From positions 62,001-126,000 of the IMG/VR virus record IMGVR_UViG_3300035181_000357: a stretch of DNA of 64,000 bases; one strand, 5' to 3'. Shown piece after piece: positions 1 through 64,000 of the stretch (positions are counted from its first letter, which is position 1; the number at the start of each line of letters is the position of its first letter). The notes under the pieces were generated by a model that did no database searches, was not told the origin of the DNA, and saw only the letters and a program-made list of their open reading frames with translations. The translations under genes and the position numbers were made by a program.

Positions 1-342
1 CCACTGGCCGAATCCACCATTCTGAACCTGATAATGAAGCTTGGCGAGTGCAAACAACATCTTATGGGTATCGGAAGGAAGCTGCTTAAGCATCTCCTGC
101 ATACTTTTATCACCCATCTGTTGCCAGTTCTTGTGAATCTCGCTGAGGGCCTTCTGAAGATAATCTTCATAGAACCCTGCGAACTTCGCATGAGGATTTA
201 CAGCCTTAGACGATACAGGCTTCTCACGACCTTCTAGACCACGGTCTACAGAACCATCACTGGTTTCCTTTGCTTTCAGATGCTCGAAAGCTTCCGATGC
301 AACAACGGTCTTAAATATATCTGCGGATAGTTTGTGACGCAT
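1..342 (-). CDS. Partial ORF (runs off window) with DUF4375/DMP19-like motif
   Basis: Not in ORF track. ATG at 342 gives MRHKLSADIF...ALAKLHYQVQNGGFGQW; QVxNGGFxQ resembles the DUF4375 motif. Confidence 0.5.
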   Translation of the reverse strand, partial: MRHKLSADIFKTVVASEAFEHLKAKETSDGSVDRGLEGREKPVSSKAVNPHAKFAGFYEDYLQKALSEIHKNWQQMGDKSMQEMLKQLPSDTHKMLFALAKLHYQVQNGGFGQW

Positions 343-370
343 ATTATCAGTCCTTGAAGAAGTAAGAGAT

Positions 371-568
371 TTAGTCTAGGATTAGATCGTTTGGATCCCA
401 AGACTGTTTGTCATCAGAAGATAACACTTCATCTAATACACCTAGAAACTCTTCGTGATCCTTGAAAGCAACATCACTGTGACCTTTGTCAGTAGCAGCA
501 GTCTTTCCCTGTGCACTAGCATAGAGTCTGTTTAGAATAGTTGCATCTGGTTCTTGAATTTTAGCCAT
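371..568 (-). CDS. Small acidic hypothetical protein, probably virion-associated
   Basis: 65 aa, GGAG RBS, upstream ACTT promoter-like motif. Confidence 0.6.
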   Translation of the reverse strand: MAKIQEPDATILNRLYASAQGKTAATDKGHSDVAFKDHEEFLGVLDEVLSSDDKQSWDPNDLILD

Positions 569-634
569 GGTTATTTCTCCGAATAGTTATACCATCAATT
601 AAAGTTCTGGAAGTCTAAATTGTATTTATTATGA

Positions 635-1414
635 CTAATGCGACTTCACAGGAGTTGTTCGTTCTACGACCTTTTCTTCTACCTCTACGGGTTTCTTTAC
701 TACCTTCTTTTTCTTCTCTGGAACAGGTTTTTCTTCTACAGGCTCTTCCACTTCTTCCACTACTGGTATCTCTTCGATAGGCTCTTCTACAGGAGGGGGT
801 TGTTCTACTAATTTCTCTTTTACGACAGGCTTGTTAATCTCAACAATTTCGTCGTCATCATCCTCAATAGGTTTGATAGTCGGAACCGTGTCATCATAAC
901 GCTCTAACGTCTTCTCCACATTCTTATCCTTGAATTTCTCTAACAGCCTCTTTAGAAATGGATTTACTCTATCACTAACGATTTTGAGGTGTTTACAGAT
1001 TACGAACTGGAATCGTCTTGGATCAGTTGGAGCCTGATACTTATCTCGGGGAGTTCCTTCTAATGAGTCTCCTTGACCTAAGTTCCATTGTGCTCCCCAA
1101 TATAAGAAAGCTGGACAGCTACAACTGACTTTAACATCTAGATCTTTGATTGTAGATTTGTCAACAACCTGAGCCGTATCAAATCTGATTAATACAGTGT
1201 GGCCTCTGGGGTCAGAATCTTTCTCTTTGCATTTTACTTTGTATGTTAGTAGCATCTCATCAAGATCTACATTCTTAACAGACATATTACAGTTCTTAGC
1301 CTTAGCTACTGAGAAATCAGAAGTTAGTTGAACCAGATCTTTGATACTAAAAGCCACTTTATACCGGGATTGAGCTACCCAGTCACCGACTTTTGTTGTA
1401 ATCCAGACACTCAT
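635..1414 (-). CDS. SWIM-type zinc-finger protein with Glu/Pro/Lys-rich tail
   Basis: VSCSCPAF...ICKHL (CxC-xn-CxH). Confidence 0.7.
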   Translation of the reverse strand: MSVWITTKVGDWVAQSRYKVAFSIKDLVQLTSDFSVAKAKNCNMSVKNVDLDEMLLTYKVKCKEKDSDPRGHTVLIRFDTAQVVDKSTIKDLDVKVSCSCPAFLYWGAQWNLGQGDSLEGTPRDKYQAPTDPRRFQFVICKHLKIVSDRVNPFLKRLLEKFKDKNVEKTLERYDDTVPTIKPIEDDDDEIVEINKPVVKEKLVEQPPPVEEPIEEIPVVEEVEEPVEEKPVPEKKKKVVKKPVEVEEKVVERTTPVKSH

Positions 1415-1473
1415 CTAACCCACCTATTAAATCGGCCTTCATATAGAAGGCCGAAATCCCAAAGCTATCTGAA

Positions 1474-1884
1474 TTACTTCTTCTTTGGGCGACCACCACG
1501 TTTTACGACGGCTTCAGTCTTAGCTTCTTCAGTGGTTTCTGTTTCAACTTCTTCAGTATTTTCGCCAACTTCTTCAACTTCTTCAGTGGTTTCATCTTCA
1601 ACCTCAACGACAGGAACGACGGAATCCACAGCAGGAACGACGACGGTCTCTACAACAACCTCAGGAGTCTTTACAGGCTCTTTAGATGCGGTCTTTAACC
1701 AGCCCTTCTCTTCCATTGAATCAACTGCGACATTTCTAATTTGGAATTGGGTTAGAAGATTATCTTCTCTATATACCACTAGGCTTTCTGTATCGGCATT
1801 GTAGACACAAGTATCTCCAACCTTTGACTGATAGCTGTGGTCCGTGAATGCTACAGAATATGCGAACGTATAAGATTTCATCAT
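1474..1884 (-). CDS. Hypothetical protein, acidic C-terminus ending KRGGRPKKK
   Basis: ORF with GGAG RBS in head module. Confidence 0.6.
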   Translation of the reverse strand: MMKSYTFAYSVAFTDHSYQSKVGDTCVYNADTESLVVYREDNLLTQFQIRNVAVDSMEEKGWLKTASKEPVKTPEVVVETVVVPAVDSVVPVVEVEDETTEEVEEVGENTEEVETETTEEAKTEAVVKRGGRPKKK

Positions 1885-1944
1885 GGTTACTCCATTTATA
1901 TAATATAATACTCTACACTTATATGTACGTAAGTCATTTAATAT

Positions 1945-1970
1945 AAAAGGCTCTCCGAAGAGAGCCTTTT
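1945..1970 (-). terminator. Rho-independent terminator after major capsid gene
   Basis: AAAAGGCTCTC-TTCG-GAGAGCCTTTT on minus strand (cUUCGg loop). Confidence 0.9.
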
Positions 1971-1989
1971 AAGTTTGCTTAATCAGGGA

Positions 1990-2901
1990 TTAAGGACGAG
2001 TGATGACGCAACGGCTGACAGCTGAAGGGTTGAATACGAGGAATCCAAGGTTCTCGAATACAGCGAATCCAATCTGACGGAGGTCAGGACGATCAGCAGA
2101 CATAACGGTTAGAGGAATACGCTCAGGAATTACGCCGAGGAATTCTGCATCACCTAGGATGTATACTGTGCTTGCTGGTACTTTTCTGCTCTGTAGGATA
2201 GTGGCACCCCATACATAGCCCATAACACCAGTCTTTAGTAACTTACGCTCAGTCTCACGATCGACGGTTGCATCGGTCCACTTACGTAGATCGGTGTAAT
2301 CACGAGGATTCATGAATACGAAGGCGACACTAATGTCGTGGCGTTCTACAAGTCCATAAGCATCAGCTAACTTAGCTGGAGTAACGGCACCAGAGATGGC
2401 GACGTCAGGGTTGTAGATAGGATCAGTTTCCGTAGCACCTGCAGCAAGGGCAGCGGCAGCGATGGCATTGAAGAGACCGAAGACATAGTTATCTTCCTCG
2501 GCACCAACCTCAGCCTTAGCTAAGTTTAGTGAACGCTCTACGATGTCAAATCTACGCTCCTTGATCTGCGTGATAGGAATCATTGGGTTGCTGGTGATAT
2601 CGAAAGTAGGAACTGTTACTCTCTTAGGCTTGGTGACATTCATGATGTCTCCGCCTTCTTCACCGACTACGAAGGCCTGCACGAAGGAGCGACCAGTTTC
2701 GTCGAATTCCTTGTCGTAGATTGGTAGAGCACCTTCAGGAAGGGTCTCGACCATTAGAGCCTTACGAGCGATGCTCATGTAGTCTCTACGTCTACGGAGT
2801 GAAGGTCCTAGGGCTGCTGCTAGCTTCTGACGTCCACCAGGGGACTTAAGAAGAAGACCTAGCTGAGCCATCTGCTGTTGAGTGCGTGATAGTGTTCTCA
2901 T
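1990..2901 (-). CDS. Major capsid protein (HK97-fold type)
   Basis: 303 aa, highly expressed codon bias, GGAG(A)GG RBS, last in protease-scaffold-decoration-capsid order; motifs LPEGALPIYD, FMNPRDYTDLRKW, GYVWGATILQS. Confidence 0.8.
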   Translation of the reverse strand: MRTLSRTQQQMAQLGLLLKSPGGRQKLAAALGPSLRRRRDYMSIARKALMVETLPEGALPIYDKEFDETGRSFVQAFVVGEEGGDIMNVTKPKRVTVPTFDITSNPMIPITQIKERRFDIVERSLNLAKAEVGAEEDNYVFGLFNAIAAAALAAGATETDPIYNPDVAISGAVTPAKLADAYGLVERHDISVAFVFMNPRDYTDLRKWTDATVDRETERKLLKTGVMGYVWGATILQSRKVPASTVYILGDAEFLGVIPERIPLTVMSADRPDLRQIGFAVFENLGFLVFNPSAVSRCVITRP

Positions 2902-2913
2902 CTTGACCTCTCC

Positions 2914-3423
2914 TTAGAATAGCATAGCGACACCAAGCCAAGGCTCAGTACCGGTAGGAATGTGAGTGCAGATACCTGCGTTAAGAGCACCTACAGCCTT
3001 GTCGGTGGTCCAAGTGCCAGGAGCAGCAGTTGTTCCATCGCCAGCGTAAAGTAGAGCACCTACGGTATAAGCAACGGTTGGGGTAGTTTCATAAACGAGG
3101 TTGTTGGTACCCTCATTAGAAACCTTTATTTTAGCAAAAGCACGTACGACTGGGGTCTTCTTGGATCCAGAGGGTCCGATTGACTCAGCATAGTTACCAG
3201 CACCATTGATCAGAACACCGTAAGGGGTCTGGTTGGCACCGTTGCATGGTACTACTACAACACCACGACCAGCGGTCATTGAGGTGTAGAGAGCCATGAT
3301 CTTACCACCGTAGTAGCCAGCGGCCTTGAGGACGCCTTGATCTACAGCAGGATCACCAGTTAAGAGGACGTCTGGGGAGACAGTACCATCATTCTGGCCA
3401 TAGTATTCGAATTCCATTGACAT
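2914..3423 (-). CDS. Capsid decoration/cement protein
   Basis: 169 aa Gly/Thr-rich beta protein directly upstream of the capsid gene in the same operon. Confidence 0.6.
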   Translation of the reverse strand: MSMEFEYYGQNDGTVSPDVLLTGDPAVDQGVLKAAGYYGGKIMALYTSMTAGRGVVVVPCNGANQTPYGVLINGAGNYAESIGPSGSKKTPVVRAFAKIKVSNEGTNNLVYETTPTVAYTVGALLYAGDGTTAAPGTWTTDKAVGALNAGICTHIPTGTEPWLGVAMLF

Positions 3424-3580
3424 GGAAAACTCCTTTTATATTTTGATGGGTCCGAACAGCCGAGATGGCGAGTTCTACATAGACTCATCGATTCATAATT
3501 AGAACATGAAGTAATTTTTATATTATTTTTACGTAAACGCATTGTTACTAGTTCTACGAAAATGATAAAGCCTGTATAGT

Positions 3581-3605
3581 AAAAAGGGGACCGAAGTCCC
3601 CTTTT
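3581..3605 (-). terminator. Rho-independent terminator after scaffold gene
   Basis: AAAAGGGGAC-TTCG-GTCCCCTTTTT. Confidence 0.9.
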
Positions 3606-3625
3606 CATGGTAAAAACATTATCGA

Positions 3626-4876
3626 TTATTCATCACCAAACAGTGCTTTAGCGATCGATTCAGCTTCAGAAGCGATCTTAGCCTTAGGAGCTACATCGCC
3701 TAGCGACTTAACAGGCTTTCCGCCCTTAGCACGTACTACAGTCTTAGGCTGAAGGCTAGCGGCCTTGGCAGTCTTAGGTGCCTCGAACTCAGGCTGTGTG
3801 TCGCGTTCCTGAACCATTACCTTCTCATCAAGGCCATTCAATAACTCGTGTAGGATACTGTCCTCGTGGTCGGTATCGAAATCACGATCTTCAGCAAAGT
3901 CAGCTTCAAATTCTTTAGCAGCCTCGCCTGGTTTGATGACATCAGATGCGCGACGCATTAGGCCACCGATTTGGTCTTCCTCGTTATCTTCAGCACTGGC
4001 AAAGAAAGTGGCAGCATCAGAAACAGAAGCTATTTCAGCATCAGCATCGGTATCAAGAGAAGCTTCCATGGTTTCTACAGAAGATGGACCAAAGAATCCA
4101 TGCTCATCCTGCTCAGCTTCGTCGGCTTCTAGGTTGGGGATTAATTCAGAATCGTCGTCCCAATCCACATCGATATTGAACTGCTCGTCGTGAACATCTT
4201 CCTCATGAGCGAGATTCATTCTCTTCTCACCAGCGACTTCATCATTAAAGGCAGCATTGATGTTTAGTTCAGCTTCCTGAGTATTCATGATTTCTCTTTC
4301 GAGCTCAGAAATAGCAGTTTCGGCCTGGTCAATCTTGTTGTGGAGTTCAACCTTGCTCTCAGCAGGAATTACAGGCTCAGAGGAGGGCATATCAGCTGGT
4401 GCAGGGGGTAGATCAGATCCACCGTCCATATCTTTTACTGGAACTTCGTCAACTGGAGCATCCTCAGCAGGAGCATCTTCGGCTGGAACGTCGTCAGCCT
4501 TCTTCTTCTTTGCCTTGGCGACCTTGGATGGATCCTCAGTCTTTAGCTCTTTAGCCACCTCTTTGTCTAACTTGGAGAGTAAAGACTCATCTTCCATTAG
4601 ATCGTTTAGAGAAATCTTATGGACATCCTCTAACTTCTCAGCCAACTTAGTATAGTTAGCGCTGATAGCCGTTTGTTTGAGGGCAGCGGTCAAGATCCTA
4701 GTCCCGGCTGTCATCAATGAGCTAGCCAACTTCTCCTGAGCTTCAGCTGGAGCACCAGGTAGCATAGTCTTGGCGATGGTCCAGGCTGCAGCTACCTTCT
4801 GTTGGGCAGATTTTCTGGCTTTTCCAGACTTCTTTTCCTGCAAACGGGCTGCAATTCTATTTCTTAGGTTTGACAT
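3626..4876 (-). CDS. Probable capsid scaffolding/core protein
   Basis: Acidic, coiled-coil, low complexity, between protease and capsid genes. Confidence 0.6.
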   Translation of the reverse strand: MSNLRNRIAARLQEKKSGKARKSAQQKVAAAWTIAKTMLPGAPAEAQEKLASSLMTAGTRILTAALKQTAISANYTKLAEKLEDVHKISLNDLMEDESLLSKLDKEVAKELKTEDPSKVAKAKKKKADDVPAEDAPAEDAPVDEVPVKDMDGGSDLPPAPADMPSSEPVIPAESKVELHNKIDQAETAISELEREIMNTQEAELNINAAFNDEVAGEKRMNLAHEEDVHDEQFNIDVDWDDDSELIPNLEADEAEQDEHGFFGPSSVETMEASLDTDADAEIASVSDAATFFASAEDNEEDQIGGLMRRASDVIKPGEAAKEFEADFAEDRDFDTDHEDSILHELLNGLDEKVMVQERDTQPEFEAPKTAKAASLQPKTVVRAKGGKPVKSLGDVAPKAKIASEAESIAKALFGDE

Positions 4877-4949
4877 ATCTTTGTTCCTTTCAGAGTCCCT
4901 GTGGATTTTGAACCTTATTACTAATGAATGGTTAAGTCAGAATTTATAT

Positions 4950-5858
4950 TTATTTGAACATAGAGTTCAAAGCAGCGACATCTTTATTAGTCACCATATT
5001 ATCGTTAGAAAGTCTATTATTTATTTCTTTACCAGATGCAGCTTTAGCGATCTTATCGCTTAAGTCCTTAGCAGACTTAGGATTTACAGATGGACCGGAC
5101 CATTCATTTGCGATAATGCCTCTGTTAACAGCTCCAGGGAATGCTGGAGTTTCGACCCAGGAGGCTTCAATGAATGTTACACCACCATTTGGTAGTGATT
5201 TGTGTCCACATAGTTCAGCTACGCGTCTAGCGATACCATCGTCATCTGGTAGAAATTGACCCTTATGCCTAGATAGGTGATAACAATTTGTATCACCTTC
5301 TTTAACTTGATGTCCACAATATGAACAGATTACGACATCTGTAACACAACCCATAGACATGTATCTCACGTCACCAGTTCTGATCTCAGATACTAGGTCT
5401 TCATGCTCTAAAGCAGTAGCAACCAGCAGATCACAGAAATAAACCCAGGTTTCTGGACCAGCAATCTGAATCTTTCTCAGGATAGAATCAACAATAGTTC
5501 CTTTTGATTCTTTTGTATTCTGATAATGCTCTAAGAAATTAAATGAGCCTACGAACGATCTGTGACTTAATCTCAGTACTTCATTCTCCCAGGCATCATC
5601 ATTGTTATTTACAAGGTGAGATGTTTCAGGTTTGATGTACCAATCGTATGGGTCGGATTCTGTCATTACAGAAGCCATAATAGTGCAGTGTGATAAAAGA
5701 TACTTCTTCTCGTTAGGGAGACCAGCAGTCTTCATCATCGATGTTCTTATTCTATCACCATGTAGATTCTGCCAATCTCTCAGAGAGAAGATAGGATCAG
5801 CTACTTTTGCTGCAGATGACTTTTTAATTTTACCCTTGTATAGATCCATGATATCCAT
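4950..5858 (-). CDS. Prohead maturation protease with Cys/His-rich insertion
   Basis: FLEH, YMSMGC, CSYCG...CYH, FIEASWVETPAFPGA resemble HK97-type protease His/Ser and E-x-S-x-V-x-x-P-A motifs; head-module position. Confidence 0.7.
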   Translation of the reverse strand: MDIMDLYKGKIKKSSAAKVADPIFSLRDWQNLHGDRIRTSMMKTAGLPNEKKYLLSHCTIMASVMTESDPYDWYIKPETSHLVNNNDDAWENEVLRLSHRSFVGSFNFLEHYQNTKESKGTIVDSILRKIQIAGPETWVYFCDLLVATALEHEDLVSEIRTGDVRYMSMGCVTDVVICSYCGHQVKEGDTNCYHLSRHKGQFLPDDDGIARRVAELCGHKSLPNGGVTFIEASWVETPAFPGAVNRGIIANEWSGPSVNPKSAKDLSDKIAKAASGKEINNRLSNDNMVTNKDVAALNSMFK

Positions 5859-6718
5859 TATTTCCTTCCCATGAACATAGGTAATCTCTTAGAAGATTCC
5901 TTCTTAGTATCTGGGTCATATCTAATTTCATCTTTAATATCCTGATCCATATGGGTCTTCAGATCTTCCCTAGGAGGAAGTAGATCAGGACGTTTGTGTT
6001 GTTGAATCTCAGCAGATTTTAATTTTCTAGCGAAAGCATCAATGTCGGGAGCGTATTCATATTTAACACGAACTTCTCCACCAACCATCACCCAAAATGG
6101 GCCATCTTTCTTGTATTCGATGTCATAGTCATAATCACTGTCTTTAATTCTCTTTCTGAAATTAATTCTGGAACCCCCACCAATGGCTCGTGCATAACCA
6201 TTCTTTATGGCGACTGCACATAGCTCTTTTAGAGTGCCTTCAAACTTCTTAGGCATAGTAGCGAAAGCAGCTGTAGTAGGAGGATCTGGCATTACATGAT
6301 TCTCTTCTAATCCTCTTGAGAAGAATGGACTATCATTCCTATCGAAGTCCTTACGAGGTTCGTAAGTAGGTTTTCCGAGTTCTTCATTTACTGCATCGAG
6401 AGCTCTCTTCTGTTTAAGATGAGTGGCGAGGGCCATCTTGGCTCTCTTATTCTTCCAGAAACTGGAATAAGCACTTGTTTTAGGTTTAGATGCTTCTGCA
6501 TCTTTAACCCTCATCAGAGTTGCTTCATCATGTAGTTTCTTCATAATATTATAAATCTTATTCTCAAAGTCAACAAACATCTTTGTTAACTTGGGATCAT
6601 CAGCTGGAATCTCTGACATGACTTCTTTTCGGAGTCCCTCGATGAATGGCTGAAGGTGTTGTAGGGACAGGTCCCTAGCTTTATCCATGAAATTCTTCTT
6701 GGCTAGTTTGCTTCTCAT
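5858..6718 (-). CDS. Hypothetical head-module protein
   Basis: 286 aa ORF coupled (TAATG) to protease gene. Confidence 0.6.
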   Translation of the reverse strand: MRSKLAKKNFMDKARDLSLQHLQPFIEGLRKEVMSEIPADDPKLTKMFVDFENKIYNIMKKLHDEATLMRVKDAEASKPKTSAYSSFWKNKRAKMALATHLKQKRALDAVNEELGKPTYEPRKDFDRNDSPFFSRGLEENHVMPDPPTTAAFATMPKKFEGTLKELCAVAIKNGYARAIGGGSRINFRKRIKDSDYDYDIEYKKDGPFWVMVGGEVRVKYEYAPDIDAFARKLKSAEIQQHKRPDLLPPREDLKTHMDQDIKDEIRYDPDTKKESSKRLPMFMGRK

Positions 6719-6769
6719 AAATACCTATGTCATTACCTTAAGTGAATAGAAGTTAACACATGGATAGAA

Positions 6770-7156
6770 TTATACAGCGACATTCTTCTTTCTTCTAGAT
6801 TTAGCTCTAGCAGCAATCTTGGAGAAATCCTCAGGATGTGCTAGCGCATCCATTGCATCCATCTCAACAGTAGGATTATACATTGTATAACTACCACCAT
6901 GTCCAATAGCTAAATGGCACTCATTTTTACTCATATATAAAGTAATTAGATTTCTAACATCTAGCTCGAGTGCAGGAGCTATATTAAATGGAACCATATG
7001 ATGTACTTGCAGAAGAGTTGTAGATCCACAAACTGAACAACTAGAATGAGTCTTTAAGAATTTCTTTCTGACTCCATCCCATTTTGGTGATCTAGATATT
7101 TTCTTTATAGTTTCGCGAACTAGTGATTGTACTACGTTTAAGATGTGGGTTATCAT
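6770..7156 (-). CDS. HNH endonuclease
   Basis: CSVCG...LQVHHMVPF...NLITL...CHLAIGH. Confidence 0.85.
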   Translation of the reverse strand: MITHILNVVQSLVRETIKKISRSPKWDGVRKKFLKTHSSCSVCGSTTLLQVHHMVPFNIAPALELDVRNLITLYMSKNECHLAIGHGGSYTMYNPTVEMDAMDALAHPEDFSKIAARAKSRRKKNVAV

Positions 7157-7193
7157 TTGGTTATTCTATCCTCATTATATGTTTAAAAGTAAT

Positions 7194-7216
7194 AAAATAG
7201 CCTCCGAAGAGGCTAT
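7194..7216 (-). terminator. Terminator after tail tube gene
   Basis: ATAGCCTC-TTCG-GAGGCTAT followed by T-tract. Confidence 0.85.
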
Positions 7217-7235
7217 CTTTGAGGAGCTTGATTTA

Positions 7236-7910
7236 TTATACTTCGTTTGAGTATCTAATTGAACGACCAGTGACATCACTCTTGTTCAATCCAGAATCGA
7301 TGAATTCACCATAGACTGAACCAGCGATGTCGAATACATCAGATACGATAATTGTGCAATTCTCAGTTACTGCAGCCTGTTCGACCTGATACCCAGTAGA
7401 ATAATCGGTCATCCAGCAACCTTCATAAACAGTTACGATAGCATACAATCCAGGATTTCCTAGGTTGTTTAATCCACCCTCATTGTTAGTGACAATGGCA
7501 GGAGTTGCCTGATCTCTGTTGGTTGATTCAGATGCTAATTCAGAGAATACGATCTCAGTCTTGATATCAAATGGCCACTTGTGGTGCTTCAGAGAACGGA
7601 CGAGCCCACTAACACCAGCTTTGTAACCAAACTGCTGCATCAAGTTCTGAAGATACAGAGCAGTTCTATCAACAGTTAATGACATTGGATTCGTGACACC
7701 TGGAACTAGTTCAGCAACCTGATCACCGAAGCCTAGACCTCTAATGGTCTCAACGTTCCTGGATTCAGAAAGCTGGAAGCTACTGGTTACACCAATACGA
7801 GAGAATTTACCAACCCCAGCAGCATGACTGTACATTTTAAATCTTGTACTGACTACAGTCCTTGTCTGGGCACTGGCTCCTTGTCTATATAGATAGTTAT
7901 TTCCGGACAT
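7236..7910 (-). CDS. Tail tube protein
   Basis: SESRNVETIRGLGFGDQVAELVPG, LTVDRTALY, PFDIK, TVYEGCW typical of myophage tube proteins; downstream of sheath. Confidence 0.7.
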   Translation of the reverse strand: MSGNNYLYRQGASAQTRTVVSTRFKMYSHAAGVGKFSRIGVTSSFQLSESRNVETIRGLGFGDQVAELVPGVTNPMSLTVDRTALYLQNLMQQFGYKAGVSGLVRSLKHHKWPFDIKTEIVFSELASESTNRDQATPAIVTNNEGGLNNLGNPGLYAIVTVYEGCWMTDYSTGYQVEQAAVTENCTIIVSDVFDIAGSVYGEFIDSGLNKSDVTGRSIRYSNEV

Positions 7911-7968
7911 ATTTGTTACTCCTCACTAATAGCATTTACAAAATCATTGTTATAAAATGGATAGTTCA

Positions 7969-9999
7969 TTATTTCAACAACTGAGTTATTGGGGAACTCA
8001 GAACGAGTAGTGCTTCTACACCCAAGCAATTACTGATTGCTAACTGGGCTACCTGTGGGCTATAATTTGCAGCTAACAACGCAGCTTGTAGGTCTCCAAC
8101 GGTTCCTTCTTCCATCTTATCGACAGCAGAGAGGATGAATTCTTCAGCATTCTCTACGGTATCACCGTGAGATTCTGCAGTTGGGGCATCAGTCACAGCT
8201 TTGATCTCAACCGTTGAAGCATACTTGCTAGCTTCAAGCATTAGCTTGGTTGAATCTAAAGATGCATAGACAGCGTCATGCTCAGCATAGAAGGACTCAG
8301 TTCCTTGACCAGTAGTATCTACATTAGCAGCAGTATTACTGTCGGCAACATCAGCGTGATCATGAGTTCCATCACAGTCTTCACAGTCACCAGAGCATGC
8401 ATGCTTTGAACCAAACTTGCTTGACTCAAATTCATTGATCTTAATGAGGGCATCAACTAACAGATCTTTCACAGAGGATAGTTCTGGATAATTGGTGTAA
8501 TCTTCAGGAAGAGCAGTTGCCAGGCCATCGATTTCTTCTGGGGCCATAACTTCGACAACATGTTCAAACCCACCGTCTTCCATAGCAGCGTTAAATCTGC
8601 TAAAACTTCCTTTAATCCCCATACTCTTTAACACATCTTTATCAGCTTGATCGAATTGGAGATTGTCTTGTACAGCAGGTTCTGATACTCCGTTCTCATC
8701 GTACCCGCCTGCTGAGAAATAATTTTGAACTCCCCGTACTGCCATATCTCTGACATGAGTTCTTTCATCAGAGCCTTCTTCGAAATTGGATTCGGGAAAT
8801 AGCTCATCGATATACTTGTCTACAATAGCTTTTAATAACCTAGGATTCCAATTCCTTACTTCACTTAGTTTATGATCAATGAAGATAAAGTGTACGATAT
8901 CATGAGCATAGTCGTTGAGATCATCCATAGCAGCTTCTTTAGTAGCGACAACTTCTACTTCTTTAACACTACTCTCTCTGATCTTAGAGACATTCTCAGA
9001 TATCTGCTTAGTTCCAGTCTGAGCTAGCTTTAAAGCCTTATGTAGAACCTCATCCATCTGGAAATAGAGATCTTTTATTCCTTGCATCTCTTGTTGAGTT
9101 CCGAGTTTCTTCATAACGTCGCGAACTCTACCTAGGATCAAGGAACTAATGACATCTTCAATTTCCTTAGAGAAGGCCACTACTTGAGGAGCAGCAACTC
9201 TCATACTCTTACGCTTAGCTTTTTTCTTACCTTGGATTCCCATACCCCTTAACATCTCTTTATCAGAATCGTTAAAGACTACTTTTTCTTGTTCTTTAAC
9301 CCAATCAGGTTGCATATTGGGTAGATACGCAATGAAGTATCCTTCTGCTGGTTCCATACCGTAGTAGGCTCCAGCATCAGACTTTAATACAACCGTCCCA
9401 GATCCCGGATCAGTGAATACCTTTTCGACTAATTCACCGTCATTGATTAGATCAGGAGTTAATTCTATTAAGGGATCACCAACATTGAACTCTTCAGTAT
9501 CCAGATCAGCGGTCTTCTTACCTAGACCACGATTAGACATCTCGAGTTCACATGCTTTGATTTCTTCATACGCAGAATTATCACCCTTTTCAATCGCTTC
9601 TTCGGCAGCAGCATAACATTCAAATAACTCATCATCGGACAAGAGTGACATATCGTCTGACCCATATTTCTGAAGATCTTCCTCACCTTGATCAAAGGCA
9701 GAAGATGGATCATCCTGTGAATCCAGACCCAGGGAACTCTGTTTGAAGATCTTTTCGATACCTTGAGTCAGGGCATTGTCATTCAACATACCCTTTAACC
9801 ACTGTTCAACTTGCCCAGTCACGAGACTCCCTTTAGAACTACCACCAGCAGGAGTTTTAGCCAGCTCTTGTTGTAGTTTAGGGGCACCACCAGCAGATAG
9901 AGCATTTTCTAATTTGCTCTTATTCTGTCTCAGGTATGTTATAAGGTTCTTAATGGTTTCATCAGCGAAACCAGCTTCTTTGACACCGTTGATATCCAT
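7969..9999 (-). CDS. Large acidic modular virion (head-internal?) protein
   Basis: 676 aa; internal repeat F(N/D)xxDKxxLxxMGIxG twice. Confidence 0.55.
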   Translation of the reverse strand: MDINGVKEAGFADETIKNLITYLRQNKSKLENALSAGGAPKLQQELAKTPAGGSSKGSLVTGQVEQWLKGMLNDNALTQGIEKIFKQSSLGLDSQDDPSSAFDQGEEDLQKYGSDDMSLLSDDELFECYAAAEEAIEKGDNSAYEEIKACELEMSNRGLGKKTADLDTEEFNVGDPLIELTPDLINDGELVEKVFTDPGSGTVVLKSDAGAYYGMEPAEGYFIAYLPNMQPDWVKEQEKVVFNDSDKEMLRGMGIQGKKKAKRKSMRVAAPQVVAFSKEIEDVISSLILGRVRDVMKKLGTQQEMQGIKDLYFQMDEVLHKALKLAQTGTKQISENVSKIRESSVKEVEVVATKEAAMDDLNDYAHDIVHFIFIDHKLSEVRNWNPRLLKAIVDKYIDELFPESNFEEGSDERTHVRDMAVRGVQNYFSAGGYDENGVSEPAVQDNLQFDQADKDVLKSMGIKGSFSRFNAAMEDGGFEHVVEVMAPEEIDGLATALPEDYTNYPELSSVKDLLVDALIKINEFESSKFGSKHACSGDCEDCDGTHDHADVADSNTAANVDTTGQGTESFYAEHDAVYASLDSTKLMLEASKYASTVEIKAVTDAPTAESHGDTVENAEEFILSAVDKMEEGTVGDLQAALLAANYSPQVAQLAISNCLGVEALLVLSSPITQLLK

Positions 10000-10011
10000 C
10001 TAAATATCCTC

Positions 10012-10440
10012 TTATATAGTTCTATCAGATAACGATGTAAGAGAAGCAGGAGTTAGTGCTCTCAACGTTACCATCGCAGCCTGAATTCTATTGCCTATCT
10101 GTGTAGTGTAGTAGGTAGCAGCATGAACAGGATCTGCTGTGACCACATCTAGTGGTCCTAATTGTGCGGCAGTTTGGCCAGGAGCGGCCTGTGGGATAGC
10201 TTGGAAGAATCTTATTGCTTTAGAGCTCATTTCAGTAGTAAGTTTTACATAATAATCACTTGCAGTGGTATTGAAAGTGAAACCACTATCTATGAAAGTT
10301 CCCCCCAAGTTGATGAGGGGATCTCCGTAAGCAGCGATTCTTCGTTGATCATCAGCATCTGTGATATCACCAACAAATTTAGCATTCAGTTGAACACTTA
10401 CGATACTATTTTGATGAGATACTACTGGATGAACTAGCAT
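10012..10440 (-). CDS. Hypothetical structural protein
   Basis: GGAG RBS, co-transcribed after sheath. Confidence 0.6.
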   Translation of the reverse strand: MLVHPVVSHQNSIVSVQLNAKFVGDITDADDQRRIAAYGDPLINLGGTFIDSGFTFNTTASDYYVKLTTEMSSKAIRFFQAIPQAAPGQTAAQLGPLDVVTADPVHAATYYTTQIGNRIQAAMVTLRALTPASLTSLSDRTI

Positions 10441-10450
10441 GATCTACTCC

Positions 10451-13400
10451 TTAAGCCTTTGTGGTAACTTTGAGGGTTACGTTGATGTACAGTAGAGAGA
10501 AGACAGGCTTGAAGGCTACTGTGACATCTAGGACAGTAGGATCAGACTCGTTACGAGTAACTTGTAGACCCTTATAGGCTTCAATAATTTCTTGTTGAAC
10601 GAAGTTCTTCATGACAGAGTTCATCACGATCGTAACATCATTAACAAGAGCTCCGAGGTTCTTTCTTCCGATGAATTGATTGAGTTCCTTGCGGATCTTC
10701 TGTCTTACTTCATCAGAGATTGAGGTATTGGTTGGTTCCTGCGTGATAGGATTGCTCATATCAGTGGTTAGGTAGTGGCGAACAGTGAAGGCACCATTAT
10801 CCTCTATCAATACAGAGACTCCATCAGTTGCGATCTGATCCATGGTTGGATCGTCATATCTCTGGAGGAGACGCTCGAATCCGACCATCTTCTTACGAGT
10901 AAGAGTGGTAGCAGAATCGATTGCTGGATTGCCCTTCATACCTGCCATTGCAGCAGCTAGGAACTCACCACCAACAGCGTACTCAGAAGACTTACCATCA
11001 ACTTCTAGGCTGATGATTGCACCTGCTGGATATACAGCGACGACACGCTCTGACTTGATACTTTGAGCTCTTGATCTTGCATCTACTGGAGAAGTTCCAG
11101 TGCTGAAGCCTACAAAGCCCATAGCCTCTCCCTTATTACGAGGAGCAGCTTGTGTATTGAGGTGCTTGGCTAAGAATTGTTGAACACTCTTCTCAGTGTT
11201 TAAAGGCACAATAACAGAAGCCTTTGTGGTTCCACCAGTGATTGGACGAGCTAGAGAAGCAATACCATCGATGAAAGTCTGGTTAGATGCAATTGCTGAA
11301 CCAACTTGCTTCTTGAGCTGCATGCATCCGAGAGTGGTTGTACCATTCAGGACAGCAAGGCGAGCAGCGAGGGATAGCTTGTTTTCTACAGTAGGATTAC
11401 CATAAGCAGCATATACATCAGACAGGTTCGTGAAGATCTTTAACTCATAATCCTTATCGGTCTTTGCAGTCTTGAAGGATACATAGTAGAACTCACCAAC
11501 AGTTGGTTCTGCACCAGCCTTATTATAGGTGTTGATGAAGAGGTAATCATTTGCAGCCATTCCAAAGGTGGTCGATACCTTGGTACGGATACCAGGGATT
11601 GCAACAACTGGAACAGTAGAAGTGACATAGTGGACGCTCTTGCTTACGACGAATACTAGAGTGTCACCAGGAGCATAACGATAAGAGATTGGAGCGGTTA
11701 GACCATAGTCAGCAATGTTTGAGGCATTTGGATCCACGATCGTGACAGAGAATCCAGTGACAGAGTCGTTGTAAGTCTGACCGAGGTACCCGATACCAGC
11801 AGATCCACCAGTTACTAGGTTGGAAGATACAGTGTACTTGCTGCTGAATGCAGTATTTACATCAGGAGTACCACCAGCGAAGTTCAACTTAGCAGAAGTA
11901 GTAGCATTAGTAGAACCAGTACCAGTTAGTGTAGCAGTGATTAGTCCACCAGCAGTGGTTACTAGAGCACCAGCACCTAATGCAGCGTTTGCAGTGAAGA
12001 GGGCTACGATCTGGGTAAGGGTTCTTACAGTACCAGCACCATCAGTGATCTCTACAGAGACATCGTTACCAACGATAGTTAATGCAGCTGCATCTAATGT
12101 ATTTCCAGTGTTCTTGAACTGGATGGATACTGGAGTTACAGCAGAATCAAACTTATTGAATGTTCTGAAAGTGATACCAGTCTGAGCAGTAGTGTTAGTT
12201 GCCTGAGTTCCAGGAGTCTGAAGATAGCTCTCTCCAGTTGTAGCGAAGGTTAAGGTTACGACCTCTTCCTCGGCACCAGCAACAATCTTGGCATCAGAGA
12301 AAGTATTAGGCCACAGAATACCACCAGAGGAGGTGAAGACTGGGTCAGCTACAGTGTGAGTAGATTGATTGACAGTTGGGATCTGAAGATCGTTCTTATC
12401 CCAGATAGAGTAAGAACCCTGTCCGGTTACGCCAGGAACTTGTACCTTGACCTTGAACTTGTTATCAGCAAGACGAGACTTGAAGTATGTTACATAGACA
12501 CTTCCAGTTGCAGGAGGATTGAAGAGAGTTACTCTCTTATTTGCTCCATCAACTGAAGAGATGGTTACAGGAACTAGAGCAGCAGTTGGAGTAGCTCTGG
12601 TGTAGGCTTTTACATAAGCAGGATTATCGGTTACTCTTGATAGACCAGATCCAGTAGTAGGAGCATCCTTAAGAGTAAATACGTTGTTGATTCCATTCAC
12701 TGAACCAGTTGCTAACTCAAGGTAGACCTTATCATCCACGAGAGTGGCGATGATGTGAGAAGCATCGAAGGCGGTGAATCCACTAGATTGTAGACCAGCA
12801 GAAGCTGATACGGAAGCTCCCCACTGAATTTTATCACCCTCTAGGACATAGTCGATAGTGTTGATGAAGTCATCTCTATCAGGGGAGAATCCACACTTTA
12901 AGATCTCAGTAATATTTTCAGCAGGTAGGAAGTCGAAAGTATCCTGATAGGTGTTGGTGAAATAGGTAGTTAGTAAGGTCGAACCAAAAGCTACATCCCC
13001 ATTTAGAGTTATTAAACCATTTAAACCATCTACTGACGTAACACCAACGGCAGAACCGTTAACAGTTACTTTGACGTGAGCAGGGAGGTTGGTTACAACA
13101 CCACCGTTTGAACCATCTACGATAGGTAGGTTCTTGACCTTGAAGACCTTGCTAGTGCTCTGGCCTTCTCCACCAACGAATGGTGCAGAAGTAGCAGCGA
13201 CAGCAGCAGAACCACCACTAAGAGTGGCAGTTACCTGGATCAAACCACCAGAGGCAGTGATGATTCCAGTGTTGATTAAGGTAGCGAGTTCAGCGATAGT
13301 TCTATGAACAGGAACGGCAACGGTTCCCTTGACTAATTCGATTGAGATAACATCTGTACCCTGCCCACTGATGGCTAGAGTGTCAGATTTAGGAGCACCG

Positions 13401-13981
13401 AGGGTCTCAGTGAAAGCTACGGTAACATTATTCCCTGCGAAGCCTGGCTTCTCTAACTTGAGAGACAGGTTACCAGCCTGGGCTACTAGGGTTGCAAACT
13501 TAGGAATCTGGACGCTGAGATCTTCATCAGTTACTAAGTCATCACTTCTTTTGAAGAAGTAACTAGTTCTTAGATCAGAACCAGGGAGGAGAATAACATC
13601 GATTAGGAATTTTCCTGTGGCGCCATCTAAGGTCGAGACACTAATAGGATTCCCATCAACGGTTACAGAGATATCAGTTGGTGTGTTTGTAGTAGTTCCA
13701 CGACCATCCCCATTAACAATTGGGAAGTAGGCAACCTGGAATTCTCGCTTAACACCATCGACTTGGTCACTTAGATTTTCTAAGACCTTTCTGTCGTCTG
13801 ATGAAGAACTAGAACCTCTGTGGAGTTCCGCATTATTAGAGGTTTTAAATTCTTCTCCTTCTCCGAGAAGGACAGTGATACGAGCATCTCCGAAGAGTGA
13901 AGTACCAGCATCTTCGGTAGTAAGAGTAGTGTAGACACCGGGTTGGGCGTATTGATCAAAAAGAGCCATGCTTTTCTCCAT
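10451..13981 (-). CDS. Tail sheath protein with large repeated insertion domains
   Basis: N-terminal YAQPGVYT; C-terminal sheath signature (FLAAAMAG, FTVRHYLTT, FIGRKN, VTVAFKPVFSLLYINVT). Confidence 0.9.
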   Translation of the reverse strand: MEKSMALFDQYAQPGVYTTLTTEDAGTSLFGDARITVLLGEGEEFKTSNNAELHRGSSSSSDDRKVLENLSDQVDGVKREFQVAYFPIVNGDGRGTTTNTPTDISVTVDGNPISVSTLDGATGKFLIDVILLPGSDLRTSYFFKRSDDLVTDEDLSVQIPKFATLVAQAGNLSLKLEKPGFAGNNVTVAFTETLGAPKSDTLAISGQGTDVISIELVKGTVAVPVHRTIAELATLINTGIITASGGLIQVTATLSGGSAAVAATSAPFVGGEGQSTSKVFKVKNLPIVDGSNGGVVTNLPAHVKVTVNGSAVGVTSVDGLNGLITLNGDVAFGSTLLTTYFTNTYQDTFDFLPAENITEILKCGFSPDRDDFINTIDYVLEGDKIQWGASVSASAGLQSSGFTAFDASHIIATLVDDKVYLELATGSVNGINNVFTLKDAPTTGSGLSRVTDNPAYVKAYTRATPTAALVPVTISSVDGANKRVTLFNPPATGSVYVTYFKSRLADNKFKVKVQVPGVTGQGSYSIWDKNDLQIPTVNQSTHTVADPVFTSSGGILWPNTFSDAKIVAGAEEEVVTLTFATTGESYLQTPGTQATNTTAQTGITFRTFNKFDSAVTPVSIQFKNTGNTLDAAALTIVGNDVSVEITDGAGTVRTLTQIVALFTANAALGAGALVTTAGGLITATLTGTGSTNATTSAKLNFAGGTPDVNTAFSSKYTVSSNLVTGGSAGIGYLGQTYNDSVTGFSVTIVDPNASNIADYGLTAPISYRYAPGDTLVFVVSKSVHYVTSTVPVVAIPGIRTKVSTTFGMAANDYLFINTYNKAGAEPTVGEFYYVSFKTAKTDKDYELKIFTNLSDVYAAYGNPTVENKLSLAARLAVLNGTTTLGCMQLKKQVGSAIASNQTFIDGIASLARPITGGTTKASVIVPLNTEKSVQQFLAKHLNTQAAPRNKGEAMGFVGFSTGTSPVDARSRAQSIKSERVVAVYPAGAIISLEVDGKSSEYAVGGEFLAAAMAGMKGNPAIDSATTLTRKKMVGFERLLQRYDDPTMDQIATDGVSVLIEDNGAFTVRHYLTTDMSNPITQEPTNTSISDEVRQKIRKELNQFIGRKNLGALVNDVTIVMNSVMKNFVQQEIIEAYKGLQVTRNESDPTVLDVTVAFKPVFSLLYINVTLKVTTKA

Positions 13982-14066
13982 TTTCAGTTATACAACTAAG
14001 GTATATGAAATTCTAATCCTTCACTATAGATAAGGCGAAGTCATTATCTATCTGTTGTTGACCAAA

Positions 14067-14492
14067 TCAATCAACTGAAGATAACCAAGATCTAGACGCT
14101 TCTTTCCCTGGTTTAATTTTCTGGCCATCCTCTAAAGATTTAGAAACCTCGACTCTAGTTTCTAAATTTTCTTTTGTTACAGGTGCAAATTCTCCACGAG
14201 AAAGTTCAGATAACCCAACACTTCCAGTTTCCTTCCTGACTACATCTCTAGATGCTTGTCTATTATGGATATCCTGCCATCTGGCATCAGCATCTTTTCC
14301 TATGACATTATCGATTGGAGAATTATCCATTGAAGATCGGGACAATGAAACGCTGGTTGGGATAGATAACCTGTTTGCTCTAGTCTCTCCACATCTGGGG
14401 CAATTTAGAACCTCTGCAGATTTCTCTAAGCTGGGGTATATTTTCTCTATAAGAACGTTGCATTCCTTACAGGAATATTCAAAGATTGGCAT
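14067..14492 (-). CDS. FmdB-like zinc-ribbon protein
   Basis: MPIFEYSCKEC...CPRCG. Confidence 0.8.
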   Translation of the reverse strand: MPIFEYSCKECNVLIEKIYPSLEKSAEVLNCPRCGETRANRLSIPTSVSLSRSSMDNSPIDNVIGKDADARWQDIHNRQASRDVVRKETGSVGLSELSRGEFAPVTKENLETRVEVSKSLEDGQKIKPGKEASRSWLSSVD

Positions 14493-14504
14493 ATGTCACC
14501 TTAA

Positions 14505-16055
14505 TTAATAATATGATGTTAAGAATCTCGAACTACCATATGTAGTCCCAATAGGGTTGATACTAACCCTTTTATTGGGATATGAGTAATCAAAAGAGAC
14601 ATTTTCGATATCTATCGTGTCCAGTCTGGTGACAAGAGGCTTCTTGACTTCCCAGTCGGCTGCAGCAGAGATTGAGAGAGTTACAGTCTGGGTGGATAAA
14701 ATACCAGAACCATCCTTTTCTTCAGAATTCGTAGATCTAGAAGCTTCATATATTGTAAGACCACAGGTCTCCATCCTCTCTCGTCCAGAGACGAGGAGGT
14801 ACTCTTTTATCAGACCTGCTATCTCACTAGAAGTTCTCATATCATTAGTTCGAATATCAATGTCAAACCTAATATTCTCTTTTGAACCATAAATCTCATA
14901 AGTCTCGTTGACATATGGATATACAATCATAGCAGATTGATCACCTACTACAGTTTTGTCACCGATCACAACCATGATACCTGGTAGAAAATTAACATTG
15001 AGAGCATTCTTAGTTGCTTTTATCTCAAACTGGCCTAGATCTACTCTACACTCCCAGGACATATTATCTCCTGGTTGGAGTAGAGGATTTAAATACCATC
15101 TACCATCCAAGCCTGTTACTAGATCTGAATATGTGTAAGTTTTCCCACTGGCTACTGCTTTAAACTGTTCAGTCTGGATCGTTTGACCAGGAACCAGTTC
15201 AAAATTTATAGAATTCTCGGATGCTATATAACCAGCAGCATTAGGATCTCGCTTGAAAGTTCCCACCATTCTTAACTTTTGATTAGCTGGAGTCCAATTT
15301 GACAAAACAATATCACTTCCAGATATTCGATAATCTAGATCTCGCCTTAGGATATAATCGTCTTGATCAACAACTTCGAACTGAATATAACTTGTATCTG
15401 GTAGTTTTAGTACTTGAACGCCTGATACCGTAGCTTCTGTGATCGTTGGTTCTTCGTGAAGTTCTACCCAATAATCTATTAAAGGAATTAAATTTGAATC
15501 ATTACTTATCTTGTATAACGAAACGATGTCTTTATATACATTTATATAAATTCTATCATTTGCCACACAATACTCTCCAGCATTCATATTTCGAACACCG
15601 ACATCTGTGGATGGGATAGCTGCATTTAGTTTTATGAATGTACCAACTGCATTAGTTACTTTTCCGTAGACCCATTTCATCTTTTCACATGTGATGACGA
15701 CAGAGCGATTGGCCTCATCCACTGAATCTAGATTAAAGTAGTAGATGCCAGATTCTGGATCTTTAAGAGTTTTGTCAATCTCCTGGATATGTTCTATGAA
15801 TAGACCATCTTTATCTTCTAGCTTTGCAGCTACCACCCTACCTTGTTGTGTCGCCATATAATGATCTGAGGACAGGCGATTACCATCTGAGGTTGGGTTC
15901 TTTATGATTATTTCCAAGTCGTTGTAACGCATCATAGTAGCGAAATATGAGCCTATTTCTCCACCTAGCTCCCTAAATCTTGGGTGCTTTGCTACTACGC
16001 TCCTCAATTCCCTGATTAAGAAGGAATCGAGGTTGATATCGGTAAGCTCAACCAC
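14505..16055 (-). CDS. Neck/tail-completion-like structural protein
   Basis: Upstream of sheath; C-terminal IRFDIDIRTND...EIAGLIKEYL resembles tail-terminator folds. Confidence 0.45.
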   Translation of the reverse strand: MVELTDINLDSFLIRELRSVVAKHPRFRELGGEIGSYFATMMRYNDLEIIIKNPTSDGNRLSSDHYMATQQGRVVAAKLEDKDGLFIEHIQEIDKTLKDPESGIYYFNLDSVDEANRSVVITCEKMKWVYGKVTNAVGTFIKLNAAIPSTDVGVRNMNAGEYCVANDRIYINVYKDIVSLYKISNDSNLIPLIDYWVELHEEPTITEATVSGVQVLKLPDTSYIQFEVVDQDDYILRRDLDYRISGSDIVLSNWTPANQKLRMVGTFKRDPNAAGYIASENSINFELVPGQTIQTEQFKAVASGKTYTYSDLVTGLDGRWYLNPLLQPGDNMSWECRVDLGQFEIKATKNALNVNFLPGIMVVIGDKTVVGDQSAMIVYPYVNETYEIYGSKENIRFDIDIRTNDMRTSSEIAGLIKEYLLVSGRERMETCGLTIYEASRSTNSEEKDGSGILSTQTVTLSISAAADWEVKKPLVTRLDTIDIENVSFDYSYPNKRVSINPIGTTYGSSRFLTSYY

Positions 16056-16067
16056 TTGGTTACTCCT

Positions 16068-16418
16068 TTACTCCGTTGGAGCAAGCGCAGGAACAACCTG
16101 AATGACTGGGTAAACCCACATGTCGATGGTCTCTCTGATCCTCTGCTGAGGAATAGTGGCCTCTTCTCTGGGATACCATACGTTTCTAATTCGGCACAAT
16201 CCTGCACCCTCAGCAGGTAATGATTCTACTTGCCAGCTACTACCATCTTTAGCCTGGAATATTGCACCAGGTACGAAATATGTATAAAAAGCGTGATCAC
16301 CACCAACTGGAGACATAGAATCTGGGGAATTTGCGTCAGGCTTTGAAGGGCCTAGAGTTAACTCTACTGGCTCTAAACCAGCGACAGATACAAGCGATGC
16401 TAATAGATTCTTTTTCAT
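16068..16418 (-). CDS. Hypothetical protein
   Basis: GAGG RBS, upstream ACTT motif. Confidence 0.6.
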   Translation of the reverse strand: MKKNLLASLVSVAGLEPVELTLGPSKPDANSPDSMSPVGGDHAFYTYFVPGAIFQAKDGSSWQVESLPAEGAGLCRIRNVWYPREEATIPQQRIRETIDMWVYPVIQVVPALAPTE

Positions 16419-16448
16419 TTAGATGTCCTCATAATATAAGGTAGAAGT

Positions 16449-16721
16449 TTACACACTTGGGAGAACAACCGGAGTTTCTGTAGCCTCGATATCGAAGTCC
16501 TCGACGAAATTGAGTAATGTCTCTCTGATTTGACCATCTAGGATCAGAGGTTGAAGCTGCCCATACCTGTCAACAGGGGTGGAGTACATGTAACAATGGA
16601 GTGTTGTCCCTGTGTCAACGATATGAGAGATAGATGACATATTGATATAAACATTATTGCCATTCTTATCTTTACCTAAGTCAACCAGGTGGGGCATCAT
16701 CCCGATAAACGCATTAGCCAT
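16449..16721 (-). CDS. Hypothetical protein
   Basis: AGGAG RBS, 90 aa. Confidence 0.6.
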   Translation of the reverse strand: MANAFIGMMPHLVDLGKDKNGNNVYINMSSISHIVDTGTTLHCYMYSTPVDRYGQLQPLILDGQIRETLLNFVEDFDIEATETPVVLPSV

Positions 16722-16722
16722 T

Positions 16723-18927
16723 CTATCTCCTAGATTTTATCAATTTCGATTTTCTATTAAATTTCTGTTCATCTTTATTTATATGATTCTTAATCAGGGC
16801 CATGAAATCGCTAAATATCTCAGGATCTTGATATCTGTAGGACAGATAGCTGTTAAAGGCAGCTGAGTTATTAGATAGCTCTATATACTTAGATTTTTCT
16901 ATCAATTCTAGAATATCTTCATCTGTGTACCCAACATTTCTCAATTCAGATACGGCCTCACGAGCATAGGCATGCATCTCTTCCGGAAGTTCGAAGTAGT
17001 AACCCTCATTACGGGCCTCTAAGTATTCTTCATCCAAAAGAGTCTTACCTTCATCATGATCCTTCTGATGTTGAAGTTCATGAGATAGGTATTCCTCCAC
17101 CCCATCCTGGAACTGATTCCATCCTTCGAAAGTAGACAGTTTCCCTCTCTTAGTTGGATCTATATATAATATGACCCACCTGTTCTTTACCTGAATCTTT
17201 GCACTATCTAAGAATCCTTTATTTGGACCAGTATGTGCTTTCCTGACCTCTAACTTGGATATACCAACAACAGGCTTCATCCCTTGTAAAATTGCGTTAA
17301 GATCCTTCATAAACTCTATATTGGATTTCTTAGATGCTCTTACGATCTGATTCTTGACCTTGGCAAGGAAGATATGAATATCTTCTGCGAAAGAGGCTAT
17401 CTTTACCTTTGTGATACCTTTATCTCCACCAGCACTAAATTCAGCATCTTTTATCTTGAGATCCTTATCCTTAAACAAGTCTGGGAATTTCTTTATATAT
17501 TTATCAGCTAACCCTGGTTTTAGATATGCAATAGTTAGATGTGGACTATACTTTGGAAATTTGCTGACATTATCTGGATAAAGTTCTTTCAGTGTCTTTT
17601 CTGTATCTACTAGTTCCTTAGATTTCTCTATCTTTATAATCAGGACGTCCCTGCCATCATTTTCAAACTTATTCAGACCCTCTAAAGTTACTGTCTTTAA
17701 CCCAGATTCTTTAACTGCTTTTTCGAGGCGTCCATCATCTTCCTTTTCAAGAATGCCATACAAGAGAGTGATATGAGTCTGGTCTTCCACACCCTCTTCA
17801 TCCAAATCTTCTTTATCTATATTAGCTTTAATGAAATCTTGAATAGACTTAGTTATATCATCGTCTAATGTCAACTGTGTATTGGAATACTTATACTCTA
17901 CACCTTTCTTTGCTGTCTTAACACTTTTACCTGTCACTTCTCGAGCTCCATACTTTTCTTTAAAAGTCTTCAATTCATCTCGATCTATCGTAACAGCTAT
18001 CTCAGTCTCACCCATATCTCGTAACACAGCCCAACGATGACGACCATCTCCAAACATGATATTCTTACTAGGAGTCAATCCAAGATTAGGAGGATCAATA
18101 GGAGTTTCAGGGTAATCTACCAGCCACTGTTTAAATTTCTGATATCTAGTACCGATAGCAGCACCAGATCCATTCTCTCCTACATAGAAATTCTCATCTT
18201 TTGAATAAGAGGCTTCCACTTTCTTGACATCTACTATAACCCGGATCTCATCTCTGCGGGGGATTCTTGGTTGATATGTTTGAGAACTCATCTTAGTAAG
18301 GGCTTCAGATACCAGCTTCAGGAACTGTTTTTGTACTTTAGGAGATGCTTCATTAATGTAGTGATTCATCCCGTTATCAATTTTTGCAATCTCAGATCTA
18401 TTCAACATACTGTTGATATCTCTACCATCTCCCATAGCTTTATCACGAAGGATCTTTGCAACTTCATAAGCATGGGCAGCTATTTCCTGAGTGTCTTTAT
18501 AATAATCAGCTTCTGATCCTTTATCCTTTGGTGTTCTTGCGACAGTTTCTAGATCCAACCATGAGTATTTATATCTATCCACTAGGGGTTTATTAGCCAG
18601 CGCTACATTAGCCATCTGTCCAATATGTACAATCTCGTGATATATAGTCTTTCTAAGGTTTTCACCCTCTAACTCATCTTTTATCTCTATGATATATCTA
18701 AAGACTCTTTCTTTACCACCAGTTGCAAAAGCACGGGCAACACCTGCGTAGTCTATCCCTTTTATGAATTCTACTTTTGATCCTTTATCAACAACGTAGT
18801 CTTGCTCTGCCATCATTTCTTTCAGATTCTTATCTATAGAGTCTCTAATCATCTTTGGGTTTGAATAGTCACTAATAGTATTTATGACTCTGTTAGTAAA
18901 TTTATTAGTCCTGTCTGCTAGTCTCAT
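16723..18927 (-). CDS. Polyvalent protein: HExxH zincin, ParB/Srx-like, 2H phosphoesterase (Acb1/2'-5' RNA ligase-like), second HExxH zincin
   Basis: YHEIVH...EIAAHA; FGDGRHRWAVL; THITLLYG and SPHLTIAY; SHELQH...EMHAYA. Confidence 0.75.
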   Translation of the reverse strand: MRLADRTNKFTNRVINTISDYSNPKMIRDSIDKNLKEMMAEQDYVVDKGSKVEFIKGIDYAGVARAFATGGKERVFRYIIEIKDELEGENLRKTIYHEIVHIGQMANVALANKPLVDRYKYSWLDLETVARTPKDKGSEADYYKDTQEIAAHAYEVAKILRDKAMGDGRDINSMLNRSEIAKIDNGMNHYINEASPKVQKQFLKLVSEALTKMSSQTYQPRIPRRDEIRVIVDVKKVEASYSKDENFYVGENGSGAAIGTRYQKFKQWLVDYPETPIDPPNLGLTPSKNIMFGDGRHRWAVLRDMGETEIAVTIDRDELKTFKEKYGAREVTGKSVKTAKKGVEYKYSNTQLTLDDDITKSIQDFIKANIDKEDLDEEGVEDQTHITLLYGILEKEDDGRLEKAVKESGLKTVTLEGLNKFENDGRDVLIIKIEKSKELVDTEKTLKELYPDNVSKFPKYSPHLTIAYLKPGLADKYIKKFPDLFKDKDLKIKDAEFSAGGDKGITKVKIASFAEDIHIFLAKVKNQIVRASKKSNIEFMKDLNAILQGMKPVVGISKLEVRKAHTGPNKGFLDSAKIQVKNRWVILYIDPTKRGKLSTFEGWNQFQDGVEEYLSHELQHQKDHDEGKTLLDEEYLEARNEGYYFELPEEMHAYAREAVSELRNVGYTDEDILELIEKSKYIELSNNSAAFNSYLSYRYQDPEIFSDFMALIKNHINKDEQKFNRKSKLIKSRR

Positions 18928-18979
18928 TTATTCACCTAAATTAGATTTCAAAAATCTATTTATCACCAGACATCTAGTT

Positions 18980-19303
18980 TCATCCAATCAGCTTATTTAT
19001 GTCTACCATGAAATTTTTATTGTTCTTTAAAGTGGTTAATTCATCTCGCAGATCATGAATTTCTTTAGATTTCTTATCATTATCATGTATAGCTGCTTCA
19101 TATATAGCCACGATCTCTTTGTAATTATGATCTAACAGTTCCAGGGCAAACATCAGATCGTCTTTCTTCTTTCCCTGCTTATCTAATTCAACAGATATAT
19201 AATCTAGCAGACAATATATACAAGCCTCATGTCCTTTATAAAACATCTGCTCGTCTAGGACACGCCTCGTACATGTCTTACATATAGCTACCTTGGAGTA
19301 CAT
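18980..19303 (-). CDS. Zinc-finger/coiled-coil hypothetical protein
   Basis: CKTC...CIYC then heptad-rich helix. Confidence 0.6.
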   Translation of the reverse strand: MYSKVAICKTCTRRVLDEQMFYKGHEACIYCLLDYISVELDKQGKKKDDLMFALELLDHNYKEIVAIYEAAIHDNDKKSKEIHDLRDELTTLKNNKNFMVDINKLIG

Positions 19304-19306
19304 ATA

Positions 19307-20011
19307 TTAACTTAATGCCAGGTACTTCGATACAGTGAGGAGTTTTTGAGTCATCCATAATTTGAAGAATTCACCGAACGAATTAACTTGGTATGTAGTA
19401 GTTACAGGTTGATTCCATACTTCAGTGGCAATGTCCTGTTTATCTGCAGGGGATATTGGGTATGTGGTTGGTAACTGTGTATTCTGTATAGTATCCAACT
19501 TCGCACCAGCTGTACCAACAGTTCCGAATTGAGCCAGAATTGCATTCCAGACGGCCTGAGCATTCTGTTCTGCAGTAGGAGCTGAAGAGGCTACAGGCAT
19601 AACGATAGATTCTGCCTTTACGGGGACGATTCGGGTAACAGAGATATTCCAATCGGCTACTGTAGGTACTAACGGGTCTTGATTATCATCCGTTAGAATA
19701 ATCCCAGTTATAGTTAATTTATGGTTACCTTCAAAGGGGCGAATTCTCCAACCATTCGTTAAGAAATAATAAGGAGTAATGACGTTTGTTGCATCAATAG
19801 GATCCCCACCGATAACTTTTAAGGCTTGGGGAAACTTCATATTATCTATTTGTTCAACCCAGCGTTTCCAGGCTGAATAGATATCTCTTTGAACATCTAT
19901 AACAGTCTCTCCATAGTTAATCAAGATGAGTTTGTTAGTCCCATCAAAAGTAACCTTAATGGGGTCTAACCACGCATCCCAAAATCCGTAGTTGACCGAT
20001 GATAGACTCAT
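19307..20011 (-). CDS. Structural protein of fibre/appendage cluster
   Basis: KVTFDGTNKLI...DIYSAWKRW; operon context. Confidence 0.5.
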   Translation of the reverse strand: MSLSSVNYGFWDAWLDPIKVTFDGTNKLILINYGETVIDVQRDIYSAWKRWVEQIDNMKFPQALKVIGGDPIDATNVITPYYFLTNGWRIRPFEGNHKLTITGIILTDDNQDPLVPTVADWNISVTRIVPVKAESIVMPVASSAPTAEQNAQAVWNAILAQFGTVGTAGAKLDTIQNTQLPTTYPISPADKQDIATEVWNQPVTTTYQVNSFGEFFKLWMTQKLLTVSKYLALS

Positions 20012-20015
20012 TAGC

Positions 20016-21605
20016 TTATCTCAATTCTTTCCAACTTAGAGAGCCACTATTTACAACTGGGCTACCATCTATTTTACTAGCCACTATAATCCAGGGGTAA
20101 GAGGGAGTTCCGTCAGCATTAGTAATAATTCCTTCGTCATTGTTATTAAAGAAATTACGAAGGTTAAAGGAATGAGCACCAGCGTCAGCAAAATGAGAAA
20201 AATACAGCCATGAATCTGCGTCTGGTATGGCAGCAGTAGCAGCAGTGTCTATCTCCATAGCGGTATTATTGGCAATAGTAGAAGCCCAAGTATCCCCCAC
20301 TAGAGTAGTAGGCCAATAAAAATCCAACCTAACAGTCCCACCAGAGACATAGCAATTATATTCTTCTGGGTAGGAGTTCACTGGATTACGCCTCCCTCCA
20401 TACAAAGTCTTAGCTCTAATTGAAATTAGAGGCATGTTGTCACCAGTTATGACTTTTGAAGGATGTAAAGCCGAATTTCTGTAGTAGGTGTAGTCAATTA
20501 GACCATCACATTTAACTACTAAACAAGTTAAACGAAGTTGAGTGATAGTTCCAGTAGCAGCAGTATTGAAGTTTTCTGCACGAACTGGTAACGAACCTGA
20601 CTTCATATAGGGGTAGGTATTTTTTCCAGAATTTTGGAATTCGTGGATCACAACACGAGAACCATCGGGACCAATGATACCCAAACGAACTTTACCAGCC
20701 CCTAGCCACTGTAAGTCAATAAAGTAGACTATGGCTTTGTTCCAGGTGATGTTAACACCCGAGAGTCCGGTGCCATCAAGTTTATCAACATTCCAATCTG
20801 CTTGAGGCACTCTTTGAGTGGTGCCTAGGGTTGAGCTTCGCAGACACACATAGACCATTGTGTCTTTCATTTCAAAATAGATACCATCGTTTTCATCAAA
20901 GAAGCCTATGCGTCTGGTGTTACCTACAACTCCAGTATCACTTAAAGCAGCCGACATAATAATAGTGGTTCCATTTCCAGGCCAATAGTAATGACATTTA
21001 TTAGAGGTTCTAATTACAGAATCCCCACTGGCGGCAGAGCATGTCATGTCTACCGTGGAGGTTACCGGATTATATTCTTCAGTGGCTGATCCTGTAATCA
21101 CAGTAGAAAATAGATCAAAACCACCATCTGAGGAGAATTCGTATACTCCAATAGTGCTTGGGTCAGAAACTTTTTGACCACCAAAGGCATCGAATAAGGG
21201 AGAACCCTCGGAGAACCTAACGCTGGCAGCACCTTTGACATCCACATGCTGACCGTAAAGGGGGTTATTATCTCCCATGATTTGAGTTCTGGATACATAT
21301 AAAGGTGTCCCGGTGCCAATAACTGTAGCAGTTCCAGGAGGAGTAATACCAACGAAAGTAAGAGTTTCAACATTAACTACAGCCTCTGGTGCTTCATGAT
21401 AAATTTTAACATATACGGCCCCAGATACAGCATCAACTGGGACGACCTTTACTACTTCTCCCAACAGACCTGAAACACTGCCAGTTACAACATCACCTAA
21501 CTGAATATCTCCTGTTAAGTTATTATAGTCGATGTCTAAATAGCAACCAGCAGCGAGCATCTTGCCAGTGCCATCAGGTGGTATTCTAATATGAGATTGT
21601 GACAT
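20016..21605 (-). CDS. Beta-rich structural protein (lectin-like fibre/appendage component)
   Basis: 529 aa, DLQWLGAGKVRLG-type motif, beta-rich; context. Confidence 0.5.
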   Translation of the reverse strand: MSQSHIRIPPDGTGKMLAAGCYLDIDYNNLTGDIQLGDVVTGSVSGLLGEVVKVVPVDAVSGAVYVKIYHEAPEAVVNVETLTFVGITPPGTATVIGTGTPLYVSRTQIMGDNNPLYGQHVDVKGAASVRFSEGSPLFDAFGGQKVSDPSTIGVYEFSSDGGFDLFSTVITGSATEEYNPVTSTVDMTCSAASGDSVIRTSNKCHYYWPGNGTTIIMSAALSDTGVVGNTRRIGFFDENDGIYFEMKDTMVYVCLRSSTLGTTQRVPQADWNVDKLDGTGLSGVNITWNKAIVYFIDLQWLGAGKVRLGIIGPDGSRVVIHEFQNSGKNTYPYMKSGSLPVRAENFNTAATGTITQLRLTCLVVKCDGLIDYTYYRNSALHPSKVITGDNMPLISIRAKTLYGGRRNPVNSYPEEYNCYVSGGTVRLDFYWPTTLVGDTWASTIANNTAMEIDTAATAAIPDADSWLYFSHFADAGAHSFNLRNFFNNNDEGIITNADGTPSYPWIIVASKIDGSPVVNSGSLSWKELR

Positions 21606-21616
21606 TCCTTATCCTC

Positions 21617-21943
21617 TTAAATTTCTTGTTTAGTAAATGCTGTTGGTTCGTGAATAAATATCCCCTTGGCCTGGGCCTGGGGGTCATAATATCCATCCCA
21701 CTGTTCTCGTAGGATAGGTCTAACTATATCCACACTACTAATATCCCAGTCAAAAGTCATATGTTCAAGGTTGTAGAAATTTGGAACACTTGGTTGGATT
21801 AATTCCCATAGAGACTTGGCCAAGACCTCATCATCATCGTTCTCAAACGCAAATCCACCACGAAGTCTGAGTAGGAGACCACGTACTTTATTTCTGTTTA
21901 ATTGCCCAGTTGCAAGGGCTTGCATCGCGAGGTCATTACTCAC
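21617..21943 (-). CDS. Hypothetical protein
   Basis: AGGAG RBS with GTG start. Confidence 0.6.
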   Translation of the reverse strand: MSNDLAMQALATGQLNRNKVRGLLLRLRGGFAFENDDDEVLAKSLWELIQPSVPNFYNLEHMTFDWDISSVDIVRPILREQWDGYYDPQAQAKGIFIHEPTAFTKQEI

Positions 21944-21986
21944 TTTAATTCTCCTACACTCACTAAAGATCTTAGAAGTCTATAAA

Positions 21987-22014
21987 TAAAAGGGTGGGGA
22001 CGATACCCCACCCT
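21987..22014 (-). terminator. Terminator after 822-aa fibre-like gene
   Basis: AGGGTGGGG-loop-CCCCACCCT then TTTT on minus strand. Confidence 0.85.
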
Positions 22015-22033
22015 CTATGATACTCGTTATTCT

Positions 22034-24502
22034 TTAGATAATCTTATAAGTACGTTCTAGAGCGGACACGAGTGAGAAGTTAATACCCTTTGCTCTTGTA
22101 ATCGTACCAGTGGAAATAACATACTGTGCAGTGGTAGTACCAATTGCCACAATAGTGACAGCTGCGGTTGTACCAGGAGTACGTCCACCCTGAACATTAC
22201 CATCGTAGTCGAAAGTGAATGACACAGAAGAACCACTAGGTGACTGAGGTACAGAACCTGTGATATCTGCGGTAGAACCATCTTTGACGATGATAGCAAG
22301 AGGAGTTCCAAAGTCTTGACCACCAGTTGTGGTAGTGAAGAACATGGTGTACTTAGCAGAAGTATCGGTAGACAAGTTGGAGTTGAAGTTGATAGTACCT
22401 GCTGCTACATATGGGTATGAGCGAGATCCACCAGATGCATCCTTGAACACAGTGTTATTGATATCATTGGAGTTCAAGTTATCGATGTGGAGATTGTTGG
22501 TCAAGCCGTTAGGAGCGGTGTATGACATGAGCAAGTCGGTAATGTCACCACGAGAGGTTCCAACACCCCAATCAATATCTCCAGTCTGACGAAGCTGGTG
22601 CTGAATGAATTGGTAGCAGTCAGCGGCTAAAGCACCGTTACCAGTGAGCTTCCAGTTGAAGGAGTATACCACACTGTTAATGGTTCTCTTGAAACCAGCG
22701 TTAGCCGTAAAGGAGGTTCCTGCAATAGCTGTCGGGCCTTCGTTTACGATTGTGTCAGTAGCGATGAAGGTGAGAGTTGTAGTCCCAACAGTAGCAACAG
22801 TGAACGAACCGTTGTTTGAGGCCGTTCCGGTAATAGTAAATACATCACCAATTGCAACGCCATCACCAGAGAACGAACCGGACTGACGAGTTAAGGTCTT
22901 GCTTGCTCCGGTGAATTGGTAAGTGGTTCCAAAAGAGGAGAGGGTTCTAGCAGTCTTCATATACTGAAGATACATTCCAGGCTTAACTACAGAGAATGAC
23001 ACAGAAGATTGAGTAGTGAATTGAAGATCAGTGGTATTTAGTGTTAAGACAGTTGCAGATGTCACAGAATTAACAGTATACACGCCAGTGAATGCACCAG
23101 ATGTAATAAGTACCAGATCGTTAGGAGCAACACCAGCAGTAGTGAAGTTAGAAGAAGCAGAAGTTAGAGTACCTGCAACACCAGTTGTATTGGCCAGAGC
23201 ACCATCAGCTGCAGTTCTTGTAGTTCCAGTTAGGAAATAATATGGAGTGGTTACAGTGAATGTAACGCCAGATGCAGTACCGAAAGTGGTGAATTCAAAG
23301 TTACTAGCTAAAGTTATCTGAGTAGCAGAATCCACGGTGAGGATGGTGTAGGTTCCTACAGTACCACCAGCGGTGATCTGAAGACTATCCCCAGGAGCAC
23401 AACCAGCAGCAACGAATGCACCAGTAGCAGAAGTGAACTGAGCAGTACCATTGACCTGAACACCATCTGTCTTCTGAGTTACAATAGTCCTAACACCACG
23501 GAAGGTACTGGTACCCAAAATCTGACCATCTGTAGCAGTAATAGCGGTATCCGTTGCGTGGGCAAGAGGGAATCGATATGCCTGATAGGTCATCGTGCTG
23601 ACACCGATGTCCCCAATGGTTGACTGTGCGTACGATCTGCCTTTCTTACGAGCGAAGAGCTTTAAGTAGGTTCTGTAATCTGTTGGATTGTTGTAGGTTT
23701 GAATTGGTTCATTCACAACACCCTTGAAGGTCAAGTTAGCAGGAGTTGTGGTAGCAGAAGTCTGCTGGAAATAAACCTGAGTATCCGTATCAAGATAACC
23801 CAAGGTGATAATACCAGACCATTCCTTATTCGTAGTACCGTTTAGAATCTTTTCAGACCAACCAGCGGTACGAATCTTACGTCTTGTGTAGTTATCTTTA
23901 TATGCCCAAGCATCGTGGGATGCACCACCACCTATTTCGAACTGCTCAGGAGTGATAGGTTCATATGGGAATACGTGGCGGATAGTGTTGTCAGAATATC
24001 CAGTAACACCATTCATGGTATCAGCTAGCCACTGACCCTTTGAATAAGAATACAGACACTGCTCGGTCAAGCCATCACGGATAACACCAGTTGCAAGACC
24101 TGACCCAGACTGGTCAGCTGTGTTCGAACCATCCTTGTGTACTTCGTATACTACGACAGCTGTTTCTCCCACGAAGCCAGTGAAGTCAATCCAAGTAGCA
24201 TCTGAATTTGTCTTAAGGGTCAGAACGGTAGCAGCGACAGTCTTAACTACATAGTGTCCAGCATCGTTACCAGACTTGATGACTAAGATGTCACCGACAG
24301 CCACAGGAGTCGTAGTGAACGCCCCAGTGGTATCTGTAAATGTAATACCTGCCGCAGTCGTGGCGTTGCCAGCTGCTGTCGCCTTGTTGGCACCTGGAGA
24401 AGCCACGAGAGCTCCGACAGGATAGGTAGATACCTTCTCTTGTTTAAGGTTGTATACTACTTGATTTCTGTCAAGTAGGGAAATATCGGTAATTACAGCC
24501 AT
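22034..24502 (-). CDS. Large Thr/Gly-rich virion fibre/appendage protein with repeated beta modules
   Basis: About four copies of F...(G/N)D.L.I.(S/A/G)G...G.(Y/F).V..V...T.LT(L/F); highly expressed codon bias. Confidence 0.6.
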   Translation of the reverse strand: MAVITDISLLDRNQVVYNLKQEKVSTYPVGALVASPGANKATAAGNATTAAGITFTDTTGAFTTTPVAVGDILVIKSGNDAGHYVVKTVAATVLTLKTNSDATWIDFTGFVGETAVVVYEVHKDGSNTADQSGSGLATGVIRDGLTEQCLYSYSKGQWLADTMNGVTGYSDNTIRHVFPYEPITPEQFEIGGGASHDAWAYKDNYTRRKIRTAGWSEKILNGTTNKEWSGIITLGYLDTDTQVYFQQTSATTTPANLTFKGVVNEPIQTYNNPTDYRTYLKLFARKKGRSYAQSTIGDIGVSTMTYQAYRFPLAHATDTAITATDGQILGTSTFRGVRTIVTQKTDGVQVNGTAQFTSATGAFVAAGCAPGDSLQITAGGTVGTYTILTVDSATQITLASNFEFTTFGTASGVTFTVTTPYYFLTGTTRTAADGALANTTGVAGTLTSASSNFTTAGVAPNDLVLITSGAFTGVYTVNSVTSATVLTLNTTDLQFTTQSSVSFSVVKPGMYLQYMKTARTLSSFGTTYQFTGASKTLTRQSGSFSGDGVAIGDVFTITGTASNNGSFTVATVGTTTLTFIATDTIVNEGPTAIAGTSFTANAGFKRTINSVVYSFNWKLTGNGALAADCYQFIQHQLRQTGDIDWGVGTSRGDITDLLMSYTAPNGLTNNLHIDNLNSNDINNTVFKDASGGSRSYPYVAAGTINFNSNLSTDTSAKYTMFFTTTTGGQDFGTPLAIIVKDGSTADITGSVPQSPSGSSVSFTFDYDGNVQGGRTPGTTAAVTIVAIGTTTAQYVISTGTITRAKGINFSLVSALERTYKII

Positions 24503-24541
24503 GGATTATCCCTCGTTCAGTAAGTTAATAAAAGTCTGTTT

Positions 24542-26281
24542 TTAAATTGCTTTATAGACTCGGTCTGTATTGAATGCAACGGGGAACGATTGTGTAGCAT
24601 TATATAGTTTCAGCCCAGATAAGTAAACGACACCCCAAGATTGATGAATGATATTTATACTGACATTCTTATCCGTCCCGGGATAATCGAAGCTATATAC
24701 CCACGACGTTCCTGTATTAGTGTCCTCAGACAAGATGACATTTGCATTATCATTATCTAACAGAGCGAGGTGGCACCCAGTAGGTAATCCAGTCAATGTG
24801 ATAGATGGTGTGAAAGTATTTTCAACGCTAAATCTTATGTTGAAATCTAGTCCAGACCATCCACTAACACCTACACTATTTACCGTAGCACCTGCAGCGG
24901 TCTCAGCACCAGAGCACAACGCTATACCCTCTCCTTCTCGGAGTACAAGCGGAGCATACTGGCCTTTAATAATAGATAAGTTGTGAGACAACTGAGAAGC
25001 TAGTGTTCCTGGTGTACTATACCCCCAGAAAGCAGTATCTTGTCTCTTAAATGCAGAAGCCTCAGGGAACATAGCCATATACATAGGACCGATAAAGTCC
25101 TTGGTATTTAAGTATGATAGACCAGGAGGAATAGTCGTTGCACCAGGTGATGAGGCTGCAATATAGCTGACAGGAACTCCCTGAGGTAATATTGGGGTAT
25201 TTGTGAATACACTACATACCGCATTAGTTAATGTTGCAGAAGTTGAGTCGTTTGCAAACACCTGAGCAGTTATATTTCTATTTGTGTCATTATACGTAGA
25301 AGCATCCACTGATGCAATAGGTACAACCTGGAGATAAGCAGTATCATATGTTCCGACCTCTGAAACATCAACATTCTCTATATGGATTACCTGCCCAGAT
25401 CCTGTTGGATTATTGATAGCAAACACAGCATTTCTCTCACCAGTGAGATATGTGTAGAATTCCATCTTATACGTTCTATTTGGTGTCCCTTCTACGATCA
25501 GATCTACTGACACGAACATTGGGAAAGAATCATGGATAAAGTCTACGAATACAGCTACCTGTTCGTTAGCTCTAACGACTATGGACTGACATGCTGTATG
25601 GACAGAAGAATCAAATATTGAACCTGTTGCTGAGTCCTTACCTCTTAGATATCCATAATTTACTGCTGGATATGACTGTGACGTACTAGTCAGCAGCGTC
25701 TTTGTGACACTAGATACAGCGAAACATTTAATAGTAGATAGTACTCCAGTAGATGCACCCGAAGTGGGTAGAGGCTTTGTCAAAGTAAATGTAGTAGCTG
25801 CATTAGAAGCTATCTCCCAGATTCCTACATTTCCTGTTATACCTCTAAAATATCTTTGAGCATCTCTATGTTCATTGGTTGTCCATGCTGGCGTCTGAGC
25901 TGCTACTGTGTATGGACCTGCGGATGCCGCTGTTGCAGTATAAGACAGAATAGCTCCGACGTCAACAAACACGGGTGTGAAACTAGAATCAGTTGATAGG
26001 ATAACTGTTGCTGGCCATGTTGCTTGGGAATCACAGGGTACAGGAGTCAATACCTGACCACCACCAAGGCCCGTAACAGGACCGATCCTGAAACGAGTAG
26101 GTGGTTTGAGATTGGTGTTTGCAGTCTGTGTATAACCAAATCTGGTATTATTCTGTACCTCTATGGAATGAATATTTATCTTCTTTCCACTACCTGTTTT
26201 ATTTGCGATAGCTAGAATAGCGTTCCCACTACTGGCCCAGCCAGCAGCTTTAGTACAGAGATGATAGTATTGTTTAGCCAT
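24542..26281 (-). CDS. Structural protein carrying two copies of the tandem-paralog domain
   Basis: AIANKTGSGKKINI/AINNPTGSGQVIHI and SIVVRANEQ/PLVLREGEG match the five adjacent small genes. Confidence 0.6.
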   Translation of the reverse strand: MAKQYYHLCTKAAGWASSGNAILAIANKTGSGKKINIHSIEVQNNTRFGYTQTANTNLKPPTRFRIGPVTGLGGGQVLTPVPCDSQATWPATVILSTDSSFTPVFVDVGAILSYTATAASAGPYTVAAQTPAWTTNEHRDAQRYFRGITGNVGIWEIASNAATTFTLTKPLPTSGASTGVLSTIKCFAVSSVTKTLLTSTSQSYPAVNYGYLRGKDSATGSIFDSSVHTACQSIVVRANEQVAVFVDFIHDSFPMFVSVDLIVEGTPNRTYKMEFYTYLTGERNAVFAINNPTGSGQVIHIENVDVSEVGTYDTAYLQVVPIASVDASTYNDTNRNITAQVFANDSTSATLTNAVCSVFTNTPILPQGVPVSYIAASSPGATTIPPGLSYLNTKDFIGPMYMAMFPEASAFKRQDTAFWGYSTPGTLASQLSHNLSIIKGQYAPLVLREGEGIALCSGAETAAGATVNSVGVSGWSGLDFNIRFSVENTFTPSITLTGLPTGCHLALLDNDNANVILSEDTNTGTSWVYSFDYPGTDKNVSINIIHQSWGVVYLSGLKLYNATQSFPVAFNTDRVYKAI

Positions 26282-26284
26282 AGA

Positions 26285-26821
26285 TTACGCCAGACTTGAC
26301 CAGAATTCACAGTAGACATCTACAGTACCGACACCAGATGATACACCAGCAGCAGTAACAGCCAGACCTTCATTTGTATTCAAGACAATTGGTTCAATGT
26401 TTGTATCTCCATATCCAGAGTCCCATAGGATACTAAATTGGGGCATAGCCAGGAGGTTCTCAACCTTAGAAGCCGAGTTGATCATCTCATCTCCAGACCA
26501 TATAATCTGTCTGAATGTATCTACGAGAGTCACAGATGTTGAAGTAGCAGTAGCACAAGTGACACTTAAAGCATTAGTAAGGGCTAGTGTATCATGTTGA
26601 ATAGGGACAATGGCAGTACCAGAAGCCTGGTCAGTTGTGAATCTTCCAAGGGATACTGTCTGGAATACTCCAGTTACAACTGCCACACCCGTATTCTGTA
26701 ACCACACTCTGGTCACATTCAATTTCATAGTGGCATGTGTATTGTATATTTTAAATAACGTTTTAGCTGCAGCTGATGTTGGCATTGCAACAGCAGAGGC
26801 AACAGCAGTAAATGTTCTCAT
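26285..26821 (-). CDS. Tandem paralog 5 (beta-sandwich-like structural subunit)
   Basis: RVWLQN, PIQHD, WSGDE, WDSGYGDTNIEPIVL..NEG. Confidence 0.65.
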   Translation of the reverse strand: MRTFTAVASAVAMPTSAAAKTLFKIYNTHATMKLNVTRVWLQNTGVAVVTGVFQTVSLGRFTTDQASGTAIVPIQHDTLALTNALSVTCATATSTSVTLVDTFRQIIWSGDEMINSASKVENLLAMPQFSILWDSGYGDTNIEPIVLNTNEGLAVTAAGVSSGVGTVDVYCEFWSSLA

Positions 26822-26830
26822 TCTATCTCC

Positions 26831-27385
26831 TTAGGTTGCGGTAATGGTGCATTCAACGACAATATCAACGGTACTGGCACCAAAAACTCCAGCATTTAGA
26901 GAATAGATTCGTATACCTTCTCCAGCCGTTCTGAGGACGATAGGTTCTATTGTAGTGTCACCATATCCTGAGTCCCATATGTAGTTCAAAGCAGGTAAAG
27001 TCTGCAATTCATCAACAGTCAGGGATGCAGATGTTGGTTCATCGTTTGATCTAGTCCAAGTCTTCAGCACACCTAAGGAATTAACACCTGTTAACGTAAT
27101 AGCGACATTCCCGTTTAGACATGTGATACCAGATGGAACTGCAGCAGATGCCGTATTATGTTTGATAGCTGCTGTCGTAGTACCACCTGCTGGAGCTGAT
27201 CCTCCTATACGTTCTAGAACGTAGGTTCCAAAGCCACCTGTAACAGAAGCCGTACTGGAACTAGTCATCCAAATTCTATATATACGAACGACGTTAGCCG
27301 ATGCAAGATTATTCAGAGTGAACATAGTTTTGTTGATTGCTTGGACACAAGCTGGAGCTCGATAACAATAAGTTGCGTTAGCCAT
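26831..27385 (-). CDS. Tandem paralog 4
   Basis: IYRIW, GGT..KHN, SNDEP, WDSGYGDTTIEPIVLR. Confidence 0.65.
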   Translation of the reverse strand: MANATYCYRAPACVQAINKTMFTLNNLASANVVRIYRIWMTSSSTASVTGGFGTYVLERIGGSAPAGGTTTAAIKHNTASAAVPSGITCLNGNVAITLTGVNSLGVLKTWTRSNDEPTSASLTVDELQTLPALNYIWDSGYGDTTIEPIVLRTAGEGIRIYSLNAGVFGASTVDIVVECTITAT

Positions 27386-27387
27386 AT

Positions 27388-27963
27388 TTACACCATCTCA
27401 AATTCTATAAAGAAGTCAGCAGATCCAACAGGAGCTGTTAAAACAGGTGATGCTACTTGGGTCCAGGCAGAATCACATATTATCCCCATACCATAGCCTT
27501 CTCTTAATATATAGGGTTCTACAGTAGTGTTTGTATAAGACCAGGAGTTATTTATGCACATATTTAGGGCAGGGACCGTCTCCCATTCATCTATACCAGA
27601 AGATCCTAAAGTTGCGTTACCTTCTGAGGCGATCGGTTCATCAGAAGACCATAAAAATTGTTTAAATAGACGATCTTTTGTATAGTTAAGACCCTGGCTA
27701 CATACTAAGGCAGCAGGGGTATTTGGGCTAATAGAATCGTGCTTCAATGCAGGAACTGCCAAGCCTCCAGATCCTGTTGAGAATCTCCAGATACTCATTC
27801 TATTTAAGAGATTCAAAGACTGAGCTACCGTCTGATTATTCAGGATCCAAGCTCTGTACACTTTTATAGTAACACCAGACCCAACACCATTATAGAGACC
27901 GAGCATACATTTGTCTTGTACGAAGGCGACACCATTGGCAGCAATAGTATAGTAGTTAGCCAT
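27388..27963 (-). CDS. Tandem paralog 3
   Basis: VYRAW, KHDS, WSSDEP, EPYILREGYG. Confidence 0.65.
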   Translation of the reverse strand: MANYYTIAANGVAFVQDKCMLGLYNGVGSGVTIKVYRAWILNNQTVAQSLNLLNRMSIWRFSTGSGGLAVPALKHDSISPNTPAALVCSQGLNYTKDRLFKQFLWSSDEPIASEGNATLGSSGIDEWETVPALNMCINNSWSYTNTTVEPYILREGYGMGIICDSAWTQVASPVLTAPVGSADFFIEFEMV

Positions 27964-28508
27964 TAAGTCACCGTGAATTCACAGAAGATATCGACCATAC
28001 CAGCATTAGCAGGGGCAGTGGCTGTTAAACCAACATTCTGAACTATCATACAAACAGTTTGTCTCAACACCAAGGGTTCAACATTCATGTCATTATATGA
28101 GGTATCCCAAAGAACGTTCCAAGCTCCTGGGAGTTGAAGAACAGCGGGTAATGCTGTCTGGACAGCTGGTTGGTTGTTTGTCCATACTCGTCTTCTGAGA
28201 ATAACAGCTGTACCTGAAGTAATCGTTTCTTTAGAAGCACAGATTATACCGGAAGGGAAAGCTGCATTAGTCGAGTCCATACTGACTGGAGTCCACAGCA
28301 TGCTGTTAGATACGTATGTTGGGGCCACGTTACGAGTTAATGTCAGGATATTCTGAGAAGCTGTTGTTGGTGTTACTTCATTATTCTGAATCCAGATACG
28401 GTAAATACTTACAATAGATGTAGCGTTATTATTGTATATTGAAAACAAGCTCTCGTTAGCAAGAGCCAGAGGAACTCCAGTTGCTTGTACCTGCCAAGTA
28501 GCTGCCAT
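27963..28508 (-). CDS. Tandem paralog 2 (start revised to ATG 28508)
   Basis: MAATW start in TAATG overlap; IYRIW, WDTSY..MNVEPLVLR. Confidence 0.65.
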   Translation of the reverse strand: MAATWQVQATGVPLALANESLFSIYNNNATSIVSIYRIWIQNNEVTPTTASQNILTLTRNVAPTYVSNSMLWTPVSMDSTNAAFPSGIICASKETITSGTAVILRRRVWTNNQPAVQTALPAVLQLPGAWNVLWDTSYNDMNVEPLVLRQTVCMIVQNVGLTATAPANAGMVDIFCEFTVT

Positions 28509-29044
28509 TAGATTATTGTACACTCCAGAAATAGATCAGCTTGTCCAATAGAACCACCTGTGTTGATAACTCCTAGACCCTCACCTGGACGGAGTACAAT
28601 AGGTTCGGTATTTGGATCGGCATAACCTAGGGAAAAGATCTGTCCGAATGGTAGGAATATTTCAAATTCATCCAAGGTCGCAGCTGTAGTACCAGAGGCG
28701 TTGGATGGTTCATCTGTTGACCAGATAACCCTCTTATACAAGGAGGTTGCTGTGAAGCTCATATTCGTACCACTGATGACACCAGAGGCTGCAATACCAG
28801 TACGAGCGGTTGAAGCTGAATCATGTGCTACAGGTGTAATAGTAGTACCACCAGAAGCAGCAGTCAACTTTCTAATCTCAAGATTCGTGAGTACCCCAGT
28901 AACAGTTACCAATTGATTATTTAGGCACCAGATTCTATATACTCGGATAACCAACCCAGAAGCTGCTTCATTGAATATGCCTACCATACACTTGTTGGCT
29001 GCAAATGCGATATTCTGAGCTGGAATTGTGTACGTTGCTGCCAT
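28508..29044 (-). CDS. Tandem paralog 1
   Basis: MAATY, VYRIW, GGT..PVAHDS, WSTDEP, EPIVLRPGEG. Confidence 0.65.
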   Translation of the reverse strand: MAATYTIPAQNIAFAANKCMVGIFNEAASGLVIRVYRIWCLNNQLVTVTGVLTNLEIRKLTAASGGTTITPVAHDSASTARTGIAASGVISGTNMSFTATSLYKRVIWSTDEPSNASGTTAATLDEFEIFLPFGQIFSLGYADPNTEPIVLRPGEGLGVINTGGSIGQADLFLECTII

Positions 29045-29074
29045 TAAAAGCCTCTAATGAAATGTCTAAAAGTC

Positions 29075-29416
29075 TTAAAAATAAGTTAGATTTAGGTGGT
29101 TGTCCCAGGTTTTATCGAAGATTCCATTCCCAGCAGCCCACTCTATGATTGCGTCGCCATCAGTTGCCATCGTTATTCTCTTGATACGCCAGCTAGCGAC
29201 ATTTGAAGCAGTTCCTGCAAGAGCCTCACCAATATAGATCAGAGTGTCTCCAACCATATCTACTCTCTTTGAGAAGGATTGTGGAGGAGCTCCACCACCA
29301 AAGTCAACGATGGGTAAGCCTGAAGCTGGATCTACCACTGAGATGGCTAAGAAAGCCTCTTCTCCAGCCTGAATCGTCTTTATAGGCCTTCCATGTGCAT
29401 CAACTAATGTAGCCAT
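29075..29416 (-). CDS. Small fibre-cluster protein (start revised to ATG 29416)
   Basis: GAGGA RBS before MATLVD; YIGEA..G.....WRIKRI motif. Confidence 0.6.
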   Translation of the reverse strand: MATLVDAHGRPIKTIQAGEEAFLAISVVDPASGLPIVDFGGGAPPQSFSKRVDMVGDTLIYIGEALAGTASNVASWRIKRITMATDGDAIIEWAAGNGIFDKTWDNHLNLTYF

Positions 29417-29456
29417 TACTTTCCTCAGTAACAAGGAAGAAAGTCTGAATGTCTAA

Positions 29457-29484
29457 TAAAATGGTCCGGATTTCTCCGGACCAT
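29457..29484 (-). terminator. Terminator separating early cluster from late structural genes
   Basis: ATGGTCCGGA-GAAA-TCCGGACCAT followed by TTT. Confidence 0.85.
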
Positions 29485-29506
29485 CTCCAGGTGTCTCCTG
29501 AACTTA

Positions 29507-29731
29507 TTAGCCTACGATCTCGTTGAAGAGGGTGTAGGTCTTGGTGCGAGCAGTGGTCTCAGCATAGCGAGTACCATCAAGCTTGCGGACGGTGCCCTTG
29601 CGAGCAGCTTCCATAGCAGCTACGACTACGTTGTAGCGAGCCTCAGGATTACGACGCTGGCGGCTGGGAATTGCAGAGACAGCCTTGGTAACGAAAGTTC
29701 TTAGATCGACGCTCTTACGCTTTGTGGACAT
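29507..29731 (-). CDS. Small basic protein (74 aa)
   Basis: AGGAGG RBS before ATG 29731 (MSTKRKSVD...); strong codon bias. Confidence 0.7.
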   Translation of the reverse strand: MSTKRKSVDLRTFVTKAVSAIPSRQRRNPEARYNVVVAAMEAARKGTVRKLDGTRYAETTARTKTYTLFNEIVG

Positions 29732-29802
29732 GAGTCCTCCTATAGGTTTGGTCCTCTTGGATGTCGGACCAGTTGTTGATACTCTTGGTTCCTTTAATAT
29801 AT

Positions 29803-29828
29803 AAATATGCCCTGCAAACAGGGCATAC
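29803..29828 (-). terminator. Probable terminator hairpin
   Basis: TATGCCCTG-4 nt-CAGGGCATA inverted repeat. Confidence 0.7.
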
Positions 29829-29846
29829 TTTTCTTGGTTAGCCGAA

Positions 29847-30284
29847 TTACTCAGCGACCAACCTGTAGGTCTTACCATCGAGTTCCACGGCTTCGCCAGC
29901 GAGTAGCTTGCGGCTGGTGACCGAGTTGATGGGGTTCTTTGAACGAGGCCCACGATCAGGCTTCTGGATCTCGATGCCGAGCTCGGTGCCAACCACAGCA
30001 TTGAGCTTCTCGATTGCACCGAGATACTTGTTGGTGTTCACGTAGCCCTGAATCTCTTCAAGATTGACCAGACGGCGAACGTGGAAGAAGTTGTTGAAGC
30101 CGAACTTGATGCATAGCTCGTCGAGGTCTTCACGAGAGGCATCGGGACCAATCGAAGCCAGAAGAGTGGTCTTGATTGCCTTCAAACGCTTCTTGATCTC
30201 GGTCATCTCAGGCTCGACCTTGAGCTTTACGACCTTCTCGGCCTTGATCTTTACAGCCTTCTCAGGCTTTACTTCAGTCGTCAT
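29847..30284 (-). CDS. Basic hypothetical protein, possible DNA-binding/early protein
   Basis: GAGGAG RBS; N-terminal K/E/V repeats; strong codon bias. Confidence 0.65.
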   Translation of the reverse strand: MTTEVKPEKAVKIKAEKVVKLKVEPEMTEIKKRLKAIKTTLLASIGPDASREDLDELCIKFGFNNFFHVRRLVNLEEIQGYVNTNKYLGAIEKLNAVVGTELGIEIQKPDRGPRSKNPINSVTSRKLLAGEAVELDGKTYRLVAE

Positions 30285-30345
30285 GTTTTCTCCTCAAGAA
30301 AGCCCGACGTGGGCACCTGCATTTATTGAACTATCTTACCAAGGA

Positions 30346-30696
30346 TTACTTGGCTCGAACAATTCTACTTACGATTCCTCGATCCTTCAACATGCGGACG
30401 CATGTCTCAGCAGCGGATAGATCACCAGTGAAGAAATGGTTATCCACCAGTGCCATTCCATTCTCTCGACCATCGATCAGATCCTTAGATCTCTTAAGGC
30501 CGAGAGTCTCACCAGGGTAAAACCCTGTATATACCTCACGGAGATCCTTGATGGCCTGAAGCTTGTTAGGGCCATCGAAAGGATCGATGACCACAGACAC
30601 TCTTGGGTTTTCTTGGCCGACTGGCTCACCAGGACCATCGATCTTCCCAGTGGACATGGTTAGAGTCCATCCAAAGATTTCGAGGTTAAATTTCAT
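30346..30696 (-). CDS. Ribosomal protein bL12 (L7/L12) C-terminal-domain-like protein
   Basis: GPNKLQAIKDLRE...LGLKRSKDLIDG...AETCVRMLKDRG aligns by eye with bL12 GANKVAVIKAVR..LGLKEAKDLVES..AEALKKALEEAG. Confidence 0.7.
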   Translation of the reverse strand: MKFNLEIFGWTLTMSTGKIDGPGEPVGQENPRVSVVIDPFDGPNKLQAIKDLREVYTGFYPGETLGLKRSKDLIDGRENGMALVDNHFFTGDLSAAETCVRMLKDRGIVSRIVRAK

Positions 30697-30883
30697 TGAA
30701 AAACTCCTTATCTTCAGAGGTCTGGATCAAGGCATTAATCCCAACCTTCAAACGTTCTGAAACAGTCCCAGTCCATACTCCTGGAGTAGTTGGGAACATT
30801 GAGGCGAGTCTGTTGGCGATCTCATAACACTTAATGAAATCAGCTCGAACTTCATTCAGTTCCTGAATTGTCGGTTCTGACAT
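30686..30883 (-). CDS. Small hypothetical protein
   Basis: GGAGGT RBS. Confidence 0.65.
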   Translation of the reverse strand: MSEPTIQELNEVRADFIKCYEIANRLASMFPTTPGVWTGTVSERLKVGINALIQTSEDKEFFNEI

Positions 30884-30901
30884 GCTACCTCCATCAACCT
30901 G

Positions 30902-31138
30902 TTACCTGTCTTTTTCTGAATCAGACAACAGAGCGAAGCCTATACCATTCTTTCTCAGGGTATCCAGGGCGAGATCATTGACCATTCGCACGTTGAATCC
31001 CCTGGAATTGGCTACAGAAGCCATTTCAGCACCTTCAGGCATCTTAATCTTTGCAGGATAAGAGCCATAGGGGAACTTGTTGGACTCCGAAAACAGCTCC
31101 AGAAACAGTCTATAGTCCTGGATTGCGATGGTTTTCAT
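30902..31138 (-). CDS. Small hypothetical protein
   Basis: GGAGG RBS. Confidence 0.65.
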   Translation of the reverse strand: MKTIAIQDYRLFLELFSESNKFPYGSYPAKIKMPEGAEMASVANSRGFNVRMVNDLALDTLRKNGIGFALLSDSEKDR

Positions 31139-31188
31139 AGAGCCTCCAGACTAGATTACTTGGTTATCGACCCAGTGAGTAACTTTTT

Positions 31189-31938
31189 TTAAGACCAGAT
31201 AACACCTAACTTAATGAGTGTCTGGTATTGATCACAAGATCCTGATTTCCATAGACTTAATGCTTTTACCGTCTTAAGAACTACTGAGTTATTGAATTTA
31301 CATGACTTAAGCCATTTGAACTTAGAACTGCTACATCCAGTGGACTTAGCTTTTTGCCATTCATCTGTCTGGCTATAGATAAACCAGGTCATCTCTTGAT
31401 ATAGATACTCGAGCCTGCGCGTTACATTATCCCCGGTATGGATCCAGGTAAAAGGGTGTTCCCATAGATTGGTTTTCTTATAATAAATTTTGGTGTCAGA
31501 CAATGTCCACATAGTGTCATACAAGAGAGTCTCAAGGTCATCACGGTCTCTATATGCCACGAAATCACCAAGTGAATCCATTGTCTTCTTGTCGAGTTCC
31601 TGATGAAGTGAACTAGCAGCCTTACGAAGAATACAATTTAATGCGGCAGACCTCTTGGTCACAGGTTTGTTAGACCAGATTGTTATTCTACTTACTGTAT
31701 CTTCAGATACATCTAGGAGATCCCGATCCAGAACTAGTATTGTATTGTCTTTGATCTTGAATATATCTTCATCCACTAACTTGGTATCACAGGTTTCTAT
31801 AGTCTGAGGACCATGATGAACTTCCAATTCTTTCTTTAGAAATTCTACCTGTAACTCATTTGATCCAACTACCAAATTTCTAGACTTTGGATGTTTCCTA
31901 TCTAGAATCAGTGGTATCTGTGGGTAATCTCTTATCAT
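31189..31938 (-). CDS. Hypothetical protein
   Basis: 249 aa ORF overlapping HAD gene stop (ATGA). Confidence 0.55.
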   Translation of the reverse strand: MIRDYPQIPLILDRKHPKSRNLVVGSNELQVEFLKKELEVHHGPQTIETCDTKLVDEDIFKIKDNTILVLDRDLLDVSEDTVSRITIWSNKPVTKRSAALNCILRKAASSLHQELDKKTMDSLGDFVAYRDRDDLETLLYDTMWTLSDTKIYYKKTNLWEHPFTWIHTGDNVTRRLEYLYQEMTWFIYSQTDEWQKAKSTGCSSSKFKWLKSCKFNNSVVLKTVKALSLWKSGSCDQYQTLIKLGVIWS

Positions 31939-32837
31939 TCACTTCTCTTGGTCCAGGAATGCACAAAGGATGGCACCTTCTTTAGATACTGTTCTCTAGT
32001 ATCCTGTACTTCCTTTTCCTTGATTCGCAGAATCTCATTCGAGATCATTTTAGCTCGTTCTAACAACCAGATTCCTGTAGTATGATCGAGATTGTAATTA
32101 GCAACCCCAATCCCACTGAGACGACCATCCTGTCTAATGGTTTCGAGTTGATCTAACTGGGCTGGCTCAAGAGGATTGAAGACTCCCCAGGTATCACCAC
32201 CCTTACCTTTGACCAGATTGAAGGCCGGAATGTCTGAAGCACCATCCCCAACATACACCATATGCTTATAACTAATCCTTCGATCTGTCGTACCAACTGG
32301 TGGGAAATAATCAAAGCCCAGGACATTACAACCTCTAGCTAACCAATCGATGATGTTACACTTATGAACTGCTGAAACAGTATTCTGAATGTTCCAGATC
32401 GGATAGGATCTGTCAAACTCACAAGAGTATACACCACTACAGAAATCATAGATAGGAGTTCCTTTTATGACTTCCTTCAAACCAGAACTTACGATATATA
32501 CTTCTATGTACTTGATTTCTCGCAACTTCTTAAATAACTCTACCACACCAGGATACAAGGGGACTTGTAGCCCAATGTCTTCGAGATCCAGATCCTTAAA
32601 TCCAGGAAGATCTAGGAGAGAGTACATATAGGCGAGTTCAAAATTAGGTGTAGTATTAAGTTTGGACGCTGTCTCCAGGGCTCGTCCATTTGTTTCTGTC
32701 CAGAACTTCTTCTCATCCACATTCAAGGCCTTAAAGATAGGTGCCTGCATATAAAGAGGAGACAGAGTCTTATCAAAATCGAAAATAAATGCACCAACCT
32801 GGTTACCTCCCCAGATCGGCTTCTGTTCTAACGTCAT
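31935..32837 (-). CDS. HAD-superfamily hydrolase/phosphatase
   Basis: FDFDKTL (motif I), IVSSG (II), YVGDGASD (IV). Confidence 0.85.
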   Translation of the reverse strand: MTLEQKPIWGGNQVGAFIFDFDKTLSPLYMQAPIFKALNVDEKKFWTETNGRALETASKLNTTPNFELAYMYSLLDLPGFKDLDLEDIGLQVPLYPGVVELFKKLREIKYIEVYIVSSGLKEVIKGTPIYDFCSGVYSCEFDRSYPIWNIQNTVSAVHKCNIIDWLARGCNVLGFDYFPPVGTTDRRISYKHMVYVGDGASDIPAFNLVKGKGGDTWGVFNPLEPAQLDQLETIRQDGRLSGIGVANYNLDHTTGIWLLERAKMISNEILRIKEKEVQDTREQYLKKVPSFVHSWTKRSE

Positions 32838-33800
32838 TTAGTGCCTCCCTATCCAATATATAACAAGTATAATTGGGACGAATACGACCAGCCAATGTAT
32901 GAGTCCTGCTCCATCCCCCTTTAACTGATTCTCTAGCTCTTTCTTTCGTTCTTTCCTTGCTTTTTCCTCAAAGAAAATCTTATCCGAATTCCCTTTAGAG
33001 GGATACGACCCATGATACCTAGTTTTCCAGGCTCTTTCGAGATCTTCTACTAACCTGTCTCTGATTTCTTTGCCTGTTTGTACCGAATTGATGAGAATTA
33101 GGTGGGGAGTGCACATATCAGTTACGAGTCTATCTAGCAACTCATAGTTTCCGATGTTTTGATCATATAATTTCGAAGATTTCGACTCTCGTTCGATTAT
33201 ACAGCCAGCAAGCCAGCCTAAGCTAGTCCCCAACTGTATGACTAACTGTTCTAACAGATATGAACCAGATTCAAAGAAACCGAACATTCTTTTAACGAGA
33301 TACTGATAGAACTCATAATCTTCCATCTTAGAAAGATTACCTTCTGGAGTATCTATGTACCTAAAATTACGAGCAGCAGACAAGAGAGATACGAACATCT
33401 TATAGGTTGATTCATCATCTTTTGGTGCTGCTTCTAACGCTTGGTCGAGGCGTTTGAATCTATCGAACTCCTCAAACATCTGGGATGTTGGTGATCGATC
33501 CCTGCCTATCTGTCTCCAGCCTTGCTTGAGGTGGAGTAGGAGATCCCAATACGCCACTTCCGGTGAACTATGAAAGGTCTTAAGTAGAGGACAGAGATTG
33601 ATCCATGCCTCTTCATAATCATTCTTTTTATCGTAGAATTCTACCCAAAAGAAATTGTTACCGAGATGTGTTCCTACCATATTATGGTAGAATCTAGAAT
33701 CACAGCTCGTACATCTCAGAAATCCTGAGTATACTTTTAGATCTGAACTACCACAAGAAGAACAAACGAGTTTTTCCATGACTACACCTTTCGTAGTCAA
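32838..33800 (-). CDS. Zinc-ribbon protein with C-terminal transmembrane helix
   Basis: CSSCG...CTSC; C-terminal LIHWLVVFVPIILVIYWIG. Confidence 0.6.
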   Translation of the reverse strand: MTTKGVVMEKLVCSSCGSSDLKVYSGFLRCTSCDSRFYHNMVGTHLGNNFFWVEFYDKKNDYEEAWINLCPLLKTFHSSPEVAYWDLLLHLKQGWRQIGRDRSPTSQMFEEFDRFKRLDQALEAAPKDDESTYKMFVSLLSAARNFRYIDTPEGNLSKMEDYEFYQYLVKRMFGFFESGSYLLEQLVIQLGTSLGWLAGCIIERESKSSKLYDQNIGNYELLDRLVTDMCTPHLILINSVQTGKEIRDRLVEDLERAWKTRYHGSYPSKGNSDKIFFEEKARKERKKELENQLKGDGAGLIHWLVVFVPIILVIYWIGRH

Positions 33801-33807
33801 TTACCCT

Positions 33808-34503
33808 TTATTCTTCAGATTTAGGTAAGTTCTCTGCAGCGTTTTGAATCTGACTGTGTTCCATAATGTTAATCACTGCATCTACAGCAGCTAGATGATT
33901 AATAGTTCCTAGACCAACCTGGGTGATCTGAACACTATCGTTACCAGCTTTTTCTACTAACTCATTGGCTAACAAGGCCCGGATAAGAATAGTTATTGCT
34001 ATTGTTACTATCTTTTTCTTTTCATCTGCTGGGAACAACAAGACATTACCTGCTTCATCCCGCTTATCTATTGACAGAAAATGATCAACGGCAGCATATA
34101 ATGACTCCTCTTTAGGATCAGCAATCTCTGTCAAAGCGAGATAGGTTAGTGCACTGGCCGAATCACCATCGATCCCAGGAAGAATCCGTACGATCGCTCC
34201 TGTGGTAGTAGCACCTAGAATGTGTGCAACCTTGAAAGATGATCCAATATCATACATATCCTGGAGTGTTGGATCATTGAGGTGTTGTAGGATCGTAGGA
34301 GCTAGTGCTTTCTCTTTAAGAATAGCACAGACTCTTAGCCTAACAGCCTCTAGGGATTCTTTAGAAGGATTACCATCTAGACCCAGTATCATAGGACCAG
34401 AACTGATTCTACGAATCTCGTCACCAATATTCTTGATGCTATCTTTGAAGATATTGATAATCGTAGTTACTTTTTCTTTGGGTAGAGTTAGAGTAGGTTC
34501 CAT
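33808..34503 (-). CDS. Hypothetical protein
   Basis: 231 aa, GGAG RBS. Confidence 0.6.
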   Translation of the reverse strand: MEPTLTLPKEKVTTIINIFKDSIKNIGDEIRRISSGPMILGLDGNPSKESLEAVRLRVCAILKEKALAPTILQHLNDPTLQDMYDIGSSFKVAHILGATTTGAIVRILPGIDGDSASALTYLALTEIADPKEESLYAAVDHFLSIDKRDEAGNVLLFPADEKKKIVTIAITILIRALLANELVEKAGNDSVQITQVGLGTINHLAAVDAVINIMEHSQIQNAAENLPKSEE

Positions 34504-34525
34504 GTATTCTCCAAGTCAATGATAC

Positions 34526-34834
34526 TTAAATCGCTTGGAGATTCTTCAATCTAGCTCGTACGAAATTGATAACCCTGCCTGGAGTATCAAAGACATCATA
34601 TACAGATCCAACCCTGGAAAAGAAATAATCGTCAGAATATATAGATACTATCCAAGATTGGTTACCAATCAACCCATCTATCCTGAGATTTGGAATTCCT
34701 CGTTTAGATGTAGACCATGAGATAATGAATTCGTCTCCAACATGTTCAGATATCATGTCTAGAGTACGAATTATCATCGCTTCAGAAGGTCCTTTAGACC
34801 TTCCTAGGTGATTAGCTAACCTTCCCCTTAACAT
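34526..34834 (-). CDS. Hypothetical protein
   Basis: 102 aa ORF in operon. Confidence 0.5.
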   Translation of the reverse strand: MLRGRLANHLGRSKGPSEAMIIRTLDMISEHVGDEFIISWSTSKRGIPNLRIDGLIGNQSWIVSIYSDDYFFSRVGSVYDVFDTPGRVINFVRARLKNLQAI

Positions 34835-35360
34835 TATCTCTTATCTCACTAAGCTCTTCAGTATGACTTAACATTAGTAAATTGTCATCAGGACAGATAG
34901 TTCTTTTCTTCATAGAACATGACATCTCAATGGTCTTCGGTAGTCCGATGTGGGCAAATACACATACAGATTTATACATGTCGAAAATGTCATCAGATGA
35001 TAAGAATTTGTGATTATAATTTAATATTAATCTCGCATCCACTTTTCTGGTTTGAAATCCATATTCTGTGTCTTTACTAGATACCAAGATTGCAGTACAT
35101 AGATAGGCTCCAGGAAATTCTTTAGCCATCTCAAACACGAATTCTGTAAGATTATATTCTTTAGAGAGTGGGTCACGAAGGAGTTGAGTGTAGGCTTCTA
35201 CATAATCTGTGTCAACGACAGTGGCATATTGAACTCTCTGCTCTTTCCACTTGTGGTGTACGAACGAGGTTTTCCGATAACTCGGACCAACTCTCGCGAG
35301 AGAATCGATTACATTTAATGTTTTAAGATTATGACTGCTCATATTTAACTCAAATCTCAC
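34812..35360 (-). CDS. Hypothetical protein
   Basis: 182 aa ORF in operon. Confidence 0.55.
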   Translation of the reverse strand: MRFELNMSSHNLKTLNVIDSLARVGPSYRKTSFVHHKWKEQRVQYATVVDTDYVEAYTQLLRDPLSKEYNLTEFVFEMAKEFPGAYLCTAILVSSKDTEYGFQTRKVDARLILNYNHKFLSSDDIFDMYKSVCVFAHIGLPKTIEMSCSMKKRTICPDDNLLMLSHTEELSEIRDNVKGKVS

Positions 35361-35451
35361 TTATAGATTATAAAAACTCAAAGATCCTCATAGGTAAGAA
35401 GAGTCTAGAAGCTTGGAAAGTTCGTAAAAGCAGAAAAGAAGAGACTAAGTA

Positions 35452-36933
35452 CTAAAGATCCTCTATGATGTCATCCACGATTCTATCATCTTTTGAATGT
35501 CTTCTTAAGTTAGATACATACCCAACAGCACAATTGATGGCGTTCTTATGGGGTTTAATTACATCTGATCGTCGAGACTTGGCCGTACCCATAACAATCT
35601 GCCCATCAGCCATCAAATCATCGTCTAGGAATACATACAACATAGTATCTACAGACTTGTCGAACTCGGAGTACATGTACACACCTGACATGTCCCAACG
35701 ACCTTCATTCTTAGCTGCCTCATCATATCCATCTCTATTTCCCTGAACAGGAGTGAGGACCAGGATCCCCTCTCCACCACGGAAGTTGAGGGCAAACCGC
35801 TTGGCATCCTTGATATTAGCTTCATGCTTTTCTTTGTCACTACCCCAACCACTTGTGTCACAGATAGTCAGGTAGTCGAGAAGGAAGATATCGATCGGGG
35901 TTATTCTATCGGTTACTTCTGCGATAGTCTTGATAGCCTCGAAAGTCATACCTTCTGTTGGTTGCCTGATTATGATCTTGCCTGGAAGATTTTCGAGATC
36001 TGGAAGGACTTCATTGAATAAGAAATCTTCTTCGGCCTTGGTCATCAGACCATCTTCAAAAGACTTTGTTGTGATACTGAATTGTTGTCCCCACTTAGGA
36101 TGGTGGGAGTGGATTATAGCATAGTAATATAATTCTTCTTCAAATTTCTGTTCAAGAGAAACGTGAAGAGTGTTGAATCCCATCAACGCTGCATTGTATA
36201 CCCAGGATCTACAGAAGCTCGTCTTTCTTTGTCCAGCAAACCCTAGGACACCGACCAATTGACCTTTCTTAAAGCTGATCATCTCGTCGATTGTATCAAT
36301 CCCACATTTGATCTTCTTTTTATTTGAGTCTTGTCTTTTCACAGATTCGTAGTAGTCTTTTAGGAACTGTGTTGACTCTTGTACAGATCCATGGGTCTTC
36401 GTATCAGAAGTTACAACACCACCAGCATCGAGTTTCTGGATAAAATACCGGATAGCATCATCCGGTCCCTTGAGATTTTCTGTTACTTTACCACGCCGGA
36501 CTTCAACCCCTACAGAATTGATAACCTTAACATTTGTGACCAATTCATCGAGTCTATATCTCTTGGCTTCTTCAGCTTTTCTATTTAGAAGAGCACCGAG
36601 ATCTTCTTGGGCATGTTGTCTCAAGCCATCTTTGAGACCCTTGTATTCATTTAGAGCATCTTCAACTTCTGGTGCTGGATTTGAATCCAACCAGTCTTCA
36701 ATGATGTCTAGAGATGGTGCTTCTTGATTGGTAATCCAATGATCATGAATAATCCCAAGAAGGGTTGGTTCCACTCCGAGCAATACATTCTTAAGAATGC
36801 TGATCTCAGATGTGAGCCACATACAAGCATTTCTAGCTTTGTTGGCTTCATCAATACCACTCTGTCTTAAGAAGCTGTGAAATAAGCTCCAGAATGTTGT
36901 AGTGATCTGATAGTTACGATCTTTACTTGCCAT
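35452..36933 (-). CDS. dnaB: Replicative DnaB-like helicase
   Basis: GIDTIDE, Walker A-like GFAGQRKT, HVSLE, LDYL, QGNR, DKSVD, AKSR. Confidence 0.85.
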   Translation of the reverse strand: MASKDRNYQITTTFWSLFHSFLRQSGIDEANKARNACMWLTSEISILKNVLLGVEPTLLGIIHDHWITNQEAPSLDIIEDWLDSNPAPEVEDALNEYKGLKDGLRQHAQEDLGALLNRKAEEAKRYRLDELVTNVKVINSVGVEVRRGKVTENLKGPDDAIRYFIQKLDAGGVVTSDTKTHGSVQESTQFLKDYYESVKRQDSNKKKIKCGIDTIDEMISFKKGQLVGVLGFAGQRKTSFCRSWVYNAALMGFNTLHVSLEQKFEEELYYYAIIHSHHPKWGQQFSITTKSFEDGLMTKAEEDFLFNEVLPDLENLPGKIIIRQPTEGMTFEAIKTIAEVTDRITPIDIFLLDYLTICDTSGWGSDKEKHEANIKDAKRFALNFRGGEGILVLTPVQGNRDGYDEAAKNEGRWDMSGVYMYSEFDKSVDTMLYVFLDDDLMADGQIVMGTAKSRRSDVIKPHKNAINCAVGYVSNLRRHSKDDRIVDDIIEDL

Positions 36934-37052
36934 TTAATTCTTCCCTCTTAACTATGATACATGATCGAGTCTTCATCGAATTATAGAACACCTAGAACAG
37001 CAGAACACAATGCTAAAATATCTATTGGACTACAGGGGCAGGTTATCGAAAA

Positions 37053-38657
37053 TTAAGGATGATATACTATTGAATCCATCCACCACTTCGGAAGAATAGA
37101 GTTCGCTTTAGCTAAAAAGAAAGAGAAATCACTATCTAATACATATGTAATGGCATAATCATCACCAGACCTTATCGAACGACCAGTAGCCTGAACCATT
37201 GTTAAAGCTGTCTGCCAAGTATACCAACTCGGGTCTCTAGCCATCCTGGCCTTTATAAATTTGTCGCCCAGGTATGGAAATGGTAATTTGATGATCACTT
37301 GAAACCGACTTAAGTCGTCTTTAAGATCTAATCCCTCTGTCATAGAAGGACTCAACAAAATTGTTGGATCTTCTGAATTTGTGTGATGTATAATCGTCTC
37401 AGTTCTGTCAAAAGAGGAGTGTACTAACAGCCTTGACCCATGTTTTGTGTTCATGAAGTGTTCTTGCACAATCTTCTGAATCTTATAACTCTGGCAATGG
37501 ATAATACCCTTCTCACCTTCATGTTTGGTTAGGATTTTCTCCAGCATCTTGAGCATCTTTGGTATTGTGTGCTCTTGATGTGCCATAGACATCTTACCTG
37601 TGGGATAAAAATGGATCAGCCTGTTCTCTACAGGGAAATCTGATTCAAGCCTGAGGAATCCTGCTTGAGACATATCAATACCTAGATTTCTTGCGAACGT
37701 TTTCTTATCCAGAATGGTTGCAGACATCATTAGAATTCTCTTACCACTATTGAACAAAAGTTCTTCACTGAACATAGCAGCAGTTAGTGGCTTAACAAAA
37801 AGGGATCCAGTCTTCTCGTCTGAGTATACAAACCAATCTTCAGGATTAGTCTCTTTGATCCTTCGAACTTTGCATAGATATTTATCTAGAGCATCGTGCT
37901 TTCTAGATATGGCAATCGCTGCATCTCTGTCATCATGTGATGCCATAGACATCTCTGCTTCTAATCTCTCTTCTTCTATCTTTCCAGCAGGTAAGAATTT
38001 AGACTCCAACCAATCAAATGCTTCCTTGATCTGGCCTTCCTGAAAGAATGGAAGATCTAGATCTAATCCTTCCGCACGAGATCTAGAGATTTCTATATCA
38101 GCAAACCCAAGGATCTCCTTCTCTGCATTGTGGGCCTCGTCTACAATAACAGATTGCCTCTTTCGAAGAGATTTCACATATCTATTATCATTCAAGAAAT
38201 AACTGAAATTTGTAACACCGATTTGACTAGACATGAAGATATTCTTAGCTCTTTTATATGGACAAGCGTACCCACAAGGTTCTCCATATACAGCTTTATT
38301 TAATTTTCCACCACTACTACAGTCGGTCTCCCACTCATCACACCAATAGTTCCCTGCACCCTTGACCTCTACGAGACCTTTCTGTTCAAAGTCACGGAGA
38401 TACTGAGCCTGGAGAGTCTTCTGTGTCGTCAGGATATACCCACCTGGTTGGGTTCCAGGGTCTGTCATTGCGCGACACCAACTGGCCATAGCCCAGGCTA
38501 TACCTGATTTACCGACACCTGTTGGCAACTCTAACAAGATGAATTTCTTATTGAGTTGTTCCGCTTTCATAATAGCTTCTAATGCTCTCTTCTGAGGAGC
38601 ACGGATAGTCTCAAATGGAAAATGGTCTTCGATTTGAAGACTCTGATTATATTCCAT
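37053..38657 (-). CDS. DinG/XPD-family SF2 helicase
   Basis: Q-motif, LPTGVGKS, Cys cluster, DEAH, MSAT, EGLD, QATGRSIRSGDD. Confidence 0.9.
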   Translation of the reverse strand: MEYNQSLQIEDHFPFETIRAPQKRALEAIMKAEQLNKKFILLELPTGVGKSGIAWAMASWCRAMTDPGTQPGGYILTTQKTLQAQYLRDFEQKGLVEVKGAGNYWCDEWETDCSSGGKLNKAVYGEPCGYACPYKRAKNIFMSSQIGVTNFSYFLNDNRYVKSLRKRQSVIVDEAHNAEKEILGFADIEISRSRAEGLDLDLPFFQEGQIKEAFDWLESKFLPAGKIEEERLEAEMSMASHDDRDAAIAISRKHDALDKYLCKVRRIKETNPEDWFVYSDEKTGSLFVKPLTAAMFSEELLFNSGKRILMMSATILDKKTFARNLGIDMSQAGFLRLESDFPVENRLIHFYPTGKMSMAHQEHTIPKMLKMLEKILTKHEGEKGIIHCQSYKIQKIVQEHFMNTKHGSRLLVHSSFDRTETIIHHTNSEDPTILLSPSMTEGLDLKDDLSRFQVIIKLPFPYLGDKFIKARMARDPSWYTWQTALTMVQATGRSIRSGDDYAITYVLDSDFSFFLAKANSILPKWWMDSIVYHP

Positions 38658-39858
38658 CTATCACCTGTTGGAGTCTGGACAGTACCAGATTGTTAAACTG
38701 TTCTCCACCAGAATACTTATGTAATAATCCTCGCTGCCACATTACGAGCTGTTTATAGAGATCAGGATTATCTTCTACAGCCTGGATCTTCAGATGAAGT
38801 TCTGCAGCGGTTTCAACTCTAGTAAAATGATTCTTGGGAATATAATGACCATCTGAGTCCATGTTATGATCTGTGAAGAATACTACATCGTTTCTCCAGA
38901 AGTGGAATAGCTTAGGAGTAGCCCAGCCTGGATGAATTGGAAGAGCGAAGCCATACTTACCTTCAGACAGAGTTCTTTGGTAGAGCTCAGCTCCTTTAAT
39001 AGGACCTAGATATCTTGGATCGTTTTCTTTCTTCTTCCACTCACCATATATCTTCAACTGATCTGGCCCCCAAGGAAGAGGGTCGATTAGTTTAGTGAAT
39101 TGTTTGCTTCTCCAGCTAGTCAGCTCATGTTGAGTGATCGTGAAGAAATCTGCTTTATCCTTTATGGGACCGTCTTTGGGAGGAAGAGCATACTCGTACG
39201 TTCCTAGGAATTCCATATAACCAAACTCGGTCTTAAACTCTAACATCTTTTCCGATTTGTCATGAGCATACCCAGATTTTAGAGAAAGAGTATCCCCATC
39301 CTTGAAGCCTAATGCAATATCTGGTGTCTTAGTAAAGTCCCTACACATAAGAGGGTTTCTAGGATCCATGTAAGTCCAAACCCAAGGCTTGTGTTGGTGA
39401 TATTCGAGAGTGTCTGCATTGGGAGTCCAATATCTCCAGAATCTTGGTAATGCCTTCCCTCTGATATCCTCAGGTTGTTTTAGGATTGGATTTGGAGTGT
39501 CTGTACATGGCCCACCGATGATGAAGATTGCATCAGCAGCTTCTGCGATAGCATGGACTCTCTTTCTCTTCTCATCATCCCAACCTGTGAACACACCATT
39601 CTCATCCAAGTTGATGTACTCTTCATAAGAGTAACGAAGATTACCTGACCATTCTGTCTCCATCTGTTCTTTGGATATTCTAGCTTTTGAAATATAATCA
39701 AATTGGATATCAGGGTTCTTATCACGGAGAGCTCTAAGCATATTTATATTGGGATTCTCCATCCCCTTATCTCTGTCGGGGTCGGCAAATTGTAACACTT
39801 TTCCGATACGCATTATAGCTACTTTATTCAATTTGGCCACTGGTGACACCCTCATCAT
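38647..39858 (-). CDS. GT-B glycosyltransferase, T4 beta-glucosyltransferase-like
   Basis: N-terminal KVAIMRIG, YMDPR, C-terminal WATPKLF...D..MD....RVETAAELHLKIQAVEDNPDLYKQLVMWQRGLL parallels the T4 BGT C-terminus. Confidence 0.6.
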   Translation of the reverse strand: MMRVSPVAKLNKVAIMRIGKVLQFADPDRDKGMENPNINMLRALRDKNPDIQFDYISKARISKEQMETEWSGNLRYSYEEYINLDENGVFTGWDDEKRKRVHAIAEAADAIFIIGGPCTDTPNPILKQPEDIRGKALPRFWRYWTPNADTLEYHQHKPWVWTYMDPRNPLMCRDFTKTPDIALGFKDGDTLSLKSGYAHDKSEKMLEFKTEFGYMEFLGTYEYALPPKDGPIKDKADFFTITQHELTSWRSKQFTKLIDPLPWGPDQLKIYGEWKKKENDPRYLGPIKGAELYQRTLSEGKYGFALPIHPGWATPKLFHFWRNDVVFFTDHNMDSDGHYIPKNHFTRVETAAELHLKIQAVEDNPDLYKQLVMWQRGLLHKYSGGEQFNNLVLSRLQQVIDGI

Positions 39859-39904
39859 GGATTGGAGAATCCTAACTCCTATTTCCCATCATAGAGGTAA
39901 TACT

Positions 39905-40045
39905 TTGATAGAGATAGGGATCTATAGAATACGTCTGGTTATAGATAATAGGATTTATATTGGGAGTACAGGAAATAAGCGAGGTTTTAAAGGAGATTGA
40001 AAAATCAGCTGCTAAAGAAACATGGAGATTGAAGAGAGAATATAA
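39905..40045 (+). pseudogene. Truncated GIY-YIG homing endonuclease relic
   Basis: AGAGGT RBS, TTG start, IGIYRIRLVIDNRIYIGSTGNKRGFKG then TGA at 39998-40000. Confidence 0.75.
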
Positions 40046-40318
40046 TTATACGATCTGGAATACTCTACCAGAAGGGAATTCTACCCTCTTCCGTATTCCT
40101 TGAACCCACCAAGCCTTGTATCCAGAAGAATCCGATATAGCTGGACCATCTTCCCTATGGAATACTCCATTTAGATACCAGGCTTCTGATCCATCACTAC
40201 ATTTTAAAGCAGGACCGTCTTCTTTATGTAGCTTTCCTTCGTCATAGAATTCTTCCCTAGTAACAGGTAATCTGGTATTGGGATCTCGATAAGTGTTAAC
40301 CAATAGTAAACCAACCAT
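40046..40318 (-). CDS. Small protein with two H(R/K)EDGPA repeats
   Basis: GKLHKEDGPA...WYLNGVFHREDGPA...WWVQG. Confidence 0.75.
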   Translation of the reverse strand: MVGLLLVNTYRDPNTRLPVTREEFYDEGKLHKEDGPALKCSDGSEAWYLNGVFHREDGPAISDSSGYKAWWVQGIRKRVEFPSGRVFQIV

Positions 40319-40601
40319 TATCCCACCGGATAGCCTTGGTTCCTTCAGATGTCTCTACTTCTATATATCCACTAGAATAGGAATCGATTACAGACTTTTC
40401 ATTTTGTGGACCTGGGTCATACTCACCTTTGAGCATAACATCATTAACTTTTAGGATTGATATACCATCTATCAACCCCAGGAGTTTACTCCAATCAGAT
40501 TGGTTATCTTTTAACCACTGCTCGTGTTTCTTTACTCGTCTATCATCATCATACAAGCCAAGACCTTCTGTTACTTCAAAGTCTTCTTCCCTGATCTTCA
40601 C
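40296..40601 (-). CDS. Hypothetical protein
   Basis: 101 aa ORF in operon. Confidence 0.55.
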   Translation of the reverse strand: MKIREEDFEVTEGLGLYDDDRRVKKHEQWLKDNQSDWSKLLGLIDGISILKVNDVMLKGEYDPGPQNEKSVIDSYSSGYIEVETSEGTKAIRWDNGWFTIG

Positions 40602-40816
40602 TTAGATTCCTTTTTAAGTAATTTTGAGATGAAAGCGAATTCATCATCCAACTTTCCTTCATCGGCCTGGAGATTCACTTTATTATTCTCAGGAGTAATA
40701 CCTAGTCCTGGTTCATCCGCAATATAATTTCTATTGGGATCGTCGTGTGTAGGTTCTTCCTGGTAACCATAGGCTTTCTTACCTCGGCCTCCAGAACCAC
40801 AATTTGCAGCAGCCAT
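40598..40816 (-). CDS. Small hypothetical protein
   Basis: 72 aa ORF in operon. Confidence 0.55.
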   Translation of the reverse strand: MAAANCGSGGRGKKAYGYQEEPTHDDPNRNYIADEPGLGITPENNKVNLQADEGKLDDEFAFISKLLKKESK

Positions 40817-40821
40817 ATTTA

Positions 40822-43534
<2,713 letters not shown>

Positions 43535-43585
43535 TTAGTCTCCTATGACACTTAATAGATACTCCTTTTTATCAGGTTCAGCTAA

Positions 43586-43610
43586 TAAAATGCCCCATTT
43601 CTGGGGCATT
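43586..43610 (-). terminator. Terminator after nrdJ
   Basis: AATGCCCCA-GAAA-TGGGGCATT then T-tract. Confidence 0.85.
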
Positions 43611-43633
43611 CTTTCAGTAAGAATCAGGTATAA

Positions 43634-45547
43634 TTACGAAAGCTCACATGTTCCTGAACTACAAGCAAGTTCCCTTGCTGGTTCGGTATGATCCTCAGCT
43701 TCATAGATGAACAACTTACTGAAGTCGATTACAGGCAGTTCAGATGCCAACTTTTCATACATAGCGTCGTTGATCTCTTCATATGGAGCCTGTTCATAAA
43801 CATGATCAGATGCTGGTAAGAAACTGATACCATTTACATTATCAAAGTTTCTGTAAACCCAAGCACCAACCTCTAACCACTCTTCATCCTTAACATAGAT
43901 GGTGATGGATGGATTATGTTCTGCCCAGAAGTTGTTGTAGATAGCATACAACTCCAGTTGATCAACAGCAGACTTCGAACCCTTGAATACAGCACCATCA
44001 GGGGATTTGATTGGGAAGCTGAATACGACAGTATTTGGACTCACCTTGTCCACCTCATGGGGGATTCCACTGTCAATCAAGAGTTGAGTCAGGGGATCTT
44101 TCTTATCACCACGAACTCGTCTGATATACTTTGGTGCCCAACGATCATGAATACCAGAAGCTGACCCAACTAGCTGTGAACTATTTCCCTCTGGCTTCAC
44201 ACAAGTGATCGCAGCAGCAGGATTGATTCCGAGTGCTTCAGCATACACCTTATTAATCTCAACGGCGTACTGTCTGGCTACTTCTAAGAAATCTGAGAGT
44301 TCTTTTGAAGGGGTTGACATGAACTTGTTGTCACAGATCCCATTGAGACTTACACCAAGGAGTCTCTCTTCCTCACACTTCTTCTTCCAGGACTTTCTTA
44401 GATACTTGAAATCAGTGAGGGTAGATTGAAGAGTACCGATGATGGTTGCAATTCTGATCTTCTTTAGGATGGATTCCTTGGTGTCTTCAGATCTTAGGAT
44501 TACAGAACTAAGGTTACAGAACTCACCACCACCATCACCAGAAGCTAGAAGAATTTCTCCACATGGATTCGTCCCGAATTCCTGGTCTGGGTCACGACGG
44601 CCATACTTCTTAGCTTTCTTGACTGCAGCTACTCTGTTGAAGATACCACGTTCTCCAGAACGAGACTCGATGAGGGAAGTGAATTCCTTCAAGAAGATAT
44701 CCATTGTTGGACGCTCAGTGTAAACAGCAGAGTTATTAGCAAACGATCTATTTGGCTTCTCTACGTACCATTGACCAGTCTTAGCACTTCTCATACGATC
44801 ATCAGATAGATTTGATAGAGAGATAAGAGCTGCTCTACGGACACCACCAGCAACAGTACAAGCCGATATATTACATACGAGATCGTGACACTCTAAGGAA
44901 TTTAACTTCCTACCAGCAGCTTTCTGGAACAGAGCAACACAGTAGTGGAATAACTTGTCGAGAGGCTCTGGACCAGATGCTCTTCCTCCGAAGGTCTTCA
45001 AGATAGAACCAGCAGGACGAACCTCAGTAGTATCCCAACTTGGGATTCTACCAGCGTATAGGAGAGAAATTAGTTCCTGGAAAGCAACACACCAACCAAG
45101 TCTGGAATCCTTAACCTTAATAACAATGTCAGTAGGGAAGAATTCTTCAGAGATTACAGGAAGTTTGTTGACATACTGTCGCTCACAACTAAATCCGACA
45201 CCAGTTCCGTGCATGTTGATATACATGATCTCACTGAACACACGAGGATCATCAATAGCTGTATACGAACAGTTGTAACCACCGATGTGAGCCTTTTCTA
45301 ATGCTTTACCTGCAGTCATCAGTGAACGCATACTTGGCATAACATTCATCGTTGTTATATTATTTCTAAGTTCTTCACGAATCTCTTCGCGAGAAAGGCC
45401 TTCTGCTTGCTCAGGAATCTTATCAGAAAAGAATTCAACGTACCTATCTACTGTTTCTTCCCAGGTCTCACGTCTCTTTTTCTTATCATTCCAACGAGCA
45501 TATCGGCTCTGATGAATATATGTTTGGTATTGTGACAAAGAATTCAT
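43634..45547 (-). CDS. nrdJ: Class II (B12-dependent) ribonucleotide reductase
   Basis: RRETW, MPSMR, YNCS, GVRRAA, TNPCGEI, CNL, TCVKPEG, C-terminal ACSSGTC; no beta-subunit gene adjacent. Confidence 0.9.
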   Translation of the reverse strand: MNSLSQYQTYIHQSRYARWNDKKKRRETWEETVDRYVEFFSDKIPEQAEGLSREEIREELRNNITTMNVMPSMRSLMTAGKALEKAHIGGYNCSYTAIDDPRVFSEIMYINMHGTGVGFSCERQYVNKLPVISEEFFPTDIVIKVKDSRLGWCVAFQELISLLYAGRIPSWDTTEVRPAGSILKTFGGRASGPEPLDKLFHYCVALFQKAAGRKLNSLECHDLVCNISACTVAGGVRRAALISLSNLSDDRMRSAKTGQWYVEKPNRSFANNSAVYTERPTMDIFLKEFTSLIESRSGERGIFNRVAAVKKAKKYGRRDPDQEFGTNPCGEILLASGDGGGEFCNLSSVILRSEDTKESILKKIRIATIIGTLQSTLTDFKYLRKSWKKKCEEERLLGVSLNGICDNKFMSTPSKELSDFLEVARQYAVEINKVYAEALGINPAAAITCVKPEGNSSQLVGSASGIHDRWAPKYIRRVRGDKKDPLTQLLIDSGIPHEVDKVSPNTVVFSFPIKSPDGAVFKGSKSAVDQLELYAIYNNFWAEHNPSITIYVKDEEWLEVGAWVYRNFDNVNGISFLPASDHVYEQAPYEEINDAMYEKLASELPVIDFSKLFIYEAEDHTEPARELACSSGTCELS

Positions 45548-45705
45548 GTGTATAGTTCTCCTATCAGCTTTGCTGATTCTGTTAAATAGTATAAAGGGTT
45601 AATACCCCGATCACGCTTAGGTTAATGAGTAGTTGGAACTTTTCATTTAGATCCGTTATCGATGTTTTATGTTGACTAACTACAGTATTTATGTACATCA
45701 TAATA

Positions 45706-46617
45706 CTACTGCAGTTCTTCAGAAATATCATACGTTTCTGGGACAGAATCTTGAACCCTTATCTCTTCCAACTCTACTCTCTGGAGTAATGAAATACCAG
45801 AAGTATCTGAATTTGCACTTGAATCAAAAATTTGATCGATGATCCTTTTCTCTTCTCTTATAAAAGATGTCTCCATCAAAACCGGATCATCCTCTAAGAA
45901 GGATAGAGCTCTTAGACCACATCGCAGACTGTGATACTTCTTGTCATCACCACAACAGGTTTCTAACTCTTCCATGAAACCTTCTGCATCCTCTTTTGTC
46001 TTAGCTAGGAAAGTCATCCCAACCTTTCTACCATCCTCTATAATCTTATACTTTAACCACGACGTATCCATCGTAGTTATCCTTTGGGATTCCAGGATCT
46101 CAAACTGTTCCCTGATTCTTTCTCTTATAATATCTGAAGTGGAATGCATATACATCTCAGATGGGATAGGAGGATTCTTTGCCTGAACTTTCTTCAATTG
46201 GAGAATCAAAGAATATGTGTCTACCAGAGTTGGATCTTGATCTTTTGGTAAATTCTTTATCTCGAAAGAGAGTCTTGATTCCAACTCTTCCCTTGTCAAG
46301 AACAATAGAAGCATATCTCTTCGAAGTCTTGCATTAGGAAAGTCATACAAGTCATTAAATCTAGAGACTAGCTTATCTCTAACATCTTCTAGAGTTTTCT
46401 TTAGAAGACTACTATTTTTCAGTAGTAATTTTCGTCTATAGATTAGGTCATTTACTTTTGGAAATACGACATCTCGATAGTGAAGAGCTACACATTGAAG
46501 TGTTGTCTCTTTTATCTCTTTGCCTGAATCTAACCTAAATCTCAAACCAAACCTCTTCCTACTTAATACGGGATTAAGTATGACCTGTAGTACAAATTTA
46601 ATCGATTCAAACCTCAC
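45706..46617 (-). CDS. Orphan protein directly downstream of the structured RNA; candidate partner of the TnpB-like locus
   Basis: 303 aa, basic N-half, acidic C-terminus; no confident family. Confidence 0.55.
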   Translation of the reverse strand: MRFESIKFVLQVILNPVLSRKRFGLRFRLDSGKEIKETTLQCVALHYRDVVFPKVNDLIYRRKLLLKNSSLLKKTLEDVRDKLVSRFNDLYDFPNARLRRDMLLLFLTREELESRLSFEIKNLPKDQDPTLVDTYSLILQLKKVQAKNPPIPSEMYMHSTSDIIRERIREQFEILESQRITTMDTSWLKYKIIEDGRKVGMTFLAKTKEDAEGFMEELETCCGDDKKYHSLRCGLRALSFLEDDPVLMETSFIREEKRIIDQIFDSSANSDTSGISLLQRVELEEIRVQDSVPETYDISEELQ

Positions 46618-46626
46618 AATTTTAAA

Positions 46627-46846
46627 CTCTGAAGACCAGAGATTGCCTAGTATGCACCCAAGAGATAAGTCTCGGGGTTATTGATCAAACCCAGCTGGCT
46701 CACATACGTGGCCACTGTAAAGCCGCAGCAGCTTGGGAAAGAATCAACGATACAGACTTGTTGATTCCAACCACCTCCTTAGATACCACTCTTGGATATC
46801 CTCAGTTTGTTTAACTGAAACTTTGAATAAAGGAGACTCAATAACC
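46627..46846 (-). ncRNA. Multi-stem structured RNA (about 220 nt)
   Basis: Nested helices: 46676-84/46838-46, 46775-80/46830-35, 46741-48/46760-67, 46690-96/46730-37 plus small hairpins; G-U pairs favour minus strand. Confidence 0.65.
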
Positions 46847-46857
46847 AAATGGATCGT

Positions 46858-46877
46858 TTATTATGATTATTGTTATT
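46858..46877 (-). repeat. 20-nt exact copy of 48246-48265 (candidate guide)
   Basis: TTATTATGATTATTGTTATT on + strand at both positions. Confidence 0.95.
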
Positions 46878-46965
46878 TTCTTTCGACGTTGCGTTTGGGA
46901 CAAAGTCCTCAGCAGAACCAAGGATGAGTAGAGGGAGGCACCTTAGGTGCTTCTAATTCTGCATA
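46878..46965 (-). ncRNA. Candidate omegaRNA-like scaffold overlapping the 3' end of the TnpB-like gene
   Basis: GCAGAATTAG/TTGGTTCTGC stem enclosing GCACC-TAA-GGTGC, then GGAC-TTT-GTCC, then the 20-nt repeat. Confidence 0.45.
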
Positions 46966-48075
46966 TCCTAGTTCCATACACGAAGAAGCTAGAACCTGAC
47001 TTCTAAGCCTGTTCTTTCCTCTTCGTTTTGAGATGATACCAGTATCCTGGATAATCTTAAACGCGATAGCACCTTCCGCCTGTCGCGATCTCCCAATCCT
47101 TTTGATGATCATATCGATATCGTCAAGATTGTTCTTAGTGTCTTTCTTATGTTTACTAAGGAAGACGAATCTACAATTCTTAGAAATCTCTTTAAAAAGA
47201 GAATTAAGATACTTGTAGTGGTTCTTTCGAACCCTATCTGCTTTGACACTGATCTCTAATTCCTTACCGGTATCGAGGCTCAGAACCTTTATACTTAGAT
47301 GATCGTTGTCAGCAGCAATACCAATATCTAAGGAACCAGAAGGTGTAGTATCAGTTGCTTCGACGGATTTCAAGACCATATAATAATATCTGTGATCTCG
47401 TCTTACAACCTTTATACTCTTAACATCTGCCTTTTTAATACTGGATGGTATGGTTACAGAAGTTTTTAATTTCTGTAACCTGGTTTCTAGTTCTTTTATC
47501 AGGTTCTTGGTCTTGGTCTCATATCTACTAAATGTGATATGGATAGGATCTTCATCCTCTTCATAATCCCAAGACATCTTACTCAATCTCGAGGTCTCTA
47601 ATTCAGTCTTCGATTTCAATTCCATGCTAATCTTACTAAGTTTATTCTGTAAGATTCGTCTCGTTTTCCCAGTGGCTACATCAGAACGTTCCTGGTTTCG
47701 CTTCATTTCATAGCGTCTCTTGTTTTCGATTCGCTTCAGATTCAGATATTCGGTTTCAAGTTTCGTGTTCAGAGTTTTTAGTCTTTTGTCTGTTTTCGGT
47801 CGCAGGTGTCGTTGGGTGAGTTTACGTTTACGTTGGTAGTCTTTCAGGCATATCTCGACGATCTCTCTATCCCGTACTAACATGGAGGCTACATCTATGC
47901 ATAGCGCATTGGGTTCAGAAGAAAAAGATTCGGGGGTTAGGTTCTGGATTCGGCCACCAGAAGCGTCTATACCCACTAGACAATTCCACACCATTCTGTA
48001 GATCAAGAACTGCTGACCATAGTCGCCAGTTCTAACAAATGATCTTCTTACAACAGATGACATGAACAATCTCAC
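46909..48075 (-). CDS. Probable nuclease-dead TnpB/Cas12f-derived protein
   Basis: 388 aa, very basic; RMVWN helix, KSIKVVRRDHRYYYMV, DIGIAA..LSLDTGK, HYKYLNSLFKEISKNCRFVFLS, RSQVLASSCMELG..EAP occur in TnpB order with RuvC D/E/D apparently replaced. Confidence 0.5.
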   Translation of the reverse strand: MRLFMSSVVRRSFVRTGDYGQQFLIYRMVWNCLVGIDASGGRIQNLTPESFSSEPNALCIDVASMLVRDREIVEICLKDYQRKRKLTQRHLRPKTDKRLKTLNTKLETEYLNLKRIENKRRYEMKRNQERSDVATGKTRRILQNKLSKISMELKSKTELETSRLSKMSWDYEEDEDPIHITFSRYETKTKNLIKELETRLQKLKTSVTIPSSIKKADVKSIKVVRRDHRYYYMVLKSVEATDTTPSGSLDIGIAADNDHLSIKVLSLDTGKELEISVKADRVRKNHYKYLNSLFKEISKNCRFVFLSKHKKDTKNNLDDIDMIIKRIGRSRQAEGAIAFKIIQDTGIISKRRGKNRLRSQVLASSCMELGYAELEAPKVPPSTHPWFC

Positions 48076-48137
48076 AAGTTAGGAACTGATACACTCAAGG
48101 TCAAGTAAATTCTTAATTCTACAAGAAGTTATCGATA

Positions 48138-48412
48138 TCCTGTATAGTAAGAACAACAAGGATGACCGTAACCTGTAACAACCTGTATTCTTAATAATTA
48201 TAATAGATAACTGATAATAAGTAACAATTATAACTTATAATGATGTTATTATGATTATTGTTATTAGGAATTAAGGACATGTTGTACACCTGTATCTAAT
48301 TGTTGTTGTAGCTGACAGGTTGTGTTCTCAATTTTGGACAATTTATACTTTCTGAATCATGTTTTTAAAGTCTCTCTATTACCAGGTACTTAAGAACACT
48401 TCATACACAGGT
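48138..48412. promoter_or_regulatory. Divergent control region and candidate replication origin
   Basis: Only strand switch in the window; about 80-nt AT-rich core 48187-48266; ACCTGT at 48171, 48181, 48288 and inverted ACAGGT at 48315, 48407. Confidence 0.55.
48246..48265. repeat. 20-nt exact copy of 46858-46877 (candidate target)
   Basis: Identical 20-mer, same orientation. Confidence 0.95.
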
Positions 48413-48458
48413 ATAAAATTAGGATTTAGAACTTGTCACCTTATTGAAGAGGTGACCT

Positions 48459-48929
48459 ATGTGGTTTGTATCGATCCTAAATTTCATGAAGCCAAAGATG
48501 CCTGAGTTCATTAAGAAAGCTTTCTTTGAAGATGATGGTAAGACTGTTTCGAGTTCCCGACTTATGGGAGGTCTGACCTTCGCTGTCCTACACTTCTGTA
48601 ACGTGACCTTGGTCGGAGCTATTTCGTGGGGGATCTGGTCGGTGATCAAGATTCATCCTATTGACAATATGGCTCTCACTTCTTTACTAGGTTCCATAAA
48701 GTACCTAGCTCTGTTATACCTAATCTTGGCTGCAACTGCTCTAGCCTTGTATGGTATCAACATCTGGAAGTATGTGTCTGCCATCAAGAATGGTTTGAAT
48801 AATGACGTCGATGGTTTAGAGGAAGAAGTGACTAAGACTTCTACCCAGGTTGAATCTACAAAGACTGTGACAACTCCTACCAAAGCTCCTGAAGTTCAGG
48901 TAGAGAAACCAACAAAAGACGATTTGTAG
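48459..48929 (+). CDS. Holin-like membrane protein
   Basis: SSSRLMG followed by two hydrophobic helices and a charged tail. Confidence 0.55.
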   Translation: MWFVSILNFMKPKMPEFIKKAFFEDDGKTVSSSRLMGGLTFAVLHFCNVTLVGAISWGIWSVIKIHPIDNMALTSLLGSIKYLALLYLILAATALALYGINIWKYVSAIKNGLNNDVDGLEEEVTKTSTQVESTKTVTTPTKAPEVQVEKPTKDDL

Positions 48930-48959
48930 ACCTATCAACCTTATTAATTAAGGTGACAG

Positions 48960-49424
48960 ATGGCTATTGCCAGAAAACGTGATGACAATCTTATCGAAAT
49001 CCTGATAGGGAAAGATCTATATGTTTTTAAATCTCTGTCTTGGTTGGATGAGATGGTTGTTAAAGAAGTTGATGGTATTTCCAGAGAACGTCAGTTGATG
49101 GCTAGAGCAACCATATCTGTCTCAAACAACCTGACCTTCACTTATGAAGAGAAACTGAAACTGATGAGAGCTATCCCACTCGCTATCTTTAAAAGAGTGT
49201 ATACTATCTATAAGGCTTTAGAGGCTGATGGTAGAAGACCATTTAAAACCATCCACTTATATATTGCACCAGAAGTCACTAAAGTCTTGGGAAAGATCAA
49301 GATGGAAGACGAGGATATGGAAGAGACTCTGAATGCTGTCTTTGGAGACGATGAGGCTGAGGTCCGAGAAACTGAGGAACTAATTCTTAAGAATTCTGGG
49401 TTGAAGGGAGCCACAAAAATCTAA
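48960..49424 (+). CDS. Probable tail assembly protein
   Basis: Upstream of tape measure; context only. Confidence 0.45.
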   Translation: MAIARKRDDNLIEILIGKDLYVFKSLSWLDEMVVKEVDGISRERQLMARATISVSNNLTFTYEEKLKLMRAIPLAIFKRVYTIYKALEADGRRPFKTIHLYIAPEVTKVLGKIKMEDEDMEETLNAVFGDDEAEVRETEELILKNSGLKGATKI

Positions 49425-50482
49425 TGGCTACTGCTGGTACTCAATTAATGGAGAAGATTAACAGTGGAGAGATTCAAACTGTTAAATCAGGTGTAACCAA
49501 GAAGATAAGACAAGATGTATCATCTGTCTTCGAAGAGATACTGGGAGTAGGAGCGAGAATTCGTCCTATCCTCTTAGATGGGTCTAGGATAGGGTGGATT
49601 CGTGGCCTTAGTGTTAACGAGAGAAAGTTGCTGGCCTCTTGGTTTAATGATCAGAATGAGTTAATAACTCAAGCTCTAGTATACTCTACATCGTTATCGA
49701 AAGAAGATATAGTTAATCTAAACTCATATGAATTTAGATCCTTGTTAAGACTAGCCAACATAATGAGCACAGCAGATGTCAGCCTGTACCCATACCTAGT
49801 TCCATATACTTCCACATCTAGTTCAGATGATTTGTGGCGAGCCTGTGGTTGTATAGTTCCTCAGTTCCTGAATAAAGATATAACTATGCCAGATAGTAAA
49901 ACTATACGAATACTGTGTAACTCTGATCATAGTAGATTCTGGGCAAGTCTATGCAGCAAAAGGGACCAAGCCTCTTCTGAATTATCCGGGAATTATGATG
50001 CAGCTATGGTAGCTGGTGCTATGGTGGGTAAGAGTGTTCAGAAGTATATAACTAATCTAAATAAGAGAGCCTTGTTGTTAGAGATAAATTCTGATAATCC
50101 ATGGAAGAACATCTCTACAATAGACCAGGCAGATTCCCTAGATCTGAATGATGGATGGGGCCACGCACATGAGGATTCGTCGGAAGCTGGCCTCTTAAGA
50201 GAAGGTGAAGGTATGGTTGGGTTTGATAAACACGAACAATTCATGGAAACATTCTACGATCAGTATATGAATAGGCAGCAAAAGAAGACTGAAATAACTA
50301 AAAGAACCGAACAAGGGTTAATAGATGAGGTATCATCTATTATGACTGAAAAAGAAGTACAAGCTAGAGAACGAGATGTAGATAAAGAAAGTTCTAGAAT
50401 AAGACAGATGGCAGTAGATGAAGCTTCTAGTGCCTCAGATCGTATGGAACAAAAAGATAACATGACTTTCATTGTAGACTAA
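49424..50482 (+). CDS. Probable tail assembly protein
   Basis: TAATG-coupled; context. Confidence 0.45.
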   Translation: MATAGTQLMEKINSGEIQTVKSGVTKKIRQDVSSVFEEILGVGARIRPILLDGSRIGWIRGLSVNERKLLASWFNDQNELITQALVYSTSLSKEDIVNLNSYEFRSLLRLANIMSTADVSLYPYLVPYTSTSSSDDLWRACGCIVPQFLNKDITMPDSKTIRILCNSDHSRFWASLCSKRDQASSELSGNYDAAMVAGAMVGKSVQKYITNLNKRALLLEINSDNPWKNISTIDQADSLDLNDGWGHAHEDSSEAGLLREGEGMVGFDKHEQFMETFYDQYMNRQQKKTEITKRTEQGLIDEVSSIMTEKEVQARERDVDKESSRIRQMAVDEASSASDRMEQKDNMTFIVD

Positions 50483-50492
50483 AGGAAATTAA

Positions 50493-51065
50493 ATGGAAAC
50501 TACACCACTAAGAACGTTAGACGATATAATCAATGATCTTCAAGGTTTTGGTATAGCCGAATCTGAGGACATAATCTCCTTAAATGTAAATAACAGAACT
50601 GTACAACTTAGAATTAAGAATCTCCCAACAGAGGAAGAGATCAATTCTCTTCTAGCTGCAGAAGAGTTTAAAGGGCATATGTGGGTCCAGAGAATCCGAG
50701 CTGAGATCCTGTCCAGATCCATATCTTGGATGAATGGAGTGGTGGTCACAGGAACTGAATACGTAGCACACCCTCTCCGTGATAAGATATCTGTAAACAT
50801 AAGAGTGGCTTTACGAGATGTTCTCTTAACTTGGGGTGTTGAGACTATCTCAATTCTCTGGAAGATCCTGATGGTCCATAACCAAAAGATCGAAGATAAT
50901 CTTATCGAATCATTCCCTGATACAGTCATAATGACTAATTTCGAGCAGAGATTCTTCCAACAGACTATGAAGGAATTGGAAGAAGCCCATAGAGGCGTAC
51001 TGGATGCTGTAGTGTCAGACACCTTAGTAGACACTATCGATGATCTCAAGAAGGGTGATCAATAA
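50493..51065 (+). CDS. Tail assembly chaperone-like protein
   Basis: Immediately before tape measure; LRIKNLPTEEE, EILSRSISWMNG. Confidence 0.5.
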   Translation: METTPLRTLDDIINDLQGFGIAESEDIISLNVNNRTVQLRIKNLPTEEEINSLLAAEEFKGHMWVQRIRAEILSRSISWMNGVVVTGTEYVAHPLRDKISVNIRVALRDVLLTWGVETISILWKILMVHNQKIEDNLIESFPDTVIMTNFEQRFFQQTMKELEEAHRGVLDAVVSDTLVDTIDDLKKGDQ

Positions 51066-51124
51066 ATAACAGGAACGAGATTCTATGCCTCTGTAATGCA
51101 GAGGCATATTAATAGAGGTTTAGA

Positions 51125-54370
<3,246 letters not shown>

Positions 54371-55987
54371 ATGGCCACAAAATCTGTAAAGACGAGCGAT
54401 CTAGATATTTATATAACAGAAGCCTGTAAGACAGGTGCTAAAGAAGTAACAGCTAAAGTCTTAAAAGCAACTCTGTCTGGTGAACAGAATTTATCTGGGA
54501 GTAATGTAGTATATAATCCTGCCTCCAACAGTTCTGGGGCCTGGGGCCTCGCCCAGATGAAGGATCAGGCACTATTATCCTGTGGTCCTAGAGTTCTAGG
54601 GTATGGTCCTAAAGAGAATCCACCAGAACAGACCTATATGGATGCTCTTCATAAAGCTGCAGCAGAACCAAAGACTGCTATAAAGTTAATGAAAGCATAT
54701 TTAGATGCTGAGATTCCTGGTATAAAAGGATCTTTAAAAGGTGTTAAGTATGATAGTAACGATATAGGAGCTATCGTAGCTGGATCATACAATCTCGGTG
54801 CCTCAGAGAATAAAAAGGCTATCCTAGCGTCTATAGCTAATGGTAGATTTAATAAAGATGCATATTACCAAAATTACTATAACACCCTAAATCCAGCTGA
54901 TAGAAGTCAATCGAATGTTAACAGAGTTAGAAAAGCTGGAGGAGATTTACCAACCAACGTCCCTTATACAGCTAAAGCTACTAATCTCATGGAGATAGAA
55001 AAGGGGAGAGCTGCAAATTATATAGCTAATGTAGATTTTCTATCAGATACTGTGTCTAATGGTGCATTATCAGAGATGCCTTCTTTAATAATCGAAGAGG
55101 GACTAGACAGTAAACCATGGTATGATGATAGAGAGTTGACAACAGGTAATAGAAACCTTAAACTAATATCAACACCAGCCTGGTTTGAGATAAATCTAAA
55201 ACAAGATATAAAAAGTAGTAATAGGTTAAAGTATAACAATGATGTAGTTAAGGTTAAGCTTAATGTAAGTTTATCAGAAGTACAGGTCTCTCTCGCTCAT
55301 GTTATAAACAATAGACACTCTAGAACTGGATTCCATGTAACATTATGGGGGCAGGAACCAGATACTATATCTGCTTCTGGATCAACGGGTGTCTTTATGA
55401 ATTTCTTTGGTCTCGCGAACTTGATGAGTGAGGAGGGAGTTATGAATAGGTCTGAATTAGAGGATGCTTTTTTATACGATTCAGACAATAACAAAAATCC
55501 AGCAAATAAAGCAAATAAAGGTGTGTACCAGAGAACAGTATCTCTAGAAAACCAACCTCTTAGGATAGCTGCTCAGGAGGCATTTATAGAGATGTTAAGC
55601 CTGTTTAAGAATAATGGAATCACAAGATTTCACCCTGAAATAGTGAATAGAATATATCCACAGAATAAGCAGGGAAATGGTGGTGTGGTTAGTGGGGAAG
55701 CCTCTAGAACATCTGCTAAAGAACCTATGAATCCCTGGTCAAAAGCAATAGGTATGTCTTTCACCCAAGCAACCAACAGATCCAATGATGTCATGACCAG
55801 GGGATACGTAGTATTTAAGTATAAGAACAAGACGTACCTTGGATACTTTAAAGATATAAATTTTGAAATGGATTCCAATAATCCGTTCCGTTGGAATTTC
55901 AATTTCACATTTCAGGTAGAGAGATCTCTGTCTACTACATTCTTTTTACCAAACCTCAGCAGCGGGTTTGATAGTAATTTTGGATAA
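54371..55987 (+). CDS. Lytic-transglycosylase-like N-domain fused to tube-initiator/hub-like C-domain
   Basis: SGEQN, GAWGLAQM, AGSYNLG; C-terminal TYLGYF...PFRWNFNFTF. Confidence 0.65.
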   Translation: MATKSVKTSDLDIYITEACKTGAKEVTAKVLKATLSGEQNLSGSNVVYNPASNSSGAWGLAQMKDQALLSCGPRVLGYGPKENPPEQTYMDALHKAAAEPKTAIKLMKAYLDAEIPGIKGSLKGVKYDSNDIGAIVAGSYNLGASENKKAILASIANGRFNKDAYYQNYYNTLNPADRSQSNVNRVRKAGGDLPTNVPYTAKATNLMEIEKGRAANYIANVDFLSDTVSNGALSEMPSLIIEEGLDSKPWYDDRELTTGNRNLKLISTPAWFEINLKQDIKSSNRLKYNNDVVKVKLNVSLSEVQVSLAHVINNRHSRTGFHVTLWGQEPDTISASGSTGVFMNFFGLANLMSEEGVMNRSELEDAFLYDSDNNKNPANKANKGVYQRTVSLENQPLRIAAQEAFIEMLSLFKNNGITRFHPEIVNRIYPQNKQGNGGVVSGEASRTSAKEPMNPWSKAIGMSFTQATNRSNDVMTRGYVVFKYKNKTYLGYFKDINFEMDSNNPFRWNFNFTFQVERSLSTTFFLPNLSSGFDSNFG

Positions 55988-55990
55988 CTT

Positions 55991-57001
55991 ATGTTAAGCC
56001 ATGATCAAGATACCAGAAATATCATAAATTCTATGGATTCGTTGGAGAATATAAACATTCTACCAACTAGAGGAGAGAATAAAATTCTCCCACTAGCCAT
56101 AGATAAATCTGTATTTCCAACTACAATCTCAGGAGCAGCAGGAATACCTCCAGACTTTAATTTTAGAGATTCTTTAGATGAGTTAGACTTCGCCTCTTCT
56201 AAAGCAAGAATAACCCTTACAGATTATATAACCATAAAGGTTAATAATAGAAAAGCAGCAAACGGGGATCCTTTCGTCTTTAGATTTTTAATAAATCCTG
56301 AATCTCTAAATATAAACAGGTCATCAGTGGATGGGCAAACCATGACTCGAGCTGGGTGGCAATTTGGTGTCTGGGGAGAGGACTTCATAAAGATTAGTGG
56401 TAAAGGAACGACAGCTGGGCAATACTTTGCTAGAACCCTAACTGATGGATATGGGGAATACACCTTGTCTTATAGAAATCTCCTGGCGTTCATGACTCTG
56501 TTTGAGAACAATGGGTATTGGTTTGAGGGAGAAAGTCCTTTCGATAATGGTCCTCTTGCCTCTGATCTCCTGAGAAGGAGAATAAAGAAGCATTCTGATG
56601 TAGTGTTCTCAGTTGGAAATTTCATATGGAATGGGATGTTTCAAAGTTTAACTGTCTCAGATACTGCAGATACACCATATTTCAATACTTTCAGTTTCAA
56701 TTTTATAGCCTGGAAAGAGCGATATAGAGGTAGTAGTCCTTGGTTAGACAGTACAGAATCAAATCTATATCGGGGACACGCATACGAAGCAGGATATAAG
56801 AATAAGAGTATATCTGAGTCTGGTGGTAGTCAGCAAGGGAATGTATTAAACAATGCCGTAGATTCTACACCAAGTTCACTATCATCTAGTAGTAACCAAA
56901 CATCTTATGGATTATCTGGAACAGATCAAAAGATAACTCTGGGGCAACTTCAAACACCACCCCTTTTAGATATCACAAGACAACTTAATGGTGGGAAATG
57001 A
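55991..57001 (+). CDS. Tube-initiator/baseplate centre protein
   Basis: FLINPESL, WGEDFIKISGKGTT, WNGMFQSLTV...PYFNTFSFNF; paralogous to the preceding C-domain. Confidence 0.6.
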   Translation: MLSHDQDTRNIINSMDSLENINILPTRGENKILPLAIDKSVFPTTISGAAGIPPDFNFRDSLDELDFASSKARITLTDYITIKVNNRKAANGDPFVFRFLINPESLNINRSSVDGQTMTRAGWQFGVWGEDFIKISGKGTTAGQYFARTLTDGYGEYTLSYRNLLAFMTLFENNGYWFEGESPFDNGPLASDLLRRRIKKHSDVVFSVGNFIWNGMFQSLTVSDTADTPYFNTFSFNFIAWKERYRGSSPWLDSTESNLYRGHAYEAGYKNKSISESGGSQQGNVLNNAVDSTPSSLSSSSNQTSYGLSGTDQKITLGQLQTPPLLDITRQLNGGK

Positions 57002-59322
57002 CTAATATAAGAAATATATCACAAACCCATATGGAACGGGATATTGTTAAGACAGCTCCAGATATGGTTGTATATATAGATGATTATCCTTTTATAGAAA
57101 ATCCATATATAGGGGACTCTGGTACATCTGTAAACTTCAATGACTTCATAACTACAATCACAGGCCATTGTGATTGTGATTCCCTTATTCCAACAGCCAG
57201 TATTGTTCTATCAGTTCCTAATCATTTTAATTATCTGTTTCTAGCTCCTGGTGGAAACAAGATTCTGGCTACAATGTCAATAATCAAAATATTCTCGAAA
57301 GGATATTATTTTGATGATGATGGGAATACAGTGTATCACAGAGTATTCTATGGCTTAATAGATTCTGTTGGATATTCATACACTGGAACTACTCTACAAA
57401 TAACGATAGGATGTAAGGGTATAATGCGTTTGTTTGAACTTATTCAGACAAATGTGGCCCCAGGTGCAGCAAACTTCGCCGTATTAGCTGGTAAATCATA
57501 TTTAGTACCATTCAGAACTAAAGATTATGATAAATCTGCCTTAGCAATCATATATAAGAGTATATTTAGAGATCTAAATGCAGATGAGATTGCAGGAGCA
57601 CTTCCTGATGTTACTCTCCAGAGGAGTATATCAACAAACGCTTTGGATACTAGAATGACCAATAGTACACTCGTTTCTATGGTGAAGAATAGATACATCT
57701 TAAGATGGGCCCCTGTGATGTCTGAGATAAAAGCTGCCACCAGAATATTTGGTTGGGATTATGAGCTTGAGAAGAGGGATAAGAAGACAAAGGAATTATC
57801 TAATCTTCCAGATGCAAAAGAAATGGCTGAAGCATCTTTTATTCATCAAACCGATTCAGTGTCTAAATACCTACCAGATTATGCGATTGGAAATATCACG
57901 CTTCTACAATCTAAAATTGTAACAAAATTAGAGAGAATATCATCAATGTCTGGTGTGATTGGGTATGAAGCATATCAAGATCTAAATGGTAATATCATAT
58001 TTAAGCCACCTCTCTATAATCTAGATGTTACTAACACTACAGCAATAGATGAATCTAAGAATCCTTTCATTATAAATCTTGATGAGATCATAGATGAGAG
58101 TGAACAAGAAGATGAACAAGCTATCCGAGCCACGAGAGTAACTGTGAAGGGGCAACCTTGGGGTGCTCTCCTCCAAGAGAGTTATAATCAGAGTATATTA
58201 CCTGGTGTGTCGTCATACACCGATATGAATCTGTTTGCTAAATTTGGTATGAGAGAAGAACCAATCAAAGAGATATCCTGGCTAAAGGAAGACAACAGAG
58301 TCAACTATGCCTATGCCATCTCTGAAATGTTTAGAATGAATAGAGCATATAGAACCTACAGATTCTCTATTCCTATGAGACCTGAAATGAAGGTTGGGTT
58401 CCCTTGTTATATCAAACATCATGATATGTATGGGTACACAAGAAACATATCCTGGAGTTACACGGTTGGTGGAACAGCAACAATGAGCGTAACCTTGGAC
58501 TCTCTAAGAAGAAGAGTGTTGGTTCCAATAGAGGTTAAGAATTCTGATGGTACAACTGTAACTGAGTATAAGAGCATTCCAAATCTAGTATCTAAGTTCT
58601 CAAAGAAAGCTAAGAAGCCTAAAGAAAATGTATCCCCAACTGAAGCTGCGGTAGATGAGCGTGGGAAGGTCCTAGCTTATGGTACTGGTAAAGATTCTAA
58701 GAAAGTACCAGATTCTCAGGCAGAGATCGTGATAGATGATAGGAATCATAATGATTATGAGGATCTTATCGTAGTACAGACAAGAGTCCCAGATAGCGGA
58801 GAGTCCTGGCTTATTGGTGAGGATGAAGATAATTTCTTCGTACACGAGAGAAAATGTGATACTACATATCTCAAGGCTTTGAGTGACAAACAACCATTCA
58901 CTGATAATAATGGGTATGAATTATATGGGCCCTTCCCATGGGGACGTTGGGTTACACTAGAATCTGCAATAGGAATATTTACTCTATCGTTGACAGAGCA
59001 GAAGAATAACAATACTGAATCCTGGATCGTATCAGATGCTGTTAGTTTGAGTATGATACTTCTAGGTTCCTTCAATCCAGATATTGCAAATCTAAAAGGT
59101 GAAATAGCTAAGAAGACAGAAGAAGATATAAAGAAGTTATCAGGGTATAACGTAACTAAATTCACTATCAATGCTTCTAAATATGATTCGCAGGACAATA
59201 AAGATGGTCCTAAGTCACTAAATCCTGATGGTCCATCTTTCATCCCTAAAACCGAAAATAGAGATGTATATAAAGAACCATTGAATACCATTAAAAACAC
59301 ATTTATATGGCCTAAACTATGA
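56998..59322 (+). CDS. Baseplate hub protein
   Basis: YEAYQDLNGNIIFKPPLY, IPMRPEMKVGFP; position. Confidence 0.65.
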   Translation: MTNIRNISQTHMERDIVKTAPDMVVYIDDYPFIENPYIGDSGTSVNFNDFITTITGHCDCDSLIPTASIVLSVPNHFNYLFLAPGGNKILATMSIIKIFSKGYYFDDDGNTVYHRVFYGLIDSVGYSYTGTTLQITIGCKGIMRLFELIQTNVAPGAANFAVLAGKSYLVPFRTKDYDKSALAIIYKSIFRDLNADEIAGALPDVTLQRSISTNALDTRMTNSTLVSMVKNRYILRWAPVMSEIKAATRIFGWDYELEKRDKKTKELSNLPDAKEMAEASFIHQTDSVSKYLPDYAIGNITLLQSKIVTKLERISSMSGVIGYEAYQDLNGNIIFKPPLYNLDVTNTTAIDESKNPFIINLDEIIDESEQEDEQAIRATRVTVKGQPWGALLQESYNQSILPGVSSYTDMNLFAKFGMREEPIKEISWLKEDNRVNYAYAISEMFRMNRAYRTYRFSIPMRPEMKVGFPCYIKHHDMYGYTRNISWSYTVGGTATMSVTLDSLRRRVLVPIEVKNSDGTTVTEYKSIPNLVSKFSKKAKKPKENVSPTEAAVDERGKVLAYGTGKDSKKVPDSQAEIVIDDRNHNDYEDLIVVQTRVPDSGESWLIGEDEDNFFVHERKCDTTYLKALSDKQPFTDNNGYELYGPFPWGRWVTLESAIGIFTLSLTEQKNNNTESWIVSDAVSLSMILLGSFNPDIANLKGEIAKKTEEDIKKLSGYNVTKFTINASKYDSQDNKDGPKSLNPDGPSFIPKTENRDVYKEPLNTIKNTFIWPKL

Positions 59323-61571
59323 AATTCATAAATCTATCACAACGATTATCCCCCTTAGAACACACTGTAGAAGATGTTCGTTATGGTATATTTATAGGTC
59401 AAGTCGAGTTCGTAGATTATGAAAAACAGATTCTAGCTGTGCGAGATATCACTACTGGAATCTTGTATGAGAGAGTAGAAGTTCAACCTGCTTCATCCAG
59501 TTCTACAGACCATACAGATACTACTATTCCTTTAGAGGGTTCTAAATGTATCTGTTGTAATATATCTGCTACCAATGGATTTATTAAGGTTGCTGTAATA
59601 CAGTGGCTCCTAACAGCTACAAAATTAGGGTTAAATGGAATCTCATATAGAGATTCTAACAATCCTAAGGGATATAATCTCAGAAGACGTTATATCTATA
59701 GAAAGGGATACCCAGGACAACATGTAGTCAGTTTATCTGGTGGATATGCCGAATTAGAAGACTTGGGCTGGGACAGACAAGGTGAAGACCTGTCTAGAGA
59801 CCATTTAGACACATTCAGAAGAGTCAGAACCCAGACAGCAGGAACGCATTTTCAGGTAGATGAATCCGGTCTACAGATAAGTGGAGAGATTCTAAGACCA
59901 GGTTCAGACATACCTACCAAAGTTCTACCAGATGGGACATTAATTCAGTCTCTACATCTTAAAACTGGGGACAGATTCGCTGATGGTTCAGCAATGAATA
60001 TCCCTGTGGTAGAGAGACTGGAGAGGACACAGGAGTATGGTCTAGGTTATCCAGTCCCACAGGAGGTTCTAGATTCAGCAGAGTTCTTAGGAGTCCTCGG
60101 GATCAATGAAGCACCATTCGCTAAGACATCTGTAGCTAACAACCTTGATGACCAGAGTTATGTGAATAACCAGGCAGTAGATGCTCCATATGACAACGAT
60201 GAGAAACCTCTCAGACCATTTGAAAAAGATGGCGTTTCGTATAGACGAAAAGGGTTCATTGTAGAATCTGTTAAAGGAACGTTAGTAGGATATAACGCTT
60301 TCGATAAATCTACATATGGCCAAATCCTAAAACCTACGTTATTCCCACACACCCAAGCTGGTAGATTCTCAACATCTCTTGAATCTGGGTATCTACCTGT
60401 CAACAAGTCAGCCGATGAAGTAGAGTCTGTCTTAGCATCTAGTGCATTTAGTCTAAGATTCCCATACGAGTACAATACAACCAGATTCGATATCACAAAA
60501 GAGGGTATGGTCCAATTCGAAATAGGATCCACACTTCCTAAAGAGAATATCCCAATTGATTCCTCTACATATGAACACCCTCACGGTGCAGGTCGTTCTA
60601 TGGAGGGGCACTTCCTAGGTTCGGTTAAACTCGTCGTAGGAAAGAACAGAGATGAAGAAGAGTCGCTCGACATCGCGACACTAGGACAAGTAGTACTCCG
60701 CCTAGGTTCTGATGACACTAGTCTCCCACAAACACGTAGAGATGTGCATACCCAGATTAGATCAAAGATGGATTCTATTCTAGGCCGTGACCTACAATTC
60801 TGGAAGAAGCCAAAGAACGACAAGACAGGAGATGCTGGAAGCCTGGAAAATAAATCTGCGTTTGAAAAAGTTAGTCTCCGTGGTGCATTTGATGGTGGTA
60901 CTATTCTTCGTCTAGGTGCTAGAGATCCTGGAGCATTAAGAAAGCATCTCCGAAATGGTTATACTGACGCTAAGGGTGTTACAGAGTCTCCAAACGACGA
61001 GAATAGAAAAGATTCTAGAACTGATGGTCGTGTAACCTATGGATCAGGAGATAGCCTTTATGCTTTCCATGATCTGACACAGGCAGGTAAATCTAAGTAT
61101 AGTAAATCTCCATACTTCTGGTCGGATTCTCCAATAACTAATATGGACCGTCATGGTCTGTCCTTGGATGTTCATGCTGTAAGAGATATCTTACTCCGTA
61201 TTGGGAAGAATCCAGACTCTGGTCAATCCCTTGCTATCGATCTTGGTGGTGGTATGGTAGCATACCTCGGTAAAGATAAGCAAAGTAGATCGATCACAGC
61301 ATCATTAGATGGTGGTGCTGAGATAACCATCAAAGCAAACACAGATGGCCATGCTCTTCAACTAGAGATAGATGGCAATGTAAATATCTATTGTAAAGGC
61401 CATTGGCATCAGGTAGTTACAGGTGACTATTATGTAGAATCCAACAACTCAACTGCTATAACTAATATAGAACACATCGTTAAAGCTACTAATATCAGAG
61501 AATCTGCTGGTGTACAACATGTCACAGAAGCGATAGATATAGTAAATAATCAGGGATTATATAAGAGTTAA
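59319..61571 (+). CDS. Baseplate spike-like protein
   Basis: N-terminal OB-like IGQVEFVDYE...IPLEGS; C-terminal beta-helix-like repeats (IDGNVNI..KGHWHQVVTGDY). Confidence 0.55.
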   Translation: MKFINLSQRLSPLEHTVEDVRYGIFIGQVEFVDYEKQILAVRDITTGILYERVEVQPASSSSTDHTDTTIPLEGSKCICCNISATNGFIKVAVIQWLLTATKLGLNGISYRDSNNPKGYNLRRRYIYRKGYPGQHVVSLSGGYAELEDLGWDRQGEDLSRDHLDTFRRVRTQTAGTHFQVDESGLQISGEILRPGSDIPTKVLPDGTLIQSLHLKTGDRFADGSAMNIPVVERLERTQEYGLGYPVPQEVLDSAEFLGVLGINEAPFAKTSVANNLDDQSYVNNQAVDAPYDNDEKPLRPFEKDGVSYRRKGFIVESVKGTLVGYNAFDKSTYGQILKPTLFPHTQAGRFSTSLESGYLPVNKSADEVESVLASSAFSLRFPYEYNTTRFDITKEGMVQFEIGSTLPKENIPIDSSTYEHPHGAGRSMEGHFLGSVKLVVGKNRDEEESLDIATLGQVVLRLGSDDTSLPQTRRDVHTQIRSKMDSILGRDLQFWKKPKNDKTGDAGSLENKSAFEKVSLRGAFDGGTILRLGARDPGALRKHLRNGYTDAKGVTESPNDENRKDSRTDGRVTYGSGDSLYAFHDLTQAGKSKYSKSPYFWSDSPITNMDRHGLSLDVHAVRDILLRIGKNPDSGQSLAIDLGGGMVAYLGKDKQSRSITASLDGGAEITIKANTDGHALQLEIDGNVNIYCKGHWHQVVTGDYYVESNNSTAITNIEHIVKATNIRESAGVQHVTEAIDIVNNQGLYKS

Positions 61572-61573
61572 AT

Positions 61574-64000
61574 ATGGCAGATCAAATATTCCCAGTGAAA
61601 GTCCAAAAAGCTATAACCAGACTTCAACCTCCTGGTAGACCAGATATAGAGGCTACATTCCATAACTCTATGGAACAGGGGAGATTCTTAGAACGTCCTC
61701 TTGGTGACGCTATGTCTCAGTTAAAAGAGAGACAAAAAGATCTCCAAGAGAAGATTGACCAATATATGAATATGAACAAACTAGCTAATGATGGACAGTT
61801 TCCGGATTCTATTCGACCAGCCAAGTATGTTAAAGATGCTGTAGATATAGTAAAAGAAATACAGAAGTATACTCAAGAAGTTCTAAATGTAGTAAAAGCG
61901 ATAAACGAGACAATAGGAATGTATGTTTCGTTAAAGAATAATCTACAGGGTTATTTTCAAGAACGAATAAATGCACTAGCTACTCTCCTAAATGAGATAT
62001 GTAACTTCAATCTCCCATCTCTCCCATCTATTCCTAATTTCTTCGGGAACTTCACATTTGATGGGTTCAAATTCCCTAAAGGGCAGTTCACTTTTAAACT
62101 ATCTTTCGATAAGAATTTTGCGTTTGGACAATGCCGTCTTCGTGGTGGAGATATAGACATCTTCAGAAATTATCCAAAGACGATGGATTGGAATGGTATC
62201 CCATGCACTATCCCAGTCTACAGACCACCCCTTAGTGGTTATATCTATGTCAACGGGACTCCACAAAATGTTGGAACCATAAAAGATACCCCATACTATA
62301 CAGATTTTGACCCAAATACAGATTTCTATTCTGGATCAGGGTTCCCTGATCCTACTAAGATTGTTAGTGACTACCATATGGCAGTCGATCTCTATATTGA
62401 GAGGTTGGCTTCTCTAACAGAAATAATTTTCCCGATCCAGAATGTAGTAGATTCAAACTATGACCCAAATCTAATGGCTGGGTGGTTGATCTTAATCTCT
62501 AAGAACAGAAGTTTAAGACAAGGGCAGTGGCTACCTAGATTTCAAGAGTGTTATGACCAGTTTGTAGCTCCGTCTATCGCATACATAGAAACCAATGGTA
62601 TCGTCTGGAATAACAAACTAAATGGCCCTGGTCCTCGTGCTGGAGACATAAATATTCCACTGATTCCAATCTTGAAGAGTGGGAATGCTACAAGAGTAGG
62701 ACAGATACTCTGGATGTTGACGTTCCTGGAAACAGGGCTGATTGGGTATAATAGAAACAAGAATTTTGATATTTATCAGCTACAGACTGGTACAGATTTA
62801 GACTCTATGGTCAAGAACTACCTAGATCCTATAACAGGGGAGTCCACAGATTATGTACAGTACACAAGCAGCATCTCTGAGACTCTCGTTATCGCTTTAG
62901 ATTCTGGAGGCAAAGCACAGTATCCAACATCTATAGCAGTACCAAGACCACTATACAATACACTAGTATCTGTCATAACTAAGCTATCTGTTAAAATAGA
63001 TCAGGTTCCAACCTTCATAAGTCAGAGGCCAAAGTACAGATATGTGTATAGTAATTTCGGTGAACAAATAATCCTAGACAAATACTCTCAATACTGGAGG
63101 GAATTGGCTGATAACTGGAACACTCTAATAAGTTCAAATGATTATAATTCTAAATTCTTATTATCATATGAACAAGCTATTGAAGAGACGATAGATCCGC
63201 TGGGTACCAGGGTACTAGCTGCTACTATAAATCTAGATTGTGATACAAGATCCCATACCTGGACTCCAGCAACATACAAGCTACCAATTTTCATACAAGA
63301 TCCCCTAGAATTATACCCACCAACCAATGTAGTACCCAACGATGCAGCCTGGATCGGGGATGAACTTATAGAGGATAAGTATCTGTTGAGAGCGGATATT
63401 CAAGGTCTAGATCTAAATACAAAAATGACTATGATGCAGCTTAATAGAGCGTATAGTGTTCTACGCTCAAATACACAACAGATGATACAAGCGATCGATG
63501 CAACCATATCTGGAGCGAGTACGAGTTCTGTATCTGGGTTTAGTTATTCCCTTGAAACTCAGATAAATGATATACCACAGATAGGTTCAGATCTAGAATT
63601 TACAGTGATGGATTTTGATCAGAGTAACTACTATACGAATGGTGTTTCTTTCAAAATCACTAATCCAGGTGCCTACTCCTTGTCTACAAGTGTTACATTC
63701 CCAAATACAGATGTGGGAGTTAGAACTGTAACTGTGATCAAGAATGGTACTCAAATTCTAGATACAAAGCAATCCACACCAGGATCTGGTCCTGTAACAA
63801 TAGATCTTAATTTCACAGCTGATCTGCTAACAAATGATCAAATAAAAGTCAGAGTAACACATAGTTGCTTGGTACCACAAGATATTTCTGTTGCCTCATT
63901 TATAGGAACTCTGATTGGATCTGTTGGGGCAGTATCTCCAGGTCCTGGAACGACTACTACAACAGCTACTCAATTCACCATAATCACAACATCTACAATA
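61574..64000 (+). CDS. Partial baseplate/tail protein with C1q-like domain near the window end
   Basis: Not in ORF track (no stop in window). MADQIFPVKV...; near 63530-63920 LEFTVMDFDQSNYY..SFKITNPGAYSL...IKNG...NDQIKVRV. Confidence 0.6.
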   Translation, partial: MADQIFPVKVQKAITRLQPPGRPDIEATFHNSMEQGRFLERPLGDAMSQLKERQKDLQEKIDQYMNMNKLANDGQFPDSIRPAKYVKDAVDIVKEIQKYTQEVLNVVKAINETIGMYVSLKNNLQGYFQERINALATLLNEICNFNLPSLPSIPNFFGNFTFDGFKFPKGQFTFKLSFDKNFAFGQCRLRGGDIDIFRNYPKTMDWNGIPCTIPVYRPPLSGYIYVNGTPQNVGTIKDTPYYTDFDPNTDFYSGSGFPDPTKIVSDYHMAVDLYIERLASLTEIIFPIQNVVDSNYDPNLMAGWLILISKNRSLRQGQWLPRFQECYDQFVAPSIAYIETNGIVWNNKLNGPGPRAGDINIPLIPILKSGNATRVGQILWMLTFLETGLIGYNRNKNFDIYQLQTGTDLDSMVKNYLDPITGESTDYVQYTSSISETLVIALDSGGKAQYPTSIAVPRPLYNTLVSVITKLSVKIDQVPTFISQRPKYRYVYSNFGEQIILDKYSQYWRELADNWNTLISSNDYNSKFLLSYEQAIEETIDPLGTRVLAATINLDCDTRSHTWTPATYKLPIFIQDPLELYPPTNVVPNDAAWIGDELIEDKYLLRADIQGLDLNTKMTMMQLNRAYSVLRSNTQQMIQAIDATISGASTSSVSGFSYSLETQINDIPQIGSDLEFTVMDFDQSNYYTNGVSFKITNPGAYSLSTSVTFPNTDVGVRTVTVIKNGTQILDTKQSTPGSGPVTIDLNFTADLLTNDQIKVRVTHSCLVPQDISVASFIGTLIGSVGAVSPGPGTTTTTATQFTIITTSTI

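Follow-up and report, generated by a model that had tools for sequence, protein, structure and literature searches.

A jumbo-phage protein of predicted TnpB fold, apparently nuclease-dead, with a proposed guide RNA that matches the region upstream of its own gene

Among described systems, the TnpB-derived TldRs carry scaffolds of 97-100 nt and guides of ~16 nt or ~9-11 nt, with targets that overlap promoters; they repress by binding over promoter elements, and act as a roadblock only when the TAM-proximal end faces the polymerase (bioRxiv 10.1101/2023.11.30.569447). In the dCas12f-sigmaE systems transcription starts 45-48 bp from the TAM, and some loci carry a guide just downstream which targets the region just upstream of the same locus, producing positive feedback (PMC13472631).

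The locus compared here with these systems lies in a window of 64,000 nucleotides, the whole stretch of DNA that was analyzed, which forms part of a 210,611-bp IMG/VR phage contig that we read as a jumbo phage. As in the TldRs, the protein has a compact predicted TnpB fold with a degraded RuvC triad, the zinc finger having been lost in most members found here; the guide RNA is placed at or beyond the gene's 3' terminus and carries the guide as its 3' portion, the proposed target is flanked by a candidate TAM and lies in a putative promoter region, and the gene stands outside a transposon. Some TldRs are likewise phage-borne, but their hosts are temperate enterobacterial prophages or bacterial operons, whereas here the host is an apparently virulent-type jumbo phage of ~210 kb. 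The proposed target is the gene's own upstream region and not a host gene, the guide match extends over 20-24 nt in place of ~16 or ~9-11 nt, and the scaffold is ~213 nt in length in place of ~100 nt; further differences are a long helical-hairpin insertion (residues ~102-198) in the protein and a second structured RNA after the guide. As sequence similarity to TldRs was not detectable, the present lineage was probably domesticated independently of them.

Transposon TnpB with its omegaRNA (ISDra2, ISFba1; PDB 8h1j, 8exa, 8iaz) provided the best full-length structural matches and shares with the locus a scaffold which overlaps the 3' end of the ORF, a guide directly after it and a TAM-type geometry. 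It differs in that here no TnpA and no transposon ends were seen, the gene keeps a syntenic position, the acidic triad lacks conservation, and the genome itself contains a match to the guide, which would be intolerable for an active nuclease. The dCas12f-sigmaE proteins are also nuclease-dead relatives in the TnpB/Cas12f lineage and some of their loci auto-regulate in cis (PMC13472631), but the present locus has no associated sigma factor, no CRISPR-type repeat, another promoter spacing and a protein unrelated in sequence. Autoregulation of Cas9 by the long-form tracrRNA, which is cited in the discussion of the TldR preprint (10.1101/2023.11.30.569447), involves, as is proposed here, binding to the promoter of the protein's own operon without cutting, but with another protein family and RNA architecture, and with an active nuclease in which a short guide avoids cleavage. 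No literature on a jumbo-phage TnpB derivative which targets its own locus was found.

The window includes genes for a tail sheath, a virion structural protein, helicases, an RNA ligase, a class II (RTPR-type) ribonucleotide reductase and GyrB. Gene orientation changes from minus (up to ~48.1 kb) to plus (from 48,459), and the stretch flagged in the original prediction is the 3' end of the first minus-strand gene past this orientation switch. The operon of the TnpB-like gene consists of the gene itself, a conserved gene whose protein had no Pfam, PHROG or NCBIfam match, the class II ribonucleotide reductase, GyrB and further genes. A common gene order was observed at the window and the five related loci (designated L001, L003, L004, L005 and L006), comprising a divergent five-gene operon, the TnpB-like gene, a conserved gene of ~250-300 aa and the ribonucleotide reductase, with GyrB following the reductase in five of the six. 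No transposase gene was called among the neighbours at the six loci, and no sigma-factor domains were found in the neighbouring genes (the 303-aa neighbour had no Pfam match, and likewise the divergent operon). Homologues of this neighbour start with M-[SK]-F-x-L at the position which aligns with the likely TTG start listed in Table 1. In the window the divergent operon (48459-61571, plus strand) contains nine genes, including those for proteins of 1081, 774 and 750 aa, and gave zero Pfam or PHROG matches. In L006, the most distant related phage, genes at the ribonucleotide reductase position carry intein-splicing domains (6302-6916 and 7661-8894), which were not flagged in the other loci.

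Table 1. Positions, strand and basis of the features discussed, numbered from the first nucleotide of the window; strings duplicated in the related phages are given at the end.
Feature	Position	Strand	Sequence or detail	Basis or context
TnpB-fold, apparently nuclease-dead (TldR-like) gene	46909..48063	-	384 aa	ORF list, translation, homologues
Next gene	mechanical ORF from GTG 46617; likely start TTG 46545	-	303 aa (mechanical ORF)	GAAGAGG ribosome-binding site precedes TTG
Proposed guide-RNA scaffold	46878..47090	-	~213 nt	Covariation, alignment A4
Helix H1	47090-47083 with 47066-47059	-	GAUCGCGA with UCGCGUUU	Encloses GGC/GCU and GGAAG loop
Stem A	46980..47026: 47026-47019 with 46987-46980	-	ACGAAGAG (5' arm)	Inner GAAC/GUUC stem
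Stem B	46976-46971 with 46918-46913	-	UGGAAC with GGUUCU	89% paired, 3 compensatory pairs
Hairpin D	46908-46898	-	GGAC-UUU-GUCC	At stop codon; 92% paired, 3/4 pairs compensatory
Outer stem arms of the original prediction	46962-46953; 46921-46912	-	GCAGAATTAG; TTGGTTCTGC	String check
GCACC hairpin of the original prediction	46950-46938	-	GCACC-TAA-GGTGC	String check
Stop codon	46911-46909	-	TGA	String check
String before the 20-mer	runs to 46878, then 20-mer 46877-46858	-	CAAACGCAACGTCGAAAGAA	String check
Proposed guide	46858..46877	-	20 nt, AATAACAATAATCATAATAA	Duplicated upstream of gene
Second conserved structured non-coding RNA	46562..46846	-	~285 nt	Covariation
Conserved -10-like block	48197..48204	-	ATTATAAT	Intergenic alignment A5 and exact match
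Proposed DNA target	48246..48265	-	Same sequence and orientation as guide	Divergent intergenic region
Candidate TAM	48266..48270	-	TTCCT	Directly 5' of target, non-target strand
Duplicated string, window, L001 and L003			AATAACAATAATCATAATAA	
Duplicated string, L004			AATAATAATAATCATAATAAC	
Duplicated string, L005			AATAATAATAACAATAATAA	
Duplicated string, L006			AATAATAACAATAATCACAAATAA	

The ORF of the TnpB-like gene (48075-46909) is open back to GTG 48075; ATG 48063 was taken as the start because the N-termini of the homologues match there. Public gene calls gave the same protein as only 222 aa with a start at M167, and since the N-terminal 160 residues are conserved in the homologues this deposited call is truncated. 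Searches of 5.8 billion and 1.8 billion protein clusters returned five relatives only (27-49% identity; family lengths of 297-459 aa), all of which were encoded on large phage contigs of up to 256 kb in syntenic loci. A profile search of the 5.8-billion-cluster database gave no further relatives, a scan of IMG/VR returned the window's own contig only, and a scan of metagenome contigs gave no matches; contigs carrying an identical protein were the same phage, at an identity of at least 99.8%. With respect to known families, the 384-aa protein had no match in Pfam, PHROG or NCBIfam, and so none to OrfB_IS605 or OrfB_Zn_ribbon, phmmer and profile searches against the PDB produced coiled-coil noise only, and tblastn and blastn against 50,697 phage records gave no match to the protein. 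Among the 5.8 billion clusters no alignable similarity was found outside the six-member family, TnpB and any TldR included. The most distant homologue (P0006) alone gave a generic zinc-ribbon match (E 5.6e-4). A near-perfect 13-bp inverted repeat, GGTTACAGAAGTT-TTT-AATTTCTGTAACC, was observed within the coding sequence (47452-47480), in a region of the protein that varies in length among homologues; it was flagged by the scan as terminator-like on the plus strand.

An AlphaFold2 model was built from the six-sequence alignment (pLDDT 75) and compared exhaustively with 48,161 chains using VIA-align. The best structural match was the ISDra2 TnpB ternary complex 8h1j (Z 11.1, 254 residues aligned, rmsd 6.6 A), with an alignment which spanned residues 2-372 of the model and 1-378 of the chain, followed by Fanzor2 (Z 10.5), ISFba1 TnpB (10.0), Cas12f (9.8) and Cas12k (9.6). 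Full-length matches were exclusively to TnpB, Fanzor2, Cas12f, Cas12k, Cas12i, Cas12m and CasPhi, and residues 238-375, which make up the RuvC domain alone, matched RuvC-type resolvases with Z 10-11 and an rmsd of ~3 A. Foldseek against the PDB gave marginal RuvC-fold matches only (E ~1e-3). The model of P0006 was poor (pLDDT 56) and serves as weak corroboration only; TnpB was again the first match (Z 9.0), and for the first 133 residues taken by themselves the matches were to the WED/REC region of Cas12n, Cas12f and Cas-lambda. P0006 retains a CxxC...CxxxH zinc ribbon at the position it occupies in TnpB, and in the other five proteins a short basic linker replaces it. Taken together the models point to a bilobed WED-REC-RuvC fold over the whole chain, as in the TnpB/Cas12 superfamily, the homology to TnpB resting on models of moderate confidence and not on sequence.

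The aspartate of RuvC motif I (DIGIA) is present in five of the six proteins and is replaced by asparagine in P0006 (alignment A2). At the RuvC-II position four of the six carry S, N or K, with no conserved acidic residue past strand 4, and the expected RuvC-III position is occupied by an invariant serine. Two of the three acidic positions therefore appear to be lost, the catalytic positions having been mapped via the order of strands in the model's secondary structure and not by residue-level superposition. We infer that the protein is nuclease-dead, because the positions of the RuvC triad are degraded and because a dead state is the sole one compatible with a perfect target in the protein's own genome. 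The original prediction had named TnpB; the type of fold agrees with this, but the protein looks domesticated, nuclease-dead and TldR-like and not like an active transposon TnpB.

Covariation across the six homologous loci (alignment A4, reaching from the region of aa 301-340 to the guide; six sequences from five distinct lineages, with an overlap with coding sequence that complicates the alignment) argues for a guide-RNA scaffold on the sense strand which overlaps the end of the gene and is bordered on its 3' side by the guide. Of its ~213 nt the proposed scaffold takes 182 from the end of the coding sequence (stop codon included) and 31 from the sequence beyond. In this structure 83.5% of cells were paired and 15 pairs had changed on both sides, which was reached in 0 of 500 shuffles, and slid controls in which partners were shifted by 1-3 columns gave 34-46% paired. 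Synonymous-codon identity among the homologues was 0.69-0.79 at aa 301-340 compared with 0.40-0.54 before it. Helix H1 was the best supported (98.5% of cells paired, 3 pairs changed on both sides); it sits within the codons for R-S-R-Q-A-E-G-A-I-A-F (47059..47090) and reads CGCGA/UCGCG in the window and CACGA/UCGUG, CUCGA/UCGAG or GACAA/UUGUC elsewhere. The G-U pairs of H1, which vary little or not at all, would become C-A on the opposite strand and therefore fix the sense (minus) strand, while its compensating changes alter residues (S/A/G, A/V/E), so that the RNA helix constrains the protein. Stem A was paired in 71% of cells with 4 pairs changed on both sides, a register shift in L005 and weak pairing in L006. 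Hairpin D reads GGAC/GUCC in the window, GAAUC/GAUUC in L001 and GAG/CUC in L006, and is followed on its 3' side by a conserved CCAAAcGCA motif and then a linker of 12-20 nt. The covarying helices H1, A, B and D stop 20-30 nt short of the guide. No further copies of the scaffold were found within the window.

The original prediction had described three stacked hairpins overlapping the stop codon directly 5' of the candidate guide, at the position of an omegaRNA scaffold, and all of the strings it quoted were found on the minus strand at the places it gave. Conservation across the six loci divided these hairpins: GGAC/GUCC was conserved and covarying, but the GCACC/GGTGC hairpin (59% of cells paired, no covariation) was essentially specific to this phage, and the 10-bp outer stem was ruled out as a conserved element by the competing stem B (89% vs 70% of cells paired, 3 vs 1 compensatory pairs), which is mutually exclusive with it and has the conserved form UGGAAC:GGUUCY. 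The flagged stretch forms the 3' third of the scaffold, but the structure as a whole is ~2.5 times longer. The omegaRNA-type position itself is supported by the TnpB-like fold, the covarying helices of the sense strand and the match of guide and target in six phages. A match of the scaffold to an Rfam model, on the other hand, was not found, either in the whole window at the gathering threshold or in 46450-47250 at E<=10, where only sub-threshold chance matches were returned. The odd C-terminal peptide, which had been put down to the RNA, does appear to be shaped by it: the protein is invariant to ...AEx[EAG]APK and divergent beyond, and the 3' arm of stem B stays placed relative to hairpin D, falling within the last codons in the window and past the stop codon in L004.

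It had also been claimed that the pairing works only on the minus strand. The assignment of strand was right as judged by the G-U pairs, but the claim fails for the window taken alone, where the plus strand of 46850-46975 folds better (-41.5 kcal/mol, z -3.86) than the minus strand (-26.7 kcal/mol, z -1.87; 8 of 200 shuffles did as well). The z-score of the sense strand was negative in all six loci. In the 110 nt 5' of the guide the antisense strand was more stable in this window only, and over the full scaffold also in L003. The plus strand carries, in this phage alone, a long hairpin (46927-46992) with a sub-threshold match to Twister-P5 (17.9 bits against a cut-off of 37.6), which is probably a by-product, because the antisense strand folded more weakly than the sense strand in L001, L004, L005 and L006.

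At all six loci a string of 20-24 nt located 31-47 nt past the stop codon was found to recur exactly, and in the same orientation, in the intergenic region 5' of the gene. In the window AATAACAATAATCATAATAA occurs exactly twice, with 0.02 occurrences expected when up to 3 mismatches are allowed, and it occurs exactly twice in the whole contig; it was rejected as a general phage promoter motif, there being two copies only in 210 kb. The 13 other matches to the 20-mer in IMG/VR were to unrelated low-complexity sequence. Between phages at least six substitutions were mirrored in both copies and none was unmirrored, and the sequences which flank the two copies are unrelated to each other. The 5' flanks of the target read TTCCT, TTCCT, TCCCT, TTCTC and TTCTC in five loci and TAATT in L004, and the 5' flank of the guide copy is unrelated purine-rich scaffold sequence. 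Such a contrast between flanks is the pattern expected of a TAM which separates the target from the guide's own gene, and the sequence 5' of the target is a candidate for that role, with L004 as the exception.

The target is located 170 nt upstream of the GTG start of the ORF, within the 100 bp of the region that are richest in AT (22% GC) and at the cumulative GC-skew minimum of the window. In all six loci the ATTATAAT block, which we infer to act as a promoter element, lies 33-43 bp downstream of the target and faces the gene; elsewhere in the window the conserved TTATCTATTATAAT block showed no enrichment, with 20 matches where 18 would be expected. The divergent operon has a promoter-like site, TTAAGA-18-TAAAAT (48390-48419), which falls on conserved blocks ~125 bp from the target, on the TAM side. 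The geometry of target, -10-like block and divergent promoter-like site ties the target to the gene's own operon. The target overlaps no identifiable -35 or -10 element, as judged with a promoter consensus that may not be that of this phage. Some imperfect inverted repeats that separate the target from the -10-like block were dismissed as noise from AT-rich sequence of low complexity. On the minus strand at 48281-48295, 10-15 nt upstream of the candidate TAM, a conserved ATACAAtGGTAT(A/G)AAC with a partial dyad (ATAC...GTAT) was observed, with equivalents in L001, L003, L004 and L005, and this block could be a protein-binding site or a promoter element. Long conserved blocks of the 5' leader, for example TTACTATACAGG and AAAATTAAGAACTTATTGAACCTTG in relatives, were also present between the -10-like box and the start codon (48076-48180, minus strand). 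The minimum in cumulative GC skew, the switch in gene orientation and the 22% GC trough all coincide at 48100-48300, as would be consistent with divergent promoters and also with a replication origin.

The explanation we prefer, to which we assign a probability of about 0.7, is that of a TldR-like, dead RNA-guided DNA binder of the TnpB/Cas12 fold which regulates its own operon as a CRISPRi-like switch. The gene would encode a very diverged member of this fold without nuclease activity, and its own mRNA would supply the guide RNA, the scaffold being followed by the guide. Through its guide the ribonucleoprotein would pair with the 20-bp site of the same sequence, flanked by the candidate TAM, that precedes its own operon, and its binding would set the transcription of the operon, most likely through negative feedback by occlusion of the region upstream of the promoter. 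The fold, the covarying helices and the identity and co-variation of guide and target are computed results; the loss of catalysis, the processing of the RNA, the binding of DNA and the sign of regulation are the steps which this scheme adds to them.

An unlikely reading with the same protein is that the R-loop of the dead ribonucleoprotein serves as a programmed opening of DNA and not as a roadblock for repression; it would act either as a promoter or activator, specified by RNA, of the replication and nucleotide-metabolism operon or to open an origin. It takes its context from the GC trough, the skew minimum and the orientation switch, which are adjoined by helicase, primase-like, gyrase and ribonucleotide reductase genes; if it were true, the machine might also include the structured RNA 3' of the guide.

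It is distinctly unlikely that the same RNA-guided binder is an activator or promoter-specifier, recruiting or positioning RNA polymerase with positive feedback as in dCas12f-sigmaE. Bound 5' of the operon, with its TAM-distal end towards the gene, it would have the arrangement of TAM, target and gene in sense, with the guide just downstream, that corresponds to category III positive auto-regulation in cis (PMC13472631), and the target lies upstream of the conserved -10-like block and not on it. We favour autorepression because no sigma-factor gene is detectable nearby, the adjacent gene being without a Pfam match, and because the -10-like spacing differs from that of dCas12f, ATTATAAT implying a start site ~76 bp from the TAM compared with 45-48 bp. 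Characterised TnpB-derived TldRs are, moreover, all repressors.

The co-variation of the two 20-mers also bears on a reading which dispenses with an RNA guide, namely that a sequence-specific DNA-binding protein uses them as a pair of operators, for instance to loop the DNA around the gene, and that the hairpins are unrelated mRNA structure. Identical sites flanking the gene could indeed bind one protein, and both lie upstream of co-directional genes. This is nonetheless very unlikely, as the sites lack dyad symmetry, their identity over 20-24 nt is perfect and sharp-edged with every one of at least six substitutions mirrored, the downstream copy always occupies a fixed place after a covarying RNA scaffold, and the adjacent protein has the fold of an RNA-guided protein.

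Starting 12 nt past the guide, a second conserved structured RNA extends to 17 nt short of the next gene's TTG start. In its predicted fold a 9-bp helix (46846-46838 with 46684-46676) closes a multi-helix junction and three hairpins follow, with 92% of cells paired, 28 of 65 pairs compensatory across six phages compared with 4-10 in slid controls, and an RNAalifold covariation term of -7.26; it had no match in Rfam. A small ORF after the guide was rejected, the short frames read by eye having no shared protein similarity and the nucleotides and pairings being conserved. A large structured RNA directly 3' of the guide is not expected of a TnpB-type guide RNA and counts against the preferred explanation. 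This RNA may be the leader of the next gene, an element for processing or stabilisation which sets the 3' end of the guide, or a part of the ribonucleoprotein. We regard it as highly improbable that this RNA is itself the functional scaffold, giving a 5' guide as in IscB/Cas9-type RNAs, and that the structures in the coding sequence serve another purpose. Its covariation is stronger than that of the 5' RNA and it starts close behind the guide, but the 5' helices covary too and force amino-acid changes, the 285-nt RNA ends in the manner of a leader at the ribosome-binding site of the next gene, and every TnpB/Cas12-fold protein known to us uses a 5' scaffold with a 3' guide. An active or recently decayed IS200/IS605-type TnpB element with the repeats as insertion or recombination scars is scarcely credible in spite of the TnpB-type fold and the 3' omegaRNA-like arrangement, given that no TnpA or transposon ends were seen, that the syntenic position is the same in six phages whose proteins are only 27-49% identical, that the catalytic residues appear lost, and that such elements make no target duplication on insertion and a scar would not co-vary.

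TnpB-derived RNA-guided transcription factors are a recent discovery comprising few clades, all of which were found via sequence similarity. The present lineage, of which 5.8 billion protein clusters contained six members, escapes sequence profiles, and it suggests that such domestications are more frequent than sequence-based surveys show. The co-variation of guide and target across species constitutes an unusually clean natural test of pairing, and the overlap of helix and codons an example of an RNA helix limiting the choice of amino acids within a coding sequence. The protein is a compact (297-459 aa) candidate RNA-guided DNA binder of a new sequence type, and the locus provides a concrete candidate regulatory node in this group of jumbo phages.

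What the first reader, a model, noticed from the sequence alone, without database searches (positions are those of the whole stretch)
46909..48075. 388-aa protein reads like TnpB with all three RuvC catalytic residues lost
By-eye alignment to TnpB consensus in correct order: QQFLIYRMVWNCL (fG..RfvyN.aL); KSIKVVRRDHRYYYMV (WED strands); DIGIAADN..LSLDTGK (vGIDlG...sdG, Asp to Ala); HYKYLNSLFKEISKNCRFVFLSK (flhkls..lv....iviEd, Glu lost); RSQVLASSCMELG (RD.NAA.Ni..G, Asp to Ser); terminal EAP. The Zn finger is absent, the bridge helix looks shortened, and there is a long K/R coiled-coil in the N-half. An intact ORF that has lost catalysis suggests a binding-only function.
Basis: inference. Interest (0 to 1): 0.75.

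Follow-up and report, generated by a model that had tools for sequence, protein, structure and literature searches.

The report
Diverged dead-TnpB-like phage protein with RNA
A conserved gene of a small group of very large phages encodes a protein with the architecture of the RNA-guided nuclease TnpB but a degraded active site; a conserved structured RNA follows it, and a 20-letter sequence beside that RNA matches a site in the gene's own control region, which suggests a new RNA-guided gene switch.

Summary

The fold is TnpB-like and the Zn finger is absent.

Three findings are new:
- The gene is a single-copy, syntenic core gene in six large phages. It heads the replication module and diverges from the structural module.
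- A structured RNA of about 230-290 nt with strong covariation (z about -12) lies directly downstream.
- An exact 20-24-nt sequence sits between the gene and that RNA and recurs once, upstream in the gene's control region. The two copies co-vary from phage to phage.

Best reading, at about 45% confidence: a nuclease-dead, RNA-guided DNA binder of the TldR kind that targets its own divergent promoter region. The guide orientation is unresolved and no expression data exist.

The parts
46909..48063 (-).
   Evidence: homologues align from MSxVRRS. (model order: N-terminal strand, helical REC-like region, beta-hairpin, RNase H-like beta-beta-beta-alpha-beta-alpha-beta-alpha). (TnpB/Cas12f best full-length matches). 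(dN/dS 0.2-0.3).
47059..47091 (-). Hairpin embedded in the codons for R325-F335 (GRxRQAEGAIxF). It includes a 17-nt stretch that is invariant at the nucleotide level in all six phages.
   Evidence: identical-codon fraction 0.74 here against 0.4-0.5 elsewhere. (pair 100-123 of alignment A7 occurs as A-U, G-C and U-A through coupled amino-acid changes).
46890..46908 (-). Covarying hairpin immediately after the stop codon (GGAC-UUU-GUCC), followed by the conserved CCAAAC-GCA.
   Evidence: (pairs 332-347 of A7 show compensatory changes).
46878..46889 (-). Linker of fixed length (12 nt in five of six loci) but variable, purine-rich sequence, lying between CCAAAC-GCA and repeat copy 2.
   Evidence: One search found no match to it elsewhere in the phage genome or in the loci.
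46858..46877 (-). Copy 2 of the 20-nt element AATAACAATAATCATAATAA, 31 nt after the stop codon and 11 nt before the structured RNA. This is the guide candidate.
46615..46846 (-). Core of a conserved multi-helix structured RNA on the gene's strand, closed by a long-range helix (GGUUAUUGA with UCAAUAACC).
   Evidence: 60 pairs, 29 with double-sided compensatory changes. (consensus energy -32.2 against -5.5 +/- 2.2 for shuffled columns, z -12; reverse strand -16.0). (no Rfam family).
46552..46579 (-). Covarying hairpin directly followed by the Shine-Dalgarno-like AGGAAGAGG of the next gene.
   Evidence: pairs 456-476 of A4..
45706..46545 (-). Conserved downstream gene of unknown function (about 279 aa), with a TTG start that is conserved across loci. 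Public gene calls start it too late.
   Evidence: One search gives only a weak DUF3150 lead.
48246..48265 (-). Copy 1 of the 20-nt element, 182 nt upstream of the start codon, in the 395-nt region between this gene and the divergent structural module. This is the target candidate.
48266..48286 (-). 5' flank of copy 1: a T/C-rich TAM-like pentamer (TTCCT), and a -10-like GTAT(A/G)AA-type motif at a fixed 15-16 nt distance in all six loci.
   Evidence: Interpreting these as a promoter and a TAM is inference.

Best explanation
The ORF encodes a very diverged relative of TnpB/Cas12f. It has a WED-REC-RuvC architecture, has lost the zinc finger, and keeps only one of the three RuvC catalytic residues. 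It has been domesticated as a fixed, single-copy core gene in a small clade of phages larger than 200 kb.

Like the known nuclease-dead TnpB derivatives (TldRs), it most likely binds DNA without cutting it, guided by an RNA encoded immediately 3' of its own gene. The candidate guide is the 20-24-nt AT-rich element that starts about 31-47 nt after the stop codon. Its only other occurrence in the genome is an exact copy upstream of the gene. That copy lies 15-16 nt downstream of a -10-like motif, in the control region shared with the divergently transcribed structural module.

Binding there would repress, or otherwise tune, the gene's own leftward replication and nucleotide-metabolism operon, the rightward structural operon, or both.

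What is shown: the fold resemblance, the conserved synteny, the structured RNA, and the co-varying repeat pair.

What is inferred: loss of nuclease activity, binding of the RNA by the protein, the guide role of the 20-mer, and the regulatory outcome.

What is unresolved: whether the scaffold is the ORF 3' end plus the post-stop hairpin (guide at the 3' end, as in every known TnpB-type RNA) or the large downstream RNA (guide at the 5' end, which would be unprecedented for this protein family).
For: Fold:
- All full-length matches are TnpB, Fanzor2, or Cas12f/k/i/m/Phi.
- The top AlphaFold DB cluster is a Cas12f1-like TNB protein (E 2e-5, full length), followed by IS605 OrfB and TnpB clusters.
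- ESM-Atlas feature neighbours are TnpB-type clusters.
- hhalign places the WED hairpin and RuvC-I in register.
- P0006 carries a Zn ribbon between beta-5 and the last helix and gives a sub-threshold TnpB-related NCBIfam hit.

Selection and context:
- dN/dS is 0.2-0.3.
- The gene is single-copy and syntenic in six phages.

RNA:
- 60 consensus pairs, 29 of them compensatory.
- z = -12 against shuffled columns, with the gene's strand preferred.
- There is a hairpin inside the ORF whose nucleotides are invariant even at synonymous sites.

Guide and target:
- Every locus has an exact 20-24-nt match between the two sites, against a shuffled maximum of 12-15 nt.
- These are the only two copies in 210 kb.
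- Four sequence variants exist across the six phages, and each is mirrored in both copies.
- The edges are sharp. The 5' flank is T/C-rich at copy 1 and purine-rich at copy 2.
- No other segment of the RNA has a consistent match anywhere.

Literature: TnpB omega-RNAs derive from the 3' part of the gene's own mRNA, with a 5' TAM on the target (PMC10278001). TldRs keep a downstream guide RNA and bind promoter-proximal targets (10.1101/2023.11.30.569447).
Against: - There is no significant sequence similarity to any TnpB family. The hhalign probability is only 19%.
- The model rests on six sequences (pLDDT 75, pTM 0.46).
- The 20-mer abuts neither candidate scaffold directly: there is a 12-nt linker on its 5' side and 8-13 nt on its 3' side. 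Known TnpB/Cas12 guides directly abut the scaffold.
- The ORF 3' region as a whole shows no covariation support.
- One locus (L005) lacks the T/C-rich flank.
- Only six loci, and about three independent co-variation events, exist.
- No RNA-seq run was listed, so no transcript ends are known.
- The protein-RNA complex prediction was not run by the tool.
- The invariant E330, D340 and E369 could form a rearranged active site, so 'nuclease-dead' is not proven.
Confidence: 0.45

Rival explanations
1. The two 20-mers are twin cis-regulatory DNA sites (promoters or operators) read by one protein factor, possibly this protein binding double-stranded DNA directly. The downstream structured RNA is then an independent non-coding RNA, or the 5' leader of the next operon, transcribed from copy 2.
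For: - Both copies are followed within about 8-13 nt by a G-T-T-A-T-like start of conserved sequence in several loci.
- The conserved RNA begins at a nearly constant distance after copy 2.
- Phage promoters for dedicated polymerases can be identical over about 20 nt (general knowledge).
- The last hairpin of the RNA abuts the ribosome-binding site of the next gene, as a leader would.
Against: - No phage RNA polymerase or sigma factor is detectable in the 210 kb held, though the record is only 69% complete.
- A promoter type used only twice in a genome is unusual.
- Protein-read sites rarely remain 100% identical over 20-24 nt with sharp edges in six of six diverged genomes.
- The element is not palindromic.
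- The distance from copy 1 to the start codon varies from 91 to 345 nt.
Confidence: 0.22
2. The protein is not a TnpB derivative. It is a RuvC/RuvX-type RNase H-fold domain fused to a coiled coil, acting on DNA junctions or in replication. The resemblance to TnpB is only a shared common fold plus helices.
For: - Foldseek's best hits are RuvX, RuvC, poxvirus resolvase and integrase cores.
- The gene heads a replication and nucleotide-metabolism module.
- The RuvC-I Asp and several other acidic residues are invariant.
Against: - Only TnpB, Fanzor and Cas12 align over the whole length, including the N-terminal strand, the helical region and the beta-hairpin.
- hhalign matches the WED hairpin, which resolvases lack.
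- P0006 has a Zn ribbon at the TnpB-specific position.
- The positions of the second and third catalytic residues are substituted.
- This reading leaves the adjacent RNA and the repeat pair unexplained.
Confidence: 0.12
3. The 20-24-nt direct repeats are recombination cores (att-like, or a relic target duplication) bounding a 1.4-kb cassette that carries the gene and its promoter. The protein would be part of a mobile or excisable element.
For: - Identical cores with sharp edges and unrelated flanks are typical of attL/attR pairs.
- TnpB relatives come from transposons.
- Two of the four metagenome assemblies break contigs close to the repeats.
Against: - The gene sits in the same position in all six phages, whose proteins are only 27-47% identical.
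- It is single-copy.
- No joint skipping the cassette appears in four DNA runs, although contigs do not show rare forms.
- No recombinase family is detected in the protein.
- The AT-rich repeats at low coverage explain the contig breaks.
Confidence: 0.06
4. The protein is an active RNA-guided nuclease with a rearranged catalytic site, using D246 with E330, D340 or E369. It cuts a target that is not in the phage genome, for example host DNA or a competing phage.
For: - The RuvC-I Asp and three further acidic residues are invariant or nearly so.
- Alternate positions of a catalytic residue are documented in TnpB and Fanzor (10.1101/2023.11.30.569447).
- The 12-nt variable linker sits where a canonical guide would start and has no phage target.
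Against: - P0006 has Asn at the RuvC-I position.
- An exact, uncut target-like copy sits 1.4 kb away in the same genome in all six phages. That would be suicidal for an active nuclease using the 20-mer as its guide.
Confidence: 0.1

Closest known systems
TldR (TnpB-like nuclease-dead repressors: fliC_P-associated in temperate phages, oppF-associated in Enterococcus)
   Same: - TnpB-type architecture with degraded RuvC residues and a lost zinc finger.
- A conserved non-coding RNA encoded directly downstream of the gene.
- A short sequence at the RNA locus that exactly matches a promoter-proximal DNA site with a different, T/C-rich 5' flank.
- Phage-encoded.
   Different: - TldRs are recognisable TnpB homologues by sequence (they were found in a TnpB alignment). 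This family is invisible to Pfam, NCBIfam and PHROGs.
- TldR guides are 9-16 nt and directly abut the 3' end of a roughly 100-nt scaffold. Here the 20-24-nt element is separated from both candidate scaffolds by linkers, and the adjacent RNA is much larger.
- TldR targets host genes in trans. Here the only match is in cis, in the gene's own control region.
- The host phages here are large, contractile-tailed phages rather than enterobacterial prophages.
TnpB of IS200/IS605 and IS607 (e.g. ISDra2 TnpB, PDB 8h1j/8exa)
   Same: - Best structural match over the full length.
- The WED hairpin and RuvC-I motif align in register.
- The RNA is encoded at and after the 3' end of the gene.
   Different: - No transposon ends, no TnpA, single-copy and syntenic.
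- The Glu and second Asp of the D-E-D triad are not conserved.
- No zinc finger (except the remnant in P0006).
- No significant sequence similarity.
dCas12f-sigmaE RNA-guided transcription (PMC13472631)
   Same: A nuclease-dead TnpB/Cas12f-lineage protein that uses an RNA-DNA match near a transcription start. Guide and target co-vary.
   Different: No sigma factor is adjacent or detectable in the genome. In that system the guide lies at the 3' end of the scaffold.
Cas9 autoregulation by a natural long tracrRNA (Workman et al. 2021, cited in PMC13472631)
   Same: An RNA-guided effector that targets its own promoter region in cis to set its own level.
   Different: A different protein family. 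That system uses a partial match to avoid cleavage, whereas here the nuclease itself appears inactivated.
RuvC / RuvX / poxvirus Holliday-junction resolvases
   Different: Resolvases are single-domain dimers with a full acidic active site. They lack the N-terminal 240 residues and any associated RNA.

Membership tests
TnpB (IS200/IS605 accessory protein) | Significant match to OrfB_IS605 / Cas12f1-like_TNB / HTH_OrfB Pfam models or to TnpB NCBIfam models | tested here: not met
   No hit in Pfam or NCBIfam for the window protein. The only signal is a sub-threshold TIGR01766 hit (E 0.12) for P0006. hhalign against a TnpB profile gives a probability of 19%.
TnpB (IS200/IS605 accessory protein) | WED-REC-RuvC bilobed architecture | tested here: met
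TnpB (IS200/IS605 accessory protein) | Intact RuvC D-E-D catalytic triad | tested here: not met
   The RuvC-I Asp is retained. The Glu position is S303 by topology, or Q339 by an alternative motif match. The Asp-III position is the invariant S355, or is absent. The mapping of positions II and III is inferred, not aligned.
TnpB (IS200/IS605 accessory protein) | Zinc-finger (TNB) domain between RuvC-II and RuvC-III | tested here: not met
   Absent in five of six members. P0006 keeps a CxxC...CxxxH insert there that scores as a Zn ribbon below threshold.
TnpB (IS200/IS605 accessory protein) | Transposon context: LE/RE ends, TnpA nearby, multiple copies, variable locations | tested here: not met
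   One copy in the genome, no other OrfB_IS605 match, and identical synteny in six phages. TnpA itself was not searched for.
TldR (nuclease-dead TnpB-like repressors) | Two or more of the three RuvC catalytic residues mutated, often with loss of the ZnF/C-terminal RuvC segment | tested here: inconclusive
   Two of three appear substituted and the ZnF is lost. However, residue equivalence for II and III is inferred, and the invariant E330, D340 and E369 are unplaced.
TldR (nuclease-dead TnpB-like repressors) | Conserved guide-RNA scaffold encoded downstream of the gene, with the guide at its 3' end | tested here: inconclusive
   A conserved structured RNA and two further covarying hairpins are present. 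However, the 20-mer lies 5' of the large RNA and 21 nt after the post-stop hairpin, so neither arrangement is canonical. No Rfam match and no expression data.
TldR (nuclease-dead TnpB-like repressors) | Guide complementary to a promoter-proximal genomic target flanked by a 5' TAM that is absent at the guide locus | tested here: met
   There is an exact 20-24-nt match in the upstream control region of all six loci. It co-varies between phages, and the 5' flank is T/C-rich at the target and purine-rich at the guide locus in five of six loci. This is sequence evidence only; TAM function is untested.
TldR (nuclease-dead TnpB-like repressors) | RNA-dependent DNA binding and transcriptional repression | not testable with these tools
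   Needs RIP-seq, ChIP-seq and reporter assays.
RuvC/RuvX Holliday-junction resolvases | Single-domain RNase H-fold dimer with a complete acidic active site | tested here: not met
   The fold is shared over residues 244-371 only. A 240-residue N-terminal region is present, and the positions of the later catalytic residues are substituted.
IS110/IS1111 bridge-RNA (seekRNA) recombinases | N-terminal DEDD RuvC-like domain plus a C-terminal Tnp domain with a catalytic Ser, and a bridge RNA with two binding loops | tested here: not met
   The RuvC-like domain is C-terminal here. There is no DEDD_Tnp_IS110 or Transposase_20 hit. IS110 models match only residues 244-372.

The most novel reading that the evidence does not exclude
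A previously unrecognised, sequence-orphan branch of the TnpB/Cas12 lineage has been fixed as a core regulator in very large lytic-type phages. It uses a new, large scaffold RNA with the guide on its 5' side, the opposite polarity to every known TnpB/Cas12 RNA. It binds a site in its own divergent control region and so acts as an RNA-programmed switch between the replication and structural gene modules.
Probability: 0.2. Interest if true: 0.9.

Novelty: new variant of a known kind. Interest (0 to 1): 0.72.

Why it matters
Nuclease-dead TnpB derivatives (TldR, dCas12f) were found only recently, and they were found by sequence similarity to TnpB. This family is invisible to sequence searches, so such exaptations may be much more common than surveys suggest, including in the core genomes of large phages.

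A self-targeting, RNA-programmed regulator in the control region between early and late modules would be a new kind of phage developmental switch. If the large downstream RNA proves to be the scaffold, the guide polarity would be new for the whole TnpB/Cas12 lineage.

The system is compact (384 aa) and comes with natural co-varying guide/target pairs, which makes it directly testable.

Tried and rejected
- **Sequence libraries.** Pfam, PHROGs, NCBIfam, PADLOC and a profile search of PDB sequences gave nothing significant.
- **hhalign.** Against a single TnpB (insQ) it found nothing. Permissive and forced-global runs were reliable only over the WED hairpin and RuvC-I.
- **Family size.** Exhaustive phmmer against 1.8 billion representatives, plus word-based searches, found only five homologues.
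- **More loci.** Scans of IMG/VR and JGI metagenomes with protein patterns found none. A scan with the most conserved RNA block found none in IMG/VR and three chance hits inside bacterial cell-division genes in the metagenomes.
- **A wasted search.** My third homology search, on insQ, returned only near-identical E. coli copies. I built the TnpB profile from ten annotated phage TnpBs instead.
- **Rfam.** No family matched in or around the RNA.
- **Other guide candidates.** The variable 3' tail of the RNA and the 12-nt linker have no consistent or significant match.
- **ORF-overlapping scaffold.** There is no global covariation, only one embedded hairpin.
- **Excision test.** No joints appeared in four DNA runs, but these are contigs only.
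- **Expression.** No RNA run was listed.
- **Protein-RNA complex prediction.** The tool does not fold this kind of complex, so it is evidence neither way.
- **P0006 model.** Confidence was too low (pLDDT 62) to use.
- **Fold search.** It was closed on three attempts before it ran.
Full report
**The observation.** The minus-strand ORF at 46909-48075 exists and is intact: 388 aa from a GTG. All homologues align from the ATG four codons further in (MSSVVRRS, 48063), so the product is probably 384 aa. A public gene call shortens it to 222 aa. The window lies in a 210.6-kb IMG/VR virus record estimated at 69% complete. The phage has a tail sheath, a DnaB-like helicase, a DinG-like helicase, a class II ribonucleotide reductase and GyrB.

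**Is it a TnpB relative?** By sequence there is almost nothing.
- Pfam, PHROGs, NCBIfam and PADLOC give no significant hit.
- A family profile finds no TnpB or Cas12 among PDB sequences.
- hhalign against a single TnpB (E. coli insQ, taken from the annotated K-12 record) finds nothing.
- Against a profile of insQ plus ten phage TnpBs, the only hit has probability 19% and pairwise E 0.0013. It is in register, though: the family's beta-hairpin (KSIKVVRRDHRYYYMVLK) and D-I-G-I-A fall on TnpB's WED hairpin and G-I-D-x-G.

Structure gives the real support. An AlphaFold2 model from the six-sequence alignment (pLDDT 75, pTM 0.46) has this order of elements:
- an N-terminal strand;
- a helical region with two very long helices;
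- a beta-hairpin;
- a complete RNase H-like beta-beta-beta-alpha-beta-alpha-beta-alpha domain.

Further support:
- The best AlphaFold DB cluster is a Cas12f1-like TNB protein (E 2e-5, 3-381 against 4-375), followed by IS605 OrfB and TnpB clusters.
- ESM-Atlas feature neighbours are TnpB-type clusters.
- The most divergent homologue, P0006, has a CxxC...CxxxH insert that scores as a Zn ribbon. It lies between beta-5 and the last helix, where TnpB has its zinc finger.

**Catalytic residues.** It is conserved in five of six members and is Asn in P0006.

For the other two positions no tool gave a residue-level alignment. By topology, beta-4 is R298-F-V-F-L-S303, with Ser or Asn where TnpB has Glu, and the last helix begins R354-S355-Q-V-L-A359, with an invariant Ser where TnpB has Asp. 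An alternative motif match reads I-I-Q339-D340 as TnpB's V-I-E-D, and L-A-S-S-C-M-E-L-G-Y-A-E-L as TnpB's post-RuvC-II lid. That would mean a C-terminal truncation, as in TldRs.

Either way the Glu and the second Asp are missing. The invariant E330, D340 and E369 remain unplaced, so loss of activity is likely but not shown.

**Selection and context.** dN/dS is 0.22 for the closest pair (dS about 1) and 0.2-0.3 for distant pairs. The gene is single-copy. Only five homologues exist in collections of 5.8 and 1.8 billion proteins. All lie on large phage contigs from sediment, microbial-mat, wastewater and similar metagenomes, and all have the same layout: a structural module transcribed one way, and this gene, a conserved roughly 280-aa unknown, RNR and GyrB transcribed the other way. 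This is a domesticated core gene, not a transposon.

**A conserved structured RNA.** The 340-480 nt between this gene and the next are conserved at the nucleotide level even between phages whose proteins are 27% identical.
- RNAalifold predicts 60 pairs, and 29 keep pairing through changes on both sides.
- The consensus energy of the core is -32.2 kcal/mol, against -5.5 +/- 2.2 for column-shuffled alignments (z -12) and -16.0 for the reverse strand. Together with the many G-U pairs, this places the RNA on the gene's strand.
- No Rfam family matches.
- Upstream of it, a hairpin right after the stop codon covaries.
- Inside the ORF, the codons for G-R-x-R-Q-A-E-G-A-I-x-F form a hairpin. Seventeen of its nucleotides are invariant in all six phages, synonymous sites included, and one of its pairs changes A-U, G-C, U-A through coupled amino-acid changes.
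- The rest of the ORF 3' end shows no covariation.

**A co-varying 20-mer pair.** Starting 31-47 nt after the stop codon, every locus has a 20-24-nt AT-rich element (AATAACAATAATCATAATAA in the window, 46858-46877). It recurs exactly once, upstream of the gene (48246-48265). Shuffled controls reach only 12-15 nt, and the whole 210-kb genome holds no third copy even with two mismatches allowed. Four sequence variants occur among the six phages, and each is mirrored exactly in both copies, with sharp edges.

Copy 1 lies 15-16 nt downstream of a -10-like GTAT(A/G)AA motif in all six loci, and it is preceded by TTCCT, TCCCT or TTCTC in five of them. Copy 2 lies exactly 12 nt after the conserved CCAAAC-GCA in five loci, and it is preceded by purines. 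Nothing else in the RNA region has a consistent match anywhere.

**Mechanism.** In TnpB systems the guide RNA derives from the 3' part of the gene's own mRNA, the guide follows the scaffold, and the target carries a 5' TAM that the guide locus lacks (PMC10278001). TldRs are TnpB derivatives with a degraded D-E-D triad and often no zinc finger. They keep a downstream guide RNA and sit on promoter-proximal targets (10.1101/2023.11.30.569447; 10.64898/2026.09.22.753285). A dCas12f variant even drives transcription with a partner sigma factor (PMC13472631).

The simplest unifying reading is that this protein binds an RNA carrying copy 2 and is thereby directed to copy 1. Copy 1 lies in the control region between the replication and structural modules, so binding there would tune its own operon, the divergent one, or both.

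The geometry is not canonical on either side. If the scaffold is the ORF 3' end plus the post-stop hairpin, then a 12-nt variable spacer intervenes before the 20-mer. If the scaffold is the large downstream RNA, then the guide is on the 5' side, which is unknown in this lineage. I could not resolve this: no RNA run was listed, and the complex predictor does not handle protein-RNA pairs.

**Rivals.**
- *Twin promoters or operators (0.22).* The constant distance to the RNA and a recurring GTTAT-like start fit this. However, no phage polymerase or sigma factor is detectable, and exact identity in six of six loci is more than protein-read sites usually show.
- *A resolvase-like RuvC protein unrelated to TnpB (0.12).* This fails to explain the full-length matches, the WED alignment, the Zn ribbon, the RNA and the repeat pair.
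- *An active nuclease with a rearranged active site (0.10).* This is hard to reconcile with an exact target-like copy 1.4 kb away in every genome.
- *att-like recombination cores (0.06).* This fits the sharp edges, but not the fixed synteny or the absence of any skipping joint in four DNA runs (contigs only).

**Verdict.** The detail 'all three residues lost' is wrong for the first Asp. The more interesting content is what surrounds the gene: a new structured RNA and a co-varying guide/target-like pair in cis. This is best classed as a new variant of the known kind 'nuclease-dead TnpB-derived RNA-guided regulator'. Whole-model confidence is about 0.45.

Noticed in passing
window 45706-46617 (-); L002 9533, L004 9380, L005 9575, L007 3854: The conserved gene after the RNA most likely starts at a TTG (window 46545), 6-8 nt after an AAGAGG-type ribosome-binding site. 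Protein-level conservation extends well upstream of the ATG starts used in the public gene calls. Its function is unknown; the only lead is a weak DUF3150 match.
   Followed up: partly
L004 13438-16972; L006 10302-14786: In related phages the GyrB gene (L004) and genes in the RNR/GyrB position (L006) carry intein-splicing domains. A DUF7487 gene is inserted next to them in L004 and L005. The window's own GyrB and RNR have neither.
   Followed up: no
window 47059-47091 (-): A 17-nt stretch inside the ORF (the codons for Q-A-E-G-A-I) is identical in all six phages at every synonymous site. This points to a nucleotide-level function, such as an RNA hairpin, a processing site or an internal promoter, on top of the protein code.
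   Followed up: partly
window 51125-54370 (+): A 1081-aa structural-module protein has a run of nine glutamines near its N-terminus and long low-complexity Gly/Ser/Ala stretches. It is probably a tape-measure or internal virion protein, and it is conserved in all related loci.
   Followed up: no
window 16723-18927 (-): A 734-aa protein has a 2'-5' RNA ligase superfamily (2H phosphoesterase) domain at residues 374-481.
   Followed up: no
window 10451-13981 (-): An unusually large (1176 aa) protein whose only recognisable part is a phage tail-sheath C-terminal domain at its very end.
   Followed up: no
window 46889-46891 and 48233-48282: Logan contigs of two metagenome runs (X3, X4) break close to both copies of the 20-mer. 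The cause is probably low coverage of AT-rich sequence, but raw reads would be worth checking for heterogeneity there.
   Followed up: no
window 48064-48245 (-) and alignment A5: The 5' leader between copy 1 and the start codon contains further blocks conserved across phages (for example ...CTATACAGG... and ...AAATTAAGAACTTATTGAACC...GGTATCAA...). Their length varies from 91 to 345 nt and their role is unknown.
   Followed up: no
window 46909-48075 (-), public gene call P0001: The public gene prediction for this ORF starts at an internal Met (222 aa) and misses the whole N-terminal WED/REC-like half. Such truncated calls would hide the family from architecture-based surveys.
   Followed up: yes

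What the first reader, a model, noticed from the sequence alone, without database searches (positions are those of the whole stretch)
48138..48412. Origin-like architecture at the transcription divergence point
About 380 nt non-coding, with an AT-rich core (48187-48266) built of TAA/TTA-like units. ACCTGT(A) boxes lie at 48171, 48181 and 48288 (variant 48138), with inverted ACAGGT at 48315 and 48407 (variant 48382). Genes point away on both sides. Iterons plus an unwinding element is the standard origin layout; the candidate RNA target lies in the AT core.
Basis: partly seen in the sequence, partly recalled or inferred. Interest (0 to 1): 0.6.

Follow-up and report, generated by a model that had tools for sequence, protein, structure and literature searches.

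The report
RNA-guide target in phage control region
The AT-rich "origin-like" spacer of this jumbo phage holds a 20-base site that exactly matches a guide-like RNA segment encoded just after the neighbouring gene, whose protein has the fold of the RNA-guided nuclease TnpB, so the region is more likely an RNA-guided control site than a classical iteron origin.

Summary
The sequence features are real: a 383-395 nt spacer at the main strand switch of a 210-kb phage contig, an AT core and five exact ACCTGT/ACAGGT hexamers (P about 0.001 against shuffles). The iteron-origin reading gets no independent support. The boxes are absent from six related phages whose spacers still align. Third-codon GC skew is zero in both arms, so the V-shaped skew only reflects gene orientation. 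No initiator gene is recognisable.

The conserved feature is different. The right edge of the AT core (48246-48265) is an exact 20-nt copy of a segment 31 nt after the stop of the adjacent gene P0001 (46858-46877). All seven lineages have such a 20-25 nt match. The sequence differs between lineages but always changes in both copies (shuffle maximum 12-14 nt). A TTCYY motif flanks only the spacer copy. P0001 models as a TnpB fold (best PDB match ISDra2 TnpB, Z 11.8) with degenerate RuvC motifs. The guide-like segment sits unpaired in a conserved, covarying RNA on the P0001 strand.

Best reading: a new, sequence-unrecognisable clade of nuclease-dead TnpB-like RNA-guided DNA binders that targets the phage's own divergent control region. 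Whether it represses, activates or opens an origin is not shown.

The parts
48064..48458 (.). Divergent intergenic region at the main strand switch of the phage contig (GC 0.30)
   Evidence: Homologous and alignable in L004/L005, L006 and L007 (mean column identity 62%). The same layout is found in L008, L009 and L010/L011.
48246..48265 (-). 20-bp target site, identical to the guide-like segment. On the P0001-sense (minus) strand it reads AATAACAATAATCATAATAA. It is the only perfect match to the guide in the 210-kb contig.
   Evidence: Exact 20-25 nt matches occur in all 7 lineages, against a maximum of 12-14 nt in shuffles.
48266..48270 (-). TAM-like flank (TTCCT on the minus strand), directly 5' of the target on the non-target strand
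   Evidence: The flank is TTCCT in the window, L004 and L010; TCCCT in L006; TTCTC in L008 and L009. L007 differs (TAATT). The motif is absent beside the gene-side copy in every lineage.
48187..48245 (.). Extremely AT-rich tract (GC about 0.15) on the TAM-distal side of the target, towards P0001.
   Evidence: GC is 0.10-0.20 over the first 60 nt in all 7 lineages. A sigma-70-like hit TTGTTA-N16-TATTAT lies on the minus strand at 48227-48200, but its spacing is not conserved.
46909..48063 (-). P0001, 384 aa: a TnpB-fold protein (WED-REC-RuvC) with a long coiled-coil insertion, degenerate RuvC motifs and no zinc ribbon. Its family is very small.
   Evidence: AF2 model pLDDT 76.7. Best of 48,161 PDB chains is 8h1j_A ISDra2 TnpB, Z 11.8, 258 residues aligned over model 2-372. 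The nearest ESM Atlas shapes are OrfB_IS605/Cas12f1-like_TNB clusters, TM 0.45-0.48. There are no Pfam, PHROG or PDB sequence hits. Only about 6 credible relatives were found among 1.84 billion representatives.
46858..46877 (-). Guide-like 20-nt segment, 31 nt after the P0001 stop codon; unpaired in the consensus RNA fold
46878..46908 (-). Hairpin directly after the stop codon (46897-46908) with compensatory changes, followed by a conserved linker (CCAAACGCAA-like) leading to the guide
   Evidence: the stem pairs vary as GC/CG and AU/GC/GU across 7 lineages.
46546..46857 (-). Conserved structured RNA domain of about 300 nt, 3' of the guide. It matches no Rfam family and occurs once in the contig.
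   Evidence: the P0001-sense consensus fold is -44.9 kcal/mol with 65 pairs, 32 of them compensatory, and 57 G-U cells; the antisense fold is -25.6 with 10 G-U cells. Rfam finds nothing. nhmmer finds a single copy.
45706..46545 (-). P0003, 279 aa (TTG start at 46545 behind an AGGAAGAGG ribosome-binding site). Function unknown. It always follows the RNA in all lineages.
   Evidence: The AF2 model is poor (pLDDT 46.7). Pfam, PDB and Atlas give nothing usable.
48171..48187 (+). Two tandem ACCTGTA boxes 10 bp apart. They are specific to this lineage.
   Evidence: They are not conserved as boxes in relatives.
48281..48320 (.). ACCTGTA box at 48288 and inverted ACAGGT at 48315. The 48288 box overlies a block that is conserved in relatives in a different form, the near-palindrome ATACCATTGTAT about 12 nt from the TAM.
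48106..48156 (.). Conserved block holding TTCTTAAT and the 48138 'variant box' (CCTGTATAGTAA); candidate promoter region for P0001
   Evidence: The same 12-mer recurs once, at window 3571, beside a terminator hairpin.
48388..48419 (+). Conserved promoter-like block (CTTAAGAAC ... CAGGTAT) that holds the ACAGGT box at 48407; candidate promoter of the rightward tail-gene operon
   Evidence: TTAAGA-N18-TAAAAT; conserved in relatives
48459..48929 (+). First gene of the rightward module (156 aa, two hydrophobic segments). The tail tape-measure gene follows at 51125-54370.

Best explanation
The spacer is the divergent control region between the phage's replication and nucleotide-metabolism arm (leftward) and its tail-gene arm (rightward). 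Its conserved core is not an iteron array. It is the DNA target of an RNA-guided protein encoded next door. P0001 is a highly diverged TnpB-family protein that has probably lost nuclease activity. A transcript running out of its 3' end carries a 20-nt guide (46877 to 46858). The inferred mechanism has three steps. The ribonucleoprotein recognises the TTCCT flank at 48270-48266. It pairs the guide with the plus strand of 48246-48265. This forms an R-loop at the edge of the extremely AT-rich tract. The most likely consequence is RNA-guided control of transcription from this region, in the manner of TldR repressors, including feedback on P0001's own operon because the target lies upstream of its own gene. 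Shown here: the fold, the guide-target identity and its co-variation in seven lineages, the flank motif, the RNA strand and its structure, and the uniqueness of the target. Inferred: binding, loss of nuclease activity, and the regulatory outcome. The ACCTGT boxes are a lineage-specific addition, possibly operators of some other factor, and not part of the conserved mechanism.
For: An exact 20-nt direct repeat brackets P0001. An equivalent exact repeat of 20-25 nt is present in all seven lineages, always 31-62 nt after the stop codon and in the upstream spacer. The sequences differ between lineages by substitutions and indels that are mirrored in both copies. Dinucleotide shuffles give a mean longest match of about 9 nt and a maximum of 12-14 nt. 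The rest of the spacer is only about 62% identical, and the proteins are 26-49% identical. A conserved TTCYY flank occurs only at the spacer copy, on the 5' side of the non-target strand as in TnpB and Cas12. P0001 has a TnpB fold: the top PDB match is 8h1j_A (Z 11.8, near full length), followed by Fanzor2, Cas12f and ISFba1 TnpB. Foldseek's top rows are Cas12f, Cas12k and TnpB, but weak. The nearest Atlas shapes are OrfB_IS605/Cas12f1-like_TNB clusters. One family member (P0015) keeps a CxxC...CxxGH zinc ribbon at the position where TnpB has one. Among the RuvC motifs, the first Asp is mostly kept, no conserved Glu is present, and the third position is an invariant Ser. This matches the TldR pattern of degraded active sites and lost zinc finger (10.1101/2023.11.30.569447). 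The guide is unpaired within a conserved, covarying RNA on the P0001-sense strand. The contig has one RNA copy and one perfect target. The geometry, with the target upstream of the system's own operon and the guide just downstream of the gene, is described for dCas12f-sigmaE loci (PMC13472631).
Against: There is no sequence-level link to TnpB: Pfam, PHROGs and a PDB profile search are all negative. The structural scores are moderate (rmsd about 6 A, TM below 0.5) and rest on a 7-sequence alignment. Known TnpB, TldR and Cas12 guide RNAs have the scaffold 5' of the guide. Here only a small covarying hairpin and linker lie 5' of the guide, the 3' end of the ORF shows no convincing conserved structure, and the large structured domain lies 3' of the guide. 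One lineage (L007) lacks the TTCYY flank. The target does not clearly overlap a conserved -35/-10 pair, and no promoter could be assigned with confidence. No RNA data exist: no RNA runs hold this sequence. The loss of nuclease activity is read from motif alignment, not from a structural superposition.
Confidence: 0.6

Rival explanations
1. Replication origin. The ACCTGT/ACAGGT boxes are iterons for an initiator, and the AT core is the DNA unwinding element from which bidirectional replication starts.
For: The spacer is AT-rich and sits at the major strand switch beside RNR, GyrB, an XPD/DinG-like helicase and a DnaB-like helicase. The hexamer cluster is over-represented. The cumulative GC skew has its minimum here, and non-coding skew changes sign. 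In Tunturiibacter phage Tunturi_5 the homologous junction lies beside an AAA+ DnaC-like loader, and its spacer has a 32-nt x 2 direct repeat.
Against: The boxes are absent from six related spacers, and none of those has any over-represented box. The boxes are 6-7 nt with irregular spacing, unlike 17-22 bp iterons. GC3 skew is zero in both arms, so the skew minimum is explained by gene orientation. No initiator family was detected. The outer boxes belong to promoter-like blocks.
Confidence: 0.1
2. RNA-RNA antisense control. The leftward transcript carrying the 20-nt segment pairs with a rightward leader RNA transcribed through the AT core, and so controls the tail operon. This would resemble the c4 RNA of P1/P7 or the CI RNA of P4, where regulator and target co-vary. 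P0001 would not be needed for recognition.
For: Direct repeats in divergently transcribed arms would give complementary RNAs. Identity is perfect and co-varies. The segment is unpaired in a structured RNA. The distance from the target to the rightward gene start is fairly constant at 193-237 nt.
Against: It needs a rightward promoter upstream of 48246, which is not established. It explains neither the TnpB fold of the adjacent protein, nor the fixed position of the segment just after that gene's stop codon, nor the flank motif found only at the spacer copy.
Confidence: 0.12
3. The repeats are DNA-level sites: ends or a target duplication of a mobile TnpB cassette, or sites for excision of the P0001 segment, kept identical by recombination.
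For: Direct repeats bracket a transposon-derived gene. Concerted change of the two copies could arise by gene conversion.
Against: The same synteny holds in all lineages, down to about 26% protein identity. IS200/IS605 elements make no target duplication (established knowledge). No deleted form appears in contigs of four metagenomes, though that test is weak. The flank motif is asymmetric. No transposase gene lies nearby.
Confidence: 0.05

Closest known systems
TldR, TnpB-like nuclease-dead repressors (Wiegand et al., 10.1101/2023.11.30.569447; Xiao et al., 10.64898/2026.09.22.753285)
   Same: [quoted passage not shown]
   Different: No detectable sequence similarity to TnpB or TldR. The exact match is 20-25 nt, against mature guides of 9-16 nt. 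The target lies in the phage's own genome, upstream of the protein's own gene, at the central strand switch of a jumbo phage. A structured RNA domain of about 300 nt lies 3' of the guide instead of a scaffold of about 100 nt 5' of it. There is a long coiled-coil insertion and a conserved unknown partner gene (P0003).
dCas12f-sigmaE RNA-guided transcription systems (PMC13472631)
   Same: A nuclease-dead TnpB/Cas12f-lineage protein. Their 'category III' loci have the target upstream of their own operon and the guide RNA immediately downstream. The direction TAM, target, gene is the same as here. An AT/T-rich stretch follows the target.
   Different: No sigma factor gene is recognisable; P0003 has no detectable family. 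No transcription start data exist here. The hosts and lineage are unrelated.
Iteron-type origins (lambda ori, plasmid Rep/iteron origins, oriC with DnaA boxes and a DUE)
   Same: An AT-rich tract flanked by short repeated boxes in both orientations, near replication genes, at a point of divergent transcription.
   Different: The boxes are short, irregularly spaced and not conserved among relatives. There is no initiator gene and no strand-compositional switch at third codon positions.
Co-varying phage antisense RNAs (P1/P7 c4 RNA, P4 CI RNA; from established knowledge, not tested here)
   Same: A short unpaired segment of a structured phage RNA matches a site elsewhere in the same control region, and regulator and target change together between relatives.
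   Different: Those pair RNA with RNA on the same transcript, so they are inverted at the DNA level, and they need no TnpB-like protein.

Membership tests
TnpB / TldR (RNA-guided TnpB-lineage proteins) | Bilobed WED-REC-RuvC fold | tested here: met
   The best PDB match is the ISDra2 TnpB ternary complex 8h1j_A: Z 11.8, 258 residues aligned, model 2-372. Fanzor2, Cas12f and ISFba1 TnpB also align near full length. The nearest Atlas shapes carry PF01385/PF07282. Scores are moderate and the model has pLDDT 76.7.
TnpB / TldR (RNA-guided TnpB-lineage proteins) | Sequence membership (Pfam OrfB_IS605 / Cas12f1-like_TNB) | tested here: not met
   No Pfam hit for any of the 7 members even at E 10. The PDB profile search gives only coiled-coil noise. 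PF07282 is absent from the whole contig. Only P0015 keeps a zinc ribbon at the right position.
TnpB / TldR (RNA-guided TnpB-lineage proteins) | Guide next to the gene that matches a TAM-flanked DNA target | tested here: met
   Exact 20-25 nt matches occur in 7 lineages with mirrored changes. A TTCYY flank lies only at the target copy, in 6 of 7 lineages.
TnpB / TldR (RNA-guided TnpB-lineage proteins) | Scaffold of about 100-150 nt 5' of the guide, overlapping the 3' end of the gene | tested here: inconclusive
   Only a 5-bp covarying hairpin and a conserved linker lie 5' of the guide. The 3' end of the ORF gives a poor consensus fold (-7.45 kcal/mol, covariation term +1.36). The well-supported structure lies 3' of the guide.
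TldR specifically | Inactivated RuvC triad | tested here: inconclusive
   By motif and secondary-structure position, the first Asp is kept in 6 of 7 members, no conserved Glu follows strand 4, and an invariant Ser sits at the start of the last helix. No structural superposition or assay was done.
TldR specifically | RNA-guided DNA binding that represses a promoter | not testable with these tools
   No RNA runs hold the sequence. Promoters could not be assigned with confidence.
Iteron-type replication origin | Array of directly repeated initiator sites, kept in relatives (sequence may co-evolve) | tested here: not met
   There are five 6-nt boxes in this genome only. The six related spacers show no over-represented box (shuffle P 0.14 to 1.0).
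Iteron-type replication origin | Adjacent initiator gene | tested here: not met
   The neighbours are a TnpB-fold protein and an unknown protein.
Iteron-type replication origin | AT-rich unwinding element | tested here: met
   GC is 0.10-0.20 over 60 nt beside the target in all lineages.
Iteron-type replication origin | Strand-composition switch independent of transcription | tested here: not met
   Coding-strand GC3 skew is about 0 in both arms.
Iteron-type replication origin | Replication initiates here | not testable with these tools
   Only assembled contigs are available, so there is no depth gradient to read.

The most novel reading that the evidence does not exclude
An RNA-guided replication origin. 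The nuclease-dead TnpB-like protein and its guide form an R-loop at 48246-48265 that opens the adjoining AT-rich tract (GC about 0.15) for loading of the phage DnaB-like helicase, or provides the primer. P0001, the RNA and P0003 would then take the place that an initiator and a DnaC-like loader occupy at the homologous junction of the distant relative Tunturi_5. Origin specificity would be set by base pairing instead of by iterons.
Probability: 0.12. Interest if true: 0.95.

Novelty: new variant of a known kind. Interest (0 to 1): 0.77.

Why it matters
Nuclease-dead TnpB relatives acting as natural RNA-guided transcription factors were recognised only recently, and the roles of most clades are unknown. 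This looks like a further, independent clade. It is invisible to sequence-based family models, confined so far to a handful of uncultured jumbo phages from sediments and microbial mats, and aimed at the phage's own central control region between the replication genes and the tail genes. It would be a case of a lytic-type jumbo phage using an RNA guide on itself, for timing of gene expression or possibly for origin opening. The RNA also has an unusual layout, with the guide followed by a large structured domain, which bears on how guide RNAs of the TnpB lineage evolve. For annotation practice, the case shows that 'AT-rich core plus short repeats at a strand switch plus a skew minimum' is not enough to call an origin. 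Third-position skew and comparison with relatives removed most of that signal here.

Tried and rejected
- blastn of the region against GenBank phages found nothing, and tblastn with P0001 found nothing.
- Single-protein scans of IMG/VR for relatives of the two flanking genes found nothing. Relatives came only from the word search and identity look-ups.
- Pfam and PHROGs on P0001, P0003 and the first rightward genes gave no hits.
- P0001 and P0003 show no similarity to Tunturi_5 gp261 or gp262.
- Rfam finds nothing at gathering or relaxed thresholds, and no tRNA is present.
- I looked for a TnpB-style scaffold inside the 3' end of the P0001 ORF; it is not supported.
- The plus-strand reading of the RNA was rejected: weaker fold, few G-U pairs, and no conserved flank on that side.
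- A search for further guide targets (up to 5 mismatches) and further copies of the RNA in the contig found none.
- I tested whether conserved blocks of the spacer are general promoter motifs of this phage. They do not recur, apart from one 12-mer at window 3571.
- The sigma-70 scan finds no more sites than in shuffles, and the candidate -35/-10 pair in the AT core lacks conserved spacing.
- The P0003 structure model is too poor to search (pLDDT 46.7). The Atlas feature search scores 0.76, which is chance level.
- Reads: only assembled contigs of four DNA metagenomes hold the region. There are no RNA runs, no deletion joint, and no variants in guide, target or boxes. No depth gradient could be read.
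- No complex prediction was run, since no protein-protein binding is claimed.

Full report
**Setting.** The window is bases 62,001-126,000 of a 210,611-bp linear viral contig (CheckV completeness 69%, GC 41.5%). A simple gene map shows minus-strand genes from about 2 kb to 110 kb. From 110.4 kb to about 182 kb the genes are mostly on the plus strand. The finding lies exactly at this switch.

- Leftward genes: P0001 (46909-48063), a non-coding stretch, P0003 (45706-46545), ribonucleotide reductase, GyrB, an XPD/DinG-like helicase and a DnaB-like helicase.
- Rightward genes: small proteins, then the tail tape-measure gene at 51125-54370. Its only GenBank phage match is Tunturiibacter phage Tunturi_5, a 308-kb jumbo phage.
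- The gene at 49424-50482 is 35% identical to Tunturi_5 gp259 (E 6e-71), so the divergent junction itself is homologous between these distant phages.

- Five exact ACCTGT/ACAGGT hexamers fall within 242 bp. This is the densest cluster of that hexamer in the contig.
- A G/C-containing hexamer class reaches five copies in about 0.1% of dinucleotide shuffles of the spacer.
- The spacer has the lowest GC (0.30) of the contig's large intergenic regions.
- The 'TAA/TTA units' are low-complexity AT sequence rather than a true tandem array.

**Test of the origin reading.**

- Skew. The cumulative GC skew does reach its minimum at window position about 48,000. Third codon positions, however, show no skew on the coding strand in either arm (-0.002 and -0.008). 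The asymmetry sits in codon positions 1-2 (+0.06 to +0.07), which makes it a coding-strand effect that must flip where the genes flip. Non-coding bases change sign weakly (-0.04 versus +0.09), but they are few and are transcribed leaders.
- Relatives. Homologues of P0001 and P0003 led to six further lineages with the same gene order: L004/L005, L006, L007, L008, L009 and L010/L011.
- Their spacers align with the window's at 62% mean column identity. The boxes at 48171, 48181, 48288 and 48315 are not kept.
- None of the six spacers has any over-represented G/C-containing hexamer.
- The outer 'variants' at 48138 and 48407 are conserved only as parts of longer blocks that look like the two divergent promoters. 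These are TTCTTAAT...CCTGTATAGTAA on the left and CTTAAGAAC...CAGGTAT on the right, the latter scored as TTAAGA-N18-TAAAAT.
- The 48288 box overlies a block that relatives keep in another form, the near-palindrome ATACCATTGTAT.
- No initiator family is detectable next door.

Iterons are therefore not a conserved property of this region.

**What is conserved.**

- A search of the contig with the spacer returned one extra hit, a perfect 20-mer 1,388 bp to the left. The copies are 46858-46877, which is 31 nt after the P0001 stop codon, and 48246-48265, the right edge of the AT core.
- Every related lineage has the same arrangement: an exact 20-25 nt direct repeat between a site 31-62 nt after the stop codon and a site in the upstream spacer.
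- The repeat sequence differs among lineages by several substitutions and indels, and each change is present in both copies.
- Shuffled spacers give longest matches of about 9 nt and never more than 14 nt.
- On the P0001-sense strand, the spacer copy is preceded by TTCCT, TCCCT or TTCTC in six of seven lineages. The gene-side copy never is.
- The site is followed, towards P0001, by 60-90 nt with GC 0.10-0.20 in all lineages.
- The distance from the flank to the rightward gene start is fairly constant (193-237 nt). The distance to the P0001 start varies from 91 to 345 nt.
- The contig holds no other site within four mismatches of the guide that lies outside a gene.

**The protein.**

- P0001 has no Pfam, PHROG or PDB sequence match.
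- A profile search of 1.84 billion representatives found only about six credible relatives.
- An AlphaFold2 model built from the 7-sequence alignment (pLDDT 76.7) shows an N-terminal strand, a helical region, a long coiled-coil hairpin, a beta hairpin and a C-terminal RNase H-like domain.
- Aligned against 48,161 PDB representatives, the best match is the ISDra2 TnpB-omegaRNA-DNA complex (8h1j_A, Z 11.8, 258 residues, model 2-372). Fanzor2, Cas12f and ISFba1 TnpB also align over nearly the full length. RuvC, RuvX and the resolvases match only residues 243-374.
- Foldseek ranks Cas12f, Cas12k and TnpB at the top, but weakly.
- The nearest ESM Atlas shapes are clusters carrying OrfB_IS605 and Cas12f1-like_TNB (TM 0.45-0.48).
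- One family member (P0015) retains a CxxC...CxxGH ribbon where TnpB has its zinc finger. The others have lost it.
- At the expected catalytic positions, the first Asp is mostly present, no conserved Glu follows strand 4, and an invariant Ser replaces the last Asp.
- This is the pattern described for TldR proteins. Here it is inferred from motifs only.

**The RNA.**

- The 363 nt between P0001 and the true start of P0003 are conserved in all lineages. The P0003 start is a TTG at 46545 behind a strong ribosome-binding site, and it matches the 279-aa gene call.
- The consensus fold is much better on the P0001-sense strand: -44.9 kcal/mol, 65 pairs, 32 with compensatory changes and 57 G-U cells. 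The antisense strand gives -25.6 and 10 G-U cells.
- The order along the RNA is stop codon, a 5-bp covarying hairpin, a conserved linker, the unpaired 20-nt segment, and then a multi-helix domain of about 300 nt.
- The 3' end of the ORF shows no convincing conserved structure.
- Rfam has no match, and the contig has one copy.
- This layout differs from known TnpB, TldR and Cas12 guide RNAs, whose scaffold precedes the guide. The conserved flank on the 5' side of the non-target strand nevertheless fits TnpB/Cas12 polarity.
- This conflict is unresolved and is the main structural oddity.

**Mechanism.**

The best-supported reading is that P0001 with its adjacent RNA is an RNA-guided DNA-binding complex. 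Its single target is the flank-marked 20-bp site at the edge of the AT-rich tract in the phage's own divergent control region.

- By analogy with TldR, it would act on transcription.
- The geometry (target upstream of its own gene, guide just downstream, direction flank-target-gene) equals the auto-regulatory 'category III' loci of dCas12f-sigmaE systems, where transcription starts 46 bp downstream of the TAM. No sigma factor is recognisable here, and P0003 could not be classified.
- Repression, activation or a switch between the replication arm and the tail arm cannot be separated from sequence alone, because no promoter could be placed with confidence.
- An R-loop beside a very AT-rich tract next to helicase genes would also suit origin opening. 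In Tunturi_5 the same slot holds an AAA+ DnaC-like loader and a protein annotated as an initiator, though that annotation has no family support in my scans. I keep this as the novel case at about 0.12.

**Other data.** Four DNA metagenomes (sediment and microbial mat) hold near-identical contigs. They show no deletion joint between the repeats and no variants in guide, target or boxes. Single-base variants occur at 48036, 48120 and 48168 in one run. No RNA runs and no raw reads were available, so neither expression nor a coverage gradient could be examined.

**Verdict.** The iteron-origin interpretation is not supported by conservation or by third-position skew, though an origin is not excluded. 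The remark about an RNA target is right and turns out to be the key feature. The region is best described as the self-target of a new, highly diverged, probably nuclease-dead TnpB-like RNA-guided system of jumbo phages.

Noticed in passing
window 46546-46857 (minus strand): A conserved, covarying RNA domain of about 300 nt with no Rfam family lies 3' of the guide-like segment. A predicted long-range pairing of the linker CAAACGCAA with the ribosome-binding-site and start region of P0003 shows conservation but no covariation.
   Followed up: partly
window 45706-46545: P0003 (279 aa, TTG start) follows the RNA in every lineage and has no detectable family. The longest-ORF start (GTG at 46617) and several database gene calls for its homologues are probably wrong.
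   Followed up: partly
window 46909-48075: The source's gene call for P0001 is only 222 aa (P0004), against a 384-aa ORF supported by homologues. The plus-strand ORF 46733-46927 overlaps the RNA and is probably spurious.
   Followed up: yes
window 3571-3606: The 12-mer CCTGTATAGTAA of the spacer recurs once, directly beside a strong GC hairpin flanked by A- and T-runs (a bidirectional terminator shape) between two minus-strand genes. It may be a shared promoter or processing element.
   Followed up: partly
genome about 193,298-193,500 (outside the window): Dense cluster of ACCTCC/GCACCC-type hexamers (up to 14 copies in 300 bp), the strongest short-repeat cluster in the contig. The contig region 183-195 kb also has several large intergenic regions of higher GC.
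   Followed up: no
L006 13438-16972; L009 8302-12786: Relatives carry inteins in GyrB (L006) and in two unidentified genes beside the P0003 homologue (L009). DUF7487 genes (L006, L007) and a GIY-YIG gene (L010) are inserted near RNR and GyrB. This replication arm attracts mobile elements.
   Followed up: no
L003 9253-9326 (Tunturi_5 PP885688): The homologous divergent spacer of Tunturi_5 has a 32-nt direct repeat (88% identical, 42 bp apart) beside a gene annotated as replication initiator. That gene has no Pfam or PHROG support in my scans.
   Followed up: partly
window 48459-48929: The first rightward gene encodes a 156-aa protein with two hydrophobic segments and a Thr/Lys/Pro-rich tail. 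It is conserved at the head of the tail-gene arm in all relatives.
   Followed up: no
window 10001-14000 and 22001-24000: Positive plus-strand GC skew occurs inside the minus-strand arm (genes 10451-13981 and 22034-24502). Skew here follows gene content rather than arm.
   Followed up: no
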